Source: Candidatus Levyibacteriota bacterium
GTDB lineage: Bacteria; Patescibacteriota; Microgenomatia; Levybacterales; UBA12049
Assembly (NCBI GenBank): GCA_043823085.1
Contig: JBDRBE010000004.1
Coordinates: 197,510 to 261,509, forward strand
Direction: 5' to 3'
Length of the DNA: 64,000 bases
Below the pieces are notes generated by a model. The model saw only the letters and a program-made list of their open reading frames with translations, had not been told where the DNA came from and made no database searches. Positions 1 through 64,000 of the stretch are shown here, piece after piece; position 1 is the stretch's first letter, and every line of letters starts with the position of its first letter. A program made the position numbers and the translations under genes.

Positions 1-1202
1 ATTTCATATTCGTCTGGTGTGGCACTGGAATAAATAATTTGATGAGTTTTTCTTGCAAATTCTTCAAAACGCAATGGTCTGTTGTCTAGCGCCGAAGGAA
101 GACGAAAACCATATTCAATTAAAGTTTCCTTTCTTGAACGGTCGCCATAATACATTCCTCGGATTTGAGGAATTGTAATGTGCGATTCATCAATTACAAG
201 GAGCCAGTCTTTTGATGCTTGTTGAAAATAATCAAGCAAAGTATAAGGTGGTTGTCCTGATGCTCTATTTTCAAAATATCTTGAGTAATTTTCAATTCCA
301 TTAACAAATCCAACTTCTTTAATCATTTGTAAATCATAGGTTACTCTTTGCTGTATTCTTTGTGCTTCGATGAGTTTATTTTTCTTTTTTAATTCATTTA
401 CTCTTAAGGCCATATCGTTTTTGATTTGTCTAAAAACACTCTCGTAAGTGGAGGGGTCGGTCATATAATGCTTAGCAGGATAAATAATCGTGGCGTCTAA
501 TTTTGAAATTTCATTGCCAGTCATCTGGTCAAATTCGGAAAGTAAAACAAGCTTATTATCCGTTATCTCCATTCTTATTCCGCAATCAATATATGAAGGG
601 AAAAGATCAATTCCTTCGCCTCTGATTCGGAAAGTTCCTCTTTTGAATCCGTAATCGTTTCTTTCGTACTGTAAATCTGTCAGTCTCAATATTACACTTT
701 TTTGCGAAATTTCCATTCCTTTTCTTAATTCCAAAACGAATTTTCCGTATTCAACAGGTGAACCGAGATTATAGATGCAGGAAACAGATGCAACGACAAT
801 AACATCTTTTCTTGTCAAAAGATTTGCGGTCGCAGACAGCCGCAGCTTATCTATTTCTTCGTTAATTTGAACTTCTTTTTCGATATAGGTATCAATCTGT
901 GGAATATAAGCTTCAGGTTGATAATAGTCGTAGTAAGAAACAAAATAAGAAACAATATTTTTTGGAAAAAATTCCTTAAATTCCTGATAAAGTTGAGCAG
1001 CCAGAGTTTTATTATGCGAAATAATAAGAGTTGGCTTTTGAATTTTTTCAATAACATTGGCAATGGTAAAAGTTTTTCCTGATCCGGTAACACCAAGAAG
1101 AACTTGATGCTTTTTACTTTTTTTAAGGCCTCCGACCAATTTGCCAATTGCTTGCGGCTGGTCGCCGGTTGGTCTAAAATCTGAAACAATTTTAAAATTC
1201 AT
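1..1202 (-). CDS. uvrB: Excinuclease ABC subunit B, N-terminal ~400 aa; runs off the window start
   Basis: The reverse complement from 1202 reads MNFKIVSDFRPTGDQPQAIGKLVGGL...GKTFTIANVI...VSCIYNLG, which is the canonical UvrB helicase N-terminus. The ORF track omits it because there is no stop inside the window. Track ORF 851..1189 is an out-of-frame shadow. Confidence 0.93.
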   Translation of the reverse strand, partial: MNFKIVSDFRPTGDQPQAIGKLVGGLKKSKKHQVLLGVTGSGKTFTIANVIEKIQKPTLIISHNKTLAAQLYQEFKEFFPKNIVSYFVSYYDYYQPEAYIPQIDTYIEKEVQINEEIDKLRLSATANLLTRKDVIVVASVSCIYNLGSPVEYGKFVLELRKGMEISQKSVILRLTDLQYERNDYGFKRGTFRIRGEGIDLFPSYIDCGIRMEITDNKLVLLSEFDQMTGNEISKLDATIIYPAKHYMTDPSTYESVFRQIKNDMALRVNELKKKNKLIEAQRIQQRVTYDLQMIKEVGFVNGIENYSRYFENRASGQPPYTLLDYFQQASKDWLLVIDESHITIPQIRGMYYGDRSRKETLIEYGFRLPSALDNRPLRFEEFARKTHQIIYSSATPDEYE

Positions 1203-1257
1203 AGAAACATTTTACCATACAATTTTTAATTGACATATTTTGTATAACTTTGTCCTC

Positions 1258-1286
1258 TTGAAAAATTCTAGAAAATTGCGTATAAA
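1258..1286 (+). promoter_or_regulatory. lexA promoter: -35 TTGAAA at 1258-1263, 17-nt spacer, -10 TATAAA at 1281-1286; the ATG is 8 nt downstream, so the mRNA is leaderless
   Basis: Hexamers and spacing were read directly. The spacer contains the near-palindrome AAAATTCTAGAAAATT. Confidence 0.5.
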
Positions 1287-1294
1287 ATATTAAT

Positions 1295-1921
1295 ATGGCT
1301 GGTGTTTTATATAAAAAGGAAAGAGAGATTTTAGAGTTCATCGCGCAATTCCAAAATCAATATGGATATTCACCAAAACTTTCGGAAATTGCAGTGGCAA
1401 CGGGTCATAAAAGCAATTCAACAATTCATGCCATTATAAGTTCGCTGGTTGAAAAAGGATACATCCAAAAAGTTGAGGGAAATACAAGAGTTTTAAAAAT
1501 TCTCGATTCAACAATTACAACAACAGCTCTTGGCGCACAGCCTTCAATGGAATTACCCTTAATGGGATATATCGCAGCAGGGAAACCACTGGAACCATAT
1601 AGTGACCCAAATGCAACTTTTCAGGTTTCGGCATCAATGATGTCCGGTAAAAAAATAGCCTATGTATTGCAGGTTAAAGGAAATTCTATGGTTGAAGACG
1701 GTATTTTAGACGGTGATTATGTTGTTATCGAAAGAGCCGAAGATGCGGTTAACGGAGATATTGTTGTAGCACTTGTCGACGGAAACTTAGCAACATTGAA
1801 ACGTTTTTACAAAGAGGACGGGAGAGTTGTCCTAAAGCCTGCAAATGCCCAAATGGAACCGATTTATCCCAATTTCCTCACCATACAAGGAAAAGTAGTC
1901 GGACTCGTTCGAAAATTCTAG
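1295..1921 (+). CDS. lexA: LexA repressor (winged-helix N-terminus plus S24 peptidase C-terminus)
   Basis: LexA_DNA_bind-like N-terminus (YSPKLSEIA...STIHAIISSLVEKGYI), GNSM Ser motif and LATLKRF Lys motif. It lies divergent to uvrB. Confidence 0.85.
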   Translation: MAGVLYKKEREILEFIAQFQNQYGYSPKLSEIAVATGHKSNSTIHAIISSLVEKGYIQKVEGNTRVLKILDSTITTTALGAQPSMELPLMGYIAAGKPLEPYSDPNATFQVSASMMSGKKIAYVLQVKGNSMVEDGILDGDYVVIERAEDAVNGDIVVALVDGNLATLKRFYKEDGRVVLKPANAQMEPIYPNFLTIQGKVVGLVRKF

Positions 1922-2538
1922 CGGAATTTTAAAATCTTTAATTTGTGGTTGATATAAAAAGCAAAGGCAAAAATTGCAATTCCCAGAATTAAAAAATCAA
2001 ACTTTCTAAAGTAACTTTCAAGAGCGTGCCAATTATCGCCCATATAAACTCCGACCATTGTTAAAAGTGCTGACCAAATGAGAGATCCTACAAATGTGTA
2101 AATTGAAAATTTCCAAATATTCATTTCGGCCAATCCTGCCGGAAGCGAAATAAAAGTTCTAACAGCCGGAAGAAGGCGGCTGAAAAAAACTACGCTATTG
2201 CCATATTTTTTAAACCACGCAACAGATTTTAAATAGTCACTTTTGGTCATTAATATAAATTTTCCGTACTTACCAACAAGTGAAAGTATGACATTTTCTT
2301 CCAAATAATAACCTATTGCATAGGCAATTAAAGAACCGATAAGATTGCCGACTGCACCTGCTAAAATAACCGGAATGAGAGATAATGTGCCTTTGCTTAT
2401 CAAAAATCCGGAAAACGGCATTGTAACTTCGGAAGGAATTGGAATTAATGCAGATTCAAGGGTCATCAAAATAAAAATTCCAAAGTAGCCTGTGGCTTGA
2501 ATAAGATGTATAATCAATCCTGATAATTGTTCAAGCAT
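1918..2538 (-). CDS. DedA/SNARE-associated family membrane protein
   Basis: GYFGIFILMTLESALIPIPSE signature; polytopic membrane protein. Confidence 0.8.
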   Translation of the reverse strand: MLEQLSGLIIHLIQATGYFGIFILMTLESALIPIPSEVTMPFSGFLISKGTLSLIPVILAGAVGNLIGSLIAYAIGYYLEENVILSLVGKYGKFILMTKSDYLKSVAWFKKYGNSVVFFSRLLPAVRTFISLPAGLAEMNIWKFSIYTFVGSLIWSALLTMVGVYMGDNWHALESYFRKFDFLILGIAIFAFAFYINHKLKILKFR

Positions 2539-2544
2539 ATTGTT

Positions 2545-3249
2545 ATGAGTGTGTTATTTATTGTATCAACACCAATAGGTAATTTACAAGATCTTTCTTT
2601 TCGAACGATAAAAACATTGCAAAGTGTTAACGCTATTGCATGTGAAGATACGCGAAGAACCGGCTTATTATTAAAACACATCTCGGAAATTTCACCTGCT
2701 CAAAATCAGAAAGAAAAACCGCTTCTGATTTCTTATTACGAGCAAAACGAGTACATGAGAATTCCCCAAATTATTAATTTTATAAAAAATGGTCAAGATA
2801 TTGCTTTGGTTTCCGATGCTGGAATGCCCACAATTTCTGATCCCGGATTTAAATTAGTTCGGGAATGCATAAAGGAGGGTATAAAAGTAGAAGTGATTCC
2901 GGGCCCTTCGTCGGTTATCAATTCCTTAGTTTCAAGCGGTTTGCCAACCGATAAATTTTTATTCGTCGGTTATCCGCCAAAAAAACCCGGTCACCGCTTG
3001 AAATTCTTTCAAAACATTAATTCAATAATTCAAACCATTAAACTGACAATAATTATTTTTGAAGCGCCGCATAAACTAATCAGAACGCTTAATGAATTAA
3101 AAGACGTTTTTGGAGATATTGATATTGTAATTTGCCGGGAATTAACTAAGGTTCATGAAGAAATCCGACGAGAAAAAATCTCGGAAAGCCTAAAACATTT
3201 TTTGGAATTTTCACCAAGGGGAGAATTCTCTATTCTTTTTAACTTTTAA
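2545..3249 (+). CDS. rsmI: 16S rRNA (cytidine1402-2'-O)-methyltransferase
   Basis: LFIVSTPIGNLQDLSFR...ACEDTRRTGLLL tetrapyrrole-methylase-fold RsmI signature. Start taken as the ATG at 2545; the track's TTG at 2527 would overlap the DedA start. Confidence 0.85.
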   Translation: MSVLFIVSTPIGNLQDLSFRTIKTLQSVNAIACEDTRRTGLLLKHISEISPAQNQKEKPLLISYYEQNEYMRIPQIINFIKNGQDIALVSDAGMPTISDPGFKLVRECIKEGIKVEVIPGPSSVINSLVSSGLPTDKFLFVGYPPKKPGHRLKFFQNINSIIQTIKLTIIIFEAPHKLIRTLNELKDVFGDIDIVICRELTKVHEEIRREKISESLKHFLEFSPRGEFSILFNF

Positions 3250-3517
3250 CAGTGAATAGTTTTACAACTGTAGCCCTGAACCGGGGATGAAAGTCTTTTT
3301 CTCCTTCACTTAAAGGCATCGAAGTTCCAGTCACTTCTAAAGGATGACTATTCCACCATTTTGCCATCACTCCATCTTCGATTCTAGTACTGCTGTTTAC
3401 GACTACTTTAGCTGTGGGAATATTCTTCTCGTTTACTAGAATTATAGCTCCTTCACTTGAATTAAAAAGGCTAAGGATACCTGTAATTGTTTCTTGACGT
3501 TCTCTAAGAACCATAAT
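3239..3517 (-). CDS. Hypothetical small protein (~92 aa)
   Basis: ORF only. The start is placed at MVLRERQ; -35 TTGACT and -10 TATAAT elements lie inside the acs 3' end. The alternative TTG-extended start at 3598 overlaps acs. Confidence 0.35.
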   Translation of the reverse strand: MMVLRERQETITGILSLFNSSEGAIILVNEKNIPTAKVVVNSSTRIEDGVMAKWWNSHPLEVTGTSMPLSEGEKDFHPRFRATVVKLFTVKS

Positions 3518-3554
3518 AATTAATTCTTTGATTATAGCGTTCAATAGATAAAAG

Positions 3555-5345
3555 TCAATACTCCTCAAGTGTTGATGTGTCGCCAATGGGAAGGCCAAGT
3601 TCTTTTGCTTTTAACACTCTTCTCATTATTTTTCCGCTTCTTGTTTTTGGAAGTTTATCGATAAATTCAATTTCGCGCGGATATGCGTGGCCTGCCAGAT
3701 GTTTTTTAACAAAAAGAGAAAGTTCTTCTTTTAATTTTTCACTTGGTTTAATATCTTTTTTTAAAACAACAAAAGCTTTGATAATTTCTCCCCGCATTGC
3801 ATCCGGTTTTCCAATTACCCCTGCTTCAACCACTCCCGGATAGTCTACGAGCGCCGATTCAACTTCAAACGGTCCAACTCTTTCACCTGCGGTTTTTATG
3901 ACGTCATCGGCCCTTCCAATAAACCAAAAATATCCGTCTTTATCTTTTAACGCCCTGTCGCCGGAAATATACCATTCGACTTGTCGCTTTGCTCCTCGCT
4001 CATGGCTGTAAGCCGTACCATTAATAAAGTATGATTTATATTTTGTTGGACGGCGCCAAATGCCTTTCATTAGTGACGGAAAGTTTGGGCGCAGAGCAAG
4101 ATTTCCTTCTCTGTTTATTTTAAGTTCATGGCCTTTATCATCAACAATGCCGGCAGTAATACCCGGAACCGGCTTTCCCATTGAACCTACTTTTATATCC
4201 AATACCGGGTAATTTGCAATACAAATTGCACCAAGTTCTGTCTGCCACCAATTGTCGTGAAAGGCAAGGCCAAAAGCTTTTTGCCCCCAAAAAATCGCTT
4301 CGGGATTAAGCGGTTCGCCAACGCTTGCCAAATGTCTTAGACTTGACAGATTATGTTTTTTGACTGGTTCAAGACCTGCGGCCATTAACATGCGGACTGC
4401 AGTCGGAGCAGTGTACCAAACAGTTACCTTATAATCCTCAATGATTTTGTACCAAGTATCCGGATCAAAACGCCCGTCATATACAACCGCTGACGCTCCG
4501 TTTGCCCATGATCCCAAAATTTCGTAAGCAATGCCTGTAACCCAGCCCGGATCTGCAGTGCACCAATAAACATCATCTTCTTTTAAATCCAAAACCCATT
4601 TTGCGGTAATATATTCTTGGACAATTGCCAAATGGCGGTGTAAAACACCTTTAGGTTTTCCCGTTGTTCCGGAGGTATAAAGCATAAAGGCCGAATCGTT
4701 TTTATCCATATTTCGGACATTAAAATCTTTACTTTGCTTTTGAAGTTCCTGATTAAAGAAGATAGCTTTTTTACTTTTTATTTGTTTTTGTGATTCACGT
4801 TCGACGATTATAATTATTTCCAAAGATGGGAGATCTTTCATTATTTTTTCAACACGAGGATAAAGTTCGCTATTTGTAATTAAAACTTTAGCCTGACTGT
4901 TTAAAAGCCTATCTAAAAGTGCTTTTTCCTGAAAAGCTGAGAAAAGCGTTCCGGCAATTGCGCCAATTTTTAAAATTCCCAAAAATGAAATATAAAGTTC
5001 CGGAATGCGGGGTAAAAAAATAAAAACTCTGTCTCCCTTATTGATCTTTTGCGATTTTAAAACATTGGCAAATTGGTTTGATTTTTCGGAAAAATCTTTA
5101 AAAGTATATTGTTCTTTTAATCCAGTTCCGCTCAAGAAATATAGGGCAATTTTATTTTTTCTAAAATTTAAGGCGTTTTGATCAATGGCAATATGCGCGG
5201 CATTTAATTTATGATTGGCAAAAATTGATAATTCTTTTTCTGCCGTCTTCCATGTAAACTTTTTATATTCTTTATTATAATCGGATAAATTAGCTTTTTC
5301 TTTTACGTTTTTATCTTTTCTAATGATTCTTTTGTCAGTTAACAT
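3555..5345 (-). CDS. acs: AMP-forming acyl-CoA synthetase, most likely acetyl-CoA synthetase
   Basis: YTSGTTGKPKGV AMP-binding motif and C-terminus ending ...PKTRSGKIMRRVL, typical of Acs. Confidence 0.8.
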   Translation of the reverse strand: MLTDKRIIRKDKNVKEKANLSDYNKEYKKFTWKTAEKELSIFANHKLNAAHIAIDQNALNFRKNKIALYFLSGTGLKEQYTFKDFSEKSNQFANVLKSQKINKGDRVFIFLPRIPELYISFLGILKIGAIAGTLFSAFQEKALLDRLLNSQAKVLITNSELYPRVEKIMKDLPSLEIIIIVERESQKQIKSKKAIFFNQELQKQSKDFNVRNMDKNDSAFMLYTSGTTGKPKGVLHRHLAIVQEYITAKWVLDLKEDDVYWCTADPGWVTGIAYEILGSWANGASAVVYDGRFDPDTWYKIIEDYKVTVWYTAPTAVRMLMAAGLEPVKKHNLSSLRHLASVGEPLNPEAIFWGQKAFGLAFHDNWWQTELGAICIANYPVLDIKVGSMGKPVPGITAGIVDDKGHELKINREGNLALRPNFPSLMKGIWRRPTKYKSYFINGTAYSHERGAKRQVEWYISGDRALKDKDGYFWFIGRADDVIKTAGERVGPFEVESALVDYPGVVEAGVIGKPDAMRGEIIKAFVVLKKDIKPSEKLKEELSLFVKKHLAGHAYPREIEFIDKLPKTRSGKIMRRVLKAKELGLPIGDTSTLEEY

Positions 5346-5346
5346 T

Positions 5347-5973
5347 TCAGACTAAATTTGGTTTGTAATTTTTTATTTCTTTAGAAATTATTTTGCCGGT
5401 TTCGTCAATTTGATAAATGTAAATTTCACCCGTGGCTATTTCAAGCTTTGAAATATTTTCATCTGAAATATTTTCTAGGTATTTAACCAATGCGCGCAGG
5501 CTGTTGCTGTGGGCGGATATCAATACGTTTTTTCCCAATAAAAGCTGGGGGAGAATTTGATTCTTATAATAAGGGACAGTTCGGGCATAAACGTCCTTAA
5601 GAGTTTCTCCTTTTGCGATAGGGTAGTCCCATGCCCTTCTGATTTTTAAAAAAATATCATCGCCGTATTGTTTTTTAATCTCCCATTTATTTTTGCCCGT
5701 AAATTCTCCATAGTCACGTTCGTTTAAAGCGGCATCTTTATATGCTGGAAAGTTACATTCCAATAAGCCTTTTTTTATTTCGTCCAGAGTTTCTATGGCA
5801 CGTTTCAAAGGCGAGGAAAAGGCCACGTCAAATTTAATATCTCTTATTAGTTCTCCCGCAACCCGCGCTTCTTCTTTGCCTTTTTCGCTCAAAGAGATAT
5901 CGGTAAAGCCCGTCCAAAGGCCTTTTGCATTCCAAACGGATTCTCCATGACGAACAAGTACCAAATAACCCAT
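5347..5973 (-). CDS. gpmA: 2,3-bisphosphoglycerate-dependent phosphoglycerate mutase
   Basis: LVLVRHGESVWN histidine-phosphatase motif. Confidence 0.85.
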   Translation of the reverse strand: MGYLVLVRHGESVWNAKGLWTGFTDISLSEKGKEEARVAGELIRDIKFDVAFSSPLKRAIETLDEIKKGLLECNFPAYKDAALNERDYGEFTGKNKWEIKKQYGDDIFLKIRRAWDYPIAKGETLKDVYARTVPYYKNQILPQLLLGKNVLISAHSNSLRALVKYLENISDENISKLEIATGEIYIYQIDETGKIISKEIKNYKPNLV

Positions 5974-5975
5974 AT

Positions 5976-7235
5976 TTATAATGTTTTTAATTGTTCTTCG
6001 ATTTGCAAAAGCCGATTATATTTTGCCACTCTTTCTCCTCTTGCCGGCGCACCAAATTTTACATAATCAGCGCCTACGGCAACAGCAAGATCCGCAATAA
6101 AATCATCATTTGTTTCGCCGGATCGGTGAGAGACAATTATTTTTAGTCCTGCCATTCTCGCCACCTCTATAACCGCCAATGTCTCAATTACAGTCCCGAT
6201 TTGATTTGGCTTAATAACAATTCCTGTAATGGCGTTTTTATCAATAGCCATTGCAAGTCTGTAAGGATTTGTAACGGTTAAATCGTCGCCGACAATAATT
6301 GTGTTTTGGGACAATCTTTGTGTTATCTTTGTCCATCCATTCCAATCATCCTCTCCCAGCGGATCTTCAAGATACAAAAAACCGAAATTTTTATTTAGTT
6401 CTTCGTAATAGGAAATTAATTCGTCGCTAGATAGCGGATCTGCATTATTTTTTATTTTGTATTTACCATCTTTATGGAAACTGTTTGCCGCCGCATCAAG
6501 ACCAAAAAAAACATCAAAACTATAATTAAAGCCGGCTTTTGTTATTGCATCTTTCATTATAGTGAGAGCATCGACAGACGATGCAACATTAGGACTAAAT
6601 CCCCCCTCGTCGCCTACAAGCGTTAAAAGATTTTTCTGTTTTATAATACTTTTTAAGTTTCTATACACTGATGTGCCAATTTCAAGTGACTGTGCATAAG
6701 TTTTTGAGCTGGCAGGAATAATCAAAAATTCTTGAAGAATAAGATTTCCGTCTGTGTGTTTTCCGCCATTTATCAGATTAAATGCCGGAGTTGGAATCTT
6801 CCAAACAGGCGGGGAATTTTTAATAAATTTTTTTAAATATGAGAAAAGAGGAAGAACGGAAGTTTTTGCCGCCGCTTTGGCAACTGCCATAGAAACAGAT
6901 AGAATTGCATTTGCACCAAGCTTTCCTTTATTTTGCGTACCGTCCAGTTCAATCATGAGTCTGTCGATTTCCTGTTGCTTATTAACTTCTAAACCAATAA
7001 GTTTTGGAGTAATAATATTTTGAACGCTATCAATTGCTTTCAATATTCCAAGACCGTTAAAACGATTTTCGTCGTGATCTCTTAAATCCAGTGCTTCGTA
7101 ACTTCCAACAGATGCCCCGCTTGGGCAATCGGCAATACCAATATTTCCATCATCTAAAACAACAGCGGTTTCAATAGTTGGATTTCCTCGGCAATCTAAA
7201 ATTTCACTTGATTTTATTTCTTTAATTTTGGCCAT
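5976..7235 (-). CDS. eno: Enolase
   Basis: MAKIKEIKSSEILDCRGNPTIE...SHRSGETED-like motifs. ATG at 7235; the track used an upstream TTG. Confidence 0.95.
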   Translation of the reverse strand: MAKIKEIKSSEILDCRGNPTIETAVVLDDGNIGIADCPSGASVGSYEALDLRDHDENRFNGLGILKAIDSVQNIITPKLIGLEVNKQQEIDRLMIELDGTQNKGKLGANAILSVSMAVAKAAAKTSVLPLFSYLKKFIKNSPPVWKIPTPAFNLINGGKHTDGNLILQEFLIIPASSKTYAQSLEIGTSVYRNLKSIIKQKNLLTLVGDEGGFSPNVASSVDALTIMKDAITKAGFNYSFDVFFGLDAAANSFHKDGKYKIKNNADPLSSDELISYYEELNKNFGFLYLEDPLGEDDWNGWTKITQRLSQNTIIVGDDLTVTNPYRLAMAIDKNAITGIVIKPNQIGTVIETLAVIEVARMAGLKIIVSHRSGETNDDFIADLAVAVGADYVKFGAPARGERVAKYNRLLQIEEQLKTL

Positions 7236-7237
7236 AG

Positions 7238-9535
7238 TCAACTAATCAATTTTTTCTCGCATTCGGCAATAGTTTTACGGACATTTTCAATTGCGTCAGG
7301 AGTTACCGAAATACTTGTAATGCCCAATTTTACTAATTTTTCTACAAGCAATGGATAAATAGATGGTGCTTGACCGCAGATGGATGAAGTTATTTTATAT
7401 TTATTGGCTGTTTTAATTGTGTGTTCAAGTGCCCATAAAACCGCATCGTCTATTTCGCTAAATTCTCGTGCTATTTCACTATTGTCTCTATCCGCGCCAA
7501 GAATAAGCATGGTTAAATCGTTTGATCCAATTGATACTCCGTCAATTCCAGCATGAATAAATTTTTCAAGCAATATAACGTTCGAGGGGATTTCAACCAT
7601 CATAAAAAGTTTAAAGTTTTCGCAGCGGTAAAGTCCGGAATTGGAAATTATTTTTTTGACTGCGATAAAGTCACGGACGGTTCTAACAAAAGGAATCATG
7701 AGCCAAAGATTCTTCAATCCCTTGTCGTTTCTTATTTTTTTTATTGCCTCAAGCTCTAACTTAAAAACTTCCGGATCATTAATATAGCGAAAGGCGCCTC
7801 TGTAGCCAAGCATTGGATTTGATTCCTGCGGTTCAAAATCTTTTCCGCCAATAAGATTTCTATATTCATTTGTTTTAAAATCAGAAGCACGGTAAATTAC
7901 AGGTCGGGGATTAAATGCTTTGCAAAATGTTTCAAGTCCTAGAGTTAGCGTATCAACAAAAAGGTGTTTTTTTCCGTCCCGAATAAGTTTTTTTGGATGA
8001 ATGCCGATTTGCGCCATCATAAATTCCGCTCGTAAAAGACCGACTCCGTCAACGTTTTGACTTGCAGCTTTTGCCGCCATTTCCGGTTCTGCCAAATTTA
8101 CATATACCTTTGTCGCCGTCTTAATTTGTTTTTCATTTGATATTTGTCCTGAGCTTGCCGAACGGATGACATTTGACATTGTTTTGATATGTCCTCCTTT
8201 AAATACTTCTCCTGTTTTTCCATTGACTGTAACAATATTCCCTTCTTTGAGAATTTTGGTTGCTTTTTTTGTACCGACAACTGCGGGAATTCCAAGTTCT
8301 CTAGAAACAATCGCGGCATGCGATGTTCGTCCTCCTGAATCAGTCACAATTGCTATGGCTTTTTTCATGGCAGGGACAAAATCCGGATTTGTTTGACTTG
8401 TAACCAATATCTCACCTGGTTTTACTTTATCGATTTCTTTTGCGCTTTTTATTATTCGTACAGGGCCAGAAGCAATTCCCGGAGAAGCAGGATCGCCCCG
8501 CAGCAGCAAATCTTCCATTTTCCATTTCCCATTCTCCATCTCTTTTTGGTTTTCGCTTTTTGCTTTTTGATTTATTGTAGTGACCGGGCGCGTTTGAACA
8601 ATATAGATTTTGCCTTTCTCAATGGCCCATTCTATATCTTGGGGGAAATAATAATGTTCTTCCATTTTCTTACCGATTTTTGCGATATCGATAACTTGTT
8701 CATCGGTAATTTTTTGTCTGCTTCCTGTTTTTTTGTCAATTTTAACCTCTTTATTGACTGTCCCGACTTTTTTGAATAATATTTTTTGCTCTGCGATATT
8801 TTTTGACAAAATCGCGAAATTATTTTTTAGAACCTCAAAATGGTCGGGTGTCACTTTTCCCTGAACGATATATTCACCCAGCCCGTAAATCGCTTCAATT
8901 ACAATTTTTGATTTATCATTTGTTGTTGGATCAATTGTGAACATTACGCCGGATTTTTCGGATGAGACCATTTTTTGAACAGGTATTGCAATGCCGACTT
9001 TTAAATGATCGAATTTATTCTCATGTCTGTAAAATATGGCTCTTGATTCAAACAGTGACGCCCAGGCGTCTTTAATTTTTAATAATAAATTTGCTTCACC
9101 TTTAACATTTAAGAAAGTTTCCTGCTGTCCGGCAAAAGATGCCGTTGGTAAATCTTCAGCAGTGGCTGATGAACGTACTGCAACTAAAGTGTCGTCCATG
9201 ACGCCGCTTAATTTTTTATAATATTTAAAAACATCGTTGATAAGTTCGTCAGACATTTTTCCCTCTTTAATCCATTTTTTAATATGACTTGAAACTTGCG
9301 AGATTGAATCAGAGCGATTAAAATTCGTAGTTTGTAAAAGATGTTTAATTTTTATAGCAAGATTATTCTCTTTTATAAATTCGTAGTAGGCAGTTGAAGT
9401 AACTATAAAACCGTCTGGAACTTGGAATCCGGCATTTATCATTTCTCCAAGGTTAGCACCCTTTCCGCCTACAAGAGGAATGTCTTCTTTATCAACGTCT
9501 TTAAACCAGCAAACCAAATCAGACTTTTTCGCCAT
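7238..9535 (-). CDS. ppsA: Phosphoenolpyruvate synthase (pyruvate, water dikinase)
   Basis: GGKGANLGEM, GGRTSHAAIVSRELGIPAVVG phospho-His domain, and a PEP-utilising C-terminal domain. Confidence 0.85.
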   Translation of the reverse strand: MAKKSDLVCWFKDVDKEDIPLVGGKGANLGEMINAGFQVPDGFIVTSTAYYEFIKENNLAIKIKHLLQTTNFNRSDSISQVSSHIKKWIKEGKMSDELINDVFKYYKKLSGVMDDTLVAVRSSATAEDLPTASFAGQQETFLNVKGEANLLLKIKDAWASLFESRAIFYRHENKFDHLKVGIAIPVQKMVSSEKSGVMFTIDPTTNDKSKIVIEAIYGLGEYIVQGKVTPDHFEVLKNNFAILSKNIAEQKILFKKVGTVNKEVKIDKKTGSRQKITDEQVIDIAKIGKKMEEHYYFPQDIEWAIEKGKIYIVQTRPVTTINQKAKSENQKEMENGKWKMEDLLLRGDPASPGIASGPVRIIKSAKEIDKVKPGEILVTSQTNPDFVPAMKKAIAIVTDSGGRTSHAAIVSRELGIPAVVGTKKATKILKEGNIVTVNGKTGEVFKGGHIKTMSNVIRSASSGQISNEKQIKTATKVYVNLAEPEMAAKAASQNVDGVGLLRAEFMMAQIGIHPKKLIRDGKKHLFVDTLTLGLETFCKAFNPRPVIYRASDFKTNEYRNLIGGKDFEPQESNPMLGYRGAFRYINDPEVFKLELEAIKKIRNDKGLKNLWLMIPFVRTVRDFIAVKKIISNSGLYRCENFKLFMMVEIPSNVILLEKFIHAGIDGVSIGSNDLTMLILGADRDNSEIAREFSEIDDAVLWALEHTIKTANKYKITSSICGQAPSIYPLLVEKLVKLGITSISVTPDAIENVRKTIAECEKKLIS

Positions 9536-9581
9536 ATATTTATTGTGGGTAATTTTGCCAAAAAAAGCAATATCTAAAATA

Positions 9582-9815
9582 TTAAATTGAGGAAATATGA
9601 AGCTCTTCTTCTACGACAGTTACCCTGTTTTCTAATTTTACTAAATCTTTTTTGTCGGCCTTATTCTTGTCTACAACTTCAACAAGATCTGTAAAAACTT
9701 GATCAAGATCTTCTTTTAGCTCTTTTCTTAATGCACGTAGGTCATCTTTCGTGCTCATTTTAATTTGGATTTTTTTTAGGGTCTCTTGGATTTGTTTTAG
9801 ATCAGTTGAGTTCAT
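9582..9815 (-). CDS. Hypothetical coiled-coil protein (~78 aa)
   Basis: ORF only; start placed at MNSTDLK to avoid overlap with the upstream gene. Confidence 0.3.
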   Translation of the reverse strand: MNSTDLKQIQETLKKIQIKMSTKDDLRALRKELKEDLDQVFTDLVEVVDKNKADKKDLVKLENRVTVVEEELHISSI

Positions 9816-9912
9816 GCTAATGTACAGTTTTACAAAATTCAAACAGTTTGTCAATAACTTATAAGAAAACTTTAGCGATTTTTTGAGAGTTGCTCTTTGA
9901 AGTTTAATTGAA

Positions 9913-10527
9913 CTAGGAAATAATTGGTAATCCACCAAAATCCGACTTTTTCACTTCTTTATATTTTAGATTTTTAATGAGTGCAGCTTTACCTTTATGT
10001 TCCACAACATAGTAAGCGAATCCTTGCATTTGTTTTACTAATTCATAATCTGCATGACCTGGCATGCTGACTGGGTTTACATCATTAAAATTGACAGGAC
10101 TATTATCGGCTGTAACAAAATAAGATTCGCCAACGTTTGCAAAAAGATGTCCACATGAAGGAGGCATGTAAACTGAATCGCCCTGTTTTACTTTAATTGC
10201 CTTAAACTCTTCAACTATTTCTGCAATCATTTTCCCATTATTATCAGTTGATAATTTTTGCAATAAGGCTATTCCTTCTCCAAAAGCAATCCAATAAGTT
10301 TCATCGAGATTTCCTACATGATAATGCCCATAGGTTTTTATGTATTCTTTACTTATTGTTCCAGGTTCCCAAACAGTAATGTTTTTCTGGTCTTTTCCTC
10401 CCCGTATCATATAGTAATGAATTTCTGGTCCTATGCCGTTTGGATCCATCAAGACTTCTTTCATTTTTTCGTGGGTTCTAGCGGCATAATGTTTTGAAAC
10501 ATTTTTAAAATCAATATTCATATTCAT
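9913..10527 (-). CDS. Cupin-type (archaeal-type) glucose-6-phosphate isomerase
   Basis: TYGHYH...PPSCGH metal-binding cupin motifs characteristic of cupin-type PGI. Confidence 0.6.
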   Translation of the reverse strand: MNMNIDFKNVSKHYAARTHEKMKEVLMDPNGIGPEIHYYMIRGGKDQKNITVWEPGTISKEYIKTYGHYHVGNLDETYWIAFGEGIALLQKLSTDNNGKMIAEIVEEFKAIKVKQGDSVYMPPSCGHLFANVGESYFVTADNSPVNFNDVNPVSMPGHADYELVKQMQGFAYYVVEHKGKAALIKNLKYKEVKKSDFGGLPIIS

Positions 10528-10958
10528 TCATTTCTTTCTATTTTCCTTTGTTCTGGAGTTTCATCTGGTCTTTTATAATCATCCTCTAATCTTAAAGTCG
10601 TTCCAATTTCCGGAGTTGAAACTTCAACAATATCGCAATCGGTAATTCCTGCAAGCCGATGCTTTTGTCCAAATTCACAACTATACCCTTTTTTAGGTTC
10701 AAATTCCGTTTCGACTAGTTCTCCATTTTGATTTTCCCAGATTACTTTAGCACGACCATTAATCAAAAACCAGCTTTCCTGTTTTTGGTCATGAACTTGG
10801 AGGCTTAACCTTTTCCCCGCATTAATATGTAAGATTTTTCCCATATAAGGTTTATCTTCCGGTGCCCAATGCAATTCATATCCCCACGGTTTCTCAATCC
10901 TTTTTGCATAGGGAAGATTAGTAAACTTTGATTTATCAATGTTGGCAAGATCAATCAT
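10524..10958 (-). CDS. Cupin-domain protein resembling the type II mannose-6-phosphate isomerase catalytic domain
   Basis: EKPWGYE...QVH...HR cupin motif, as in the ManC C-terminal PMI domain. Confidence 0.5.
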   Translation of the reverse strand: MIDLANIDKSKFTNLPYAKRIEKPWGYELHWAPEDKPYMGKILHINAGKRLSLQVHDQKQESWFLINGRAKVIWENQNGELVETEFEPKKGYSCEFGQKHRLAGITDCDIVEVSTPEIGTTLRLEDDYKRPDETPEQRKIERNE

Positions 10959-10959
10959 A

Positions 10960-12357
10960 TTAGTGCGCGCCTGTCATATCCCAATCTTTACTTACCTTAT
11001 CAAATTTGTCAAGCTTTTCTTTAAATATTTTTTTTATTTTTTCAAGCTCCTCTTTGGTTTTTCCTTCAAACCTTAGAACAAGGGTTGGAGTATTAGATGA
11101 TGCTCTGACAAGTCCCCATCCGCCGTCTATATATACGCGAGCGCCGTTAATATCAATAACTTTATAACCGCCATCCTTAAATTCTTTTGTTAATGCTTCA
11201 ACAATTTTATATTTATCCTCGTCTGTAGTTTTTACCTGGATTGTTGGCGTTGAAACATAATAAGGTGTACTTGCAACAATTTCGGAGAGAGGTTTATCTT
11301 GCGTCGAAAGGTATTCTAAGACTTTTAAGGCTGCAAAAATACCATCATCAAATCCGTAAAAATCATCAACGAAAAAAATATGACCGCTCATTTCTCCTGC
11401 CATTGCAGCATTTTCCTGGGTCAATTTTGATTTAATATAAGAATGTCCTGTTTTCCACATAATTGGAATTCCTCCATGCGCTTTAATATCTTCTGGCAAA
11501 GCTTCTGAAACCTTAACGTCAAAAACTATTTTTGCGCCGGGATGCTTTGCTAAAACTAACCGTGATAAAAGAATAATGTATCTATCCGGCCAAATTATAT
11601 TTCCTTTTTCATCTACCATTCCAAGTCTGTCGCCGTCGCCGTCAAACGCAAAACCAAAATCACAGGAATTAGCAACAGTTTGTTTACCTGTATCTTCCAT
11701 CATCGAAGTTCCGTCAGGATTTGGCGTGTAATTAGGATATGCCGAATCGACATTTGTAAAATGCTCGATTACTTCACAGCCAGCTTTTCTTAGAACTTCA
11801 GGCGCGTATAAGCCAGCAGTGCCATTTCCTGTGTTTACTAAAACTTTGAATTTTTTGGTGATTTGGGCGCGCGATAAAAGATCATCAATATAAGCTTTTG
11901 CCAAATCTTCTTTTCTGATTGTCCCGTTTCCGGTTATAAATTCTTCTTTTGAAATAGTATCGTAGACTTCTTTTAATTCATCAGTTAAAAGCGTGTAGGA
12001 TAAATCTGACCCAAGCTTTACCCCGTTCCACCCAACTGGATTATGGCTTGCAGTAACCATTACCAAACCTTTAACTTTTAAATGATATTGCGCCCAATAA
12101 GTAATCGGAGTTGTAACTGTCCCGATATCAATTACATTAATGCCGCATTCGTTTAATCCCTTAATAGCATTTTTTTTAAAGGTGCCAGATGTTTCTCTTG
12201 CGTCAGAGCCAACGATTGCCTCTTTAATTCTCCTTTTTGCTAAAAATGTGCCAAAACCTTTTCCTATGTAGTACATTGAAGTGTCATTGAGTTCATCAAC
12301 TGATTCTCGTCCCCGAAGGTCATATTCGCGAAACATTGTTTTCTTTAAAATCGGCAT
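10960..12357 (-). CDS. Phosphomannomutase/phosphoglucomutase (alpha-D-phosphohexomutase)
   Basis: TASHNPVGWNG active-site Ser loop and FDGDGDR metal-binding loop. Confidence 0.85.
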   Translation of the reverse strand: MPILKKTMFREYDLRGRESVDELNDTSMYYIGKGFGTFLAKRRIKEAIVGSDARETSGTFKKNAIKGLNECGINVIDIGTVTTPITYWAQYHLKVKGLVMVTASHNPVGWNGVKLGSDLSYTLLTDELKEVYDTISKEEFITGNGTIRKEDLAKAYIDDLLSRAQITKKFKVLVNTGNGTAGLYAPEVLRKAGCEVIEHFTNVDSAYPNYTPNPDGTSMMEDTGKQTVANSCDFGFAFDGDGDRLGMVDEKGNIIWPDRYIILLSRLVLAKHPGAKIVFDVKVSEALPEDIKAHGGIPIMWKTGHSYIKSKLTQENAAMAGEMSGHIFFVDDFYGFDDGIFAALKVLEYLSTQDKPLSEIVASTPYYVSTPTIQVKTTDEDKYKIVEALTKEFKDGGYKVIDINGARVYIDGGWGLVRASSNTPTLVLRFEGKTKEELEKIKKIFKEKLDKFDKVSKDWDMTGAH

Positions 12358-12367
12358 ATTAAATATA

Positions 12368-13069
12368 TTATAAACTAATCAATAGTATGTCAATTGACTG
12401 AACAAGGGATAAATTAAGTGTGCCTGTTTTTTGGCAAAGATCAATATCGTATAATTTTTGGTAAATGTTTTTTAATTGTTCGATTGAAAAAAGCTTTGCC
12501 TGCCTTTGTAGCTTATCCTTCTGCCATGGAGCAAGCCTATTAATTTCATCAATCGTTCCGTCAGCTGACGGATTTGAATCAGAGAGCGCCAAAAGAACGC
12601 GGAATTGGCGGACAAGCATATAAAAAACAAGTTCAGATCCCATTGTTTTTAAAAGCTCGTGAAATCCAACAATCATATTTTTGCTATTTGCGGGTTTTAT
12701 TGAATCTAAAAATGTAAACAAAATTTGAGGCTGTTTAAAGATTTTTACAACGGGATTTTTAAAGGTAGAAATTTGGCTTTTTGTTAATTCTTTTCCTTCC
12801 CAGATAAAAATATTTGCGTTTTTTTCATTTTTCTCAATTAAACCCAAAATTTGTTTAAAATCGATGCTTTGCTTTTTTTTAGAGAAAATATTTTCGATGA
12901 AAATGTTTTTTTCATCGCTAAATAACCCTTCCCCTTCAAAAACTTGTGCAATGTCATTAACAGTTAAATTCTGTCCGTCCAGAGAAAACGAATTCTTTGT
13001 TTTTTCTTTTTCCTCCGAAAAAAACTTTCGCGAATTCACAATATCGTCGCCGTGAATAATAGTAATCAT
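12368..13069 (-). CDS. holA: DNA polymerase III delta subunit (short form)
   Basis: N-terminal MITIIHGDD and C-terminal ...LYDIDLCQKTG resemble HolA. Confidence 0.5.
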   Translation of the reverse strand: MITIIHGDDIVNSRKFFSEEKEKTKNSFSLDGQNLTVNDIAQVFEGEGLFSDEKNIFIENIFSKKKQSIDFKQILGLIEKNEKNANIFIWEGKELTKSQISTFKNPVVKIFKQPQILFTFLDSIKPANSKNMIVGFHELLKTMGSELVFYMLVRQFRVLLALSDSNPSADGTIDEINRLAPWQKDKLQRQAKLFSIEQLKNIYQKLYDIDLCQKTGTLNLSLVQSIDILLISL

Positions 13070-13211
13070 AGATTAATTTTAAATTTTAAATTTTTAATTT
13101 TCAATCAATTTCCAATTATTTAATTATTAAAATATTGGGATTTCATAAGCAAAGCTTGAAAACAAAGTATTTCAAGCGGGCTTTCAAACTTTGTTTATTA
13201 AAAATTAGAAA

Positions 13212-13628
13212 TTAAGAATTAGAAATTTTTTTATACTCTTTAAACAACTGATTAGTCAGTATTGATATTCTCCGACTTCTTGTCTGGTGGGGGACAAGCG
13301 CGCCTGAAAAATTCTTTGGAATATGCAATAGCTCATGGATTAGAACTTTCTTTTTATCATCCTCGCTTAATTTATCAAAATGTCTGGATAGAACTTCGAT
13401 TACATAAGCCGGTCTGACATCCAAAGCGCGTTGAAATATTTTTGGAAAAGACCAAATGCGTGCGTAAGATCTTGATTTTGAACCATATGTACGGTAGCAA
13501 AATATTCTGCCTGGATTAATGTGAGCTAGATTGAGAATTTGAATAATTTCACTAATCTCTTTTTTAACTTCCATCGCCTCTTCCCAATTTAATTTTGAGT
13601 TTTGAGTTTTGAGTTTTGAGTTTTTCAT
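13212..13628 (-). CDS. Small HExxH zinc-metallopeptidase-like protein
   Basis: HELLH motif. The start at 13628 forms an ATGA overlap with the upstream stop and would put the heptamer repeat in the N-terminus. The alternative start MEVKK at 13574 is preceded by a GGGAAG Shine-Dalgarno sequence. Confidence 0.45.
   Translation of the reverse strand: MKNSKLKTQNSKLNWEEAMEVKKEISEIIQILNLAHINPGRIFCYRTYGSKSRSYARIWSFPKIFQRALDVRPAYVIEVLSRHFDKLSEDDKKKVLIHELLHIPKNFSGALVPHQTRSRRISILTNQLFKEYKKISNS
13593..13625. repeat. Heptanucleotide simple-sequence repeat (TTTTGAG)x4 plus TTTTT at the ykuK-like/HExxH gene junction
   Basis: Read directly at 13593-13625. Confidence 0.9.
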
Positions 13629-14125
13629 GTGTGCTTATCGGCTACGTATGATGCGCCGTAAGACTCTGGTTTTGTTTTTGCGACAAACCCGTTTCCCGTC
13701 ACCATTCCAACAACTTCTTTTATCATTTCTCTTGTGTCGCCGTGTTCCCCAACGTCGACATGAATTTCCAGATTGTAATTGGGGCTTTTACCATTTAGAG
13801 CCTTTTTAAGGATTGGAACAAAGGTCTTTGCAAAATCAAGCGAAATCATTGTTTCGGCGTAAATTTTCTGACGCAGAGTATGAATATCGCGTACTTTTCT
13901 CCTTTGCCAAAAATATTTTCCGCCAAACCCTTTTCGATGCACAACAACTGCCGTTACAAGATTTACGACTTTTTTGCCGTTTTCTCCATCGATTTTTTCC
14001 TGTGAATCCGTTCCAATTACAAGATTGTAATCGAGTTTTGGATCTTCCTCCAAGAAATATTTAATATAATTAATAACTTCCAAAAGGTCGAGCGTTCCGT
14101 GGGTTGTGCTTTGAAATAATTCCAT
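13625..14125 (-). CDS. YkuK/DUF458-family RNase H-like protein
   Basis: LVIGTDSQ motif typical of DUF458. Confidence 0.5.
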   Translation of the reverse strand: MELFQSTTHGTLDLLEVINYIKYFLEEDPKLDYNLVIGTDSQEKIDGENGKKVVNLVTAVVVHRKGFGGKYFWQRRKVRDIHTLRQKIYAETMISLDFAKTFVPILKKALNGKSPNYNLEIHVDVGEHGDTREMIKEVVGMVTGNGFVAKTKPESYGASYVADKHT

Positions 14126-14157
14126 TGAATTTTCTCATCAATTCTACCATATTCCAC

Positions 14158-15318
14158 CTAAATTTTCAGCATCCATTTAATAGTTGTCATAACGGATTTT
14201 GGGACTGTAATGGCAGGTTGAATAATTTCATTTGTAACTTTGGAAAAATCCACAATTTTTTCTTCATTTTGCTCCATTTTTTTTGCCAAAAATGATTCAT
14301 TGTCAACTGATAATTGCGGTTTTCCCGGTATTTTTGCAATTTCTTTTACGGCTTTTTGATTTTCATTTTCAGAGCCGTCAATATTGGTAAAAGAAAACAT
14401 GTCAAATGGTGACCCTGCTTTTAAAAGAAAAGGGGTAACAGCGACAATATTTTCATCGTTCCAAATCAAGTTGTAGGCAGTTCGAAGGTATTGAGGAATT
14501 ATGTCAGAAGAAACTGAATTGCTTGACCAGCCGGTTTCAGTGATAAATACGGGTAAATCTTTTCCGCCTAAAGTTTTGGCCAAATTTTTCTCATATCTAA
14601 AACTTGCAATGCTCATAGTTCCTAAAGTTGTCGGCGGTTTGGAAAAACCGGGGTTTGGATAAGAATGGCTGGCAAGCCCGTCAACTTTGGAAAACACATT
14701 ATTAAAAGCGCTCATTTGCCGCATAAAATCGTATTCGTTGATATATTTTCCATAAACATTTGCACAGCCGTTGTCAAGACCGGAAGATAAAATAAAAAAA
14801 TCCTGACTTCTTTCTTTAAAAATATCAACGGCATAACTTAAAATCCGGGCGTATTCTTTCGGGTTTGGACTTCCTTCCCATTCGTCACCGCGATTTACTT
14901 CGTTAAAAACGACAACGTAACGATTAATTGTCGGCCATGTCAAAGAATTTAAAAAATTAGCAAAGTCCAAAACATCGTATTCTGTTGGTTTTCGCCAGAC
15001 ACTTGTATTAAAATAATCTCCCTCGGAGGCAAGTCTGATAATTGGAATAACGTGTTTCTGCCTTGCAGAGTCCATAAAATTCTGCCATTTTAAAAGATCT
15101 TTATCACCTGCCTGAATTGGAATTGTCACATAGCCCCAATCACCGCCGTTTGAATTAACCAATCTTGCCGCGTCATTTATCTCATCTGGAAAGAGGATAT
15201 GAATGCCGAATTTATTGTTTGGAACCTTCAGCGGATCCTCAATAGCAAAGACTTGTTTTGGAAGAAGAAAATAAGAAAGAAGAAAGAAGAAAATAATAAT
15301 AACTTTCAATTTTGTCAT
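14158..15318 (-). CDS. Secreted glycoside hydrolase with a clan GH-A TIM-barrel (GH5-like)
   Basis: Signal peptide, FNEVNRGDEW (NE acid/base) and ITETGW (nucleophile) motifs. Confidence 0.55.
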   Translation of the reverse strand: MTKLKVIIIFFFLLSYFLLPKQVFAIEDPLKVPNNKFGIHILFPDEINDAARLVNSNGGDWGYVTIPIQAGDKDLLKWQNFMDSARQKHVIPIIRLASEGDYFNTSVWRKPTEYDVLDFANFLNSLTWPTINRYVVVFNEVNRGDEWEGSPNPKEYARILSYAVDIFKERSQDFFILSSGLDNGCANVYGKYINEYDFMRQMSAFNNVFSKVDGLASHSYPNPGFSKPPTTLGTMSIASFRYEKNLAKTLGGKDLPVFITETGWSSNSVSSDIIPQYLRTAYNLIWNDENIVAVTPFLLKAGSPFDMFSFTNIDGSENENQKAVKEIAKIPGKPQLSVDNESFLAKKMEQNEEKIVDFSKVTNEIIQPAITVPKSVMTTIKWMLKI

Positions 15319-15531
15319 GCTTTTATTATAGCATGGTTAAAATCGAAAGTCAGAAAACCGGCAGACAAAAATCCGAAAACTCAAAACAAAAAACCCATAA
15401 GCGAAATACTAACTAATCGCTAATTGCTAATCGCTAGTTAGCAATCTCTTTAAGGAGTTGCCTTTCCTCACACTTAGGACTAAAATAAAAGTCAGATGGC
15501 AAAGAAAATTAGAGAAATTAAGGGAGCTAAT

Positions 15532-15690
15532 ATGGATATTGATTTTACTCTTTCCTCATGGAAGCATGGTGAGTGTCCTTGGGGAAAAAATCACAAATGT
15601 GCTGTCAAAAATGTTTCAATTTGTGATCATTTTGAAGGCGTGAAGAAATTAGATACAGTCCTTTGCAGCTACCCAGACAAAAAATCATAA
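15532..15690 (+). CDS. Small Cys/His-rich hypothetical protein (~52 aa)
   Basis: AAGGGA Shine-Dalgarno sequence 7 nt upstream of the ATG; sequence ...HGECPWGKNHKCAVKNVSICDH. Confidence 0.35.
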   Translation: MDIDFTLSSWKHGECPWGKNHKCAVKNVSICDHFEGVKKLDTVLCSYPDKKS

Positions 15691-15760
15691 ATCATAAATC
15701 CTATCCCCTAGACCCCCAATCTCCCCTTTTGTGCCATAATGAGGCAAGAAAATTCCCTTC

Positions 15761-15790
15761 TTGACAATAGACCAAAGAGTCGGGTATTAT
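15761..15790 (+). promoter_or_regulatory. Promoter of the lexA-paralog operon: -35 TTGACA at 15761-15766, 18-nt spacer, -10 TATTAT at 15785-15790; the ATG is 7 nt downstream, so the mRNA is leaderless
   Basis: Read directly. GAAAATTC lies just upstream of the -35. Confidence 0.5.
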
Positions 15791-15796
15791 TGTTTT

Positions 15797-16435
15797 ATGC
15801 AAGCTAATCCCACACAACGACAAAAAGAGCTGCTTTCTATTATTTACCAATATATCCAAAATACCGGCTATCCTCCATCTTTTGAAGAAATGAAAAAACA
15901 ACTTGATGTTTCTTCAAATCAATCTGTCTTAGATCTTTTGATCAAACTGGAAGAACGGAGTTTGCTTAAAAGAAATGAATCTTCAGCTAGAAGTATCCTT
16001 ATACTGCCTCTTGGTTATGAAATTCTCGACAAACCTCCTCTTGCCCCATTCCTTGGCGCTACAAGCGCCGGTGTTCCGCTTGAAGCCATAGAAATCTCTG
16101 GAGACTGGCAGCCTCTTTCTTCAGACGTTGCCAAACTGCAAGACAATGTTTTTCTGCTCAAAATTTCTGGTGATTCCATGATTAATGCCGGTATTGATAA
16201 CGGCGATATGGTTTTAGTTAAAAGCGAAAAGGAATTTGTCTCGGGCGATATTGTATTGGCGCAAATTGGAGACGAAGCTACAATTAAACGATTTATGTCG
16301 GACGATAAACCGCCTTATGTTTATTTAAAACCAGAAAATCCAAAATATAGAATTATCCCTTTTACTGACGAAATGAGACTAACGGGAAAAGTTGTTTCTG
16401 TCTTCAGAGAAGGTTCTTGGAGGTCAGTTAATTAA
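15797..16435 (+). CDS. Second LexA-family repressor (LexA DNA-binding domain plus S24 peptidase)
   Basis: YPPSFEEMKKQLDVSS...LLIKLEERSLLKR N-terminus, GDSM Ser motif and ATIKRF Lys motif. The stop lies 3 nt before the next gene. Confidence 0.8.
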   Translation: MQANPTQRQKELLSIIYQYIQNTGYPPSFEEMKKQLDVSSNQSVLDLLIKLEERSLLKRNESSARSILILPLGYEILDKPPLAPFLGATSAGVPLEAIEISGDWQPLSSDVAKLQDNVFLLKISGDSMINAGIDNGDMVLVKSEKEFVSGDIVLAQIGDEATIKRFMSDDKPPYVYLKPENPKYRIIPFTDEMRLTGKVVSVFREGSWRSVN

Positions 16436-16438
16436 AAT

Positions 16439-18394
16439 ATGCCGACACAAAAGTTAAATAAAACAAAAGAAGTTATTGGAAAAATCTTTAAAGATTCTCA
16501 AATTCCTTATGGCTTGAAGGAATTTGGAGAGATTAGTCTAGAAGAAACTCTTACAATTACCGAAGAGGAGAAAGGGAGATTTTATATTAAAGACTTAAAA
16601 TCAGGTAATTTAAGATTTGTTTTTGATGAGGAAAAACAGTCGGGGAAACCGGAAGAGATTGTCAGGCAGCTTTGGTTGTATAAACTTCATACGCAATATC
16701 AATACCCTTTGGATAGAATTGACATAGAAAAAAGTATCCATTTTGGCCGTGAAATCCACGCTAAAGCCGCGGATATTGTTATTTATAAAAAGGATAAAAT
16801 TACTCCTTACATCATTGTTGAAGTTAAAAGTCCTACAGAAGAAAAAGGGATTGATCAGCTTAAGAGCTATTTAAGTGCTGAGGGAGCGGAAATTGGCCTT
16901 TGGTCAAATGGATTAAAGCGAGTTATTCTCTATCGCCCGTATCCTAGAGAATACAACGATACTCTTCCGGATTTGCCCCTTGCAAATACGACCATTGACG
17001 ATCTGCTAGAGGCTAAGAAGACTCTTTTTGAATACACCACCACTAAAATTAATTTAAAAGAAACAATTGAGACGATGGAAGAGTTAGTGCTTGCTAATGC
17101 TGGCGTGGATGTTTTTAATGAAGTTTTTAAGTTAATTTATGCCAAACTCTATGATGAAGGAGAAGCTAAATTTAGAAAAGATAATGAAGTTTATTTCAGA
17201 AAATATAAAGATCCGCAAAAAACTTATAATGTAATTAATGATCTTTTCAAAAAAGCAATCCACAAGTGGCCTGGTACTTTCTTTGAACAGGAAAACATCA
17301 GACTTTCTCCAGAACATCTTAATATTGTTGTTGGTGAACTAGAAAAAGCACGCCTTTTTGGCTCAGACCTTTCTATTATTGATGAAGCATTTGAATATTT
17401 AATCCCGGAAGTGGCCAAAGGTAAAAAAGGTCAGTACTTTACCCCTCGTCATGTTATTTCCATGGCGGTTAAAATGCTTAATCCCAAAAAAGACGAATAT
17501 GTGATTGACCCGGCGGCAGGTTCGGGTGGTTTTCTTATCAATGCCATGTATTTTGTTCGCGAGCAACACTTAAATGGTTCTGATGAGGCCATGAGAGAAT
17601 ACGCCAAAGATTATGTTTGGGGAATTGATTTTGCTGAAGAAATTTCCAAAGTTTCACGGGCCTTAATGTTGATTGCCGGCGATGGTCGTTCCCATATGTT
17701 TAGACTTAACTCTTTAGATCCGAGGGAGTGGCAAGGCGAGGATTCGGATCTTCTTGATGCTCGCTCCAAACTGAAAAACAGGCTTCTGGATTTAAGTAAT
17801 TCTTCTGATAGTTCGGAAAACCAACAAACTTTTCATTATTTCAACTTCGATGTTTTGTTAACGAATCCTCCGTTTGCCGGCGAAATTAAAGATAGCGGAA
17901 TTTTAAGGCAGTATTTTTTGGGAAGAAGAAAAGGGAAATTGGCTAACAAAATTGAACGACATATTTTGTTTATTGAAAGGGTTTTGGATATGATTCGTCC
18001 GGGTGGGCGTTTGGCAATAGTTTTACCTCAAGGAATTTTGAATAATACCAATATGGAATATATAAGAAACTGGCTTTTTGAAAAAGCCAGAATTTTAGCA
18101 GTGGTTGGACTTCATGGGAATACTTTTAAGCCTCATGCTGGAACTAAAACTTCGGTTTTGTTTTTACAAAAATGGGAAGAAAAAGAACAGCCTCTAAAAG
18201 ATTACCCAATTTTTATGGCAGTTTCCAAAAAAGGAGGGAAAGATAATTCCGGGGAATATATTTACAAAAAAGATGCAAATGGAAATTATGTTCATGATCA
18301 AAAGGGCAGAAAAGTTTTAGACCATGATTTAGACCAAATAGCAGATTCATTTATAAAATTTGCAAAGGAGCAAAATTTCAACTTTTGGAGATGA
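16439..18394 (+). CDS. Fusion of an HsdR_N-like PD-(D/E)xK nuclease domain and a gamma-class N6-adenine DNA methyltransferase (HsdM-like / BcgI-A-like restriction-modification subunit)
   Basis: N-terminus ADIVIYKKDKITPYIIVEVK carries the D...EVK nuclease motif. The methyltransferase has DPAAGSGGFL (motif I) and NPPF (motif IV). Confidence 0.8.
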   Translation: MPTQKLNKTKEVIGKIFKDSQIPYGLKEFGEISLEETLTITEEEKGRFYIKDLKSGNLRFVFDEEKQSGKPEEIVRQLWLYKLHTQYQYPLDRIDIEKSIHFGREIHAKAADIVIYKKDKITPYIIVEVKSPTEEKGIDQLKSYLSAEGAEIGLWSNGLKRVILYRPYPREYNDTLPDLPLANTTIDDLLEAKKTLFEYTTTKINLKETIETMEELVLANAGVDVFNEVFKLIYAKLYDEGEAKFRKDNEVYFRKYKDPQKTYNVINDLFKKAIHKWPGTFFEQENIRLSPEHLNIVVGELEKARLFGSDLSIIDEAFEYLIPEVAKGKKGQYFTPRHVISMAVKMLNPKKDEYVIDPAAGSGGFLINAMYFVREQHLNGSDEAMREYAKDYVWGIDFAEEISKVSRALMLIAGDGRSHMFRLNSLDPREWQGEDSDLLDARSKLKNRLLDLSNSSDSSENQQTFHYFNFDVLLTNPPFAGEIKDSGILRQYFLGRRKGKLANKIERHILFIERVLDMIRPGGRLAIVLPQGILNNTNMEYIRNWLFEKARILAVVGLHGNTFKPHAGTKTSVLFLQKWEEKEQPLKDYPIFMAVSKKGGKDNSGEYIYKKDANGNYVHDQKGRKVLDHDLDQIADSFIKFAKEQNFNFWR

Positions 18395-18395
18395 A

Positions 18396-18932
18396 ATGAA
18401 AAATAAAAGAAAAATAGTATACGCTTTTATAGACAGTCAGAATTTAAACTTGGGGACGAGTAAAGATATCTACAAGAGCAGAGGTAAGTATAAAAAATTA
18501 ATATACAAAGGTTGGAAACTGGATTTTCGCAAATTTAGGAAATATTTATTTGATAAATTTAGAGTTAGCAAAGCCTTTTTATTTATTGGCTATATTAAAC
18601 AAAATGAAAAGATGTATAAACGCTTAAAGTCTTACGGGTATGAATTAATTTTTAAGCCCACTGTAAAAGATGATTATGGAAAGCCAAAAGGAAATGTTGA
18701 TGCGGAACTTGTGCTTCATGCGGCGGCTATAGAATTTTCAAACTATGCTAAAGCCATAGTTGTTTCAAATGACGGTGATTTTCGTTGTTTGCATGAGTAT
18801 TTAGAAAAAAGGAGTAAGCTACTATACATAGTTATCCCTAATAAACATAGTGAGTCTAGTTTATTAAAAGAGTTTCAGAGATACAAAATATTTCTTTATC
18901 GTGAGAAGGAGAACTTAGAATTTAAGCAATAA
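18396..18932 (+). CDS. NYN-domain (LabA-like, PIN-like) putative ribonuclease
   Basis: IVYAFIDSQNL, GNVDAELVLHA and VVSNDGDF acidic motifs. GGAG Shine-Dalgarno sequence 10 nt upstream; begins 1 nt after the methyltransferase stop. Confidence 0.7.
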   Translation: MKNKRKIVYAFIDSQNLNLGTSKDIYKSRGKYKKLIYKGWKLDFRKFRKYLFDKFRVSKAFLFIGYIKQNEKMYKRLKSYGYELIFKPTVKDDYGKPKGNVDAELVLHAAAIEFSNYAKAIVVSNDGDFRCLHEYLEKRSKLLYIVIPNKHSESSLLKEFQRYKIFLYREKENLEFKQ

Positions 18933-18949
18933 AAATGGGAGGCGTCGCA

Positions 18950-18968
18950 AATAGACACGTAGTCTATT
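18950..18968. repeat. Perfect 7-bp inverted repeat AATAGAC-N5-GTCTATT
   Basis: Read directly, 18 nt after the NYN gene stop. Confidence 0.8.
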
Positions 18969-19048
18969 GGTCGTATTCTCCCTAATGATTAGTTAGATTA
19001 TATTAGCTTTTATGATGATAGTCAAGATAGCAAAAGATATCAAAAAAG

Positions 19049-19077
19049 GATGGTTCGGCAAACTCACCACAAGAGGA
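19049..19077 (+). repeat. 29-nt direct repeat, copy 1 (GATGGTTCGGCAAACTCACCACAAGAGGA), ending in the Shine-Dalgarno sequence of the orphan gene
   Basis: Matches copy 2 at 26 of 29 positions; all mismatches are A/G transitions. Confidence 0.85.
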
Positions 19078-19103
19078 TTTAGTTTTTGGAGGTAATATTA
19101 CAT

Positions 19104-19649
19104 ATGAGACCTAAGCTTGAAATAGATTTTGAACATTTTGCTGTAATGCTATTTGGAGATAGATACTATCAATATTGCAACTGGAACACGGAAAGTAATT
19201 ATAAAAAACTTTTGAAAGAAATAGCTCATCAATTAGAGATAGTAATTAACTCACAATTTACACCATCTGATGGTTTACAAAAACAAATGATAGAATTTTC
19301 ACTAGAAAAACTTCAGCGATCACCTAAAAAAAGCAATTACGAAGCATATTACATCAAAGAGTTAGTAACAATTATTTTTTGGATATTAGGTGACTTTCCC
19401 AACAACTGGCAAAGAAAAAACCTTAGAGGTAAAAAGATAGATAATTTCCATTATTCACGAAGTTTACACTATTCTCAAACTCTTAATCAAAAGATAAATA
19501 CTATTCTTGAAGCTCATAGGCTATCTCCTTTTTCCGAAAGGATATCTTGGCATGATCTAATAGTAAAAATAGGGCAATCTGGCGGTAGGGATAAATTTAT
19601 AGATTTTTATAAAAAAACTTACCCCGATTTATATTTGAAACTATTTTAA
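19104..19649 (+). CDS. Orphan hypothetical protein (182 aa) embedded in the restriction-modification-like operon
   Basis: GGAGG Shine-Dalgarno sequence 13 nt upstream of the ATG at 19104; no recognisable domain. Confidence 0.55.
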   Translation: MRPKLEIDFEHFAVMLFGDRYYQYCNWNTESNYKKLLKEIAHQLEIVINSQFTPSDGLQKQMIEFSLEKLQRSPKKSNYEAYYIKELVTIIFWILGDFPNNWQRKNLRGKKIDNFHYSRSLHYSQTLNQKINTILEAHRLSPFSERISWHDLIVKIGQSGGRDKFIDFYKKTYPDLYLKLF

Positions 19650-19686
19650 TATGATTACTTATTCAATAATCCAAAAATCTCAACTT

Positions 19687-19715
19687 GATGGTTCGACAAG
19701 CTCGCCACAAGAGGA
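19687..19715 (+). repeat. 29-nt direct repeat, copy 2 (GATGGTTCGACAAGCTCGCCACAAGAGGA), ending in the hsdS Shine-Dalgarno sequence
   Basis: See copy 1. Confidence 0.85.
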
Positions 19716-19727
19716 GCACTTTATTTT

Positions 19728-21098
19728 ATGATTTCATATTCAATCATTAACAAAAGTCAGTTAGAGGGAGCCTCGCGGCTGGATGCGGAATATTATCAGC
19801 CGGAATATTTAACCCTTGCTCAAAAACTAAGAGAGCTTAGTCTCCCCAGAATAAGCAAACTAGGTTTAGCTGTTGATGCGAGCGCTTTTTATCCATCAAT
19901 AGCAGAATACTATACTAGCGATGGGATCCCTTTTGTCAGGGTTGCAGATGTTGTAAATTTTCAATTGATTGAGGATGATTTATTGTTCTTGCCCAAAAAA
20001 ATTGCTGAGCAATATAAAACATTACGAAAAGGTAAGCCGGGAGATATTATTATCACAAAAGGTGGTACTGTAGGAAACGCAGCTCTCCTCCCTAAAAAAT
20101 ATCCAGAATACGCATTGAGCAGAGATATTATTTTTATTAGAACCTCAAAACTTCCAGAAGAGCTAGCAATAACAATTCTTCTATTTTTAAATTCAAAGTT
20201 TGGAATTTTTCAGTTGCTAAGAGGCGCAAGTCAGCAAATTCAACAACATTTAACTTTCCCATTTATTCGAGACTTAAATGTTCCCAAAATTGCCATTTAT
20301 GAAGCAGTAGAACTTTATCGAAAGGGGCTTGATGAATACGAAAATTCGAAATCTTTATACGCTAAAGCCGAGAATTTGCTTCTGGAGGAGTTGGGATTAA
20401 AAGATTTTCAAGTTGAAGATGATTTGAGTTTTGTTGTAAATCTTTCAGATGTAAAATCTGCAAACCGAGTTGATGCGGAACACTTTCAGCCGAAATATGA
20501 TAAATTATTGGAAAAAATTAAGCAAAATAAATGTCAAGTTTTAACAAGTATAATAGAAAACGTCAACGCAAAATTTGATCCTATTAAAACTCCAGATTCG
20601 GAATTTAAATATGTTGAATTAGCAAACATTAACTCATCTATAGGAGTTATTGATGGTTATACTGAAGTTTTAGGCAAAGAAGCCCCAAGCAGAGCAAAAA
20701 GATTATTAAAAAAAGACGATGTAATTGTTTCAAGCATTGAGGGATCTCTAGAAAAAGTTGCTCTAGCGGATGAGGAGCAAGATGGTTATATTGCTTCAAC
20801 CGGGTTTTTCCAATTTAGATCAAAAGAGTTATTACCGGAGGTAATTTTAATTTTTGCAAAAAGCATGGTTTTACAGTGGCAGTTTAAAAAACATTGTGCA
20901 GGTACGATATTAACAGCAGTTCCCGGCGAAGCTTTACAAAAAATGTTTATTCCAATAATTTCAAAACCCACCCAACAAAAAATTGCGGAATTGGTGAGGA
21001 AATCACATGAGGCAAGGAAAAAATCAAAAGAGCTTTTAGAAGAAGCGAAAAGAAAAGTTGAGACTTCGATAGAAACTCAGTCTAAAAGAAATGATTGA
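19728..21098 (+). CDS. hsdS: Type I restriction-modification specificity subunit with two target-recognition domains
   Basis: Duplicated RLDAEYYQP and RVDAEHFQP motifs, a central conserved coiled region, and C-terminal ELLEEAKRKVE. Confidence 0.85.
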   Translation: MISYSIINKSQLEGASRLDAEYYQPEYLTLAQKLRELSLPRISKLGLAVDASAFYPSIAEYYTSDGIPFVRVADVVNFQLIEDDLLFLPKKIAEQYKTLRKGKPGDIIITKGGTVGNAALLPKKYPEYALSRDIIFIRTSKLPEELAITILLFLNSKFGIFQLLRGASQQIQQHLTFPFIRDLNVPKIAIYEAVELYRKGLDEYENSKSLYAKAENLLLEELGLKDFQVEDDLSFVVNLSDVKSANRVDAEHFQPKYDKLLEKIKQNKCQVLTSIIENVNAKFDPIKTPDSEFKYVELANINSSIGVIDGYTEVLGKEAPSRAKRLLKKDDVIVSSIEGSLEKVALADEEQDGYIASTGFFQFRSKELLPEVILIFAKSMVLQWQFKKHCAGTILTAVPGEALQKMFIPIISKPTQQKIAELVRKSHEARKKSKELLEEAKRKVETSIETQSKRND

Positions 21099-21317
21099 AA
21101 AAAGATAATGAAGATAAATCTGCAACAAGAATTAAAATTTATTCATTCTGAAAAAATGAATACCGTTGACAAAAATAGTTTATCTTTTGAAATGTTAAAT
21201 ATCGCTCAAGTTTTAATATCAAATTACGCTAACGCAGAAACAAAAAAGTTAAAATCTTTTTACAGAACAATTTATTTTAAAACAAAAAATTTCTATTTAA
21301 ATCAATACAAATTGTAG

Positions 21318-21605
21318 TTATTCTAGCGGCAGATTATTCGACCATTGAATAAATTTCATACAATATTCAAAACTTCCAAAGTCACCCTCTTTTTGAGTTA
21401 TAAATACCTGACACCTATTCTTCTCGGCAGATACAGCATCTAAAAGTTCTTTATAACGATTGCTTTGCTCGCGGAGCGTTTGGACTTCCGAAAGAACCGC
21501 CTTTGCCTTTTGTTCGCTATTTACAATCCCTGAATACCAGTAATAAACACATCCTGCGATTACAACGACCACTAAAAATAGTAAAATAACTAATTTCTTC
21601 CGCAT
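21318..21605 (-). CDS. Small membrane-anchored hypothetical protein
   Basis: GGAG Shine-Dalgarno sequence before MRKKLVILLFLVVVVIAG; single N-terminal transmembrane helix. Confidence 0.4.
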   Translation of the reverse strand: MRKKLVILLFLVVVVIAGCVYYWYSGIVNSEQKAKAVLSEVQTLREQSNRYKELLDAVSAEKNRCQVFITQKEGDFGSFEYCMKFIQWSNNLPLE

Positions 21606-21678
21606 ATTCTTTATATCTCCAATTCTAATTATATCACAAATTACTTTCAAACATTACATTGTTCGCTTTTACATATAC

Positions 21679-21708
21679 TTGTCAAGCAGACGAGTAGATT
21701 GGTATAAT
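21679..21708 (+). promoter_or_regulatory. tRNA-Lys promoter: -35 TTGTCA, 18-nt spacer, -10 TATAAT, about 9 nt before the tRNA 5' end
   Basis: Read directly. The -35 sits inside the palindrome CTTGTCAAG, which reads TTGACA on the other strand. Confidence 0.6.
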
Positions 21709-21717
21709 GAAGAGTAC

Positions 21718-21789
21718 GGGCCGGTAGCTCAGCGGTAGAGCAGGAGCCTTTTAAGCTCTTGGTCACAGGTTCGAATCCTGTCCGGCTCA
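21718..21789 (+). tRNA. tRNA-Lys (anticodon TTT)
   Basis: Cloverleaf folded by hand: acceptor GGGCCGG/CCGGCTC, anticodon loop CTTTTAA, T-loop GGTTCGAATCC. No CCA encoded. Confidence 0.88.
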
Positions 21790-21870
21790 CTCTTCGACTC
21801 GCACAATGCAATTGTGCTCGCTCAGAGTAAACTCGAGTCAAAGAACCCTGAGCTTGTCGAAGGGCTAACA

Positions 21871-22125
21871 ATGTCTTGGTTCGTTTATATAGCTAGAGCA
21901 AAAACTAACAGATTTTATACGGGGATCACTACATGTCCTAACAAAAGGATCACAAAGCACAATTCAGGCAAGGGTTCAAGGTTTGCTATAGAACAAGGTC
22001 CATTTGAACTGATTTATAGCTCCAAAGCATTTCCAGATAAATCAGAAGCAAGAAAGAGGGAAATTCAAATTAAAGGTTGGTCAAGAGAAAAGAAATTAAA
22101 ACTAATAAGCGGGGCGTGGAAATAG
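21871..22125 (+). CDS. GIY-YIG nuclease superfamily protein (UPF0213-like)
   Basis: WFVYIARAKTNRFYTGITT...KHNSGKG...REIQIKGWSREKK; GAAGGG Shine-Dalgarno sequence upstream. Confidence 0.75.
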   Translation: MSWFVYIARAKTNRFYTGITTCPNKRITKHNSGKGSRFAIEQGPFELIYSSKAFPDKSEARKREIQIKGWSREKKLKLISGAWK

Positions 22126-22173
22126 AATTAGAGAGACCGAATTTTTCCAATACGGTTCATCACTACCCTTTTC

Positions 22174-22299
22174 CTAATCAGGTCCATAAAAGTATTGCAT
22201 TGCTCCACAACACATAAGATAAACTAATTCCTGTATTTGTTTTAATTCTTCCTCTGATGCATTAGGATAATATTTTCGTATTACATCCAATGGTAACAT
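22174..22299 (-). CDS. Hypothetical 41-aa protein (MLPLDVIRKYYPNASEEELKQIQELVYLMCCGAMQYFYGPD)
   Basis: Strong Shine-Dalgarno sequence AAGGTGGTGA 7 nt before the ATG. It is below the ORF-track size cutoff. Confidence 0.3.
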   Translation of the reverse strand: MLPLDVIRKYYPNASEEELKQIQELVYLMCCGAMQYFYGPD

Positions 22300-22428
22300 T
22301 TATAATCACCACCTTCATTCGTCAAAACTCATAGGTTTTATTTTAGAAGCGACTGAGTGTTTCAAGAAAGGAGAAAAACATCATTCAGTCTTTATTATCT
22401 GTTAAAATAGTGCTTGCTTATATAAATT

Positions 22429-23247
22429 ATGGGTGTTGAAACTTTGATAGCTAGAGAAGCTGCAAGCCTTATCACAAGAAGGCCAGATAAATTAAAACAT
22501 ACTGTTGGATTATATTTAATTTCTTTTTTAAACCCCGAAGTAAGTCGGGTTGGTAGAGCAACCTACTTCTTTATTCGTTACATGGATGATCTGCTTGATG
22601 GTAATAGAAGATTATCAAATGGATATCAAGTCCTCCCGCATATTGAAGCTATGAGGTCTCAAGTCGAAACAGGAAGATTTACAAAAGAGCCCAAAATTAT
22701 GGAGCTTGCAGAATATTCGTTAGGTGCTCTTCAAAGAAAAGCGTTGGCAAGTGATAACCCTCGACAAGATTTCCTTGATGTAATTGATATTATGGTTTTT
22801 GACTATCAGAGACTGCAAGCAAGACAAGAATTATCGGCGGAGCAATTAACAGATTATTATAAAAAAACTTTTTACCCCATACATAATATTATGTTAGTTG
22901 GGTTAGGATCAACTTTAAGAGCTACTGATATTCCCACATTTTCTCTTTGCCAGGGTCGAGTATATTCCGTTGAACATTTACAAGCAGATTGGAAAGTTGG
23001 AATTATTAATATACCAGAAGAAGTTTTGAGAACAGCTGGACTTAGTGCACAATCTCCTTATGAAACGGTAAGACAATCATCAGTAGTTAATGCTTGGGCT
23101 CGCAATGAACTTCGAGAAAGCAGAACAGAATTATTAATGCTACGAAAAATGTTTCAAGCTTCACCAGAAAGGATTACTCCAAGAATATATGGCGGCTTAA
23201 TAGGATCAATGATGGAAGTAGTAAATAGACCCTCCCCTTTTAATTAA
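22429..23247 (+). CDS. Hypothetical protein with a weak squalene/phytoene-synthase-like (isoprenoid synthase fold) signature
   Basis: YFFIRYMDDLLDG (Asp-rich motif 1-like) and GRVYSVEHL...INIPEEVLRTAGLS (motif 2 region-like). No database search was run. Confidence 0.3.
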   Translation: MGVETLIAREAASLITRRPDKLKHTVGLYLISFLNPEVSRVGRATYFFIRYMDDLLDGNRRLSNGYQVLPHIEAMRSQVETGRFTKEPKIMELAEYSLGALQRKALASDNPRQDFLDVIDIMVFDYQRLQARQELSAEQLTDYYKKTFYPIHNIMLVGLGSTLRATDIPTFSLCQGRVYSVEHLQADWKVGIINIPEEVLRTAGLSAQSPYETVRQSSVVNAWARNELRESRTELLMLRKMFQASPERITPRIYGGLIGSMMEVVNRPSPFN

Positions 23248-23289
23248 CAGGAACTTGCAGAATTATCCTAAAAATTCGATATACTTTCT

Positions 23290-23458
23290 TCACCGAATGA
23301 TCCTAGTGGTGAAAGTACCTTACTGTTAGGGAGCGAATGTTGGCGGAAAATTTTCCGATCCATCTTGGCCGCAAGGATCGATTTAGTAGTTGCATTTTGT
23401 CATTATTTTTGATAGCATAATGTTGTATTTCTGAAAAGAAATACTTTAATTTGCTAAC
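23290..23458 (+). ncRNA. Candidate small RNA or structured 3' element with its own putative promoter and terminator
   Basis: -35 TTGCAG at 23255-23260 and -10 TATACT at 23280-23285. Internal hairpins TTCACC...GGTGAA and CGATCC...GGATCG. Ends at the intrinsic terminator 23459-23491. No ORF or ribosome-binding site. Confidence 0.3.
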
Positions 23459-23491
23459 TCCCCCCGGTTCATTACGACCCGGGGGTTTTTC
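23459..23491 (+). terminator. Rho-independent terminator: CTCCCCCCGG-loop-CCCGGGGG followed by TTTTT
   Basis: GC-rich 8-9 bp stem, 10-nt loop and T5 run, read directly. Confidence 0.8.
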
Positions 23492-23523
23492 TTGCTTAAA
23501 ATCTTGGAATAACCTAAGATAAA

Positions 23524-24072
23524 GTGGTGAAGAAAAAAGTTTTAGTTCAGTTTGATGGCAGCAATTTCTACAAAAAAGTTAAACAGATTCTACCTCAAGT
23601 TCATTTAACTAATTTTGATTACAAAGGATTAGCAAAATCCATCACAAAAGCCACACCGGATCAAATAATTTACTATGTCGGCGAAATTAGAAAATATCCT
23701 GGCAATAAAAAGTCAGAAACTCTATATGCCAATCAACAGTAGCTATTCTTAAACTTAAGAAAGCAGGGTTTAGAAATAAAACTTGGATATCTTTTGATGT
23801 CCAATGGAAAATTTAGTGAAAAAGGCGTTGATGTTCAGATTGCTGTCGATATTGTACGCGGATCGATAAAGAATGAATTCAGTAAATTTTATCTGATTTC
23901 CTCTGATACAGATTTATTACCAGCTATTCAAACCGCAAAGGAAGAAGGGAAAGAGGTAATTTATGTTGGTTTCGAAAATTTCATCAGTCGAGCTCTACAA
24001 AAGAACTGTTCTTCTTACTTGATTTTAAAGAAAAAACAAATTCTAAAATTTGCTAAAATTAAAAGAAGTTGA
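23524..24072 (+). pseudogene. NYN-domain gene interrupted by a single in-frame TAG at 23740-23742
   Basis: Track ORFs 23524..23742 and 23794..24072 are in the same frame. Reading through gives one NYN domain: ...FDGSNFY...YANQQ*LFLNLRKQGLEIKLGYLL...KGVDVQIAVD...LISSDTDLLP. Confidence 0.65.
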
Positions 24073-24220
24073 TGTACCTACTTATGCATTTTTCAAGCCA
24101 AATAAATGGGCAAATTCGGAGTTTAGCCCTTCCTGAAGGAATAATTCACAGAATTCTCGCAGTCTGTTTAAGATATCATCCGTCTCACGCTTTGGTGAAC
24201 TCTACTTGACGCATCACTAA

Positions 24221-27031
24221 ATGGTCTGTTATGCTAAACGCAAGTTGAGCATCGCTAAAATATTTTCTTGGGCAATTTTAACTATTTGTGTTGTTGTTTT
24301 TGTCTTGTTGTTAAACATTGTTTCTCTGGTTACCGATTGGTGGTGGTATTCCGAAGTAGGATATTCCGAAATTTTCATAAAGTCCCTCAGCGCTAAAATC
24401 ATTGTGGGTTTTTCGGCTGGACTCATTGCAGCTGTTTTTCTTCTTACCAACATATTTTTTGCCCTGCGTTCTAAAATACCGTGGACAATAAAAATCCCGG
24501 AAGCTATGGTTGGCACCAGTCAGCCTTTAAGCTTGAGCAGTGGTTTATTTGGAAAACTTAGCATCATTATCAGTCTTATAATTTCTATCTTTATCGGTCT
24601 TATTGCGGCAAGTAATTGGAGCGATGTCTTGAGATTTCTCTCACAAGTCCCTTTTGATCAAAAAGATCCATTGTTTGGTCTGGATGTTTCTTTTTATGTA
24701 TTTTCGCTTCCCGTTTATTCTTTGGGGCTTAGTCTTATAAAAATTCTTCTTCTTGTATCTCTTATTGGTTGCTGTACTGCCTATATTTTGCGAGGCAGTC
24801 TTAAGCTTTCAAGTATTTTTGGTAAATTTGGTTCGCCGCAATTAACCGCAAAACCAAAGAAGCTTCATGATGCTTATTCACCAAGCGCAATACAAACCGA
24901 TAAGAAAGCCAGATTACACATCGGAATTTTATTATTTCTTTTTTTTACAGCAACTGCAGTTGGCACTCATTTTTCTATTTATGATTTGCTTATTAGTCAA
25001 AGCGGTGTTGTATTTGGTGCGGTTTTCACCGATGCAAATATTGTTATTCCTATTTTACGCGCATCTGTTTTTATTTACGGTTTCTCTGCAATTTTAGCAT
25101 TATTTTATGGAATATCCGGAAGAGTCGCGCCTCTTTTAGGTGCAGTTTTATTAACTATAATAGTCGGATTTGCATCTTCGATTTTTCCATCAATTTTTCA
25201 AAAACTGGTCGTAGCGCCAAATGAGCTTGTTAAGGAAGCTCCGTTTATCAAAAACAATATTTATGCCAGTCGCAAAGCTTATGGTTTGGACAATGTGGAA
25301 GAACGGGAAATAGCCGCAGACAAACCAATTACAGCATCCGATATCGCAGCTAACAATTTAACAATCAAAAATGTTCGGCTTTGGGACAGAGATCCGCTTC
25401 TCTCCACTTTTTCACAAATCCAGGAGATTAGAACTTATTACGAGTTCGCGTCAGTTGATAATGACCGTTACATGATTAACGATGAAATACGTCAAATCAT
25501 GCTTTCACCAAGAGAGTTGGCTTCGGATAGTCTGCCGAACAAAAATTGGATTAACGAAACGCTTACTTTTACTCACGGATATGGCGCGGCTGCCGGACCC
25601 GTAAACCAAGTTACACCGGAAGGGTTACCGGTGCTATTCGTTAAAGACTTACCTCCAAAATCTGAAGTTGAAGAACTTAAAATCACCAGACCGGAGGTTT
25701 ACTATGGAGAAATTTTAAATGATTACGTTATAGTCAAAACTAAATCTAAAGAATTCGACTATCCAAAAGGGGAAGATAATGTATACACCTCTTATGCAGG
25801 GAAGGGTGGAGTTGAGATTAATTCGTCTTTGCGTCGGATTTTCTATGCCTTACGTTTTGGTTCGTTAAAATTATTTTTATCAAGTGACGTTACCAGAGAA
25901 AGCCGTATTATTTATAATCGCAATATAAAAGAAAGAGTCAGCAAAATCGCACCTTTTCTTACTTACGACCGAGATCCATATCTTGTAATTAGCGATGGTA
26001 AACTGCGTTGGATTCTCGATGCTTACACGTCCACTGACCGTTATCCCTATTCCCAGCCGCTATCTATAGATGGAAATAAAGTAAACTACATCAGAAATTC
26101 AGTTAAGGTAGTGATTGATGCCTACGATGGGTCAGTCAAATTTTATCAAAGTGATCCTGATGATCCAATTATTAAAGCTTATTCCAAGATTTTCCCCAAA
26201 ACTTTTCAAAAGCTTTCAGATATGCCCAAAAGCCTGATCGTGCATCTTCGTTATCCCGAGGATATTTTTACTTTGCAAACTACTATTTATACTATATATC
26301 ACATGGATGATCCGCAGATTTTCTATAATAAAGAAGATCAGTGGGAAATCCCTGCTATTACTCAAGGGGATGAGCTGCAGGCGATGGATCCTCGGCACAT
26401 GATTATGAAGCTTCCCGGTGAAAAACAAGAGGAATTTATTCTAATGTTGCCATTTACGCCTAGGGCCAAAGATAATCTATCCGCATGGATGGTTGCCAGA
26501 AATGACGAAGAGCAGTATGGTAAACTTATGGTTTACCGCTTTCCCAAAGATAAATTGGTGTTTGGTCCCAAGCAGATAATCGGCCGAATTAGCCAAGATG
26601 CGCAGATCAGTCAGCAAATTTCCCTGTGGGATCAGACCGGTTCTCAAGTAATTCAGGGGCCCCTTTTGGTCATTCCGATTGAGGAATCTTTGGTTTACGT
26701 GCGGCCGCTTTATCTTAAGGCAACAACTGGTAAGATCCCGGAACTCAAACGGGTAATTGTTGCATATGAAAACAAGATTGCCATGGAGGAGACTTTGGAG
26801 GAAGGTCTGGCTAAAATCTTTGGTAATGTTGAGGGTCAAACCAAGCCATCCGAAGAAATATTTCTTCAAGCAACAGAACCAATATCCATTGATATAACTA
26901 AAGAAGACCTGCTTGAGCAAGCAAGTCAAGCGTATAAGTCCGCTATCAATGCGCAACGCGAGGGAGATTGGGGAAGGTATGGAGAGGAAATAAATACTTT
27001 GGGAGAAATACTAAACAGACTTAAACAGTAA
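24221..27031 (+). CDS. UPF0182-family large membrane protein
   Basis: About 930 aa with multiple N-terminal transmembrane helices and a large extracytoplasmic C-terminal domain; the overall architecture matches UPF0182. Confidence 0.65.
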   Translation: MVCYAKRKLSIAKIFSWAILTICVVVFVLLLNIVSLVTDWWWYSEVGYSEIFIKSLSAKIIVGFSAGLIAAVFLLTNIFFALRSKIPWTIKIPEAMVGTSQPLSLSSGLFGKLSIIISLIISIFIGLIAASNWSDVLRFLSQVPFDQKDPLFGLDVSFYVFSLPVYSLGLSLIKILLLVSLIGCCTAYILRGSLKLSSIFGKFGSPQLTAKPKKLHDAYSPSAIQTDKKARLHIGILLFLFFTATAVGTHFSIYDLLISQSGVVFGAVFTDANIVIPILRASVFIYGFSAILALFYGISGRVAPLLGAVLLTIIVGFASSIFPSIFQKLVVAPNELVKEAPFIKNNIYASRKAYGLDNVEEREIAADKPITASDIAANNLTIKNVRLWDRDPLLSTFSQIQEIRTYYEFASVDNDRYMINDEIRQIMLSPRELASDSLPNKNWINETLTFTHGYGAAAGPVNQVTPEGLPVLFVKDLPPKSEVEELKITRPEVYYGEILNDYVIVKTKSKEFDYPKGEDNVYTSYAGKGGVEINSSLRRIFYALRFGSLKLFLSSDVTRESRIIYNRNIKERVSKIAPFLTYDRDPYLVISDGKLRWILDAYTSTDRYPYSQPLSIDGNKVNYIRNSVKVVIDAYDGSVKFYQSDPDDPIIKAYSKIFPKTFQKLSDMPKSLIVHLRYPEDIFTLQTTIYTIYHMDDPQIFYNKEDQWEIPAITQGDELQAMDPRHMIMKLPGEKQEEFILMLPFTPRAKDNLSAWMVARNDEEQYGKLMVYRFPKDKLVFGPKQIIGRISQDAQISQQISLWDQTGSQVIQGPLLVIPIEESLVYVRPLYLKATTGKIPELKRVIVAYENKIAMEETLEEGLAKIFGNVEGQTKPSEEIFLQATEPISIDITKEDLLEQASQAYKSAINAQREGDWGRYGEEINTLGEILNRLKQ

Positions 27032-27061
27032 TTCCAACGCCTAATACATCTACTCCAAGAC

Positions 27062-27091
27062 TTGACAAGTACAATCTTGTCTGTTTACACT
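27062..27091 (+). promoter_or_regulatory. Promoter copy A (CTTGACAAG -35, TACACTAAT -10 region) for the Pro/Cys-rich small ORF
   Basis: Near-duplicate of the element at 27452-27482; shared downstream TTAAAAAGAGTA and Shine-Dalgarno AGGAGGTGAGATA. Confidence 0.5.
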
Positions 27092-27175
27092 AATATTGTA
27101 CTCTTAAAAAGAGTAGCCCGCTATGCAAAATGAGGCCGTGAGGATTTGCGGGCAGAAGGGAGGTGAGATATATTT

Positions 27176-27397
27176 ATGGACGAAAATAATAATCCAATAA
27201 ATCCAGCACCAAATCAACCCGTAGCTGGAGAACCAAGTCAACCAACTCCACCACCTGCTCCTCAAACAATTTGTACAAAATGTGGTGGTTCTGCCAATAA
27301 TGGAAATTGTGTTGCCTGTAATCAAAGTGTGGAAGGTTGTACATGCACACCAGTCGCAGCTGGCGGAGACACAGGACAATCTGCGCCGGCAGTATAA
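27176..27397 (+). CDS. Small Pro-rich/Cys-rich protein (73 aa, 6 Cys in CTKCGG...NCVACNQ...GCTCTP)
   Basis: Strong Shine-Dalgarno sequence GGGAGGTGAG. Preferred over the overlapping antisense ORF 27104..27442. Confidence 0.5.
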   Translation: MDENNNPINPAPNQPVAGEPSQPTPPPAPQTICTKCGGSANNGNCVACNQSVEGCTCTPVAAGGDTGQSAPAV

Positions 27398-27451
27398 AGA
27401 AGATGTTTTTATTGAAAACACGCTACTCCCCAGGTTTGACACTGGGAGAGC

Positions 27452-27482
27452 TTGACAAGAGTTATAGCTTTATGCTTACACT
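27452..27482 (+). promoter_or_regulatory. Promoter copy B (CTTGACAAG -35, TACACTATT -10 region) for the TM_helix membrane protein
   Basis: See copy A. Confidence 0.5.
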
Positions 27483-27590
27483 ATTATTGGATCTTTAACA
27501 AGACCCACATAAATATATTTTTTGCCTTAGTTCATTTGAACTGCGGTTAAAAAGAGTATTTTAAGGAGGGCGAGAAAGGAGGTGAGATAA

Positions 27591-28253
27591 ATGAATATAG
27601 ATGTTGGACAAACATTGTTGCTTTCATTAACCAACGGAATGGCAGCATTTGTTTCTTTTGTCCCAAAATTTTTAGCTGGAGTGGTTATTATCCTTCTTGG
27701 CATTATTATTGCTTCTGTTATAAAGCAAGTACTAGTTGAGGTTTTCAAAGCTTTAAAGGCAGAACAATTCTTAAAAAAATACGGAGTGCCGGAAGGAAAA
27801 GAAGAGTTTTCCTGGACAAATATTCTTGCAGAAATTGTAAGATGGTTTGTGTTTATTCTCTTTTTAATTCCAACGGCAGATGTTTGGGGTCTTCCGCAGG
27901 TTGTCACGGTACTCAATACGTTCTTGCTCTATCTTCCCAATGTGTTTGTTGCGGCAATTATCGGCGTGGTTGGATTTGCGTTCGCAAAACTAACCCACGA
28001 CGTAGTTTTGACGTCAACACACAACATGGGAGTTGAGACTTCCAAAACAATTGCGTCCGTAACAAGATGGGCTGTCGTAATATTTGTCTTTTTGGCCATT
28101 TTAAATCAACTTGGTGTTGCCACAGACTTAATAAGAATTCTATTCACAGGATTTGTAGCGATGGTGGCAATAGCCGGAGGAATAGCTTTTGGGTTAGGAG
28201 GTCAGGATACGGCCAAAGACATATTGGACGGTATTCGTAGCAGGGTTAAATAA
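27591..28253 (+). CDS. Membrane protein with repeated conserved-TM-helix units (mechanosensitive-channel-associated type)
   Basis: Four to five hydrophobic helices. Strong Shine-Dalgarno sequence AAAGGAGGTGAGATAA. Confidence 0.4.
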   Translation: MNIDVGQTLLLSLTNGMAAFVSFVPKFLAGVVIILLGIIIASVIKQVLVEVFKALKAEQFLKKYGVPEGKEEFSWTNILAEIVRWFVFILFLIPTADVWGLPQVVTVLNTFLLYLPNVFVAAIIGVVGFAFAKLTHDVVLTSTHNMGVETSKTIASVTRWAVVIFVFLAILNQLGVATDLIRILFTGFVAMVAIAGGIAFGLGGQDTAKDILDGIRSRVK

Positions 28254-28311
28254 CGAAGCTTTAAAAGTTCGTTAGGAATATTATCCGATAAATTCGGAAG
28301 AGTTTGGTTGG

Positions 28312-28340
28312 TTGAGAACTATATCAATATCGGATATAAT
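28312..28340 (+). promoter_or_regulatory. tRNA-Glu promoter: -35 TTGAGA, 17-nt spacer, -10 TATAAT
   Basis: Read directly, about 10 nt before the tRNA. Confidence 0.55.
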
Positions 28341-28349
28341 ATTAATCCT

Positions 28350-28423
28350 GCCGCCATCGTCTAGTGGCCTAGGACATCGGGTTTTCAGCCCGAGAATCAG
28401 GGGTTCGAATCCCCTTGGCGGTA
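28350..28423 (+). tRNA. tRNA-Glu (anticodon TTC)
   Basis: GTCTAGTGGCCTAGGAC D-arm, anticodon loop TTTTCAG, GGTTCGAATCC T-loop. Confidence 0.85.
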
Positions 28424-28481
28424 CTGTGAGAAGCGAAGACAATATGAATTTTAAAATTGATCTGAATAAAATGCCTGAAGT

Positions 28482-29135
28482 CTAGTAATTTATGTAGTAC
28501 TCGATTTTGGCGGATTTTTGCACTTCTGCTATCCACGTTTGAAACTTTTCTCCCATTTTTTGCTGTTCCAATTGCTGTTTGATACCGGCTTTGAATTCAT
28601 CATCCGATGAACCATCGGGAGTAGTTAAATTATTATTTGCGATATAATCATCAATTTCTTTATCGCTTACACTTATATCTTTTCCCAAAATCTTTTCAAT
28701 AATTTTTTGAATTCTGATTTGCTCAACAAGATCTTGCTTTGTCATACCCTGAAATGCCAACGCGCTATCAAGCGTTTGTCCTTGATCTGTGAGTGACTTT
28801 TCAATTGTTAAAATTTGGGTGTCTATTTCGCTTTGACTAACAGTTATATTTTTCTTTTGAGCCTGCGAAAGAATCAAAAGTTTGGTAATTTCAGATTCAA
28901 CCGCCTGTTTTCCGGATTGTTTTTCTAAGCTTTGAATTATCGACAGTCTAGATATTGTTTCTCCATTAACCACTGCTGCAACAAATATTCCCCTAAAACA
29001 ATAGATAAGTCCAATTAAAACCAAAATCACAATTAAAATAGAAAACCTGGGGTTTAAGGAAAATGATTTTTTAACCACGTTTAAGTTCTGTTCAACTTTT
29101 TTTACAACTGATGCTTTCGCTTTTCTCTGCGGCAT
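28482..29135 (-). CDS. Membrane-anchored SurA-N/PpiD-like chaperone-domain protein
   Basis: N-terminal transmembrane helix and SurA_N-like helical region. A leaderless start at 29135 (MPQRKAKAS) lies 7 nt after an extended -10 TGTGcTATAAT. Confidence 0.4.
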   Translation of the reverse strand: MPQRKAKASVVKKVEQNLNVVKKSFSLNPRFSILIVILVLIGLIYCFRGIFVAAVVNGETISRLSIIQSLEKQSGKQAVESEITKLLILSQAQKKNITVSQSEIDTQILTIEKSLTDQGQTLDSALAFQGMTKQDLVEQIRIQKIIEKILGKDISVSDKEIDDYIANNNLTTPDGSSDDEFKAGIKQQLEQQKMGEKFQTWIAEVQKSAKIEYYINY

Positions 29136-29307
29136 TTTTGTATTATAGCACAATTTTTGTTTTTGCAAATGCTTTTTCCAAAAGAATCTTTCAATTGAAA
29201 AAATTCACATTCTTTCAACCGAAATTGAAAATATTCTAATCCATACCGAACCAACCGCCTAACGCTTCCATTTCTGATAAATTTTTGTTATAATTTATAG
29301 TTTGATT

Positions 29308-32238
29308 ATGACGGATAAAATTATTATTAAAGGAGCCAAAGAGCATAACCTCAAAAACATTGACGTTGAAATCCCAAAAAACAAACTGATTGTTTTTACC
29401 GGAGTGTCGGGTAGCGGAAAATCATCCCTTGCCATGGATACAATTTACGCCGAGGGTCAAAGAAGATATGTCGAATCCCTTTCTTCTTATGCCAGGCAGT
29501 TTTTAGGGATAATGAAAAAGCCGAACGTGGATTTGATCGAAGGACTGTCTCCGGCAATTTCCATTGACCAAAAAGGAGCATCGCACAACCCTCGTTCAAC
29601 AGTTGGCACGGTTACAGAAATTTATGACTATTTAAGACTTTTATTCGCCAGAATCGGCCATCCGCATTGTCCAAAATGCGGTCGGGAAATAAGCCACCTT
29701 TCCAAAGAACAAATCGTTAATAATATTTTTGAATTATTGAACAAGGACGGCGTTTCAAAAATTACAGGACTTAGAATTTTGATTATGGCTCCTCTTGTAA
29801 AAGACAGAAAAGGCGAATACCTGGAACTTTTTTCCGACTTAAAAAAACGAGGGTATAAAAAAGTAAGAATTGACGGACAAGTTTTTGATATTAATGATAA
29901 TTATATTTTAATAAAAACGAATAAACACAGTATTGAATTAATTGTTGATGCTGTTTCTTTAACTAAAAAAACCGATAGGAATAGAATTTTTTCTTCTTGC
30001 GAGCAAGCCTTAAAATTTGGCGATGGAGAAATTATTGTTTCGATTATAAAAGACAAAGGATTTAATATCCCCGAAAGTCCCAAAAAAATGGAAGACATTC
30101 TTTTCTCGGAAAAGTTTTCCTGTCCTGTTTGCGGAATATCCGTTCCGGAAATTGAACCGAGGATTTTTTCTTTTAATACTCCTCACGGAGCTTGTCCAAC
30201 CTGCAACGGTCTTGGAACAATATTAACTGTTGATAAAGATCTGGTTTTTAACAAAAATTTGAGCATAAACGAAGGGGGGATCTTACCTTTTTTTAATATT
30301 CTTGAACACGATACTTGGTTTTCCCGAACTTTTAAAAAATTCTGCCAAGAAAATGACGTTCCTTTAACAACAAGGCTCTCGCAAGTCTCAACAGAAAAAA
30401 AAGAATTATTGCTTATAGGCACAGGAGACCGGGAATATGAAGTTGAGGGCGAAAACAGATGGGGAAGAGAAACCGTAATTTATGAACCGTTTCGAGGAAT
30501 TATTTCGGAATTAAAAAACCGTTACCAAAACACACAATCTTCTTTTGTAAAATCGCAAACCGAAAAATTTATGAGAAATGTTATTTGCAGTGAATGCCGC
30601 GGTTCAAGATTAAAAAAAGAGTCATTGTCTATTACAATTGGTCAAAAATCTATTGCCGTCGTAACAGATATGTCAATTACAAATTGTTTTGAATTTATCA
30701 CAAATTTAAAGAATACAAGTTCTGAAAAGGAAAAACAAATCAGTAAATTAATTCTTAAAGAGATTCAAAACCGTCTTACATTTCTTATTGATGTCGGACT
30801 GGATTATTTAACGCTCTCAAGAGATGCCCAAACACTTGCAGGAGGAGAGGCACAAAGAATTCGGCTTGCATCACAAATTGGCAGCGGGCTAACTGGTGTT
30901 TTATACGTTTTAGACGAACCATCAATCGGACTTCATCAAAAGGACAACAAAAAACTTATCGAAACGCTTAAAAAATTGCGAGATTTGGGAAACACAGTCA
31001 TTGTCGTTGAACACGATAAAGAAACAATGGAATCCTCTGATTATATTTATGATTTTGGTCCAGAGGGAGGGGAAAAGGGCGGATATATTGTTGCTCACGG
31101 CGCACCAAGCGAAATAATGAACAATAATAATTCATTAACAGGAAAATATCTTTCCGGGGCAAAAGAGATAAAGATTCAAACCAAAAAGTTAAACACCGAA
31201 ATAGGATTAAGTGACACGTTTGCAACGTCCGACCATAATGAACTAAAAATTATTGGCGCAAAGGAACACAATCTCAAAAATATCGATGTAGTTTTCCCTT
31301 TGAACAAACTTGTCGTTATCACTGGAGTTTCGGGGAGCGGAAAGTCAACTTTGATTAACGATATTTTGTACCACGCTCTCATGCAAAAAGAAAATCCTTT
31401 TCACCACCAAAAACCGGGAGAATTTAAGGAAATTCTTGGGGCAGATTATATTAAAAATGTTTATCTAATTGATCAGTCTCCAATCGGCAGAACTCCAAGA
31501 AGCAATCCGGCCACTTATACCGGCTGTTTTAATTATATCAGAGATCTTTTTGCGCAAAGTAAAGATGCTAAATTAAAAGGATATAATCCGGGACGATTTT
31601 CATTTAATGTCAAAGGCGGAAGATGCGAATCCTGCCAAGGAGAAGGACAAATTAAAATCGAAATGCAATTTCTACCAGATATATATATTACTTGCGAAGT
31701 CTGCAGCGGAAAACAGTACACAACCGAAGTTTTGGAAGTTTTATTTAATAATAAAAATATTGCCCAAGTTTTGGATATGACGGTCTCCGAAGCGCTTTTG
31801 TTTTTTTCTTTTGTTCCCGGACTTTCATACAAACTCCAAACGCTTTACGATGTCGGATTATCATATATTAAACTTGGACAGCCTGCGCCAACACTATCGG
31901 GGGGAGAAGCCCAAAGAGTAAAACTAGCAACAGAACTTTCCAAAAAAGGCTCCAATTCTCTTTATCTTCTAGACGAACCGACCACAGGGCTTCATTTTGC
32001 CGATTTGGAAAAATTACTAAAAGTATTACGGGGACTGGTTGATAAAGGAAACAGCATATTTGTTGTTGAGCACAATCTTGACGTAATTAAAAACGCCGAT
32101 TATATAATAGATCTGGGTCCGGAGGGAGGAGAAAAAGGCGGAGAGATTATTGCAATCGGAACTCCAAAAAACATCGCAAGCGTTAAAAATTCGTATACCG
32201 GTCAATTCTTAAAACGAGCACTTGAGAATCGACACTGA
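29308..32238 (+). CDS. uvrA: Excinuclease ABC subunit A
   Basis: Two ABC ATPase modules ([11 protein letters not shown] and [11 protein letters not shown]), zinc fingers and a LSGGEAQR signature. Confidence 0.95.
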
Positions 32239-32258
32239 TTTTCTGGTATGCTTAAAGT

Positions 32259-34130
32259 ATGAGATTTTTCTCAACTTTTGTAGTTTTTCTCTTCTGTTTC
32301 CTTTTTTTATCAATCACTAAAGTTTGTGCATTAGATAACTTTTATACTTCTTACGACGCAAATTACAATGTTTCCGAAAATGGCACTACGCAAGTATTAT
32401 TTAATATTAGCCTTACCAATAAAACAGAAAATTACTATGCATCGTCTTACAAAATTAGAACAGGATTTGACGACGCTCAAAACATAAATGCCTTTGATGC
32501 GGGCGGAAGCCTTTATACAACCACGTCAAGCACGGATCAAGGAAAAGAAATTAAAGTCGTTTTTAATAAAAAGGTCTTGGGAGCAGGCAGCATTCTTTCT
32601 TTTAATCTATCATTTTCAACCAATAATATTGCATATAAACAGGGGAATATCTGGGAAGTCAATATTCCCGGAGTTTCAAATCAAAATGATTTTGAAAAAT
32701 TTAACGCGCATGTCAAAGTTCCTCAAAGTTTTGGCGACCCGGAATATATAAAACCCGATGTTAATCTTTCGGGTTTAAATTTCACAAAGGAACAGCTTGG
32801 TAATTCCGGAATTTCAATTGCATTTGGCAAAAAACAAATTTATGATTTTACATTAACCTACCATTTAACAAATGATAAGATTTATCCTGTTGCAACCGAA
32901 ATAGCTCTTCCGCCGTCAACAAATTACCAAGATGTTTATATTGAAAATATTTCCCCAAAGCCGTCAAATGTCACTCTGGACAATGATGGAAACTGGCTGG
33001 CACAATATTCTCTTTTACCTACCAAAAAATTAGATGTTGTTGTTAAAGGAAAAGCATTGCTTTTTTTACGCCCAAGAAAACAAGTGCTATCAGCAAAAGA
33101 CTTTGAAGCCTATCTTTTGCCGGAAAAATATTGGGAGGCATCCGAAAAAATTAAAAATTTAGCCAATTCTTTAAAAACGCCAAAAGCCATTTATGAATAT
33201 GTTGCTAAAACCTTAACCTACGATTTTTCCCGCACAACAGATAATAAACCTCGTCTTGGTGCAAAAAATGTTCTGGAAAATCCTAAGTCTGCCGTCTGTC
33301 TTGAATTTACAGATCTTTTTATTGCTCTTTCGCGCGCCGCCGGAATTCCAGCTCGCGAAGTAGATGGATACGCTTACACAAAAAATGAAAGAGAGCGGCC
33401 TGTTTCTTTAATACAGGATATTTTGCATGCCTGGCCGGAGTATTACGATAAAGATTTAGAAACTTGGGTCATGATTGACCCAACTTGGGAAAATACTACA
33501 AAAGGCGTCGACTATTTTAATATTTTAGATTTTGACCATTTTGCATTTGTTATTCGGGGTCAAAACAGCAGTTATCCGATTCCAGCCGGAGGATACAAAA
33601 TACCCGCTTCAAAAAACACAAAAGACGTATCGGTTGACTTTGCAAAAAATTTTATTGAAAAAACTCCAACCCTTACAATCACTACAAGCATTCCAGATAC
33701 TGCCTTGTCAGGTTTACCCATTCAAGGAGAAATAACCCTTAAAAATGTTGGTCAAACAATTTATCCGCAAAGTCAGATAAAAATTGAGAGTGATTTTCTT
33801 TCTTTGCAAAGCGGAAAAAAAGATTTAGACGTTATTCCTCCCTATGGGACAATAAAAATTCCTGTTTCATTTGAGCAAACTCCTTTTTTGACAAACAGAG
33901 AGGCTTTAGTTAAAATTACACTCGATCAAAATTATTTTTCAAAAACAGTAAAAATTACGCCGTTTATCGTTAATCGAATAACAATCGCTCTTGGAGGAAT
34001 TTTACTTGCAACAATTATCACAATCATCTTACTTATCGTTACCAGAGGATCCAGGCATTTACCTTTTTTTAGGAAAAAGAAGCCGGATCCTTTACGTGGG
34101 GAAAGCCAGGAACCTCAAGAAACGGGTTAG
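32259..34130 (+). CDS. Secreted transglutaminase-like cysteine-protease-fold protein with a C-terminal transmembrane anchor
   Basis: Signal peptide; CLEFTDLFIALSRAAGIPAREVDGY (Cys core) followed by H...D residues; C-terminal ITIALGGILLATIITIILLIV then RGSRH...RKKK. Confidence 0.7.
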   Translation: MRFFSTFVVFLFCFLFLSITKVCALDNFYTSYDANYNVSENGTTQVLFNISLTNKTENYYASSYKIRTGFDDAQNINAFDAGGSLYTTTSSTDQGKEIKVVFNKKVLGAGSILSFNLSFSTNNIAYKQGNIWEVNIPGVSNQNDFEKFNAHVKVPQSFGDPEYIKPDVNLSGLNFTKEQLGNSGISIAFGKKQIYDFTLTYHLTNDKIYPVATEIALPPSTNYQDVYIENISPKPSNVTLDNDGNWLAQYSLLPTKKLDVVVKGKALLFLRPRKQVLSAKDFEAYLLPEKYWEASEKIKNLANSLKTPKAIYEYVAKTLTYDFSRTTDNKPRLGAKNVLENPKSAVCLEFTDLFIALSRAAGIPAREVDGYAYTKNERERPVSLIQDILHAWPEYYDKDLETWVMIDPTWENTTKGVDYFNILDFDHFAFVIRGQNSSYPIPAGGYKIPASKNTKDVSVDFAKNFIEKTPTLTITTSIPDTALSGLPIQGEITLKNVGQTIYPQSQIKIESDFLSLQSGKKDLDVIPPYGTIKIPVSFEQTPFLTNREALVKITLDQNYFSKTVKITPFIVNRITIALGGILLATIITIILLIVTRGSRHLPFFRKKKPDPLRGESQEPQETG

Positions 34131-35304
34131 CTCCTATTTTGTAAACAGAACAGTCATCGGAGAAAGAACAAGGAAGCTTATTAAATTAATTAAAAAAATA
34201 CAATATATCAAAGCAAGAAACGAATTAGAAGCATTGCTTTTGGAAGCAAAATATATTAAAAAATACGAGCCTTGCTTTAATGTCAAACTCACCGATGGGA
34301 AAACTTATCCGATGATAAAAATAACCATTAATGACAAATACCCGAAAGTCCTCGTGGCAAGAAGCGTTGATCAAAATCCAAAAGAAGGTAAATCTTTATA
34401 TTTTGGACCATATCCAAACCCCAGCTCAATGCGTTTGGTTTTACACACAATCAGACGAATTTTTCCTTTTCAAAGCGTTAACAATCATCCCAAAAAAATT
34501 TGCCTTTATTACCATTTAGGCCTTTGTCCGTGTCCTGCGGTTTTTGATTCAAATGAATTAAAAAAAGAATACCGTAAAAACATTCGCTTCATTATTACTT
34601 TTTTAAATGGCAAACTTAATGTTGTCACAAGAAGACTTGAGAAAGAAAGAAATAATTCATGTGAAAACGAAAATTTTGAAAAAGCAAAAATTTTACAACA
34701 AAAAATTGAGGCTATAAAACTAATTACTACACCCGTTATTTTACCATTTGAATATGAAATTAATCCCAACTTAAAAGCGGATTTGGCAAAAGAGGAAACA
34801 GATAAATTAAAAGAGGAGCTTGTAAAATCAGAGGTTGATATTCAAAGTCTTAAAAGAATAGAATGTTATGATATCTCCAATATTTCCGGAAAACACGCAA
34901 CCGGCTCGATGGTTGTTTTTATAAATGGAGAGCGCGAAAAATCAATATACCGTAAATTCAAAATTAATCAATCAAAGCCAAATGATGTTTTAATGCTTTA
35001 TGAAATGATTTCAAGAAGATTAAGACACAATGAATGGGACTTGCCGGATTTAATGGTCATTGACGGAGGAAAAGGACAAGTCTCATTGGCACAAAAGGCG
35101 ATTGTTGAAAGCGGCTTGAAGATTCCAATCATTGGCCTTGCCAAAAAAAATGAAAGAATAATAACCTCAGATTTTAGAGAAATAAAGCTCTCAAGAGAAT
35201 CAAAAGCGCTGCATTTTTTGCAAAAAATAAGGGACGAGGCCCACCGTTTTGCCATTTCCTACCATAAAAAACTCCGTTGGAAAACTCTTATTCCTCAAGA
35301 TTGA
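33991..35304 (+). CDS. uvrC: Excinuclease ABC subunit C (short form lacking the C-terminal HhH domain)
   Basis: GIY-YIG N-terminus LPEDPGIYLFLGKRSRILYVGKARNLKKRVSSYF, and a UvrC endonuclease-like region with YDISN...DGGKGQ. Confidence 0.85.
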   Translation: MEEFYLQQLSQSSYLSLPEDPGIYLFLGKRSRILYVGKARNLKKRVSSYFVNRTVIGERTRKLIKLIKKIQYIKARNELEALLLEAKYIKKYEPCFNVKLTDGKTYPMIKITINDKYPKVLVARSVDQNPKEGKSLYFGPYPNPSSMRLVLHTIRRIFPFQSVNNHPKKICLYYHLGLCPCPAVFDSNELKKEYRKNIRFIITFLNGKLNVVTRRLEKERNNSCENENFEKAKILQQKIEAIKLITTPVILPFEYEINPNLKADLAKEETDKLKEELVKSEVDIQSLKRIECYDISNISGKHATGSMVVFINGEREKSIYRKFKINQSKPNDVLMLYEMISRRLRHNEWDLPDLMVIDGGKGQVSLAQKAIVESGLKIPIIGLAKKNERIITSDFREIKLSRESKALHFLQKIRDEAHRFAISYHKKLRWKTLIPQD

Positions 35305-35314
35305 ACCTTAATAA

Positions 35315-36670
35315 TTATTTTCTTATAATCTCATACTCGTAAGGTAAGAAGAGAAAAGAGGCGGGGGAGTCGTCGAGAAGATATTTTTGAAGATCAAGAT
35401 ATATTTTTTTTCTTTCACTACTATCAATTGTTTTTCGTCCGTCTTCCAAGAGTTTATCTATCCTTAAATTTTTATATCCTGTTATGTTGTTTTCTTGCTG
35501 GGAGTGCCAAAGACTGTATTGGTCCGGATCTTTTGGCACTTTATAGTCTCCTAAAAAAATCTGATACGAGGAAGGAACGCTATCTACAACGATTATTTTT
35601 ATTTTAACATTAATTAGTTCCCATGCTTTCGAAATTTCTTGGGCTGTTTTTTCATATCCTGAAAGGGTTTTTAACTCAAGTTCAACCTGTGAGCTTTTAC
35701 TTGCACTTGGCGCTTGAGACATTAAAATTTTAGCATGCTCAATATCCTGCGATTTTTCGAATTGGTTTGAATAAACCCACGAACTTTGTGCATACATATT
35801 CCAATTCCTCTGACCGCCAGACAAATTATCCGGCAAAGCATACGATAAAGCGTTCCTTATTTTTTTATCCGATAAAACTGCATCATTGTTATTATAAAAT
35901 AAGGTTGCCAAAAGTGAGGCATTTATGTTTTTTTGGATATTTAAATTAGGAAAAGAATCAAACGATGTATCATCAAAATCCAAATTCGAAAGACCTTGCG
36001 CTTTAGATATTTCTCCTAAATTAAAAGCAATTTTAAGAGCATCTTGACTTGGATAAAATAAATATTCTTTAACTTTTAATTTATCTTTCGCAGAAATCAT
36101 TGAAAGCGATTGAACAAAATTTCCATTAAGTTTAATGCCGATTATCTTATAATTACCGATTCCAACAAGATTATCTTTGAAAATAGGTCTTGAAACCGTT
36201 ACTAAAAAAGGACTATAGCTCTCTTTTAATTTAAAAATAATTTTATATTTATCCGGTTTTTCAACTTTTGCGTCAGAAAAATTATAATTCACTGAATTTG
36301 AGGTCAAATTGGAACCGTCGCTAAAAAAAACATCTTTTCTAAGATCGAAAACATATGTTTTTCCGTTATCTTCTATTTTCCAATTTTTAGCAATGTTTGG
36401 CAAAGGAGTACCATTGGGTGATATAACCGTAAGCCCTGATGAAACTTCTCCTAAAATTTCCTGAGGTAAATTATCATTTGTATATGCTCCAACTAAGCCT
36501 ATTGATTCTTTTTGACCGATAGGAATTTTTGACAAAATAATAGGAATTGCTGAGCGGAAAATAAAAAAGAAAACTAATCCGGCAATAAAGAAAAAAATAA
36601 TACCTTTTCCCCATTTCCGAAGATATGCTTTTATTAACCAGAAAATTAATCTTCTTCTAAATACAAACAT
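35315..36670 (-). CDS. ABC transporter substrate-binding protein, family 5 (peptide/nickel type), membrane-anchored
   Basis: DPDQYSLWHS-type family 5 solute-binding signature; N-terminal transmembrane helix. Confidence 0.55.
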   Translation of the reverse strand: MFVFRRRLIFWLIKAYLRKWGKGIIFFFIAGLVFFFIFRSAIPIILSKIPIGQKESIGLVGAYTNDNLPQEILGEVSSGLTVISPNGTPLPNIAKNWKIEDNGKTYVFDLRKDVFFSDGSNLTSNSVNYNFSDAKVEKPDKYKIIFKLKESYSPFLVTVSRPIFKDNLVGIGNYKIIGIKLNGNFVQSLSMISAKDKLKVKEYLFYPSQDALKIAFNLGEISKAQGLSNLDFDDTSFDSFPNLNIQKNINASLLATLFYNNNDAVLSDKKIRNALSYALPDNLSGGQRNWNMYAQSSWVYSNQFEKSQDIEHAKILMSQAPSASKSSQVELELKTLSGYEKTAQEISKAWELINVKIKIIVVDSVPSSYQIFLGDYKVPKDPDQYSLWHSQQENNITGYKNLRIDKLLEDGRKTIDSSERKKIYLDLQKYLLDDSPASFLFLPYEYEIIRK

Positions 36671-36696
36671 AATTCTTTTAGTTTTTACGGATTATT

Positions 36697-36909
36697 TTAA
36701 TGAGGGAAAAGAAGCACAAGTGACAATGTTCCAAAAAAAACGATTAAGATTATTGTCGCAATAACCAATAATCGCTCAACGCTTCTTCTGCTTTGATAAA
36801 ATTCACCGCCCCCGCCAAAAGCTGTTGACAATCCGCTGCTTCTTGACTGCAATAGAACTGCTACAATCAAAAAAACCGCAACTAAAATCTGTAGCACTGT
36901 AAAAATCAT
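36697..36909 (-). CDS. secG: Preprotein translocase subunit SecG
   Basis: LLQSRSSGLSTAFGGGGEF...R pattern with two transmembrane helices. Confidence 0.75.
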   Translation of the reverse strand: MIFTVLQILVAVFLIVAVLLQSRSSGLSTAFGGGGEFYQSRRSVERLLVIATIILIVFFGTLSLVLLFPH

Positions 36910-36921
36910 AAATTTTCTGTA

Positions 36922-37884
36922 TTATTGTATCGCTTCGCCTACTGCTTTTGCAAGTTTTTCGCTTGAATGGTAAAGCGGAAATTCTTCGTTAATCAAATCT
37001 TTTTGAACAATCTTAATGCCATTATTATTAGCTATGTGATTTGGCTTGACGTACTCATACTGAAATTTAAATTTGCTGGGGATTTTTGGACTAAAATTAT
37101 TATTAACAAGAAAGTATTCAAAAACTTTTGAGCTACAATGTCTGATTATTGAATTAATAAAATCGCAAATTTTATAATTTGGCGTTTCGTAAGTTTTATT
37201 TGCAATATTGACAATAAACATTTTCCTTGCCTTTGATTGTTTTAGGGCTTTTAGAATATCTTTGACTAAAAGTACGGGTAAAATTGTTGTATAGAAATCT
37301 CCCGGCCCGGCAATTATTAAATCTGCATCCAAGATTGCTTTTTTTACTTCCTCCGGAGACGTAGAATTACTTGGTTTAAGAAATAGTTTTTCAATTTTAC
37401 CGCTAAACCGCCCTAAATCAATATTTTCTTCACGGTAAACGTTTTCGCCCGAACTTGTTTTTGCCCAAATCGTTATATTGTCTGTAGTTGAAGGAAGGAT
37501 TTTACCGATTGTTTGAAAAATTCTTTGCATTTGAAAAACCGCTTTATGAAAATCACCTGTTATTGAAGAAAGAGCGACTAAAATCAAATTGCCCATTTTT
37601 TGTCCGGGCAATGATCTATCTGAACCATAGCGATTGCCCAAAAACCTGTAGGTCAACAAATCACGCATCAGAGGATCTGCGTTTGACAAAGCGGCAATAC
37701 AACTTACCAAGTCTCCGGGAGGAGGAACGCCAAAATACCTTCTTAATCTTCCAGCTGACCCGCCGTCATCTGCCATAGAAACAACAACAGTAATGTTGCC
37801 CGTGTATTTTTTTAGTCCTTTAATTAGATTTACCGTGCCTATTCCGCCACCCAAACAAACAATCTTTTTATTTGAAAAACCCAT
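36922..37884 (-). CDS. YvcK/CofD-family (UPF0052) protein
   Basis: CLGGGIGTVNLIKGL...VVSMADDGGSAGRLR signature. Confidence 0.8.
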   Translation of the reverse strand: MGFSNKKIVCLGGGIGTVNLIKGLKKYTGNITVVVSMADDGGSAGRLRRYFGVPPPGDLVSCIAALSNADPLMRDLLTYRFLGNRYGSDRSLPGQKMGNLILVALSSITGDFHKAVFQMQRIFQTIGKILPSTTDNITIWAKTSSGENVYREENIDLGRFSGKIEKLFLKPSNSTSPEEVKKAILDADLIIAGPGDFYTTILPVLLVKDILKALKQSKARKMFIVNIANKTYETPNYKICDFINSIIRHCSSKVFEYFLVNNNFSPKIPSKFKFQYEYVKPNHIANNNGIKIVQKDLINEEFPLYHSSEKLAKAVGEAIQ

Positions 37885-37885
37885 A

Positions 37886-38290
37886 TTAGCTTTTTGTCAC
37901 CCAGGTAAGGAATGAGATTATAATCGATAAAACAGCTGCTGTAACTACAAAAGCAAAAAAAGTGTTAAAGTAGATCGAAGGTATAACAAATCCCACAAAA
38001 CTAAAGCCTTTAAAAACAAATGAATGAACTGAAATTTGAGGAACAAATGCAGTTAGGAGATAAAGAATAATCGCGTTAATAAAAAAGGAAAACATACCAA
38101 AAGTAATCAAGTTAATTGGGAAAGCGATTAATGAAAGAATTGGACGAATTAGCATTGTTAAAAGTGTAAGAGCAGCTCCGCCAAAAAGAAAAGTTGGAAA
38201 TCCTTCTTTAACTTTTAATCCCGCTATAATTTGCGACGCGGCAAAAATCGAGAATCCGTTTATAGCAATCGTTCTAAGTAAAGACTTCAT
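37886..38290 (-). CDS. Four-TM phage-holin-family (DUF360-like) membrane protein
   Basis: Four transmembrane helices, size and hydropathy pattern. Confidence 0.4.
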   Translation of the reverse strand: MKSLLRTIAINGFSIFAASQIIAGLKVKEGFPTFLFGGAALTLLTMLIRPILSLIAFPINLITFGMFSFFINAIILYLLTAFVPQISVHSFVFKGFSFVGFVIPSIYFNTFFAFVVTAAVLSIIISFLTWVTKS

Positions 38291-38376
38291 AAATGTTTCG
38301 TAACTTTGATGCTAACAAATAACAAACTTTCTGTCAAACTTGCAATCGAGTTTAAAATAAATTATCTTTTATAAAC

Positions 38377-39042
38377 ATGACGAAGCCTGATTTTAAAAAA
38401 GAGAAAAAACTTTGGAAAAAAGGGTATAGCGTTATTGGAATTGATGAAGTGGGTAGAGGAGCTTTTGCAGGCCCATTGGTCGTTGGAGGAGTTGTTTTTA
38501 AAAACGATGTTGACAAAACATCAATCGATGGAATTAATGATTCAAAATTGATAAAACCAAAGCGAAGGAAATACCTATCTAAAAAAATTAGAGAAATATC
38601 TTTTTGCACCTCAACCGTTACCATTCCAGTTTCTGTGATAAACAAACAAGGAATTGGAAACGCAACAAGCATAGGATTTAGAAAAGTCGTATCTAAATTA
38701 ATCAATTCATTAAAAATTGAAAATTTAAAATTGAAAATTCCAAAACAAAATATTTTTGTTTTGGTGGATGGATTTCATGTTAAATATATCAGAGGTGTCG
38801 GTTTAAAAAACCAAGAGGCAATAATAAAAGGAGACCAAAAAAGTATTTCAATTGCCGCCGCATCAATTATTGCAAAAGTCCACAGAGATAAATTAATGAA
38901 AAAGTTACATAAAAAATATCCGCTGTATGGATTTGCAAAACACAAAGGCTATGGAACAAAAGAACACCAAAAGGCAATCAAAAAATACGGCCTTTCAAAA
39001 CTCCACCGAAAATCCTTTAATCTCCTAAAGTTCACTAAATAA
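38377..39042 (+). CDS. rnhB: Ribonuclease HII
   Basis: GIDEVGRGAFAGPLVVGGVV catalytic N-terminus. Confidence 0.85.
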   Translation: MTKPDFKKEKKLWKKGYSVIGIDEVGRGAFAGPLVVGGVVFKNDVDKTSIDGINDSKLIKPKRRKYLSKKIREISFCTSTVTIPVSVINKQGIGNATSIGFRKVVSKLINSLKIENLKLKIPKQNIFVLVDGFHVKYIRGVGLKNQEAIIKGDQKSISIAAASIIAKVHRDKLMKKLHKKYPLYGFAKHKGYGTKEHQKAIKKYGLSKLHRKSFNLLKFTK

Positions 39043-39055
39043 CTTGCGCGTTCGG

Positions 39056-39128
39056 GGAGAGTCGAACTCCCAACCGCCTCGTCCGAAGCGAGGTGCTCTA
39101 TCCATTAAGCTACGAACGCTTGCCCGTA
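39056..39128 (-). tRNA. tRNA-Arg (anticodon TCG)
   Basis: Reverse complement folds as GCGTTCG/CGAACGC acceptor, anticodon loop CTTCGGA, T-arm GGGAGTTCGACTCTCCC. Confidence 0.85.
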
Positions 39129-39224
39129 ATATACCTTTATAGTATACTAAATTACAATTAACTAATAAAGTTTCGCTTGGGGGCAATTGCCCTGAGCGGG
39201 CGAAGCAAGTCGAAGGGCCGCTAG

Positions 39225-39297
39225 CTCAACTGGCAGAGCAACTCCCTCTTAAGGAGTAGGTTACAGGTTCGACTCCTGTGCGGCTCACAGGATGATA
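39225..39297 (+). tRNA. tRNA-Lys (anticodon CTT)
   Basis: Acceptor GGGCCGC/GCGGCTC, anticodon loop CTCTTAA, T-loop GGTTCGACTCC. Confidence 0.88.
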
Positions 39298-39543
39298 AAT
39301 GTGATTTTTGCAATTTTTAGCCTCAAAAGATTGTGGGAATCTCCTTAAAATTAGTTCTATATTCAAGAGACCAAGCAGGATTCGAACTGATGATTAGATT
39401 GGTATATAAACTTCTCTTTTTTTAAAATTTATCACTTCCATGTTCTTTTCCCGGTCTTCTCCATAAAAATATTGTATGACTACACAATCGAGTTGCCAAA
39501 ATATTTGCAATAGGAAAATTACTTTGTTACACTAATTATCTGT

Positions 39544-40398
39544 ATGCTCGAAATGAACAATATTCATTATATTGTAACTGATTGGTTTGTTAACCATGGT
39601 GTAAAAATAGTAGCGATTATTCTTTTTGCTTATATCATAAAGCGATTCAGCACGATTTTTATTGAGAAGACAGTACGAACTGCTGTTGTTTCCGATCATT
39701 TCTTATCAAAAGAGGCAGAGAAAAAACGAGAAGATACGCTTATCCGAATCTTTACCGGCGCGTTTAACATATTACTTTGGATAGTTGTTGGCCTGATGAT
39801 ATTACAGGAGATGGGTATTGCCATAGGGCCGCTTTTGGCAGCAGCCGGCATTGCGGGTCTTGCATTAGGTTTTGGCGGACAATATCTCATTCGCGATCTC
39901 ATTTCAGGGCTTTTTATCATTATGGAGAATCAATATCGCGTGGGTGATGTTGTGTGTTTTGATAAAACATGTGGGCTTGTCGAAGATATTACTCTTCGCA
40001 TGACAACACTGCGAGACTTGGATGGCACAGTGCATCACATACCGCATGGTGAAATAGTAAAAGTTTCAAATCTCACAAAGTATTATGCAAGAGTAAACCT
40101 TGATATTGGAATCTCTTACAACTCAAACCTGGAAAAAGTTATTAAAGTAGTGAATAGAGTAGGAAAAGACATGGCACAAGACAAAGAATGGAAAGATTTG
40201 ATTATCAAAGCACCGCAATTTTTAAGAGTTGATGATTTTGCCGATTCGGCAATTATTATCAAAATTTTAGGGGAAACAAAACCCATCAAGCAGTGGGATG
40301 TGACAGGGGAATTGCGCAAGAGACTTAAGATTGCTTTTGACAAAGAGAATATAGAGATTCCTTTTCCACAGAGAGTAATTCATCAAGTAAAATTGTAA
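39544..40398 (+). CDS. mscS: Small-conductance mechanosensitive channel (MscS family)
   Basis: GLALGFGGQYLIRDLISG pore-helix signature and a C-terminal beta-domain. Confidence 0.8.
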   Translation: MLEMNNIHYIVTDWFVNHGVKIVAIILFAYIIKRFSTIFIEKTVRTAVVSDHFLSKEAEKKREDTLIRIFTGAFNILLWIVVGLMILQEMGIAIGPLLAAAGIAGLALGFGGQYLIRDLISGLFIIMENQYRVGDVVCFDKTCGLVEDITLRMTTLRDLDGTVHHIPHGEIVKVSNLTKYYARVNLDIGISYNSNLEKVIKVVNRVGKDMAQDKEWKDLIIKAPQFLRVDDFADSAIIIKILGETKPIKQWDVTGELRKRLKIAFDKENIEIPFPQRVIHQVKL

Positions 40399-40421
40399 AA
40401 TCCCTTTTTGAGGCAGAGGAA

Positions 40422-40628
40422 TTAATTTTCCCTAGGAACAACGTAGATTAAATAAACTCCCAGAAGCAGTACTGCTATACCGAAAAATAGAACAAAATTA
40501 GATAATTGTAGGATATTTAGAAAGTAGTTAAAACCAAAGAGCGTGAAAGTAAGAGCACTAATAACTAGGAATATTTTTCCTACAGCTTTAAAATTAACAG
40601 GAACAAAACCAGTCGGGTATTTTTTCAT
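40422..40628 (-). CDS. Small two-TM hypothetical membrane protein
   Basis: ORF and hydrophobicity only. Confidence 0.3.
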   Translation of the reverse strand: MKKYPTGFVPVNFKAVGKIFLVISALTFTLFGFNYFLNILQLSNFVLFFGIAVLLLGVYLIYVVPREN

Positions 40629-40854
40629 ATGTAAATATTATTTGTAATAATAGCATTATACAACAAATAAACCCTTGAGCTTTCTCCTTAAAAAGTCTAT
40701 ATTTTGCCTGGGTATTTTTTAGTAAAAACAGAAGCTAGAAACAGGGTTTGTGTTGGACATTCCCGCATTTCTTATATAGAATAATCAAAGCTGTATTGCT
40801 GAAAAATTATCTGCCAATCCTTGAGGACTTCCACAAAATCGTCTATAATGGAGT

Positions 40855-41490
40855 TTGAAATTAAAAAAAACGATAGTTCATTTTTTTAAATCTATGACAT
40901 ACGATAGACAGAAATTTTTGGACGCAATTAAAAAACAGCTTGAACCGAATATTTTTAATCATTCTTTGACTGTTGAAGCCTGTATGGATGGCATTTACGA
41001 TTATTTGAAGTCAAACGGATTACTGAACGAAAATGAACCAACAAAAGATGACTGGTTGTTGGCCGGACTTATTCATGATATTGATTATTCAGGCGAATTT
41101 AAAGAAGAACACCCTAATAAAACTAAAGAAGTCTTGACAAAATATAATCTTGAAATCGACGATACTGTTTACAATATAATAAAAGCTCACAGCCCGCAAA
41201 GTTCTGGAGTCAAGCCAACATCAAAAGTCCAATGGGCGCTTTTTTGCTGTGATAGTTTAACCGGTTTGATCACTGCGGTTACGCTGATTTATCCGTCTAA
41301 AAAATTAGCCGATGTTAAACTTTCGTCCGTTCTAAAAAGATTTCTTAAGGAACCAAAATTTGCAGCAGGAACCCGAAGAGAAGAAGTCAAAATGTGCGAA
41401 AACGCAGAAGGATTAAACATTCCGCTTGAAAAATTTATCGAAATTTGTCTTGCCTCAATGCAAAAAATCGCCCCGGAAATTGGTTTTTAA
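40855..41490 (+). CDS. HD-domain phosphohydrolase
   Basis: H...LAGLIHDIDY HD motif. The start could be the TTG at 40855 or the ATG at 40894. Confidence 0.6.
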   Translation: MKLKKTIVHFFKSMTYDRQKFLDAIKKQLEPNIFNHSLTVEACMDGIYDYLKSNGLLNENEPTKDDWLLAGLIHDIDYSGEFKEEHPNKTKEVLTKYNLEIDDTVYNIIKAHSPQSSGVKPTSKVQWALFCCDSLTGLITAVTLIYPSKKLADVKLSSVLKRFLKEPKFAAGTRREEVKMCENAEGLNIPLEKFIEICLASMQKIAPEIGF

Positions 41491-41541
41491 GCAGATTTTA
41501 ACTAGCAATATGTTATCATATAAGGATATTCTTTAATCTTC

Positions 41542-43008
41542 ATGATAAAAATTCAGCATCTTTTTAAAAATTACAGGCGCGAATTTATTCTTGGGTTAAT
41601 GATTGTCATTTATATTCTTTACTTTACGACGGCAAGCTTTTTAAGGCATGACAATTTTTACACCGGCCGTTTTGATTTGGGCAATATGGATCAGGTTGCT
41701 TGGAATACGATACATGGAAGAATTTTCCAAATGACCGATCCAAACGGAACGCAAGTTATCTCAAGACTTGCTTTCCACGCCGACTTTATTTTGATTCTTC
41801 TTTCTCCATTTTATTTTATTTGGTCGAGCCCAAAAATGCTTCTTTTAATTCAGACTCTTGTCCTTTCTTTTGGCGCAATATTTGTTTTTTTACTAGCCAA
41901 AAAATATATCAAAAACAAACATTTTCCGCTTTTATTATCACTGGCTTATTTAATTAATCCTGCTGTCAACTACACCAATCTCTATGACTTTCATCCTGTA
42001 ACGCTGGCAACCACATTTTTGCTTGGCGCTTCATATTTTCTTCTTAACAAGAAATATTTTCTTTTTGTAATTTTTGCAATACTTTCCGCGATTACCAAAG
42101 AGGAAATTTGGATTATTATTGCTCTCTTTGGATTTGTGATTATTTTAAAAAATATTCGTAAATCGATTAGAAAAGTTTCAATTGGTATTATTTTATCAAT
42201 AGTATCTCTTTTTATATTTTATCTTTTGATTTGGAAAATAATTCCCGGCGTTCGCGGTACCCAACATTTTGCACTTTCCTATTATTCTGATTTTGGCGAT
42301 TCGCCTGGCTCAATAGTAAAAAATATTATTTTTTCTCCGCAAAAAACATTTGGAATAATTTTTCAAAACGGCCGTCTTATATATCTTCTTCAGCTCTTCT
42401 CGCCGGTTGGATTTTTATCTTTACTTTCGCCTTTATTTTTAATCCTTACTGCTCCTGAATTTGCAATTAATCTTTTAAGCAATAATCCCCAACTTCACCA
42501 AATTTATTATCAATACTCTTCGGGCATAACTCCATTTATTTTTGTCTCTGCAATTTTTGGCATTGCAAGAATTGAAAAGAAATTTCCAAAATTAAAAGCT
42601 AATTATTTAATTGGTTATTTTTTAATTACTGTATTTATTTCCGCATTTCTTTTTGGACCACTGCCTTTATCAAGAAACCAAAATATAGATATGTTTACCA
42701 AGCCCCAATCCGATAAAGAAATCTTGGAAAATTTTCTTTCTAAGATTCCCCAAAAATATTACGTTGCCTCAACTAATAATCTTGGCCCTCATCTCTCACA
42801 CCGTCGGGAAATTTATACTATTCCTGTTGGAATCGATAAGGCTGATATTGTTATTTTCTTATTGAATGATAAATCAGCTCTTCCGTCGCTTTCGTCCCAA
42901 ATACAAATGGCCGAGGATTTGAAAAAAAATAAAAATTATTTTGTGATTTTTCAAAAAGATTTCTTTATTGCCTTTGCAAAAAAGGGGTCAACAAGATTTT
43001 TTAGGTAG
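41542..43008 (+). CDS. Polytopic membrane protein, DUF2079-like
   Basis: At least 10 transmembrane helices; N-terminal RHDNFYTGRFDLGNMDQVAWNTIHG loop. The family assignment is from memory only. Confidence 0.4.
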   Translation: MIKIQHLFKNYRREFILGLMIVIYILYFTTASFLRHDNFYTGRFDLGNMDQVAWNTIHGRIFQMTDPNGTQVISRLAFHADFILILLSPFYFIWSSPKMLLLIQTLVLSFGAIFVFLLAKKYIKNKHFPLLLSLAYLINPAVNYTNLYDFHPVTLATTFLLGASYFLLNKKYFLFVIFAILSAITKEEIWIIIALFGFVIILKNIRKSIRKVSIGIILSIVSLFIFYLLIWKIIPGVRGTQHFALSYYSDFGDSPGSIVKNIIFSPQKTFGIIFQNGRLIYLLQLFSPVGFLSLLSPLFLILTAPEFAINLLSNNPQLHQIYYQYSSGITPFIFVSAIFGIARIEKKFPKLKANYLIGYFLITVFISAFLFGPLPLSRNQNIDMFTKPQSDKEILENFLSKIPQKYYVASTNNLGPHLSHRREIYTIPVGIDKADIVIFLLNDKSALPSLSSQIQMAEDLKKNKNYFVIFQKDFFIAFAKKGSTRFFR

Positions 43009-44305
43009 GCAGCTTCAGTTTTTGCCGATTAAAAAATAATATAACACTAAATATTAAAAGAATAATGGCGCCAAGTCTTATGGCAAATTGAGGACCAAAA
43101 TGCTCGGCAATTATTCCTATCTGAAGGCTGCCAAGAGGCGTCATTCCGATAAACATAACCGTGTAAATACTCATAATTCTTCCGCGGATGTGATCGCCAA
43201 CTGCATGCTGAATTGTTGTATTTACCATTGAAAATTGCATAATAATTCCTGCTCCGGAAAAAAACAAAAGAAAAAAAGCAAGATAAATATTTGATGTTAA
43301 AGAAAAAATCAAAACCGAGAGAGCGAATAATAAATTCCCCCCCATAATAAACATAAAATTATTTATTTTTTTTGAAAGAGAAGAAACCAAAATAACTCCC
43401 AAAAGCGCACCTATTCCGGATGTCGAGTTAAAATAACCAAGCGTATCTGCGCCTCTTTCGAAAACGTCGCTGACAATTAATGGCATTACTGTAGAGTACG
43501 ACCATCCAAAGATAGATGTTATTGCCGTAAATATAAGAAGATTTTTTATTATCACGTTGGAAAATGAATATTTTATCCCTTCTTTTATGGCTTCTATTGG
43601 ACGGGGATTGAATCTTGGCGAAACTGTTTGGACTTTAATGAAAAAAAGCGCAATAATTGCGGCAATGTAACTTGCCCCGTTAAAAATAAAAGCGCCTCCG
43701 GTTCCAAAAACGGCAATTGCAATACCCGCAAGCGCAGGACCGATAATTCTTGCCGAATTAAATATTCCCGAATTTAGCGCAATTGCAGAAGATAAATCCT
43801 CTTTACCAACCATTTCGACAGCAAATGCCTGTCTGGCCGGCATATCAATCGCTATAACAACCCCCAAAGCAAAAGCGAGAACAAAAATTTCATAAATGTT
43901 TATTATTCCAAGAATTGTCAAAAGTCCCAAAATAAAGGCTAAAATCATCTGCAAAAACTGCGTAACCATTATTATTTTCTTCTTTGAAAATCTGTCAACA
44001 ATAACTCCGCCAAAAAGGGAGAAAATGAGTATTGGAATGCTTCCAAGCGCAGAAACTAATCCAATTAAAAAAGCCGAGTGTGTAAGTTGTAAAACCAACC
44101 AAGCTTGAGCTACCATCTGAAGCCATGTTCCAACAAGTGATATAAATTGACCTGTAAAATAAAGTTTATAATTTCTATGTTTAAAAGCGGGGAATGCGGA
44201 GAAAATTTTTTTAACCCAACCTTCTTGTTCTCCTAAACTTATTTCCTGGCTTTCATCAATAATATATTTATTTTCATCATTTTCCATGTTTTTTAAGTAT
44301 AACAT
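43001..44305 (-). CDS. MFS transporter
   Basis: Twelve transmembrane helices and a GGVIVDRFSKKK MFS signature loop. Confidence 0.75.
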   Translation of the reverse strand: MLYLKNMENDENKYIIDESQEISLGEQEGWVKKIFSAFPAFKHRNYKLYFTGQFISLVGTWLQMVAQAWLVLQLTHSAFLIGLVSALGSIPILIFSLFGGVIVDRFSKKKIIMVTQFLQMILAFILGLLTILGIINIYEIFVLAFALGVVIAIDMPARQAFAVEMVGKEDLSSAIALNSGIFNSARIIGPALAGIAIAVFGTGGAFIFNGASYIAAIIALFFIKVQTVSPRFNPRPIEAIKEGIKYSFSNVIIKNLLIFTAITSIFGWSYSTVMPLIVSDVFERGADTLGYFNSTSGIGALLGVILVSSLSKKINNFMFIMGGNLLFALSVLIFSLTSNIYLAFFLLFFSGAGIIMQFSMVNTTIQHAVGDHIRGRIMSIYTVMFIGMTPLGSLQIGIIAEHFGPQFAIRLGAIILLIFSVILFFNRQKLKLPT

Positions 44306-44351
44306 GAATCTTCTACTTGAAAAATATCTTTATTAAAACTAATATTTAATT

Positions 44352-45164
44352 ATGGTACAAGTTATAAAAGCAACGGGCGAGAAAGAACCTTTTAGCGAAG
44401 AAAAGGTTTTGCGATCAATTCAACACGCAGGAATTCCAAGCCAACTACAAAATCAAGTTGTTGAATATATTAAAGCCAAACTGCACGAAAACATAAAAAC
44501 CTCAGAAATTTATCATTACATCATTGAATTTTTAGGCCAATCACCGTCTCCCTACGCAAAATCAAGATATTCTCTCAAAGAATCAATTATGGCTCTTGGT
44601 CCGACAGGATATCCTTTTGAAGATTATGTCGCCCAGATTCTTAAAACTCAAAACTATCAAACACAAGTCAGAACAATAATTTCCGGAAAATGCATCAAGC
44701 ATGAAATTGACATAATTGCCCAAAAAAAAATTATTGATATCGATGAAAAGATAATGATCGAAGCAAAGTTTCACAACGGTTTTGGGATAAGAACTGACGT
44801 TCAAGACGCCCTTTACACCAAAGCAAGATTTGATGATGTAAAAGAAAAAAATGGTTTTTCAAATGTTTGGCTTGTTACCAATACAAAAGCGACAAGCGAA
44901 ACTATTCAATATTGCGAGTGCATCGGTATGAAAATAATCGCCTGGAATTATCCGGAAAACGAATGTCTTAGAGATCTTGTTAATAAATCAAGTCTTGCTC
45001 CTATAACTTGCTTGACAACGCTTTCGGGAGCGCAAAAACAACAGCTCTTGGACAATCATATTGTTTTATGTAAAAATATTGGTCCTTCATCTCTTGATCT
45101 GCTGAATCTTCCTCCTGATAAAAAGAGCCAAGTACTTGCCGAAGCCGAATTTATCTATAAATAA
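44352..45164 (+). CDS. Fusion of an ATP-cone domain and an Mrr-type PD-(D/E)xK restriction endonuclease domain
   Basis: N-terminal VIKATGEKEPFSEEKVLRSIQHAG (ATP-cone). C-terminal YPFEDYVAQIL...HEIDIIAQ...IMIEAKFH (Mrr_cat D...ExK). Confidence 0.65.
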   Translation: MVQVIKATGEKEPFSEEKVLRSIQHAGIPSQLQNQVVEYIKAKLHENIKTSEIYHYIIEFLGQSPSPYAKSRYSLKESIMALGPTGYPFEDYVAQILKTQNYQTQVRTIISGKCIKHEIDIIAQKKIIDIDEKIMIEAKFHNGFGIRTDVQDALYTKARFDDVKEKNGFSNVWLVTNTKATSETIQYCECIGMKIIAWNYPENECLRDLVNKSSLAPITCLTTLSGAQKQQLLDNHIVLCKNIGPSSLDLLNLPPDKKSQVLAEAEFIYK

Positions 45165-46402
45165 TAATATTTATCCGCCATATAACCGTTGGGGACTGTT
45201 GTTAATTTATTGGCATAAAGTAAAAAACCATTCCTAATTGTGTGATCACCAAACCGCTGATTGATGCTATCTATCGCTGATGCTAATTTCTCATTCTTCC
45301 CTAAAGAATCAAAAAGCGAAAGAGGAATATTTTCCTTGTCTTCCAAATTTGCCGCCCACACACTTATTTGCCTAGCATATCCCAAATTATTGATATTAAA
45401 TAACTGCTGACACAAGTCAAAAATTTCTTTTCCGCTGTCAAAATAATTTTTATAAGTTTTGCGGCCGCCAATATTTATATTCCCCCGTAAAGTTATTCCA
45501 ACAGTTCTTGCTTTTTTATTGAGTCTTCGAAGTTTTATTGCAATTTCTTCGCAAAGCTCATAAACATTTTGCAAAATTATTCTTTTATCGCATTCATTTT
45601 TTGGCAGACAATAATTTCTGCCAACCGACTTAACCGATGGGGGATTCGTATAAGGAATAACCGGACTCTCGTCAATTAATAAACCCACATTTTTTAAAAA
45701 TCTTGCCTCTATTTTACCAAATTCTTCAATTAAAGTAAGTATTGACGTCTTTCTAAGCTGCATTAAATTGTAAATACCTATCTTGTTCAACCGAGATTTG
45801 ATTCTTTGCCCAATCCCGCAAACATCAGTCAATTGCGCCTGGCTATAAACATTATCAATATCATTGAATCGAATCTCTGCCATACCGTTTGGTTTATTAA
45901 TTGACGAGGCCATTTTAGCCAAAAGTTTATTATGGGAAACGCCAACAGAAACAGTAATGTATTCGCCGATTTCATTTTTGATGCGGTTTTTTATTTTTTC
46001 GATAAGCCTGCAAGTATTATCGAATAAATGAATAGTTAATGTCGCATCTATAAAGACCTCATCAATTGAAAATAATTCAACAAAAGGGGAGTAGTCTTTG
46101 CAAATATTTAAAAACTTTTTGCTTATTGCAAGATATTTAACAAAATCAGCCGGCGCAAAAACAATGTCCGGACAGATTTTTTTAGCCTCATAAGTACGGC
46201 AGCCGGTTTTAATACCCAAACGCTTTGCCTGGCAACTTGAAGCAATGATACAGGTTCTGCCGTTGGTTGCCGTAATCCCCAATGGTTTCCCTCTGAAGTT
46301 AGGATTAAACTGTTGTTCGCAGCTGGCAAAAAAAGAATCAAAATCAATGTGGAGGACAGTTCTCACAATAATATTGTACGTAAAAAATACACGAAATAAC
46401 AA
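45155..46402 (-). CDS. dinB: DNA polymerase IV (Y-family)
   Basis: HIDFDSFFASCE catalytic start, IDEVFID, and an HhH little-finger region. Confidence 0.85.
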   Translation of the reverse strand: MLFRVFFTYNIIVRTVLHIDFDSFFASCEQQFNPNFRGKPLGITATNGRTCIIASSCQAKRLGIKTGCRTYEAKKICPDIVFAPADFVKYLAISKKFLNICKDYSPFVELFSIDEVFIDATLTIHLFDNTCRLIEKIKNRIKNEIGEYITVSVGVSHNKLLAKMASSINKPNGMAEIRFNDIDNVYSQAQLTDVCGIGQRIKSRLNKIGIYNLMQLRKTSILTLIEEFGKIEARFLKNVGLLIDESPVIPYTNPPSVKSVGRNYCLPKNECDKRIILQNVYELCEEIAIKLRRLNKKARTVGITLRGNINIGGRKTYKNYFDSGKEIFDLCQQLFNINNLGYARQISVWAANLEDKENIPLSLFDSLGKNEKLASAIDSINQRFGDHTIRNGFLLYANKLTTVPNGYMADKYYYL

Positions 46403-46452
46403 GAGAATAAAATATATAAAACTAGAGCAAAAAATATGATATAATTCCCGCT

Positions 46453-47490
46453 ATGCGACAACTTAAAGAAAGTTTTACATCACATCTGCCGTTTTTACAC
46501 GATAAAGAAAAAGAGCAACAACCTGTAACGGCCTGGTTTTTCCCCGGACAAGGAATACAGGAAAAAGGAATGGGACAGGATCTTTTTAACCATTTTGAAA
46601 TCGTCCGCTACATCTACAAAAAAGCCGATGAAATACTGGGATACTCTATTAGCGATATCAGTTTTAATAATACGGATAACAAATTAAGTCAGACCGAATT
46701 CGCCCAACCTGCAATTTTTGTTTACAATTACGCATATATGTGTGCATTCCAGCAACAAGGAAAAGGTTTTAATTATCGTCCCGATTATGTAGCCGGCATT
46801 AGCCTTGGAGAATATAATGCTTTGGTTGCATCAGGCGCAATGAACTTTGAAGACGCGCTAAAATTAGTGAAAGTTAGAGGTGAGGAGATAGGTAAAGCTT
46901 GCAGGGAAAATCCCGGCACGTTATTTTACATTAAAAGAAGAGGCGATGAAGATGACAAAATTATAGAGGAAGTGGAAAAAGAAACAGGCATTGAAAAATC
47001 CCTTGAAAATACAAAAGATCAAATTGTTTTTGGAGGAACCAAAGAGCAAGTCGAACGAGCAAAACTTGCATTTAATATAAAAGGAATTAAAGCGAGAGAA
47101 CTAGATGGCATTGAAGGCGCTTTTCACACATCTTTAATGAAGCCTGCTGTTACAGAATTTATAAAAACTCTTAATAAAGTAAAGATAAAAAGAGCAAAAA
47201 TCCCGATTATTGCAAACACCACTGCTTTGCCTATTGTCGAACCGGACGAAATAAGAAAAGAGCTTATTAATCAGCTTACTAAAACGGTTTCATGGAAAGG
47301 GTGCCATGAATATGCAGTTGTACATGATTTAGGAAAAACTTTTGAAACAGGTTCAAAAGGCATTCTTTCGGATATGAATGTCCGAGAACATGGAGGAGAA
47401 ATAGCTAAACTCAGCTTAGCTATTGCAGGAACACTTACGGTAATCGGAGCAACCGTATGGTATCTTCACGAACATCAGGAGGGAAAGTAA
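46453..47490 (+). CDS. FabD-like acyltransferase (malonyl-CoA:ACP transacylase fold) with a C-terminal transmembrane helix
   Basis: FPGQGIQEKGMG, the GISLGEYNAL nucleophile elbow, and GAFHTS. C-terminal LSLAIAGTLTVIGATVWYL. Confidence 0.65.
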   Translation: MRQLKESFTSHLPFLHDKEKEQQPVTAWFFPGQGIQEKGMGQDLFNHFEIVRYIYKKADEILGYSISDISFNNTDNKLSQTEFAQPAIFVYNYAYMCAFQQQGKGFNYRPDYVAGISLGEYNALVASGAMNFEDALKLVKVRGEEIGKACRENPGTLFYIKRRGDEDDKIIEEVEKETGIEKSLENTKDQIVFGGTKEQVERAKLAFNIKGIKARELDGIEGAFHTSLMKPAVTEFIKTLNKVKIKRAKIPIIANTTALPIVEPDEIRKELINQLTKTVSWKGCHEYAVVHDLGKTFETGSKGILSDMNVREHGGEIAKLSLAIAGTLTVIGATVWYLHEHQEGK

Positions 47491-47495
47491 CAATT

Positions 47496-48407
47496 TTATA
47501 GCCCGTAGGCCGAAAGACTAGAATTACCAATGCGGTTTCTGTGAAGGTCCATTATAAATGAATCGCATTGGATAAAACCGGAAATTGTTGAAAATGCTCC
47601 CAAAAATCCATCTTGTGTTAAAACATTAATTACATCACTGCTAAACGAACCGTAAGGATAAGTAAAAAGATTAATTGTCTGACCTGTGTGCTGTTCGAGC
47701 TGATTTTTCGCGGTTTCAATTTCATATTTTATTTTTTCAATTGTCGCCCTGCCAAGCGATGCATGCGACCATGTATGATCGGTAAAATACATATTGCCAG
47801 AATGCGCCATTTCTTCGATTTGGCTCCAAGAAAGATAATCCGCTCCGCCAATGAGACCCGTCGGTATCATAAAATTACCGACAATTCCGTATTTCTTTAA
47901 AATCGGGAACACATAATTATAGGCATCTTTATAACCATCATCAAATGATACAACAACATTCTTTCCCGAAAGCGGCGTATGTGTTCTTAATGCATTAACA
48001 AGCTGGTCTCCAGAAACCGTACCATAACCATGTGATACCAAATAAGCCATTTGAGAATCAAATACTTCGCTGTCAACTGTTAAAGCAGTTTGACCGTTTT
48101 CTTTTGCTTGCGATTCCGGCTGGACATGATGATACATAAGTATTGGAACATTTAGACAAAAACCAGTATATACCGGCGCTTTTGTCAGCATGGGTTCTTC
48201 TTTTGTTTCTATTATTGGCGTAGGGGATACCCAAACCTCGCAGCTATTTTCCGTACTTTTTTTCTCATTTTTTTGGTGAGAATAAACACTTGATATAAAT
48301 ATAAACAAACCGGCCAAAACAACGACCGCTGTAATCTTAATTAAAAAAAATTCGTACTTTTTGAAAAGTACGTTTATAAAATTGACTTTTTTTTTCCTTC
48401 TTTTCAT
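47496..48407 (-). CDS. Polysaccharide deacetylase (NodB homology), membrane-anchored
   Basis: VVSFDDGY, HTWSH and Y/H motifs. Confidence 0.75.
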   Translation of the reverse strand: MKRRKKKVNFINVLFKKYEFFLIKITAVVVLAGLFIFISSVYSHQKNEKKSTENSCEVWVSPTPIIETKEEPMLTKAPVYTGFCLNVPILMYHHVQPESQAKENGQTALTVDSEVFDSQMAYLVSHGYGTVSGDQLVNALRTHTPLSGKNVVVSFDDGYKDAYNYVFPILKKYGIVGNFMIPTGLIGGADYLSWSQIEEMAHSGNMYFTDHTWSHASLGRATIEKIKYEIETAKNQLEQHTGQTINLFTYPYGSFSSDVINVLTQDGFLGAFSTISGFIQCDSFIMDLHRNRIGNSSLSAYGL

Positions 48408-48892
48408 TTTCTAACCGAATCATTCACCTTTTTAAGAGATAATATAGACTCAAGAATTGCAATTGCCGCCTCAATTCCTTTGCTATTTTCTCCAAAAGCT
48501 CTCTTCTTGGCATCTTTGATATCACAAACTGCCAGCACTTCATTTATAACAGGGGTTTCAAATTCCAATGCGATATCCATCAATCCCCTGGCGCATTCAC
48601 TTGACACTAAATCAAAATGATATGTATCTCCTTTAACAATTACTCCAAAAGCTCCGATCGCATCGTATTTTTTAGTTTTTACCGCATGTTTGGCAATTAT
48701 TGGAAGTTCCCAAGAACCCGGAGCATAAAAAACATTAATGTTTTCTTTTTTAACCCCGGACTTCACTAAGTAATCAATACACGAATCTTCCATGCCTTTT
48801 ACAACTTCAGGGTAATAATTGCTAAGAACAAGCGCGATTTTTAATTTGCTGTGTTTTTGGTCAAAAATGTTTTTTTTATATGTCTTTCTCAT
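48404..48892 (-). CDS. ribH: 6,7-dimethyl-8-ribityllumazine synthase
   Basis: KIALVLSNYY...GAFGVIVKGDTYHFD signature. Confidence 0.85.
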   Translation of the reverse strand: MRKTYKKNIFDQKHSKLKIALVLSNYYPEVVKGMEDSCIDYLVKSGVKKENINVFYAPGSWELPIIAKHAVKTKKYDAIGAFGVIVKGDTYHFDLVSSECARGLMDIALEFETPVINEVLAVCDIKDAKKRAFGENSKGIEAAIAILESILSLKKVNDSVRK

Positions 48893-49464
48893 TTAACTAA
48901 TTTTTCAATATATTTTGCCAATATATCAACTTCAATATTGACATAATCGCCAACTCTTGCAGTATAAAGCATTGTTTTTTCCCATGTATATGGAATTATG
49001 CCGACTGTAAAAGAACCCACCTTAACATCAACTACAGTCAAAGAAATACCATTGACTGCAATTGTCCCTTTTTTGACAATATATTTTCCCAGATTTTTTG
49101 GAATTGAAAAGGTAAGAATTTTACTATTGCATTTTTGCTCAATTTTTTTGAGGATTGATACTGAATCAATATGTCCCTGCATAATTGAACCGGAAAGAAA
49201 AGTTTGCAAGGTTGCCGGAAGTTCCAAATTTACCAAATCTCCAACTTTTAAATATTGGATATTTGTTCTCTTTTTAGTTTCGGGCATGTAATCTACTGAA
49301 AAACTATCTTTTGAAAAATTTGTAACCGTTAAGCAAATACCGTCGACAGCAACGCTTGCTCCTTTTGAAAGTTTATTGATAAAACTTTTTTCCGTCTGAA
49401 TACGCAGTTTATTTTCCGATTTTTCAACAATTTTTCCTGCATTCGTCGCAATTCCCGTAAACAT
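48889..49464 (-). CDS. ribE: Riboflavin synthase alpha subunit
   Basis: MFTGI start and duplicated lumazine-binding GxSLTV repeats. Leaderless ATG 7 nt after -10 TATAAT, with -35 TTGCCT. Confidence 0.8.
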   Translation of the reverse strand: MFTGIATNAGKIVEKSENKLRIQTEKSFINKLSKGASVAVDGICLTVTNFSKDSFSVDYMPETKKRTNIQYLKVGDLVNLELPATLQTFLSGSIMQGHIDSVSILKKIEQKCNSKILTFSIPKNLGKYIVKKGTIAVNGISLTVVDVKVGSFTVGIIPYTWEKTMLYTARVGDYVNIEVDILAKYIEKLVK

Positions 49465-49528
49465 AGGGGCATTATAACTCAAAATAAGGACAGAGGCAAA
49501 AAAATTTCTTTTTTGATATACTCAACGT

Positions 49529-50350
49529 ATGGCGGAAGGTAATGAAAACAATCCACTGGGGTTTAGAAAAAGTTTAAAAGAACTAATACGAGAAGACACT
49601 TCTTTGGAACAAAAAATGGTAGATGAAGGTTCACCAATAAGAGATAATGTATGGCAGTTATACGAAGGGGATGTTTTGACTTACGACCATACTTTTTCAG
49701 AAATATTAAAGGAACTAAATCTAAAATCTCTTAAGGAATGGATGGAACTAAGAAAAAAATCAGGTCAAACAACACACATCTTGGACGTCATGGGAGGCAA
49801 CGGTACCTTTTTAAGGAATCTTAGCAAATATGGCATAAGAGGACACGATGTGAGTCCTTATTTTGATAAAAGTTTAGCCATAACACTTGTTGATGAAAGA
49901 TCGGGGGATGAGCGATTGAGAAAAGAAGACGAGAGAAGAGGCGTATTTTTTGTAGCAGGAGACATAACCTCTGGCAGTACATGGAAAAAAGTTTCGGAAT
50001 GGATGAAAGCAAATAATGTCCCATCTTTTGATCTTGTAATCTGCAGAGGAGTAGAAGGGATAGACAATATTCCAATCCCTTTATACAAGACTATCCTTGA
50101 TAGATTTTATCAAAGAACTTCTAGCCAAAACGGCCTAATCCTATCTCAGGTATCTGCTTGGGCAAATTCGCAATTAAAACAATGGGACGCGGAATTAAAT
50201 AAAATTCCCGGCATTAAAACAATTACTCAAAAAGAAAGAAAAACGTTGGGATATTCGTCTATGGGCGCTGGCTATCCTGCGATTGGAATAGTAAAATCCA
50301 ATGAAGCTCCTAAAATCCTACCAAGATTTATTTCTCCAGAAAAAATCTGA
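49529..50350 (+). CDS. Hypothetical protein, possibly a class I SAM-dependent methyltransferase
   Basis: ILDVMGGNGTF glycine-rich loop only. Confidence 0.3.
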   Translation: MAEGNENNPLGFRKSLKELIREDTSLEQKMVDEGSPIRDNVWQLYEGDVLTYDHTFSEILKELNLKSLKEWMELRKKSGQTTHILDVMGGNGTFLRNLSKYGIRGHDVSPYFDKSLAITLVDERSGDERLRKEDERRGVFFVAGDITSGSTWKKVSEWMKANNVPSFDLVICRGVEGIDNIPIPLYKTILDRFYQRTSSQNGLILSQVSAWANSQLKQWDAELNKIPGIKTITQKERKTLGYSSMGAGYPAIGIVKSNEAPKILPRFISPEKI

Positions 50351-50455
50351 TGTGGGTAATCTACCGCACGACATTAGAACTTATTTTAGCACACTTCAGC
50401 TGGAAGAATTAGAATTTTTCAAAACCTCGTTTGCTGTTCTGTATTGAAAAAGGTT

Positions 50456-50968
50456 TTATAGTAGAGGTTTGTTAAAATCTTCTTGACTTATTAACTCAAA
50501 TTCCTCATCTTTACCAGGAGGACGAAAAAATTTCCAGTAGTGATTAAATGCTTCTTCATCAATTGTGAAAGAATCTGAAGGAGGATTTCCTGTTCTTTTT
50601 AAAGTTCTTTTTTTCATAACCTCAAAAGGTGCTTCAATATAATATAATTTTGGAATAGCGCCTGCATTTCTTACTTTTTCACTTATCGCATTCCGATGCT
50701 CTTTTACCCAAAATCCTTCATCAATAATGACACTTATTTCTGCTTTTAAGCATTTAAGCGCCATGTCTGTTGCCAGCGATGTCATTCTATTATCATATTC
50801 TTCAAACTTGTCTTTAGGAGGAGTATTTCCAAAAACTCTCACCATCCATTCATCTTTCGTGAATCTAATTGCTCCTGTCTCTTTTTCTAATTTTCTGGCA
50901 AATGTTGTTTTCCCAGAACCGATAAATCCAATGATTATATGTGCTATTGGTTTACTATTTTTCTCCAT
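50456..50968 (-). CDS. P-loop NTPase / AAA_33-like predicted kinase
   Basis: IIGFIGSGKTTFARKL Walker A and VIIDEGFW Walker B-like motifs. Confidence 0.55.
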   Translation of the reverse strand: MEKNSKPIAHIIIGFIGSGKTTFARKLEKETGAIRFTKDEWMVRVFGNTPPKDKFEEYDNRMTSLATDMALKCLKAEISVIIDEGFWVKEHRNAISEKVRNAGAIPKLYYIEAPFEVMKKRTLKRTGNPPSDSFTIDEEAFNHYWKFFRPPGKDEEFELISQEDFNKPLL

Positions 50969-51089
50969 AAAAATAATTATAGCATGATAGAGAGTCTTGG
51001 TAAGTTCAATCGTTCAGTCAGGGACGACAAAAATCAAGGCTAAATTTCTTGGGGTGGCTGACGGGATTCGAACCCGCGACGGCTAGCTC

Positions 51090-51165
51090 CACAAGCTAGT
51101 GCTCTACCACTGAGCTACAACCACCATGCATTAATTTAATTGTGTCGGGGACAGAGGACTCGAAC
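51090..51165 (-). tRNA. tRNA-His (anticodon GTG) with encoded G(-1) and 3' CCA
   Basis: Reverse complement GGTGGTTG...anticodon loop TTGTGGA...CAGCCACCCCA. The extra 5' G pairs with discriminator C73. Confidence 0.85.
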
Positions 51166-51184
51166 CTCCGACCTCACGGTCCCA

Positions 51185-51258
51185 AACCGCGCGCTCTAGC
51201 CAACTGAGCTAGTCCCCGTGTGTAAAGTCAAACTTGACTACCGAGTTCGACTCGGTGC
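51185..51258 (-). tRNA. tRNA-Pro (anticodon TGG)
   Basis: Acceptor CGGGGAC/GTCCCCG, anticodon loop TTTGGGA. Confidence 0.85.
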
Positions 51259-51295
51259 CGCGGGAGAGAGTCGAACTCTCACGCCATTACTGACA

Positions 51296-51378
51296 AAGGC
51301 TCTTAAGGCCTTCGTGTCTACCATTCCACCACCGCGGCATATTTGTATTTTATCTTAAATAAGCTTTGACTTCAATAC
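51296..51378 (-). tRNA. tRNA-Leu (anticodon TAA), class II with a long variable arm
   Basis: Acceptor GCCGCGG/CCGCGGC, anticodon stem AAGGC/GCCTT with loop CTTAAGA, 15-nt variable arm. Confidence 0.8.
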
Positions 51379-51421
51379 AATTGCAATTAGATAGCTGAAT
51401 TGATAAAATTAGATTGCTACT

Positions 51422-51493
51422 TGCGGGTGTAGTTCAGCGGTAGAACATCTGCTTTCCAAGCAGAATGTCGTCGGTTCGATCCCGATCACCCGC
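51422..51493 (+). tRNA. tRNA-Gly (anticodon TCC)
   Basis: Acceptor GCGGGTG/CACCCGC, anticodon loop TTTCCAA. Confidence 0.85.
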
Positions 51494-51501
51494 TCACAAG
51501 T

Positions 51502-51574
51502 TGCGCCTGTAGCTCAACGGACAGAGCAATTCCCTTCTAAGGAATAGGTTGTGGGTTCGATTCCCGCCAGGCGC
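51502..51574 (+). tRNA. tRNA-Arg (anticodon TCT)
   Basis: Acceptor GCGCCTG/CAGGCGC, anticodon loop CTTCTAA. Confidence 0.85.
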
Positions 51575-51581
51575 GCAAAAA

Positions 51582-52553
51582 TTATAAGTGCGGTGGCGGA
51601 GTGATACCCTGAATCCTCAAAGAATAATCCAGTAACTCTTTCATTTCCGTTCTTCTGTTATTGCTTCCCAAAATTACTCCAATAATTTTATGTCCTTGAT
51701 AATCCAAATATGTTATTAAACAAAGCTCGGCTTCGGGCGTATAACCTGTTTTAACACCTTTCACACCGGGATAACTTGAAATCAAATTTGTTTCATTCTC
51801 CAAGAAGAAATATTTGTGACCCGAAGTTGAAAGAATTTCCTGTTGAAAGGTGGCCGCGACTTTATTAAATAATGGAAAATTATTTAAGGCGTAATTTGTG
51901 ATTATAAAAAGATCATAGGCGGTTGAATATTGATTACCATCTCCTTGCAAACCGGAAGGATTTGTAAAATGCGTATCTTTTAGTCCTAACGATTTTGCTT
52001 TCTTGTTCATGGCGTTAATAAAGTCTTGCCTGCCGCCCGAAAAATTATCTGCCAAAACCTCTGCCGCGTCGTTTCCAGAGGAAAGAATTAAACCATATAA
52101 AAGTTCTTCCAAAGATATAATTTCACCCTCTGTCAATCCCATACTGTCCTCGCCAACCAAATCTCTTTTTAAAACCAAATATCTATCGTCTTTTTTGGGA
52201 TTTTCCAATGAAATTATAGAAGTCATTACTTTTGTTAGAGAGGCTATGGGGAGCCTTTCTTTGGCGTTCTTTTCGTAAAGAGTTTTTTGTGAAGTTAAAT
52301 CATAAACAAAAACTGATTTTGCCAAAATTTCCGGCTTTTGAGTTGAAGAATTTTGACTAAAATTTATTTGCGGTAAAAAAAGATTGAGAGTTGAAACCTG
52401 ATTGTTTTTGGTAATTGTTAAAAAATCCGGCAGGGGAGAAACAAGGCTTATTTTATTCTTTAATAAAACCGGGCCAAAAACCCAAAGAATTATAGCGCCA
52501 ATTAAAACCGCAAGAATTATTGTTAAATGAAAAGAAACAAAAAAATGCTTCAT
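51582..52553 (-). CDS. dacA: D-alanyl-D-alanine carboxypeptidase (serine peptidase S11, PBP5/6-like)
   Basis: ASLTK (SxxK), LSSGND (SGN) and VKTGYT (KTG) motifs. Start at MKHFF (52553); the track's longer start overlaps the pilin gene. Confidence 0.8.
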   Translation of the reverse strand: MKHFFVSFHLTIILAVLIGAIILWVFGPVLLKNKISLVSPLPDFLTITKNNQVSTLNLFLPQINFSQNSSTQKPEILAKSVFVYDLTSQKTLYEKNAKERLPIASLTKVMTSIISLENPKKDDRYLVLKRDLVGEDSMGLTEGEIISLEELLYGLILSSGNDAAEVLADNFSGGRQDFINAMNKKAKSLGLKDTHFTNPSGLQGDGNQYSTAYDLFIITNYALNNFPLFNKVAATFQQEILSTSGHKYFFLENETNLISSYPGVKGVKTGYTPEAELCLITYLDYQGHKIIGVILGSNNRRTEMKELLDYSLRIQGITPPPHL

Positions 52554-52614
52554 TTTGTCGTCATAACCAAAAAGTTGACAATTACCTTTAACTATATCAT
52601 GATAAATATGTTCT

Positions 52615-53142
52615 ATGAATAAGAAAAACTTTGGTTTTACTCTAATAGAGTTAATAGTTGTCATTGCAATTTTGGGAATCCTGGCTACAGGAACTATGGC
52701 AATTATTAATCCTTTTGGTCAAATTCAAAAATCAAGAGATGCGATACGAAAAAGCGCTCTTAGGCAAATTGCAAATGAACTGGATGCATATTTTATTACT
52801 TATGGAAGCTATCCTTCAACAGGTAATGCTGTATGGGCCGAAGGGAAATGCACTAATTTTCCAGAAACTACTATTAAACCAAACTATTCCGGGCCAAACG
52901 CATATATTCCCAACTTAGCTCCTCTGCAAATTAAAAATCTTCCCGGTGATCCAAACGTAAATGGAATAGGAAAACGTTGTTATATTTATCAAAGCGACGG
53001 TACATATTATATCCTTTCAGCTCACGTGGGAGCTGAAGCGTCCTTTCAGCCTAACGACCCACTGATCCGCTTGCTAGCTCCAGCCTGCACCACTCAGCAA
53101 GCAACTTTTACTATTCTTTCTCGTGGAGGAACGTGTTGGTAA
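52615..53142 (+). CDS. Type IV pilin / pseudopilin with a prepilin N-terminal methylation motif
   Basis: GFTLIELIVVIAILGILA class III signal peptide. Confidence 0.75.
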   Translation: MNKKNFGFTLIELIVVIAILGILATGTMAIINPFGQIQKSRDAIRKSALRQIANELDAYFITYGSYPSTGNAVWAEGKCTNFPETTIKPNYSGPNAYIPNLAPLQIKNLPGDPNVNGIGKRCYIYQSDGTYYILSAHVGAEASFQPNDPLIRLLAPACTTQQATFTILSRGGTCW

Positions 53143-53168
53143 TCCGTATCTAATTAAAGAAAATCTGC

Positions 53169-53199
53169 CTTCCCACTTCCGATGTGGGAACGCGTTTTT
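53169..53199 (+). terminator. Rho-independent terminator: CTTCCCAC-TTCCGAT-GTGGGAAG-like stem followed by CGCGTTTTT
   Basis: 7-8 bp stem, 7-nt loop and T5 run immediately after the pilin stop. Confidence 0.75.
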
Positions 53200-53375
53200 G
53201 AATTAAAGTATTCTGCTTTGATTTCTGCTATAATACACATAACCGCGCAAGCCGCGGTATTATCGTATACTATAATTAATACAAATAGCATACGACCCTC
53301 CAAAAATCGCACCGTGAGCCGTGTATGAATAATACCCAAAGGTGAACGGCAAGATTAGGAGGGTTTTTGGAATAT

Positions 53376-55190
53376 ATGACTATTAACATTCGTAACGTTG
53401 CAATTATCGCCCACGTTGACCATGGTAAGACAACTTTGGTTGACGCTCTTTTAAAACAATCAAAAACAAAACTGCACAAAGATAGCAGCATTACGCTAAT
53501 CATGGACACCAATGAACTCGAGCAGGAAAGAGGCATTACTATTTTTTCCAAAAATGCATCTGTAGATTGGGAAGGAACCAAAATAAATATCATTGACACT
53601 CCCGGACACGCTGATTTTGGCGGAGAAGTGGAGCGAGTTTTAAAAATGGCAGACGGATGTTTATTGCTTATTGATGCCAAAGAAGGACCAATGCCCCAAA
53701 CCAGATTTGTTTTGAAAAAAGCGCTGGAAATGAAACACAAAATTATTGTCGTGATTAATAAAATCGATAAAAAAGACGCCAGAATAAATTATGTTTTGGA
53801 TAAAACTCTTGATTTATTTTTGGAACTTGGCGCAAGTGATGAAATTTCCGATTTTCCAATAATTTACACAAGCGCCAAACACGGAAAAGCAGGCATGACA
53901 GAAGATTTAGATTCGATGAAAAATATTACGCCTGTTTTTGAAACTATTTTAAAAGAAATTCCCGCGCCAAGCGGAAATGCAAATAAGCCGCTGCAAATGC
54001 TCGTTACATCAATTGCAAACGATCCTCATAAGGGAAGAGTTGCTACCGGAAGAATTTACAACGGGACTATTAAATCCGGACAAGAAGTCATGCATATCAA
54101 TAGAAACGGGGAACAGAATAAATTTCGGCTTACATCTTTAATGACATTTATCGGCATTGATAAAGTTGAGATCCAAAAAGTTCAAGCAGGAGATATTTTG
54201 GCAATCACCGGCATTCCCGATATCACTATTGGCGAAACCGTAGCTGATATTTTAGAACCAACTGTTCTTCCGCTTTTGGATATTGAACAGCCGACAATTC
54301 AAATTGCATTTATGATTAACAACTCTCCATTTGCCGGAAAAGAAGGAACATATAAAACATCAAGAGAAATCCGAGCAAGATTATACAAAGAATTAGAAAC
54401 CGATATGGCGCTTAAAATTATCGATGACGCGCACGGAAACTGGACAGTATCGGGAAGAGGTGAGCTTCATTTAGCGATTTTAATTGAAAGATTAAGACGG
54501 GAAGGCTATGAATTTCAAGTCGGCCGCCCAAAAGTTATTGAAAAAATTATTAATGGCCAAAATTTAACTCCTTATGAACAAGTTTTTATAGAAGTACCTG
54601 AAAATTCAAGCAGTGTTGTAATGCAAAAAATGGGAGAAAGAAGAGCAGAACTCAAAGACATGAATGTTGAAAATGGAATCGCATTTATGGAATTTGTAAT
54701 TGCAACTAAATCTTTTTTTGGCTATCGAAGCGAATTTACCGAGGACACGCGCGGTCTTGGCGTTATTAACAGCATATTTTTAAAATATGATAGTGATAGC
54801 GGTTTTAACAATCAAAAAAGTCAGGGGTCGCTTGTTGCTTGCGAAAGCGGAACAACAACTCTTTACGGTTTAACAAATACTCAAAACAGAGGAAAACTTT
54901 TTATTGGACCGGCGGTTGCCGTTTACAAAGGACAAGTTATCGGTCAAAATGCCAGAAGCGAAGATATACGCATCAACGCCTGCAAAGAAAAGCAATTGTC
55001 GAATATGCGCTCTAAAGGCGAGGGAGGCATGGAACATTTTAACACTCCAAAAATTATGGATCTTGAAGACGCTCTGGAATATATTGCCGATGACGAACTT
55101 GTCGAAGTTACCCCAAAAAGCATCAGAATCAGAAAAATAATTCTCGACGAACTGGAAGAGCGCCGCAAACGATCCCAAGGTCTTTTATAA
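53376..55190 (+). CDS. typA: Translational GTPase TypA/BipA
   Basis: NVAIIAHVDHGKTTLVD and DTPGHADF G-domain motifs plus an EF-G-like domain series. AGGAGGG Shine-Dalgarno sequence 12 nt upstream. Confidence 0.9.
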   Translation: MTINIRNVAIIAHVDHGKTTLVDALLKQSKTKLHKDSSITLIMDTNELEQERGITIFSKNASVDWEGTKINIIDTPGHADFGGEVERVLKMADGCLLLIDAKEGPMPQTRFVLKKALEMKHKIIVVINKIDKKDARINYVLDKTLDLFLELGASDEISDFPIIYTSAKHGKAGMTEDLDSMKNITPVFETILKEIPAPSGNANKPLQMLVTSIANDPHKGRVATGRIYNGTIKSGQEVMHINRNGEQNKFRLTSLMTFIGIDKVEIQKVQAGDILAITGIPDITIGETVADILEPTVLPLLDIEQPTIQIAFMINNSPFAGKEGTYKTSREIRARLYKELETDMALKIIDDAHGNWTVSGRGELHLAILIERLRREGYEFQVGRPKVIEKIINGQNLTPYEQVFIEVPENSSSVVMQKMGERRAELKDMNVENGIAFMEFVIATKSFFGYRSEFTEDTRGLGVINSIFLKYDSDSGFNNQKSQGSLVACESGTTTLYGLTNTQNRGKLFIGPAVAVYKGQVIGQNARSEDIRINACKEKQLSNMRSKGEGGMEHFNTPKIMDLEDALEYIADDELVEVTPKSIRIRKIILDELEERRKRSQGLL

Positions 55191-55261
55191 ATCCAGCACC
55201 TTTTTCGCATCATATTATCTCATGCAACAAACTGCTGGGTTTTAGAAAGGTACTGGATAAA

Positions 55262-55699
55262 CTACTGTTTTGGCGCGGCTCCTTGACCACCAAACGCTCC
55301 TCTTATCGCAGAACCAATTTGTACATTTTGCGCAGTTACCGAACCGTCGGAATTTTGTGTGCCAAGAACCGTAACTTTTTCTCCAACTTTAAGATCGCTT
55401 TTTGCCGCTTCTGATGTTTTTAAGTATGCACAACCACTTGCCAAAATGACAATTTTACTTGAGTCATCGGCAAGCTTGACAGTCATACTTTTATCATCAA
55501 TGCTTAAAATTTCACCATTGATCGGTCGAAAGTTTTGCGATGCTGATCCCGCTCCCTGTCTAAAACCTCCATTCTGTCCTTGCCCAAAACCACCTCCTAG
55601 AAAAGACGTATTTCTGCTTTTTTGATACTGCATTCCTCCAAAAAAAGAACCTGCGGCAATAACTATCGCAACAACAATTATCAAAATTTTAGAATTCAT
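55262..55699 (-). CDS. Gly-rich secreted or membrane-anchored hypothetical protein
   Basis: N-terminal transmembrane/signal segment and a GGGFGQGQNGGFRQGAG tract; last gene of the efflux operon. Confidence 0.4.
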   Translation of the reverse strand: MNSKILIIVVAIVIAAGSFFGGMQYQKSRNTSFLGGGFGQGQNGGFRQGAGSASQNFRPINGEILSIDDKSMTVKLADDSSKIVILASGCAYLKTSEAAKSDLKVGEKVTVLGTQNSDGSVTAQNVQIGSAIRGAFGGQGAAPKQ

Positions 55700-55725
55700 T
55701 TTTTCTCACCCCCTCCAATAAGAAA

Positions 55726-56943
55726 TTATTCATATCTTAGTGCCTCAATTGGGCTTAAATCCGAAGCTTTTTTAGCCGGATACCAGCCAAAAAGAATACC
55801 AATTCCTCCTGATATTCCAACGGCTAAAAAAACAGAAAAGATAGATACAGTAAACGGCAAACTTAGGAAAGCAGAAATTACCAATGATAAAATAATTCCC
55901 AAAACCATTCCCAGCACCCCTCCCACAACTGTTAAAATAATTGATTCAATCAGAAACTGAATGACAACAGTACTATCTTTTGCTCCCAGAGCTTTTCGAA
56001 GACCAATTTCGCGCGTTCTTTCAATAACCGTAACTAACATAATATTCATAATTCCAATTCCTCCTACCAAAAGCGATATTGCGGCAATACCGGAAAGCAA
56101 AGCGGTAAAGGTTCCAGTAACTTGAGACGCTGCTCCCAAAATATCCGCTTGAGAAAAAATACTAAAGTCGGCCTGTGTTGCATCAGTGAGTTTGTGTCTT
56201 GCCAAAAGCAAATATCCAGCATCATTTTGTGCTTGCGTCATTACATCAGGACTTGATGCCGATAAAGAAACACTTGTTACATAATCAATGCCAAAAATAG
56301 TTTTTTGCGCCGTTGTTATCGGAACAAAAACTATATCATCCTGATTTGCAAATCCGCTTCCTCCTTTGGATACCGTAACTCCAATAATTGTAAAAGGAAT
56401 TTTATTGATGCGAAGCGTCTGGCCTGTCGCGTCACCACCATTAAAAAGATCAGTAACTATCGTAGGACCAACCACCGCAACGTTTCTCATCCCACTAACA
56501 TCTTGCGTTGTTATAAATGAACCAGACTGCATTGTAACATTGTGAACACTTACGTAATTAGCTGTCGCACCAATAATTTGCGTATTTGAATTGTTTCTTC
56601 CTGCAGTTATTTGCGCTCTCCTGGTTATTTCGGGTGAAACTTTACTAATTGATGCAAAATGCGCAGAATCAATAGCATTGGCGTCTTCAAGTGTAAGGGT
56701 TGTATTACTTCCTGCCGCGCCTTGGACAGTACCTGTTCTTTGTGCGCCAGGAGATATAGTAAGCAGATTTGCGCCAAGACCCTCTATTTGCGACGCAACC
56801 ATTTGCTGACTTGCCTGTCCCAATGACACAAGAGTGATAACCGATCCGATACCAATAATTATTCCAAGCATTGCAAGGGCGGTACGGGTTTTATTTAAAA
56901 GCAGGGCTTCAAATGCCGATCTTAAAAACTCTCTTAATTCCAT
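55726..56943 (-). CDS. ABC transporter permease, MacB/FtsX-like (YknZ-like)
   Basis: MacB periplasmic domain and C-terminal FtsX 4-TM module. Confidence 0.8.
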   Translation of the reverse strand: MELREFLRSAFEALLLNKTRTALAMLGIIIGIGSVITLVSLGQASQQMVASQIEGLGANLLTISPGAQRTGTVQGAAGSNTTLTLEDANAIDSAHFASISKVSPEITRRAQITAGRNNSNTQIIGATANYVSVHNVTMQSGSFITTQDVSGMRNVAVVGPTIVTDLFNGGDATGQTLRINKIPFTIIGVTVSKGGSGFANQDDIVFVPITTAQKTIFGIDYVTSVSLSASSPDVMTQAQNDAGYLLLARHKLTDATQADFSIFSQADILGAASQVTGTFTALLSGIAAISLLVGGIGIMNIMLVTVIERTREIGLRKALGAKDSTVVIQFLIESIILTVVGGVLGMVLGIILSLVISAFLSLPFTVSIFSVFLAVGISGGIGILFGWYPAKKASDLSPIEALRYE

Positions 56944-57644
56944 ATTGCTTTTTTTAGAATTTTATTTTGTTTGTTCTTTTTATCATTCACCAATTTACCA
57001 TCCCGAAGCTGCAGAATTCGTTTTGCATATGAAGCAATATCATGCTCATGAGTAATCATAATAATAGTATGACCTTGATTGTTTAAATCCTGAAAAATTC
57101 CCATGATTTCTTCTCCCTGTACCGACGCTAAATTCCCTGTTGGCTCATCTGCTAAAATAATTGCCGGATTCATAGCTAGCGCGCGCGCAATTGCAACTCT
57201 TTGCTGTTGTCCTCCTGAAAGTTGATTTGATTTACTTTCTGACCTTTCCCCAAGGCCTACCATTTTCAAAAACTTTATCGCTTCCTCTCGCCTCTGGATT
57301 TGGGGTATACCACCATAAACTAAAGGCAACATAACATTTTTAAGAGCTGTAGTTCTAGGAAGAAGGTTATAAGCCTGAAAAACAAATCCGATTTTTTTAT
57401 TTCTAATTTCTGCTAATTTATCTCTTGATAATTTACTGACGTCTTCTCCGTCTAAAACATATATTCCGCTCGTTGCAGTATCAAGGGCGCCGATTATATG
57501 CATTAGAGTTGATTTTCCGCTTCCGGATGGACCCATAATGGCAACAAACTCGCCTTTATCAACTGTAAATGAGACACCCGAAAGAGCAGTAGTTTCAACC
57601 GTGCCTGTTTTGTAGATTTTTGTAATATGTGATATTTGAATCAT
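56934..57644 (-). CDS. ABC transporter ATP-binding protein (MacB/LolD-like, YknY-like)
   Basis: GPSGSGKST Walker A, LSGGQQQRVAIARAL signature, ILADEPTGNL Walker B. Confidence 0.9.
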   Translation of the reverse strand: MIQISHITKIYKTGTVETTALSGVSFTVDKGEFVAIMGPSGSGKSTLMHIIGALDTATSGIYVLDGEDVSKLSRDKLAEIRNKKIGFVFQAYNLLPRTTALKNVMLPLVYGGIPQIQRREEAIKFLKMVGLGERSESKSNQLSGGQQQRVAIARALAMNPAIILADEPTGNLASVQGEEIMGIFQDLNNQGHTIIMITHEHDIASYAKRILQLRDGKLVNDKKNKQNKILKKAIWN

Positions 57645-57656
57645 AATTCATATATC

Positions 57657-59066
57657 TTAGCGTCCTTGTGTTCCTCCTCTTACTCCAGTGCTACTACCGC
57701 CAAAACCGCCAAGCCTTAATCCTCCGCTAAAAGGAGATGATCCGCTTGTTTGTGATGTTTCCATAGAAATTGCGCTGGTTACAACTACATCACCTTCCAA
57801 CAATCCGGATATTATTTCTGTTTGGGAATCAGAACTATTTCCAACTTCAACATTCACAGTTGAAATCGCACCATTTTTTAAAACCCGCACAGTTGATTGA
57901 GTTCCTATAGTTTGAACCGCGCTTGAGGGAACAAGTAAAACATTATCATCAACAATTGTAATAATATTTGCCGTTGCGCTCATGTTGGGTAAAATACTAT
58001 TGTCTGAATTGTCTAATTGAATTACTGCCGGATAAGTTGTGACACCTGAGGAAACCGCTCCTGTTGTATTTATTCCCATAACTTTTCCTGTAAATGTTTT
58101 ACCCAGAAATGCATCAAAGGAAATTGTTGCCTTTTGACCAACTTGAACTTTTGGAGCATCAACTTCCGCAACATTAACCAGAACTGTTGCCGAACTTCCG
58201 GTTTTAATTGAAGCTATTGTCTGATTGGAAGTATTAGTTGAACTTCCCGCAGTTGTATTGCTTGAACCTATCTGCATGCCTTCTGTTATTGTTAAATCGC
58301 CAATTACGCCTGCAGTTGGCGCAGTAATCGTTCCAGAGGTTAACTGATATGCTAAATTTGCATTATTTAAATTTGCGCCAGCCGCGGCTATTATACCCGA
58401 TTGATTTTTATAAGCGGCTTCTGCCGCAAACCAGTCATTTTGAGCAATTGTAAACGGCGTTAAAACTCGGTTTGAATTGTTCGCGCTTCCATCTGGATTT
58501 TGGTATGTTGAATTTTGTGCAATGTCCATATATGTTTTCCAAGCGCTGTACATCGCAGATTGCAAAGAAAATAACCTTGCATTTGCACTATCTAATGAAT
58601 TCTGTGCCGATATGAGAGATGACCATGCTTGTGCCTGTCGCTGTTGACCGGCCGTATCCAACGTAATATCGGCTATTTTATCTCCGGCTTTAACAGTATC
58701 TCCGCTTTTAACATAAATTTTACTGACAATTCCGCTTGCTTGAGTAACAATGCTGACTTTGTTGCTGACAGCTACTTGTCCTGCTTCTGTTAACGAAACA
58801 ACAAGGGTTCCTTTTTCAACTATTGCAGTTTGATATTGCGCAGCTTGTTTTGTGGCGATAAAATTCCGCCAACCAAAAAAAACAAAGAGCATTAAAATAA
58901 TTAAAACAATAAACCCTTTCTTTTTAGAGGAAAATAATAAGTTTTTAATTCTTTTAAGTGATCCAATATCTTTTACAATATTTTTAATATTTTTTTCTAT
59001 TTTTATCATAATTTCATTTCGCCCCAGACTAATAGCCTGGGGGCACTTTGTATGATAGTTGTTCAT
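57657..59066 (-). CDS. Efflux membrane-fusion / periplasmic adaptor protein (HlyD/MacA/YknX-like)
   Basis: N-terminal transmembrane helix, biotinyl/lipoyl-like and coiled-coil hairpin regions, and a Gly/Ser-rich C-terminus. Confidence 0.65.
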   Translation of the reverse strand: MNNYHTKCPQAISLGRNEIMIKIEKNIKNIVKDIGSLKRIKNLLFSSKKKGFIVLIILMLFVFFGWRNFIATKQAAQYQTAIVEKGTLVVSLTEAGQVAVSNKVSIVTQASGIVSKIYVKSGDTVKAGDKIADITLDTAGQQRQAQAWSSLISAQNSLDSANARLFSLQSAMYSAWKTYMDIAQNSTYQNPDGSANNSNRVLTPFTIAQNDWFAAEAAYKNQSGIIAAAGANLNNANLAYQLTSGTITAPTAGVIGDLTITEGMQIGSSNTTAGSSTNTSNQTIASIKTGSSATVLVNVAEVDAPKVQVGQKATISFDAFLGKTFTGKVMGINTTGAVSSGVTTYPAVIQLDNSDNSILPNMSATANIITIVDDNVLLVPSSAVQTIGTQSTVRVLKNGAISTVNVEVGNSSDSQTEIISGLLEGDVVVTSAISMETSQTSGSSPFSGGLRLGGFGGSSTGVRGGTQGR

Positions 59067-59096
59067 CCTGAGAAAATCCTTAGAACTATTAAATTT

Positions 59097-60131
59097 TCAA
59101 ACCAAGGGTAATTGAATGCTGAAAGTTGAGCCTTTACCAATTTTGCTTTTGACGCTAACCATGCCGTGATGATTATTAATTATTTTTTTTGCAATTGATA
59201 AACCCAATCCATAGCCTGGAATTGTGGTTTTGGTTCTCGATTTATCAACCCTATAGAATCTGTCGAAAAGATGGGGGATATCGGTTTCACTAATCCCATA
59301 TCCCTCATCTGAAATATCAACGACAATATTCCCGTCAGATTTTTTAGAAGACAAAATAACTTTTGTTTGTTGTGAACTATATTTAATGGCATTATCCAAA
59401 AAAATAACAAAAACTTCTGTCAGCTTTTTTCTATCTCCGTTAATCAAATAATCATCTATTTTATTTATAATTTTAATATTTTTACTTTTTGCAAGGCTTG
59501 CAACTTTTTTTATTGCATCGTTAATAATTAAAAGCAGGGAAACTTCGGAAAACTTAAAACCATCTGCGACATTCTGATATTGGTTAATTTTAATGAGTCC
59601 GTCGGATAAAACCTGCAAATTGTTGACTTCTTCCAAATTGCTTTTTAATAATTTTTTTGCCTGGCCAAGAGTTAAATTTTTATCTCTCAAATTTACTTCT
59701 ATTTCGGATTTTAAAGATGTTAAGGGCGTCCGCAATTCGTGAGAGGCATCGGAAATAAAAAGGTTCTGCTCGTCCATCATTTCTTTTATGGGACCAAGGG
59801 TTCTTCCGGCCAAAAAGTAACCCGCAATTGCGGAAGTAACTAAAATTACAAAATTTATTAATGCTAAAGCGACTGTAAGGCGATATTTTGTTTCTGCAAT
59901 TATTTGAGGGTCAAGCGATAATAAACTTTGAAAATCACTATTATCATCGGAGGGCGGAGGAATTCTAAAACGATCTGGTAGTCTACGCTGGATTCTCAAC
60001 TCTTGAGCTTTTTGAACTCTATCTAGTTCAAGCGTAAGCACCCGATACATTGAAATACTAAAGGAAATACTGATAATCATTATTATCAGTAAATACCAAA
60101 CAGTTAATTTAATTCTGGCCGAATGAAACAT
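59097..60131 (-). CDS. Sensor histidine kinase
   Basis: SHELRTPLTS H-box and HATPase_c with GYGLGLSIAKKII. Confidence 0.8.
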   Translation of the reverse strand: MFHSARIKLTVWYLLIIMIISISFSISMYRVLTLELDRVQKAQELRIQRRLPDRFRIPPPSDDNSDFQSLLSLDPQIIAETKYRLTVALALINFVILVTSAIAGYFLAGRTLGPIKEMMDEQNLFISDASHELRTPLTSLKSEIEVNLRDKNLTLGQAKKLLKSNLEEVNNLQVLSDGLIKINQYQNVADGFKFSEVSLLLIINDAIKKVASLAKSKNIKIINKIDDYLINGDRKKLTEVFVIFLDNAIKYSSQQTKVILSSKKSDGNIVVDISDEGYGISETDIPHLFDRFYRVDKSRTKTTIPGYGLGLSIAKKIINNHHGMVSVKSKIGKGSTFSIQLPLV

Positions 60132-60811
60132 TATTTTGCTCCTCCTAATCTATATCCAAAGCCCCGAACAGTATAAATTAACGGTTTTTTGTTTTTAAAT
60201 GGCTCGTCAATTTTTTTTCGAAGATATCCAATATAAACTTCAACCGTATTTGGCAGTATATCTGCTTCGTAATCCCAAACATGACTTATAATTTGTTCTT
60301 TTGTTAAAACTCTCTGCGGGTGCCTTAATAAATATTCTAAAAGTGAAAATTCTTTTCTAGACAAGGGAATTACTTTTTTCCCACGCGTTAATTGATACGT
60401 TTGAGTATTCAAACTTAAATCTTCATAGATCAAGGTTGAATTGACAATATTTTTTGGCCGTCTTGTTAAAGCTCTAACGCGTGCTAATAATTCTTCAAAG
60501 GCAAAAGGCTTTGTTAAATAATCATCCGCACCAGCATTTAAACCTTGAACTTTATCATTTAATTCACCTTTTGCCGTTAGTATCAGAATCGGAGTATGAT
60601 TTTTTTCTTCTCTTAATTTTTTGCTAACAGTTATTCCGTCCATTTGAGGAAGTAAAACATCAAGAATAATTAAATCATAATCTTGGGTTGATGCTAAATC
60701 AAAACCTGTTGTTCCCTCATATGCCACATCTACAATAAAAGATTCTTGTTCCAAACCTTTTTTAATTGAATTTGCGATTTTATGTTCGTCTTCAACGACC
60801 AATACTCTCAT
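60131..60811 (-). CDS. OmpR-family response regulator
   Basis: MRVLVVEDE...LDVLLP receiver domain and a winged-helix C-terminus ending ...VRGFGYRL. Confidence 0.9.
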   Translation of the reverse strand: MRVLVVEDEHKIANSIKKGLEQESFIVDVAYEGTTGFDLASTQDYDLIILDVLLPQMDGITVSKKLREEKNHTPILILTAKGELNDKVQGLNAGADDYLTKPFAFEELLARVRALTRRPKNIVNSTLIYEDLSLNTQTYQLTRGKKVIPLSRKEFSLLEYLLRHPQRVLTKEQIISHVWDYEADILPNTVEVYIGYLRKKIDEPFKNKKPLIYTVRGFGYRLGGAK

Positions 60812-60879
60812 TTTCACCCATATTATATCAGAAAGCTGAAAAATAACTGAAGAATAGGCGTTTAAACTTTATTTGAGGA

Positions 60880-61182
60880 CTATGCTAAATGAGCTCTTTT
60901 TTGCATATTTTTTTTCGATAATGATTCTGCTTTTCTCGCGGCTAAATTTTTTTCCTTAGTGATTCTGGCATCATTGCGCTTCTTTTTTTCAGCAAGCTGA
61001 ACTTTGTCAAAGTTTTCCTGACATATAATATTTGTACAAACAATCTGGGTATAATCTATTGTGGTTGTTCCCATTATGGTCGGGATTACTTCCTTCCACT
61101 TTTTTGCAACGCGTCTTTTACTTCCACATCGACCACATGGCTCATCAAGATATATGGTGGCAGAGGTTTTATTTTTCCGCAT
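60880..61182 (-). CDS. Small zinc-ribbon hypothetical protein
   Basis: CGRCGS...C..IIC Cys pairs and a Lys/Arg-rich tail. Confidence 0.35.
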   Translation of the reverse strand: MRKNKTSATIYLDEPCGRCGSKRRVAKKWKEVIPTIMGTTTIDYTQIVCTNIICQENFDKVQLAEKKKRNDARITKEKNLAARKAESLSKKNMQKRAHLA

Positions 61183-61241
61183 ATTAAAGGAGTTTTATTA
61201 TAGCAAATTTCCGCCAAATAAGCAAGGGGAATTGGCAGATT

Positions 61242-61649
61242 TCAAAAACCTAAATTTTGATATTGACCGACGGAGGAATTGATAGATTTAGTTAATTGAG
61301 AAAAAAGGTTTACGGAATACCAAATCATAATTACTGCTGAAAGAATAGTTAAAATTATGGCAACCATACCAACTATTTTTGCTTTTTTATCATTTCGCAA
61401 AAGATATTTTATACCGGGCCAAAGACCAAGCGGAGGAAGAAAAATACTCAATAAATAAATGCCTATTTGTTTTCCAATAGTAATTTTTGCATCTTTTATT
61501 TTCTTGCCGCAATTTGGACAAAACAAAAAAACTTCAGAGATTGGAAACTGGCAAAAGGGACAAACTAAATTCGAAACAGATGGCTGCTGAACAATAACTT
61601 CCTGATTTTCCACTGATTGAATTGTTTCACGCCGCAATATTCTTGTCAA
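61242..61649 (-). CDS. Zinc-ribbon plus two-TM hypothetical membrane protein
   Basis: CPFC...CPNCG followed by two hydrophobic helices. Confidence 0.4.
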   Translation of the reverse strand: MTRILRRETIQSVENQEVIVQQPSVSNLVCPFCQFPISEVFLFCPNCGKKIKDAKITIGKQIGIYLLSIFLPPLGLWPGIKYLLRNDKKAKIVGMVAIILTILSAVIMIWYSVNLFSQLTKSINSSVGQYQNLGF

Positions 61650-61703
61650 GAAATGTTGACACTCTAATAAAAATATCTTATCATCAAAACGCTATTTCAA
61701 TTT

Positions 61704-62813
61704 ATGTTAATGAAAATTTGGGGGCATGTTAGCTATTTTTTAAAAGATTTCGGACCTTATCTTATAATTCTTTTTACCGCTTCGATTTTTTTTCTATTTT
61801 CAATTATAAAAATTTACAAATCAAAAATATCGCAGAATAAAAAAAATGCACTGCTTTTATTGGTTTTTACTCTTGTTTCATTTATTTTTATCTATAGCGG
61901 GTTTGAAGCCTATCTTAGATTCCGTTTTGATGAGTCCGACAGCCTTGGATTTTTAAAAGTTAGCGAAAGATGGTTTCAAAGACATGTTGTATTTAATAAT
62001 TTTAATTACCGGGACAAAAAATTTACCCTTGATAAAACTCCAGGGGTCGTGCGAATCGGAGTAATAGGGGATTCACTCGCCATGGGCTATGGAATTAAAA
62101 ATATTAACGATAGATTTTCAAATATTTTGGAAAAAAAATTAAATGACAACGGTTCCCATGTAGAAATTTATAATTTTGCCCAATCCGGATTTGACACTGA
62201 ACACGAAACCTTGGAGTATCAAAAGGTTAAAAAATTCAATTTTGACATTCTTCTTTGGTCTTACTTTTTAAACGATATTGAAGAAGCAAGCAAAAGCGCC
62301 GGAACAGCTGTTTTAAAAAAAGCTCAGGAATTACCATCGCCGCTTATTCAATTTCTATCCGACAACTCATTTCTTTTTAATTATATTTATTGGCGCCTGG
62401 ATGCAAGATACGACAAAACTTTCTCAAATCTAAAAAATGCCGATCTTTCTCAATACGATGATCAAGCTGTCTTCTCCCATCACAAACAGCTCATATCCTC
62501 TTTTTCAGCTCAACTCCAGGCAGAAAATAAAAAAACGGTTGTCGTCATTTTCCCTTTCTTCTATTTCTTCCCAAATTATCCTTTGGATGCAATTGCCGTT
62601 CATAACCGCATGGATAAAATTTTTCAGGACAATGGCGCGTTGGCTATTGTCGATATGCTAAATTACGTTAAAGGCAAAAACAAAAATGAATTAGTTGTCG
62701 GTCCATATGACGCGCATCCCAATGAATATGTCCACAATTTAACCGCAGAAAAATTATATGACGCTATTTTTCCATTGCTTGAAAACAAAGATGGACAAAC
62801 TTTTATAAAATAA
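61704..62813 (+). CDS. Membrane-anchored SGNH/GDSL-family hydrolase
   Basis: IGVIGDSLAMGYG (GDSL block I) and an Asp/His-containing C-terminal block DAHPNEY. Confidence 0.55.
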   Translation: MLMKIWGHVSYFLKDFGPYLIILFTASIFFLFSIIKIYKSKISQNKKNALLLLVFTLVSFIFIYSGFEAYLRFRFDESDSLGFLKVSERWFQRHVVFNNFNYRDKKFTLDKTPGVVRIGVIGDSLAMGYGIKNINDRFSNILEKKLNDNGSHVEIYNFAQSGFDTEHETLEYQKVKKFNFDILLWSYFLNDIEEASKSAGTAVLKKAQELPSPLIQFLSDNSFLFNYIYWRLDARYDKTFSNLKNADLSQYDDQAVFSHHKQLISSFSAQLQAENKKTVVVIFPFFYFFPNYPLDAIAVHNRMDKIFQDNGALAIVDMLNYVKGKNKNELVVGPYDAHPNEYVHNLTAEKLYDAIFPLLENKDGQTFIK

Positions 62814-62815
62814 TA

Positions 62816-63049
62816 ATGAGGTATTTAAAAACTTTTTGGAAAAAATGGAAATATTTTGCCAAAATTGTTACTAACTTCCAAGCTCAAGTTATTTTCACAC
62901 TTTTTTATTTTTTAATACTTTGGATGGTTGGATTTATTTTTAGACTTATATCGGATCCTTTAAAAATAAAGAACAAATCGCTTAAATCAAGTTTTTCCCG
63001 CTGGGAGCATCCAAACGAGTCTCTAGAAGAAGCCCGTAAACCATATTAA
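62816..63049 (+). CDS. Small hypothetical membrane protein
   Basis: ORF with one transmembrane helix; start is 3 nt after the previous stop. Confidence 0.3.
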   Translation: MRYLKTFWKKWKYFAKIVTNFQAQVIFTLFYFLILWMVGFIFRLISDPLKIKNKSLKSSFSRWEHPNESLEEARKPY

Positions 63050-63053
63050 TTTA

Positions 63054-64000
63054 TGTATATCCTAGGTATTTCTTGTTTTTACCATGAATCAGCCGCTTGT
63101 TTGATAAAGAATGGCAAAGTTTTGGCCGCATCAGCAGAAGAAAGATTTACAAGAAAAAAGCATGACAGCGATTTTCCTAAAGTTGCAATTGATTTTTGTC
63201 TAAAAAAAGCTGGCATAAAAAACAAAGATTTAGATTTTGTAGTTTTTTACGAAAAGCCATTTTGGAAATTTCAAAGAATTCTACAGTCGATTTTACAAAA
63301 TTATCCTTTTACAAGCCGTCTTTTTACCAAGGCGATGAATAATTGGCTCGTAGAAAAGCTTTGGGTTCGTTCAATTATTGCCGGAAAGCTTGATATCCAA
63401 AACAAAAAAATTCTCTTTGTTCCTCACCATCTTTCGCATGCGGCCGCAAGTTTTTACCCCTCAGGATTTACAAATGCCGCAATAATGACAGTTGACGCTG
63501 TTGGAGAATGGACGACAACGGCTTATGGAAAAGGAAACGGTAATAAAATAACAATCGAAAAAGAAATAAGATTTCCCCACAGTCTCGGTCTTTTGTATTC
63601 TGTTTTTACAGCTTTTTTGGGTTTTGAAGTTAACGATGGCGAGTACAAGGTTATGGGAATGGCTCCTTACGGAAAACCATTATATCTTGACAAGATTAAA
63701 AAAATGATTCGCGTATTCCCCGATGGTTCATATCAATTAAACATGAATTATTTTAGCTTTCATAAATCAGCAGACAAATCATATACTTCCAAATTTGTTG
63801 AATTGCTTGGGAAACCAAGACCTCGCGATCTGTACTTTTTTACCAAAGATTCCGGCTTTCCAAGTTATTTTGGCCATAAACCAAAAAATTATAACGAGCT
63901 TGCCAAGCTAAATCAGCATTACGCCGATGTTGCCGCCTCTATCCAAACATTCACCGAAGAACTTTTATTGTTGATGGCAAACAAACTTTATGAAAAAACA
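63054..64000 (+). CDS. Carbamoyltransferase (NodU/CmcH family), N-terminal part; runs off the window end
   Basis: MYILGISCFYHESAACLIKNGKVLAASAEERFTRKKHDSDFP Kae1/ASKHA-like N-terminus typical of this family. Confidence 0.75.

What the first reader, a model, noticed from the sequence alone, without database searches (positions are those of the whole stretch)
44352..45164. ATP-cone domain fused to an Mrr-type PD-(D/E)xK nuclease: candidate nucleotide-sensing restriction enzyme next to dinB
The N-terminus matches the ATP-cone, the allosteric ATP/dATP-binding module of ribonucleotide reductases and NrdR. The C-terminus has the Mrr catalytic core (FEDYVAQIL, EIDIIAQ, IMIEAKFH). Inference: nuclease activity could be switched by nucleotide-pool status, for example the dNTP perturbation that accompanies phage infection or DNA damage. 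Its own TTGAAA / TAATAT leaderless promoter lies just upstream.
Basis: partly seen in the sequence, partly recalled or inferred. Interest (0 to 1): 0.6.

Follow-up and report, generated by a model that had tools for sequence, protein, structure and literature searches.

The report
ATP-cone-gated nuclease, probably not restriction
This gene really does fuse a nucleotide-sensing "ATP-cone" switch to an intact DNA/RNA-cutting domain. It belongs to a large, uncharacterised family that behaves like a resident housekeeping or stress gene, not like an anti-phage restriction enzyme.

Summary
ORF 44352-45164 encodes a 270-aa protein with an ATP-cone, an Mrr-type PD-(D/E)xK nuclease and an AF1548-like C-terminal domain. 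Both Pfam hits pass their gathering cut-offs. The AlphaFold model has pLDDT 96, and PDB 1Y88 matches at E=1e-30. Residues E90, D120, E137 and K139 are invariant in 57 diverged relatives, and the ATP-cone pocket residues are conserved. The leaderless promoter is supported comparatively: a -10 box starts exactly 12 nt before the start codon in 30 of 37 related genomes.

The "restriction enzyme next to dinB" reading is not supported. There is no modified-DNA reader domain, methylase or defence neighbour. No phage or viral-contig homologues were found, and only 2 of 72,556 plasmids carry one. The gene is syntenic and co-diverges with its flanks across Levybacteria. dinB adjacency is confined to that clade and the genes converge. 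In Bacteroidota, Chlamydiota and metagenomes the family sits in a conserved operon: Usp, this nuclease, a beta-CASP RNase, an AMP/thymidine-phosphorylase-like enzyme, PRPP synthetase and a P-type ATPase.

Best reading: an adenine-nucleotide-gated endonuclease for nucleic-acid turnover or stress. The family is catalogued in databases, but I found no functional study of it.

The parts
44317..44322 (+). -35-like hexamer TTGAAA
   Evidence: Consensus scan. TTG at this position with a 16-18 nt spacer occurs in 27 of 37 clade relatives.
44340..44345 (+). -10 hexamer TAATAT. It starts 12 nt before the ATG, so the predicted transcript is leaderless (no Shine-Dalgarno sequence).
   Evidence: TAnnnT starts exactly at -12 in 30 of 37 Levybacteria-clade loci, against 0-5 at most other positions (10 at -6), and no SD-like motif is present in most of them.
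44352..45164 (+). Complete ORF of 270 aa: ATP-cone + PD-(D/E)xK nuclease + AF1548-like C-terminal domain.
   Evidence: An identical protein is on record at NCBI as 'ATP cone domain-containing protein [Candidatus Levyibacteriota]'.
44358..44570 (+). ATP-cone domain (residues 3-73). Conserved pocket residues are K6, G9, E12, F14, K18, S22, T50 and Y73.
   Evidence: Pfam 33 bits against a 25.8 cut-off. Column counts. A profile of this domain hits NrdD 8p23 and E. coli NrdR ATP-cones at E about 5e-4. Foldseek also matches RNR and NrdR cones.
44595..44621 (+). Invariant linker and first catalytic helix, motif LGPTGYPFE (residues 82-90). It ends in the acidic residue E90.
   Evidence: G83, P84, G86, F89 and E90 are conserved in 56 of 57 representatives.
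44607..44945 (+). Mrr-type PD-(D/E)xK nuclease domain (residues 86-198). It also contains the motif (V/I)TNTK at residues 174-179.
   Evidence: Pfam Mrr_cat 29.1 bits against a 21 cut-off. PDB 1Y88 E=1.3e-30. Fold match TM 0.84.
44709..44711 (+). Catalytic Asp D120 (within H117-E118-I119-D120).
   Evidence: Invariant in 57 of 57 representatives. Equivalent to D38 of AF1548, predicted catalytic in PMC1821046.
44760..44768 (+). Catalytic E137-A-K139 (the ExK motif).
   Evidence: Invariant in 57 of 57 representatives. Equivalent to E51 and K53 of AF1548.
44691..44693 (+). Invariant Cys C114. Together with C190 (44919-44921) and the near-invariant H117 it flanks the active site. Its role is unexplained.
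   Evidence: Present in 57 of 57 representatives and in AF1548.
44919..44921 (+). Invariant Cys C190.
44958..45161 (+). AF1548-like C-terminal helical domain (residues 203-270), probably an (HhH)2-type nucleic-acid-binding module.
   Evidence: A profile of this domain hits the 1Y88 C-terminus at E=5e-13. Pfam PF22357 AF1548-like_C passes its cut-off in relatives. The isolated-domain model (pLDDT 85.7) is closest to Rad51/RadA N-terminal domains and RNAP alpha-CTD, but only at E about 1-8.
45155..46402 (-). Context only: convergent dinB (Y-family polymerase) whose 3' end overlaps the ORF by 10 nt.
   Evidence: Pfam IMS, IMS_C and IMS_HHH_1. The adjacency is conserved only in the Levybacteria clade.

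Best explanation
The gene encodes a resident, vertically inherited endonuclease with three domains. The domains are an N-terminal ATP-cone, an Mrr-like PD-(D/E)xK catalytic domain and an AF1548-like, probably (HhH)2, C-terminal nucleic-acid-binding domain.

Shown: the architecture, a confident compact fold, an intact metal-dependent nuclease centre (E90, D120, E137-x-K139) and a conserved ATP-cone pocket. Also shown: a conserved leaderless promoter and a chromosomal, non-mobile, non-defence context.

Inferred: the ATP-cone binds ATP and/or dATP. As in ribonucleotide reductases and NrdR, the bound nucleotide would change the oligomeric state or inter-domain packing. That change would switch the nuclease on or off, while the C-terminal domain holds the substrate without sequence specificity.

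Inferred from family-wide gene context: the physiological role is nucleic-acid turnover or nucleotide salvage tied to energy or nucleotide status under stress. This could be starvation or hypoxia in Bacteroidota and Chlamydiota, and possibly nucleotide scavenging in the reduced CPR genome. It is not restriction of foreign DNA.
For: Architecture and fold.

Catalytic and pocket residues are invariant or near-invariant across 57 representatives at 34-58% identity.

The family is large and of fixed length. There are 391 clusters (at 50% identity) with E<1e-30, nearly all 265-295 aa and full-length. At least 595 species-level genomes across CPR, Bacteroidota, Chlorobiota, Balneolales and others carry it.

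Resident behaviour in the Levybacteria clade: DUF2079 is found near the target in 35 of 37 loci (directly upstream on the same strand in 27) and a convergent dinB in 31 of 37. Mean identity is 54.6%, against 58.4% for DinB and 51.5% for DUF2079, with r=0.66 to DUF2079. GC content equals the flanks.

Not mobile and not defence: no phage hit, no IMG/VR hit, 2 of 72,556 plasmids, and no PADLOC hit for the protein or 10 neighbours.

Conserved operon elsewhere. RefSeq-annotated Pontibacter and Criblamydia loci read: ATP-cone protein, MBL-fold hydrolase, thymidine-phosphorylase family protein, ribose-phosphate pyrophosphokinase. In 80 independent metagenome loci, a beta-CASP gene lies downstream on the same strand in 35 of 47 loci with enough sequence, and the TP-family and PRS genes in 25 of 47. 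Usp is present in 33 of 80, typically ending 15-30 bp upstream, and a P-type ATPase in 44 of 80.

Partner identities: a beta-CASP ribonuclease related to aCPSF1/Cas14, an archaeal-type phosphorylase close to AMP phosphorylase, and PRPP synthetase. The MBL/PRS/TP trio is microoxia-induced in Bradyrhizobium (PMC6515984). A metal-dependent RNase, a cation ATPase and USPs are in the low-oxygen lxa locus of Burkholderia (PMC3721108).
Against: There is no biochemical evidence for any member. Nucleotide binding, the substrate (DNA or RNA) and the direction of regulation are all unknown.

The canonical Arg of the KR(D/N)G lid is Ala/Ser in this family. E. coli NrdR, which binds ATP and dATP, also lacks it.

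The operon partners are absent from this 64-kb window. In Levybacteria the context (DUF2079, dinB, an MFS transporter) says little about function. Transferring a role from relatives at 36-42% identity is therefore an extrapolation.

The nuclease domain's closest characterised structural relatives are restriction or defence nucleases: MspJI, AspBHI, Can2 and Card1. The phage and plasmid collections under-represent CPR and Bacteroidota, which weakens the negative result.
Confidence: 0.55

Rival explanations
1. Nucleotide-sensing restriction or abortive-infection nuclease. The ATP-cone would detect the dNTP or ATP disturbance caused by phage infection and unleash a non-specific Mrr-type nuclease on phage or host DNA.
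For: The protein matches Mrr_cat, and its fold resembles MspJI and AspBHI (type IV restriction) and the ligand-activated defence nucleases Can2, Card1 and Cdn1. The sensor-plus-nuclease logic is typical of defence effectors (established knowledge).
Against: There is no modified-DNA reader domain. PADLOC gives only sub-threshold hits at E 1e-3 to 5e-3. None of 10 neighbours is defence-related. The gene sits at a fixed syntenic locus in 35 of 37 clade genomes and diverges like its flanks. It is absent from phages and IMG/VR and nearly absent from plasmids. In other phyla it lies in metabolic/stress operons rather than defence islands.
Confidence: 0.15
2. Structure-specific DNA-repair or damage-tolerance endonuclease working with DinB. 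A PD-(D/E)xK nuclease with an (HhH)2-like tail would resemble the XPF/Mus81/Hef layout. It would process stalled forks or flaps, gated by dNTP status.
For: dinB adjacency is conserved in 31 of 37 Levybacteria-clade loci, with a conserved 3'-3' overlap. The C-terminal domain is nearest to Rad51/RadA N-terminal (HhH)2 and RNAP alpha-CTD folds. The NucS repair endonuclease is among the fold matches. One source names a relative 'Holliday junction resolvase-like'.
Against: The two genes converge and so are not co-transcribed. Only 1 of 46 more distant loci has any DinB-like match within 10 kb, a weak one (29% identity) about 4 kb upstream on the same strand. This makes the link clade synteny rather than a family-wide association. 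The HhH assignment is statistically weak (E about 1-8). Partners elsewhere are an RNase and nucleotide-salvage enzymes.
Confidence: 0.15
3. Non-catalytic, nucleotide-responsive DNA-binding regulator, analogous to NrdR. The restriction-endonuclease fold and the C-terminal domain would serve only to bind DNA.
For: The ATP-cone of NrdR controls DNA binding through oligomerisation (bioRxiv 10.1101/2025.03.28.645925). The gene often sits next to ArsR or CsoR regulators and transporter genes.
Against: All four catalytic residues are invariant across the whole family, which is not expected of an inactivated nuclease fold. Those operons already encode dedicated regulators.
Confidence: 0.05

Closest known systems
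AF1548 of Archaeoglobus fulgidus (PDB 1Y88; structural-genomics protein of unknown function)
   Same: It has the same nuclease domain and the same C-terminal domain. Sequence E=1.3e-30 over query residues 92-266. Foldseek E=7.6e-16, TM 0.84, rmsd 2.7 A. The D/E/K triad (D38, E51, K53, predicted in PMC1821046) and both Cys are the same.
   Different: AF1548 has no ATP-cone (199 aa). It is archaeal and has no functional data.
Mrr / type IV and MspJI-, AspBHI-type modification-dependent restriction endonucleases (Pfam Mrr_cat)
   Same: They share the catalytic PD-(D/E)xK fold and motifs. Pfam Mrr_cat is above its cut-off, and Foldseek gives E about 5e-4 to 1.5e-3.
   Different: Those enzymes carry an N-terminal modified-DNA reader (winged-helix or SRA-like) and are patchily distributed defence genes. 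Here the N-terminus is an ATP-cone, and the gene is syntenic and resident.
NrdR and the ATP-cones of ribonucleotide reductases (NrdA, NrdB, NrdD)
   Same: They share the sensor domain and its conserved pocket residues. The likely mode of action is the same: nucleotide-dependent oligomerisation or allostery.
   Different: The effector here is a nuclease. It is not a Zn-ribbon DNA binder or a reductase, and there is no link to nrd genes in this window.
CARF-nuclease effectors Can2 / Card1 / Cdn1 (type III CRISPR ancillary nucleases)
   Same: They share the design logic of an N-terminal nucleotide-ligand sensor fused to a PD-(D/E)xK nuclease. Fold matches are at E about 1e-3.
   Different: Their sensor is CARF binding cyclic oligoadenylate, not an ATP-cone. 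There is no CRISPR association here.
XPF / Mus81 / Hef structure-specific nucleases
   Same: They share the layout of a restriction-endonuclease-fold nuclease followed by a helix-hairpin-helix type tail. This comparison rests on my own knowledge plus the weak fold matches.
   Different: They belong to a different nuclease subfamily (ERCC4). There is no significant sequence or fold match, and no ATP-cone.

Membership tests
ATP-cone (Pfam PF03477) | Profile match at or above the curated gathering score | tested here: met
   33.0 bits against a 25.8 cut-off, residues 3-73. A profile of the family's N-terminus hits NrdD and NrdR ATP-cones at E about 5e-4.
ATP-cone (Pfam PF03477) | Fold: a beta-hairpin lid over a four-helix cone | tested here: met
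   The model has strands 3-5 and 11-13 and helices 16-25, 30-43, 50-63 and 69-80, with pLDDT above 90. Foldseek probability is 1.0 to RNR R1, NrdR and NrdB cones, rmsd 2.4 A over 82-86 columns.
ATP-cone (Pfam PF03477) | Conserved nucleotide-contacting residues (the Lys and Arg of the KR(D/N)G lid, the Glu, and the second Lys) | tested here: inconclusive
   K6, G9 and K18 are near-invariant; E12 (42/57) and F14 (50/57) are well conserved. The Arg position is Ala/Ser. E. coli NrdR (VVKSND) also lacks it and still binds ATP and dATP.
ATP-cone (Pfam PF03477) | Actual binding of ATP or dATP | not testable with these tools
   Needs ITC, DSF or co-crystallisation.
PD-(D/E)xK nuclease, Mrr_cat (PF04471) | Profile match at or above the gathering score | tested here: met
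   29.1 bits against a 21 cut-off, residues 86-198.
PD-(D/E)xK nuclease, Mrr_cat (PF04471) | Catalytic E ... D ... (D/E)xK residues present and conserved | tested here: met
   D120, E137 and K139 are invariant in 57 of 57 representatives and E90 in 56 of 57 (the 57th lacks that region).
PD-(D/E)xK nuclease, Mrr_cat (PF04471) | Nuclease activity | not testable with these tools
   No member has been assayed. The literature searches found nothing.
Type IV (Mrr-like) restriction enzyme / anti-phage defence gene | A domain that recognises modified DNA (Mrr_N winged helix, SRA and similar) | tested here: not met
   Only ATP-cone, Mrr_cat and the AF1548-like C-terminus are found.
Type IV (Mrr-like) restriction enzyme / anti-phage defence gene | Match to a known defence-system model, or a defence-island neighbourhood | tested here: not met
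   PADLOC's best hit is E=1.1e-3 for the protein and there are none for 10 neighbours. The neighbours are MscS, HD, DUF2079, MFS, DinB, an acyltransferase, a deacetylase, RibH and RibE.
Type IV (Mrr-like) restriction enzyme / anti-phage defence gene | Patchy, mobile distribution | tested here: not met
   Fixed synteny in 35 of 37 clade genomes and co-divergence with the flanks. 0 phage records, 0 IMG/VR contigs, 2 of 72,556 plasmids.
AF1548-like family (1Y88; Pfam PF22357 C-terminal domain) | Significant similarity over both the nuclease and the C-terminal domain | tested here: met
   E=1.3e-30 over residues 92-266. The C-terminal profile hits 1Y88 residues 128-196 at E=5e-13. PF22357 passes its cut-off in relatives P0020 and P0032. 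The query itself was not reported at E<=1.
(HhH)2 DNA-binding domains | Significant fold or profile match to a known (HhH)2 domain | tested here: inconclusive
   The best non-AF1548 matches are Rad51/RadA N-terminal domains (rmsd 1.9-2.4 A over 54-59 columns) and RNAP alpha-CTD, but E=1-8.
Stress/salvage operon (Usp, ATP-cone nuclease, beta-CASP, TP family, PRS, P-type ATPase) | Partner genes adjacent to the nuclease | tested here: not met
   The partners are present in relatives. None of them is in this 64-kb window.

The most novel reading that the evidence does not exclude
The family may be the first example of an ATP-cone controlling a nuclease. It would be an energy- or dNTP-status-gated endonuclease that opens nucleic acid (RNA and/or DNA) for a dedicated catabolic and salvage route. 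In that route a beta-CASP exonuclease would produce NMPs, an AMP-phosphorylase-like enzyme would produce ribose-1,5-bisphosphate, and PRPP synthetase would complete the pathway. The route would be switched on in hypoxia or starvation islands of Bacteroidota and Chlamydiota. In nucleotide-auxotrophic CPR bacteria the gene would be retained as a stand-alone, constitutively transcribed (leaderless) nucleotide-scavenging nuclease. The two invariant cysteines beside the active site could add redox or metal control.
Probability: 0.3. Interest if true: 0.75.

Novelty: new variant of a known kind. Interest (0 to 1): 0.55.

Why it matters
ATP-cones are known experimentally only as allosteric switches of ribonucleotide reductases and of the repressor NrdR. 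A widespread family in which the same switch is wired to an intact nuclease would extend that regulatory principle to nucleic-acid degradation. The family spans at least 595 species-level genomes and 391 deep clusters.

The conserved operon is itself an undescribed module in the open literature I could search. It combines this nuclease with a beta-CASP RNase, an AMP-phosphorylase-like enzyme, PRPP synthetase, Usp and a P-type ATPase. It overlaps gene sets that are experimentally induced by low oxygen. That gives a concrete, testable hypothesis for how dormant or starving bacteria, and nucleotide-dependent CPR bacteria, recycle nucleic acids.

If the family instead proved to be a defence nuclease, it would be a new sensor type for immunity. 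Either outcome can be reached with simple biochemistry, because the protein is small and is predicted with very high confidence.

Tried and rejected
Searches that failed or were unavailable:
1. The search for related loci with the 57- and 12-sequence alignments failed because no stretch was conserved enough. A 7-sequence alignment worked.
3. Literature searches for ATP-cone with restriction endonuclease, nuclease, thymidine phosphorylase, and 'ATP cone domain-containing protein' found no description of this fusion. A search for AF1548 returned only the GOS paper, which predicts a restriction endonuclease from sequence.

Ideas rejected:
4. A functional link to dinB: the adjacency is clade-restricted and the genes converge.
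5. A defence island.
6. Horizontal acquisition: there is no GC anomaly and divergence correlates with the flanks.

Inconclusive or uninformative:
7. The single-site promoter scan is not above background on its own. Only the comparative analysis gave a signal.
8. The fold search with the C-terminal domain alone gave only non-significant (HhH)2-like matches.
9. tblastn for the operon partners in the window found none.
10. The minus-strand ORF 44583..44804 (73 aa, TTG start) inside the gene was treated as spurious, because it overlaps a strongly conserved coding region.
Full report
**Observation**

The window contains an ORF at 44352..45164 (+) of 270 aa. Pfam assigns two domains, both above the curated cut-offs:
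- ATP-cone, residues 3-73, 33.0 bits against a gathering score of 25.8.
- Mrr_cat, residues 86-198, 29.1 bits against 21.

NCBIfam adds only a sub-threshold match of residues 1-50 to the ATP-cone part of NrdR. An identical protein is on record at NCBI as 'ATP cone domain-containing protein [Candidatus Levyibacteriota]' on a 431-kb contig. The organism is therefore a CPR bacterium (Patescibacteria, Levybacteria). The region has 31-39% G+C and the gene does not deviate from it.

**Structure**

The sequence matches one solved structure, AF1548 of Archaeoglobus fulgidus (1Y88, function unknown). The match has E=1.3e-30 over residues 92-266, covering the nuclease and a C-terminal helical domain but not the ATP-cone.

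An AlphaFold2 model built on 57 diverged relatives is very confident (pLDDT 96.2, pTM 0.91), which implies a compact multi-domain body. Foldseek against the PDB gives three groups of matches:
- 1Y88 first (E=7.6e-16, TM 0.84).
- Mrr-like catalytic domains of MspJI and AspBHI, the CARF-nucleases Can2, Card1 and Cdn1, and NucS.
- For the N-terminus, ATP-cones of class I RNR, NrdB and NrdR (82-86 columns at 2.4 A).

A profile of the family's N-terminal 85 residues finds the ATP-cones of NrdD (8p23) and E. coli NrdR at E about 5e-4. In that alignment K6, E12, F14 and K18 line up with the nucleotide-binding segment VVKSNDVREPFNEEKL of NrdR.

The family has Ala/Ser where many cones have the Arg of KR(D/N)G. 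E. coli NrdR lacks that Arg too, so the difference does not disqualify the domain.

The C-terminal domain corresponds to Pfam PF22357 'AF1548-like_C', which passes its cut-off in relatives. A profile of it hits the 1Y88 C-terminus at E=5e-13. Modelled alone (pLDDT 85.7), its nearest non-AF1548 folds are Rad51/RadA N-terminal (HhH)2 domains and the RNA polymerase alpha-CTD. Those matches have E=1-8, so I call it (HhH)2-like only tentatively.

**Conservation**

A HMMER scan of 1.84 billion cluster representatives finds 1026 relatives at E<=1e-3 and 391 at E<=1e-30. Almost all of the best 150 are 265-295 aa and align end to end. In 57 representatives at 34-58% identity, these columns are invariant: G112, C114, E118, D120, E137, K139, R159, D162, N177, C190, W198, P201 and P217. 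E90, H117, K6, G9, K18, S22 and Y73 are near-invariant.

The PD-(D/E)xK centre (E90, D120, E137-x-K139) is thus intact throughout. It matches the residues predicted for AF1548 (D38, E51, K53) in PMC1821046.

Two invariant cysteines (C114, C190) and H117 sit next to the catalytic Asp. They remain unexplained.

**Promoter**

TTGAAA (44317-44322), a 17-nt spacer and TAATAT (44340-44345) precede the ATG by 6 nt, and there is no Shine-Dalgarno sequence. On its own this is not significant in such AT-rich DNA: 11 promoter-like sites were found against 6.3+-2.5 expected.

Conservation gives the signal. In 30 of 37 Levybacteria-clade loci a TAnnnT hexamer starts exactly at -12 from the start codon, against 0-5 at most other positions and at most 10 (at -6). 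In 26 of 37 it is also paired with TTG at -35. A leaderless transcript is therefore well supported.

This is not special to this gene. In this window 7 of 53 ORFs show the same -12 box and only 10 of 53 have an SD-like motif.

**Context in the window and its clade**

The neighbours are MscS, an HD protein, DUF2079, an MFS transporter (divergent), then the target. Downstream come a convergent DinB whose 3' end overlaps the target by 10 nt, a FabD-like acyltransferase, a polysaccharide deacetylase, RibH and RibE. None of 10 flanking proteins matches a PADLOC defence model. The target's own best PADLOC hits are E=1e-3 and 5e-3.

Across 37 species-level relatives at 48% identity or more, DUF2079 is found near the target in 35 (directly upstream on the same strand in 27). 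A convergent DinB follows in 31. The target's mean identity (54.6%) is like that of DinB (58.4%) and DUF2079 (51.5%), and correlates with DUF2079 (r=0.66, p=4e-4). This is the behaviour of a vertically inherited resident gene.

Among the 46 more distant loci (below 48% identity), only one (L041) has any DinB-like match within 10 kb. It is weak (29% identity), lies about 4 kb upstream and is on the same strand. So 'next to dinB' is clade synteny. Because the genes converge, it is not an operon.

**Mobility**

- tblastn finds no relative in 50,697 phage records.
- A pattern scan with tblastn confirmation finds none in 2.9 million IMG/VR contigs.
- Only 2 of 72,556 plasmids carry one: Pontibacter actiniarum and Criblamydia sequanensis.

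These collections under-represent CPR bacteria, so the negative result is suggestive rather than decisive.

**Context in the rest of the family**

The two plasmid loci, annotated by RefSeq, show the same co-directional, tightly spaced set:
1. ATP cone domain-containing protein.
2. MBL-fold metallo-hydrolase.
3. Thymidine phosphorylase family protein.
4. Ribose-phosphate pyrophosphokinase.

In Criblamydia this set is flanked by a P-type ATPase, phosphoketolase, glycogen phosphorylase and acetate kinase.

In the 46 distant GTDB loci, counts within 6 kb are:

| Neighbour | Loci (of 46) |
|---|---|
| P-type ATPase (P1B with HMBD, or P2 Ca-type) | 18 (8 directly adjacent on the same strand) |
| beta-CASP hydrolase | 10 |
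| TP-family protein | 7 |
| Usp | 7 |
| ArsR repressor, directly upstream | 4 |
| CsoR repressor | 3 (directly upstream in 1) |

A Parcubacteria subgroup instead shows MnmA, then the target, then a PDDEXK_1 protein (10 loci).

An independent scan of metagenome contigs, seeded with the Criblamydia/Bacteroidota subgroup, gave 80 loci:
- Of the 47 loci with at least 4.5 kb downstream, 35 have the beta-CASP gene downstream on the same strand.
- Of those 47, 25 also have the TP-family and PRS genes.
- Usp is present in 33 of 80, in most cases ending 15-30 bp upstream on the same strand.
- A P-type ATPase is present in 44 of 80.

NCBIfam identifies the partners as follows:
- A beta-CASP ribonuclease related to aCPSF1/Cas14, below the equivalog cut-offs.
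- An archaeal-type 'putative thymidine phosphorylase'. It is above the cut-off for TIGR02645 and just below that for AMP phosphorylase.
- A PRPP synthetase subfamily.

The MBL/PRS/TP trio (bll3115-3117) is induced under microoxia in Bradyrhizobium diazoefficiens (PMC6515984). The low-oxygen-activated lxa locus of Burkholderia cenocepacia contains a strongly induced metal-dependent RNase, a cation ATPase and several USPs (PMC3721108). None of these partners lies in the present window.

**Interpretation**

Shown:
- A three-domain protein with an intact nuclease centre and a conserved ATP-cone.
- Transcription from a conserved leaderless promoter.
- A gene that is resident and vertically inherited in Levybacteria.
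- A family embedded elsewhere in an operon of RNA-degrading and nucleotide/pentose-salvage enzymes, within stress-type gene sets.

Inferred:
- The cone binds ATP and/or dATP. As in RNR and NrdR, it would change oligomeric state or domain packing to gate cleavage.
- The C-terminal domain binds nucleic acid non-specifically.
- The biological role is nucleic-acid turnover or salvage coupled to energy or nucleotide status, not restriction.

I put 0.55 on this reading. The rivals are a defence nuclease (0.15), a DinB-linked repair nuclease (0.15) and a non-catalytic regulator (0.05). The remainder is unassigned.

**Comparison with the known, and novelty**

The protein is a member of the ATP-cone and Mrr_cat/PD-(D/E)xK superfamilies and of the AF1548-like family. 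All tested criteria for those are met, except direct activity and binding, which cannot be tested here.

It should not be filed as a type IV restriction enzyme. The tested defining features are not met: a modified-DNA reader, a defence context and a mobile, patchy distribution.

It works like the ligand-gated nucleases Can2 and Card1 in design, but it is not a member of that family.

The domain architecture is catalogued in Pfam and in NCBI naming, and a cone-less homologue has a crystal structure. I found no functional or comparative description of the fusion or of its operon in the searchable literature. I therefore rate it a new variant of a known kind, of moderate interest (0.55). The gene in this window is an ordinary member of that family.

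Noticed in passing
window 45155-45164; L001 8802-8816; L005 2392-2413; L006 8802-8816: The target and the convergent dinB overlap at their 3' ends by 10-22 nt in several species, and no intrinsic terminator lies between them. This may reflect genome compaction, or convergent-transcription interference between the two genes.
   Followed up: partly
window 44691-44693 (C114), 44700-44702 (H117), 44919-44921 (C190): Two invariant cysteines and a near-invariant histidine flank the catalytic Asp in all 57 representatives and in AF1548. They could form a metal or redox site. In other phyla the family neighbours metal and redox genes (CsoR, ArsR, P1B ATPase, VIT1, DUF3347).
   Followed up: partly
window 43001-44305 (-) and 44296-44323 (-): The MFS_3 transporter gene lies between DUF2079 and the target in only 5 of the Levybacteria-clade loci, so it looks like a lineage-specific insertion. 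A minus-strand promoter-like site, TTTTCA-16-(TG)TATACT, would place a leaderless start at the seventh codon (Met, 44287) of the listed ORF.
   Followed up: partly
window-wide (53 ORFs of at least 120 aa): Only 10 of 53 ORFs have an SD-like motif, and 7 of 53 have a TAnnnT box starting exactly 12 nt upstream of the start codon. This suggests frequent leaderless mRNAs in this Levybacteria genome.
   Followed up: partly
window 51050-51576: A cluster of five tRNA genes: His, Pro and Leu on the minus strand, Gly and Arg on the plus strand. It explains a local G+C rise to 45%. Four further tRNAs lie at 21718, 28350, 39046 and 39215.
   Followed up: yes
L007-L010, L015, L016, L018, L029, L031-L033, L036 (GTDB genome records): Many TPA_asm MAG records titled 'uncultured Gammaproteobacteria' carry proteins 48-63% identical to the target, and almost all of them the Levybacteria-type DUF2079/target/dinB synteny. 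The record taxonomy is probably wrong.
   Followed up: no
L057-L059, L061, L076, L081-L084, L086: In a Parcubacteria subgroup (Kaiserbacteria, Wolfebacteria and relatives) the family member lies between mnmA (tRNA 2-thiouridylase) and a PDDEXK_1 (Cas4/RecB-like) nuclease gene. This is a third, distinct conserved context.
   Followed up: partly
L088 1137-13886 (Criblamydia sequanensis plasmid): One co-directional block holds a P-type ATPase, phosphoketolase, glycogen phosphorylase, the ATP-cone nuclease, a beta-CASP hydrolase, a TP-family protein, PRPP synthetase and acetate kinase. It reads like a polymer-mobilisation and substrate-level-phosphorylation module.
   Followed up: partly
window 44707-44734 (+): The best-scoring sigma-70-like site in the region (TTGACA-16-AATTAT, 10 of 12 matches) lies inside the coding sequence, across the catalytic Asp codon. 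It is most likely a chance match in AT-rich DNA.
   Followed up: no
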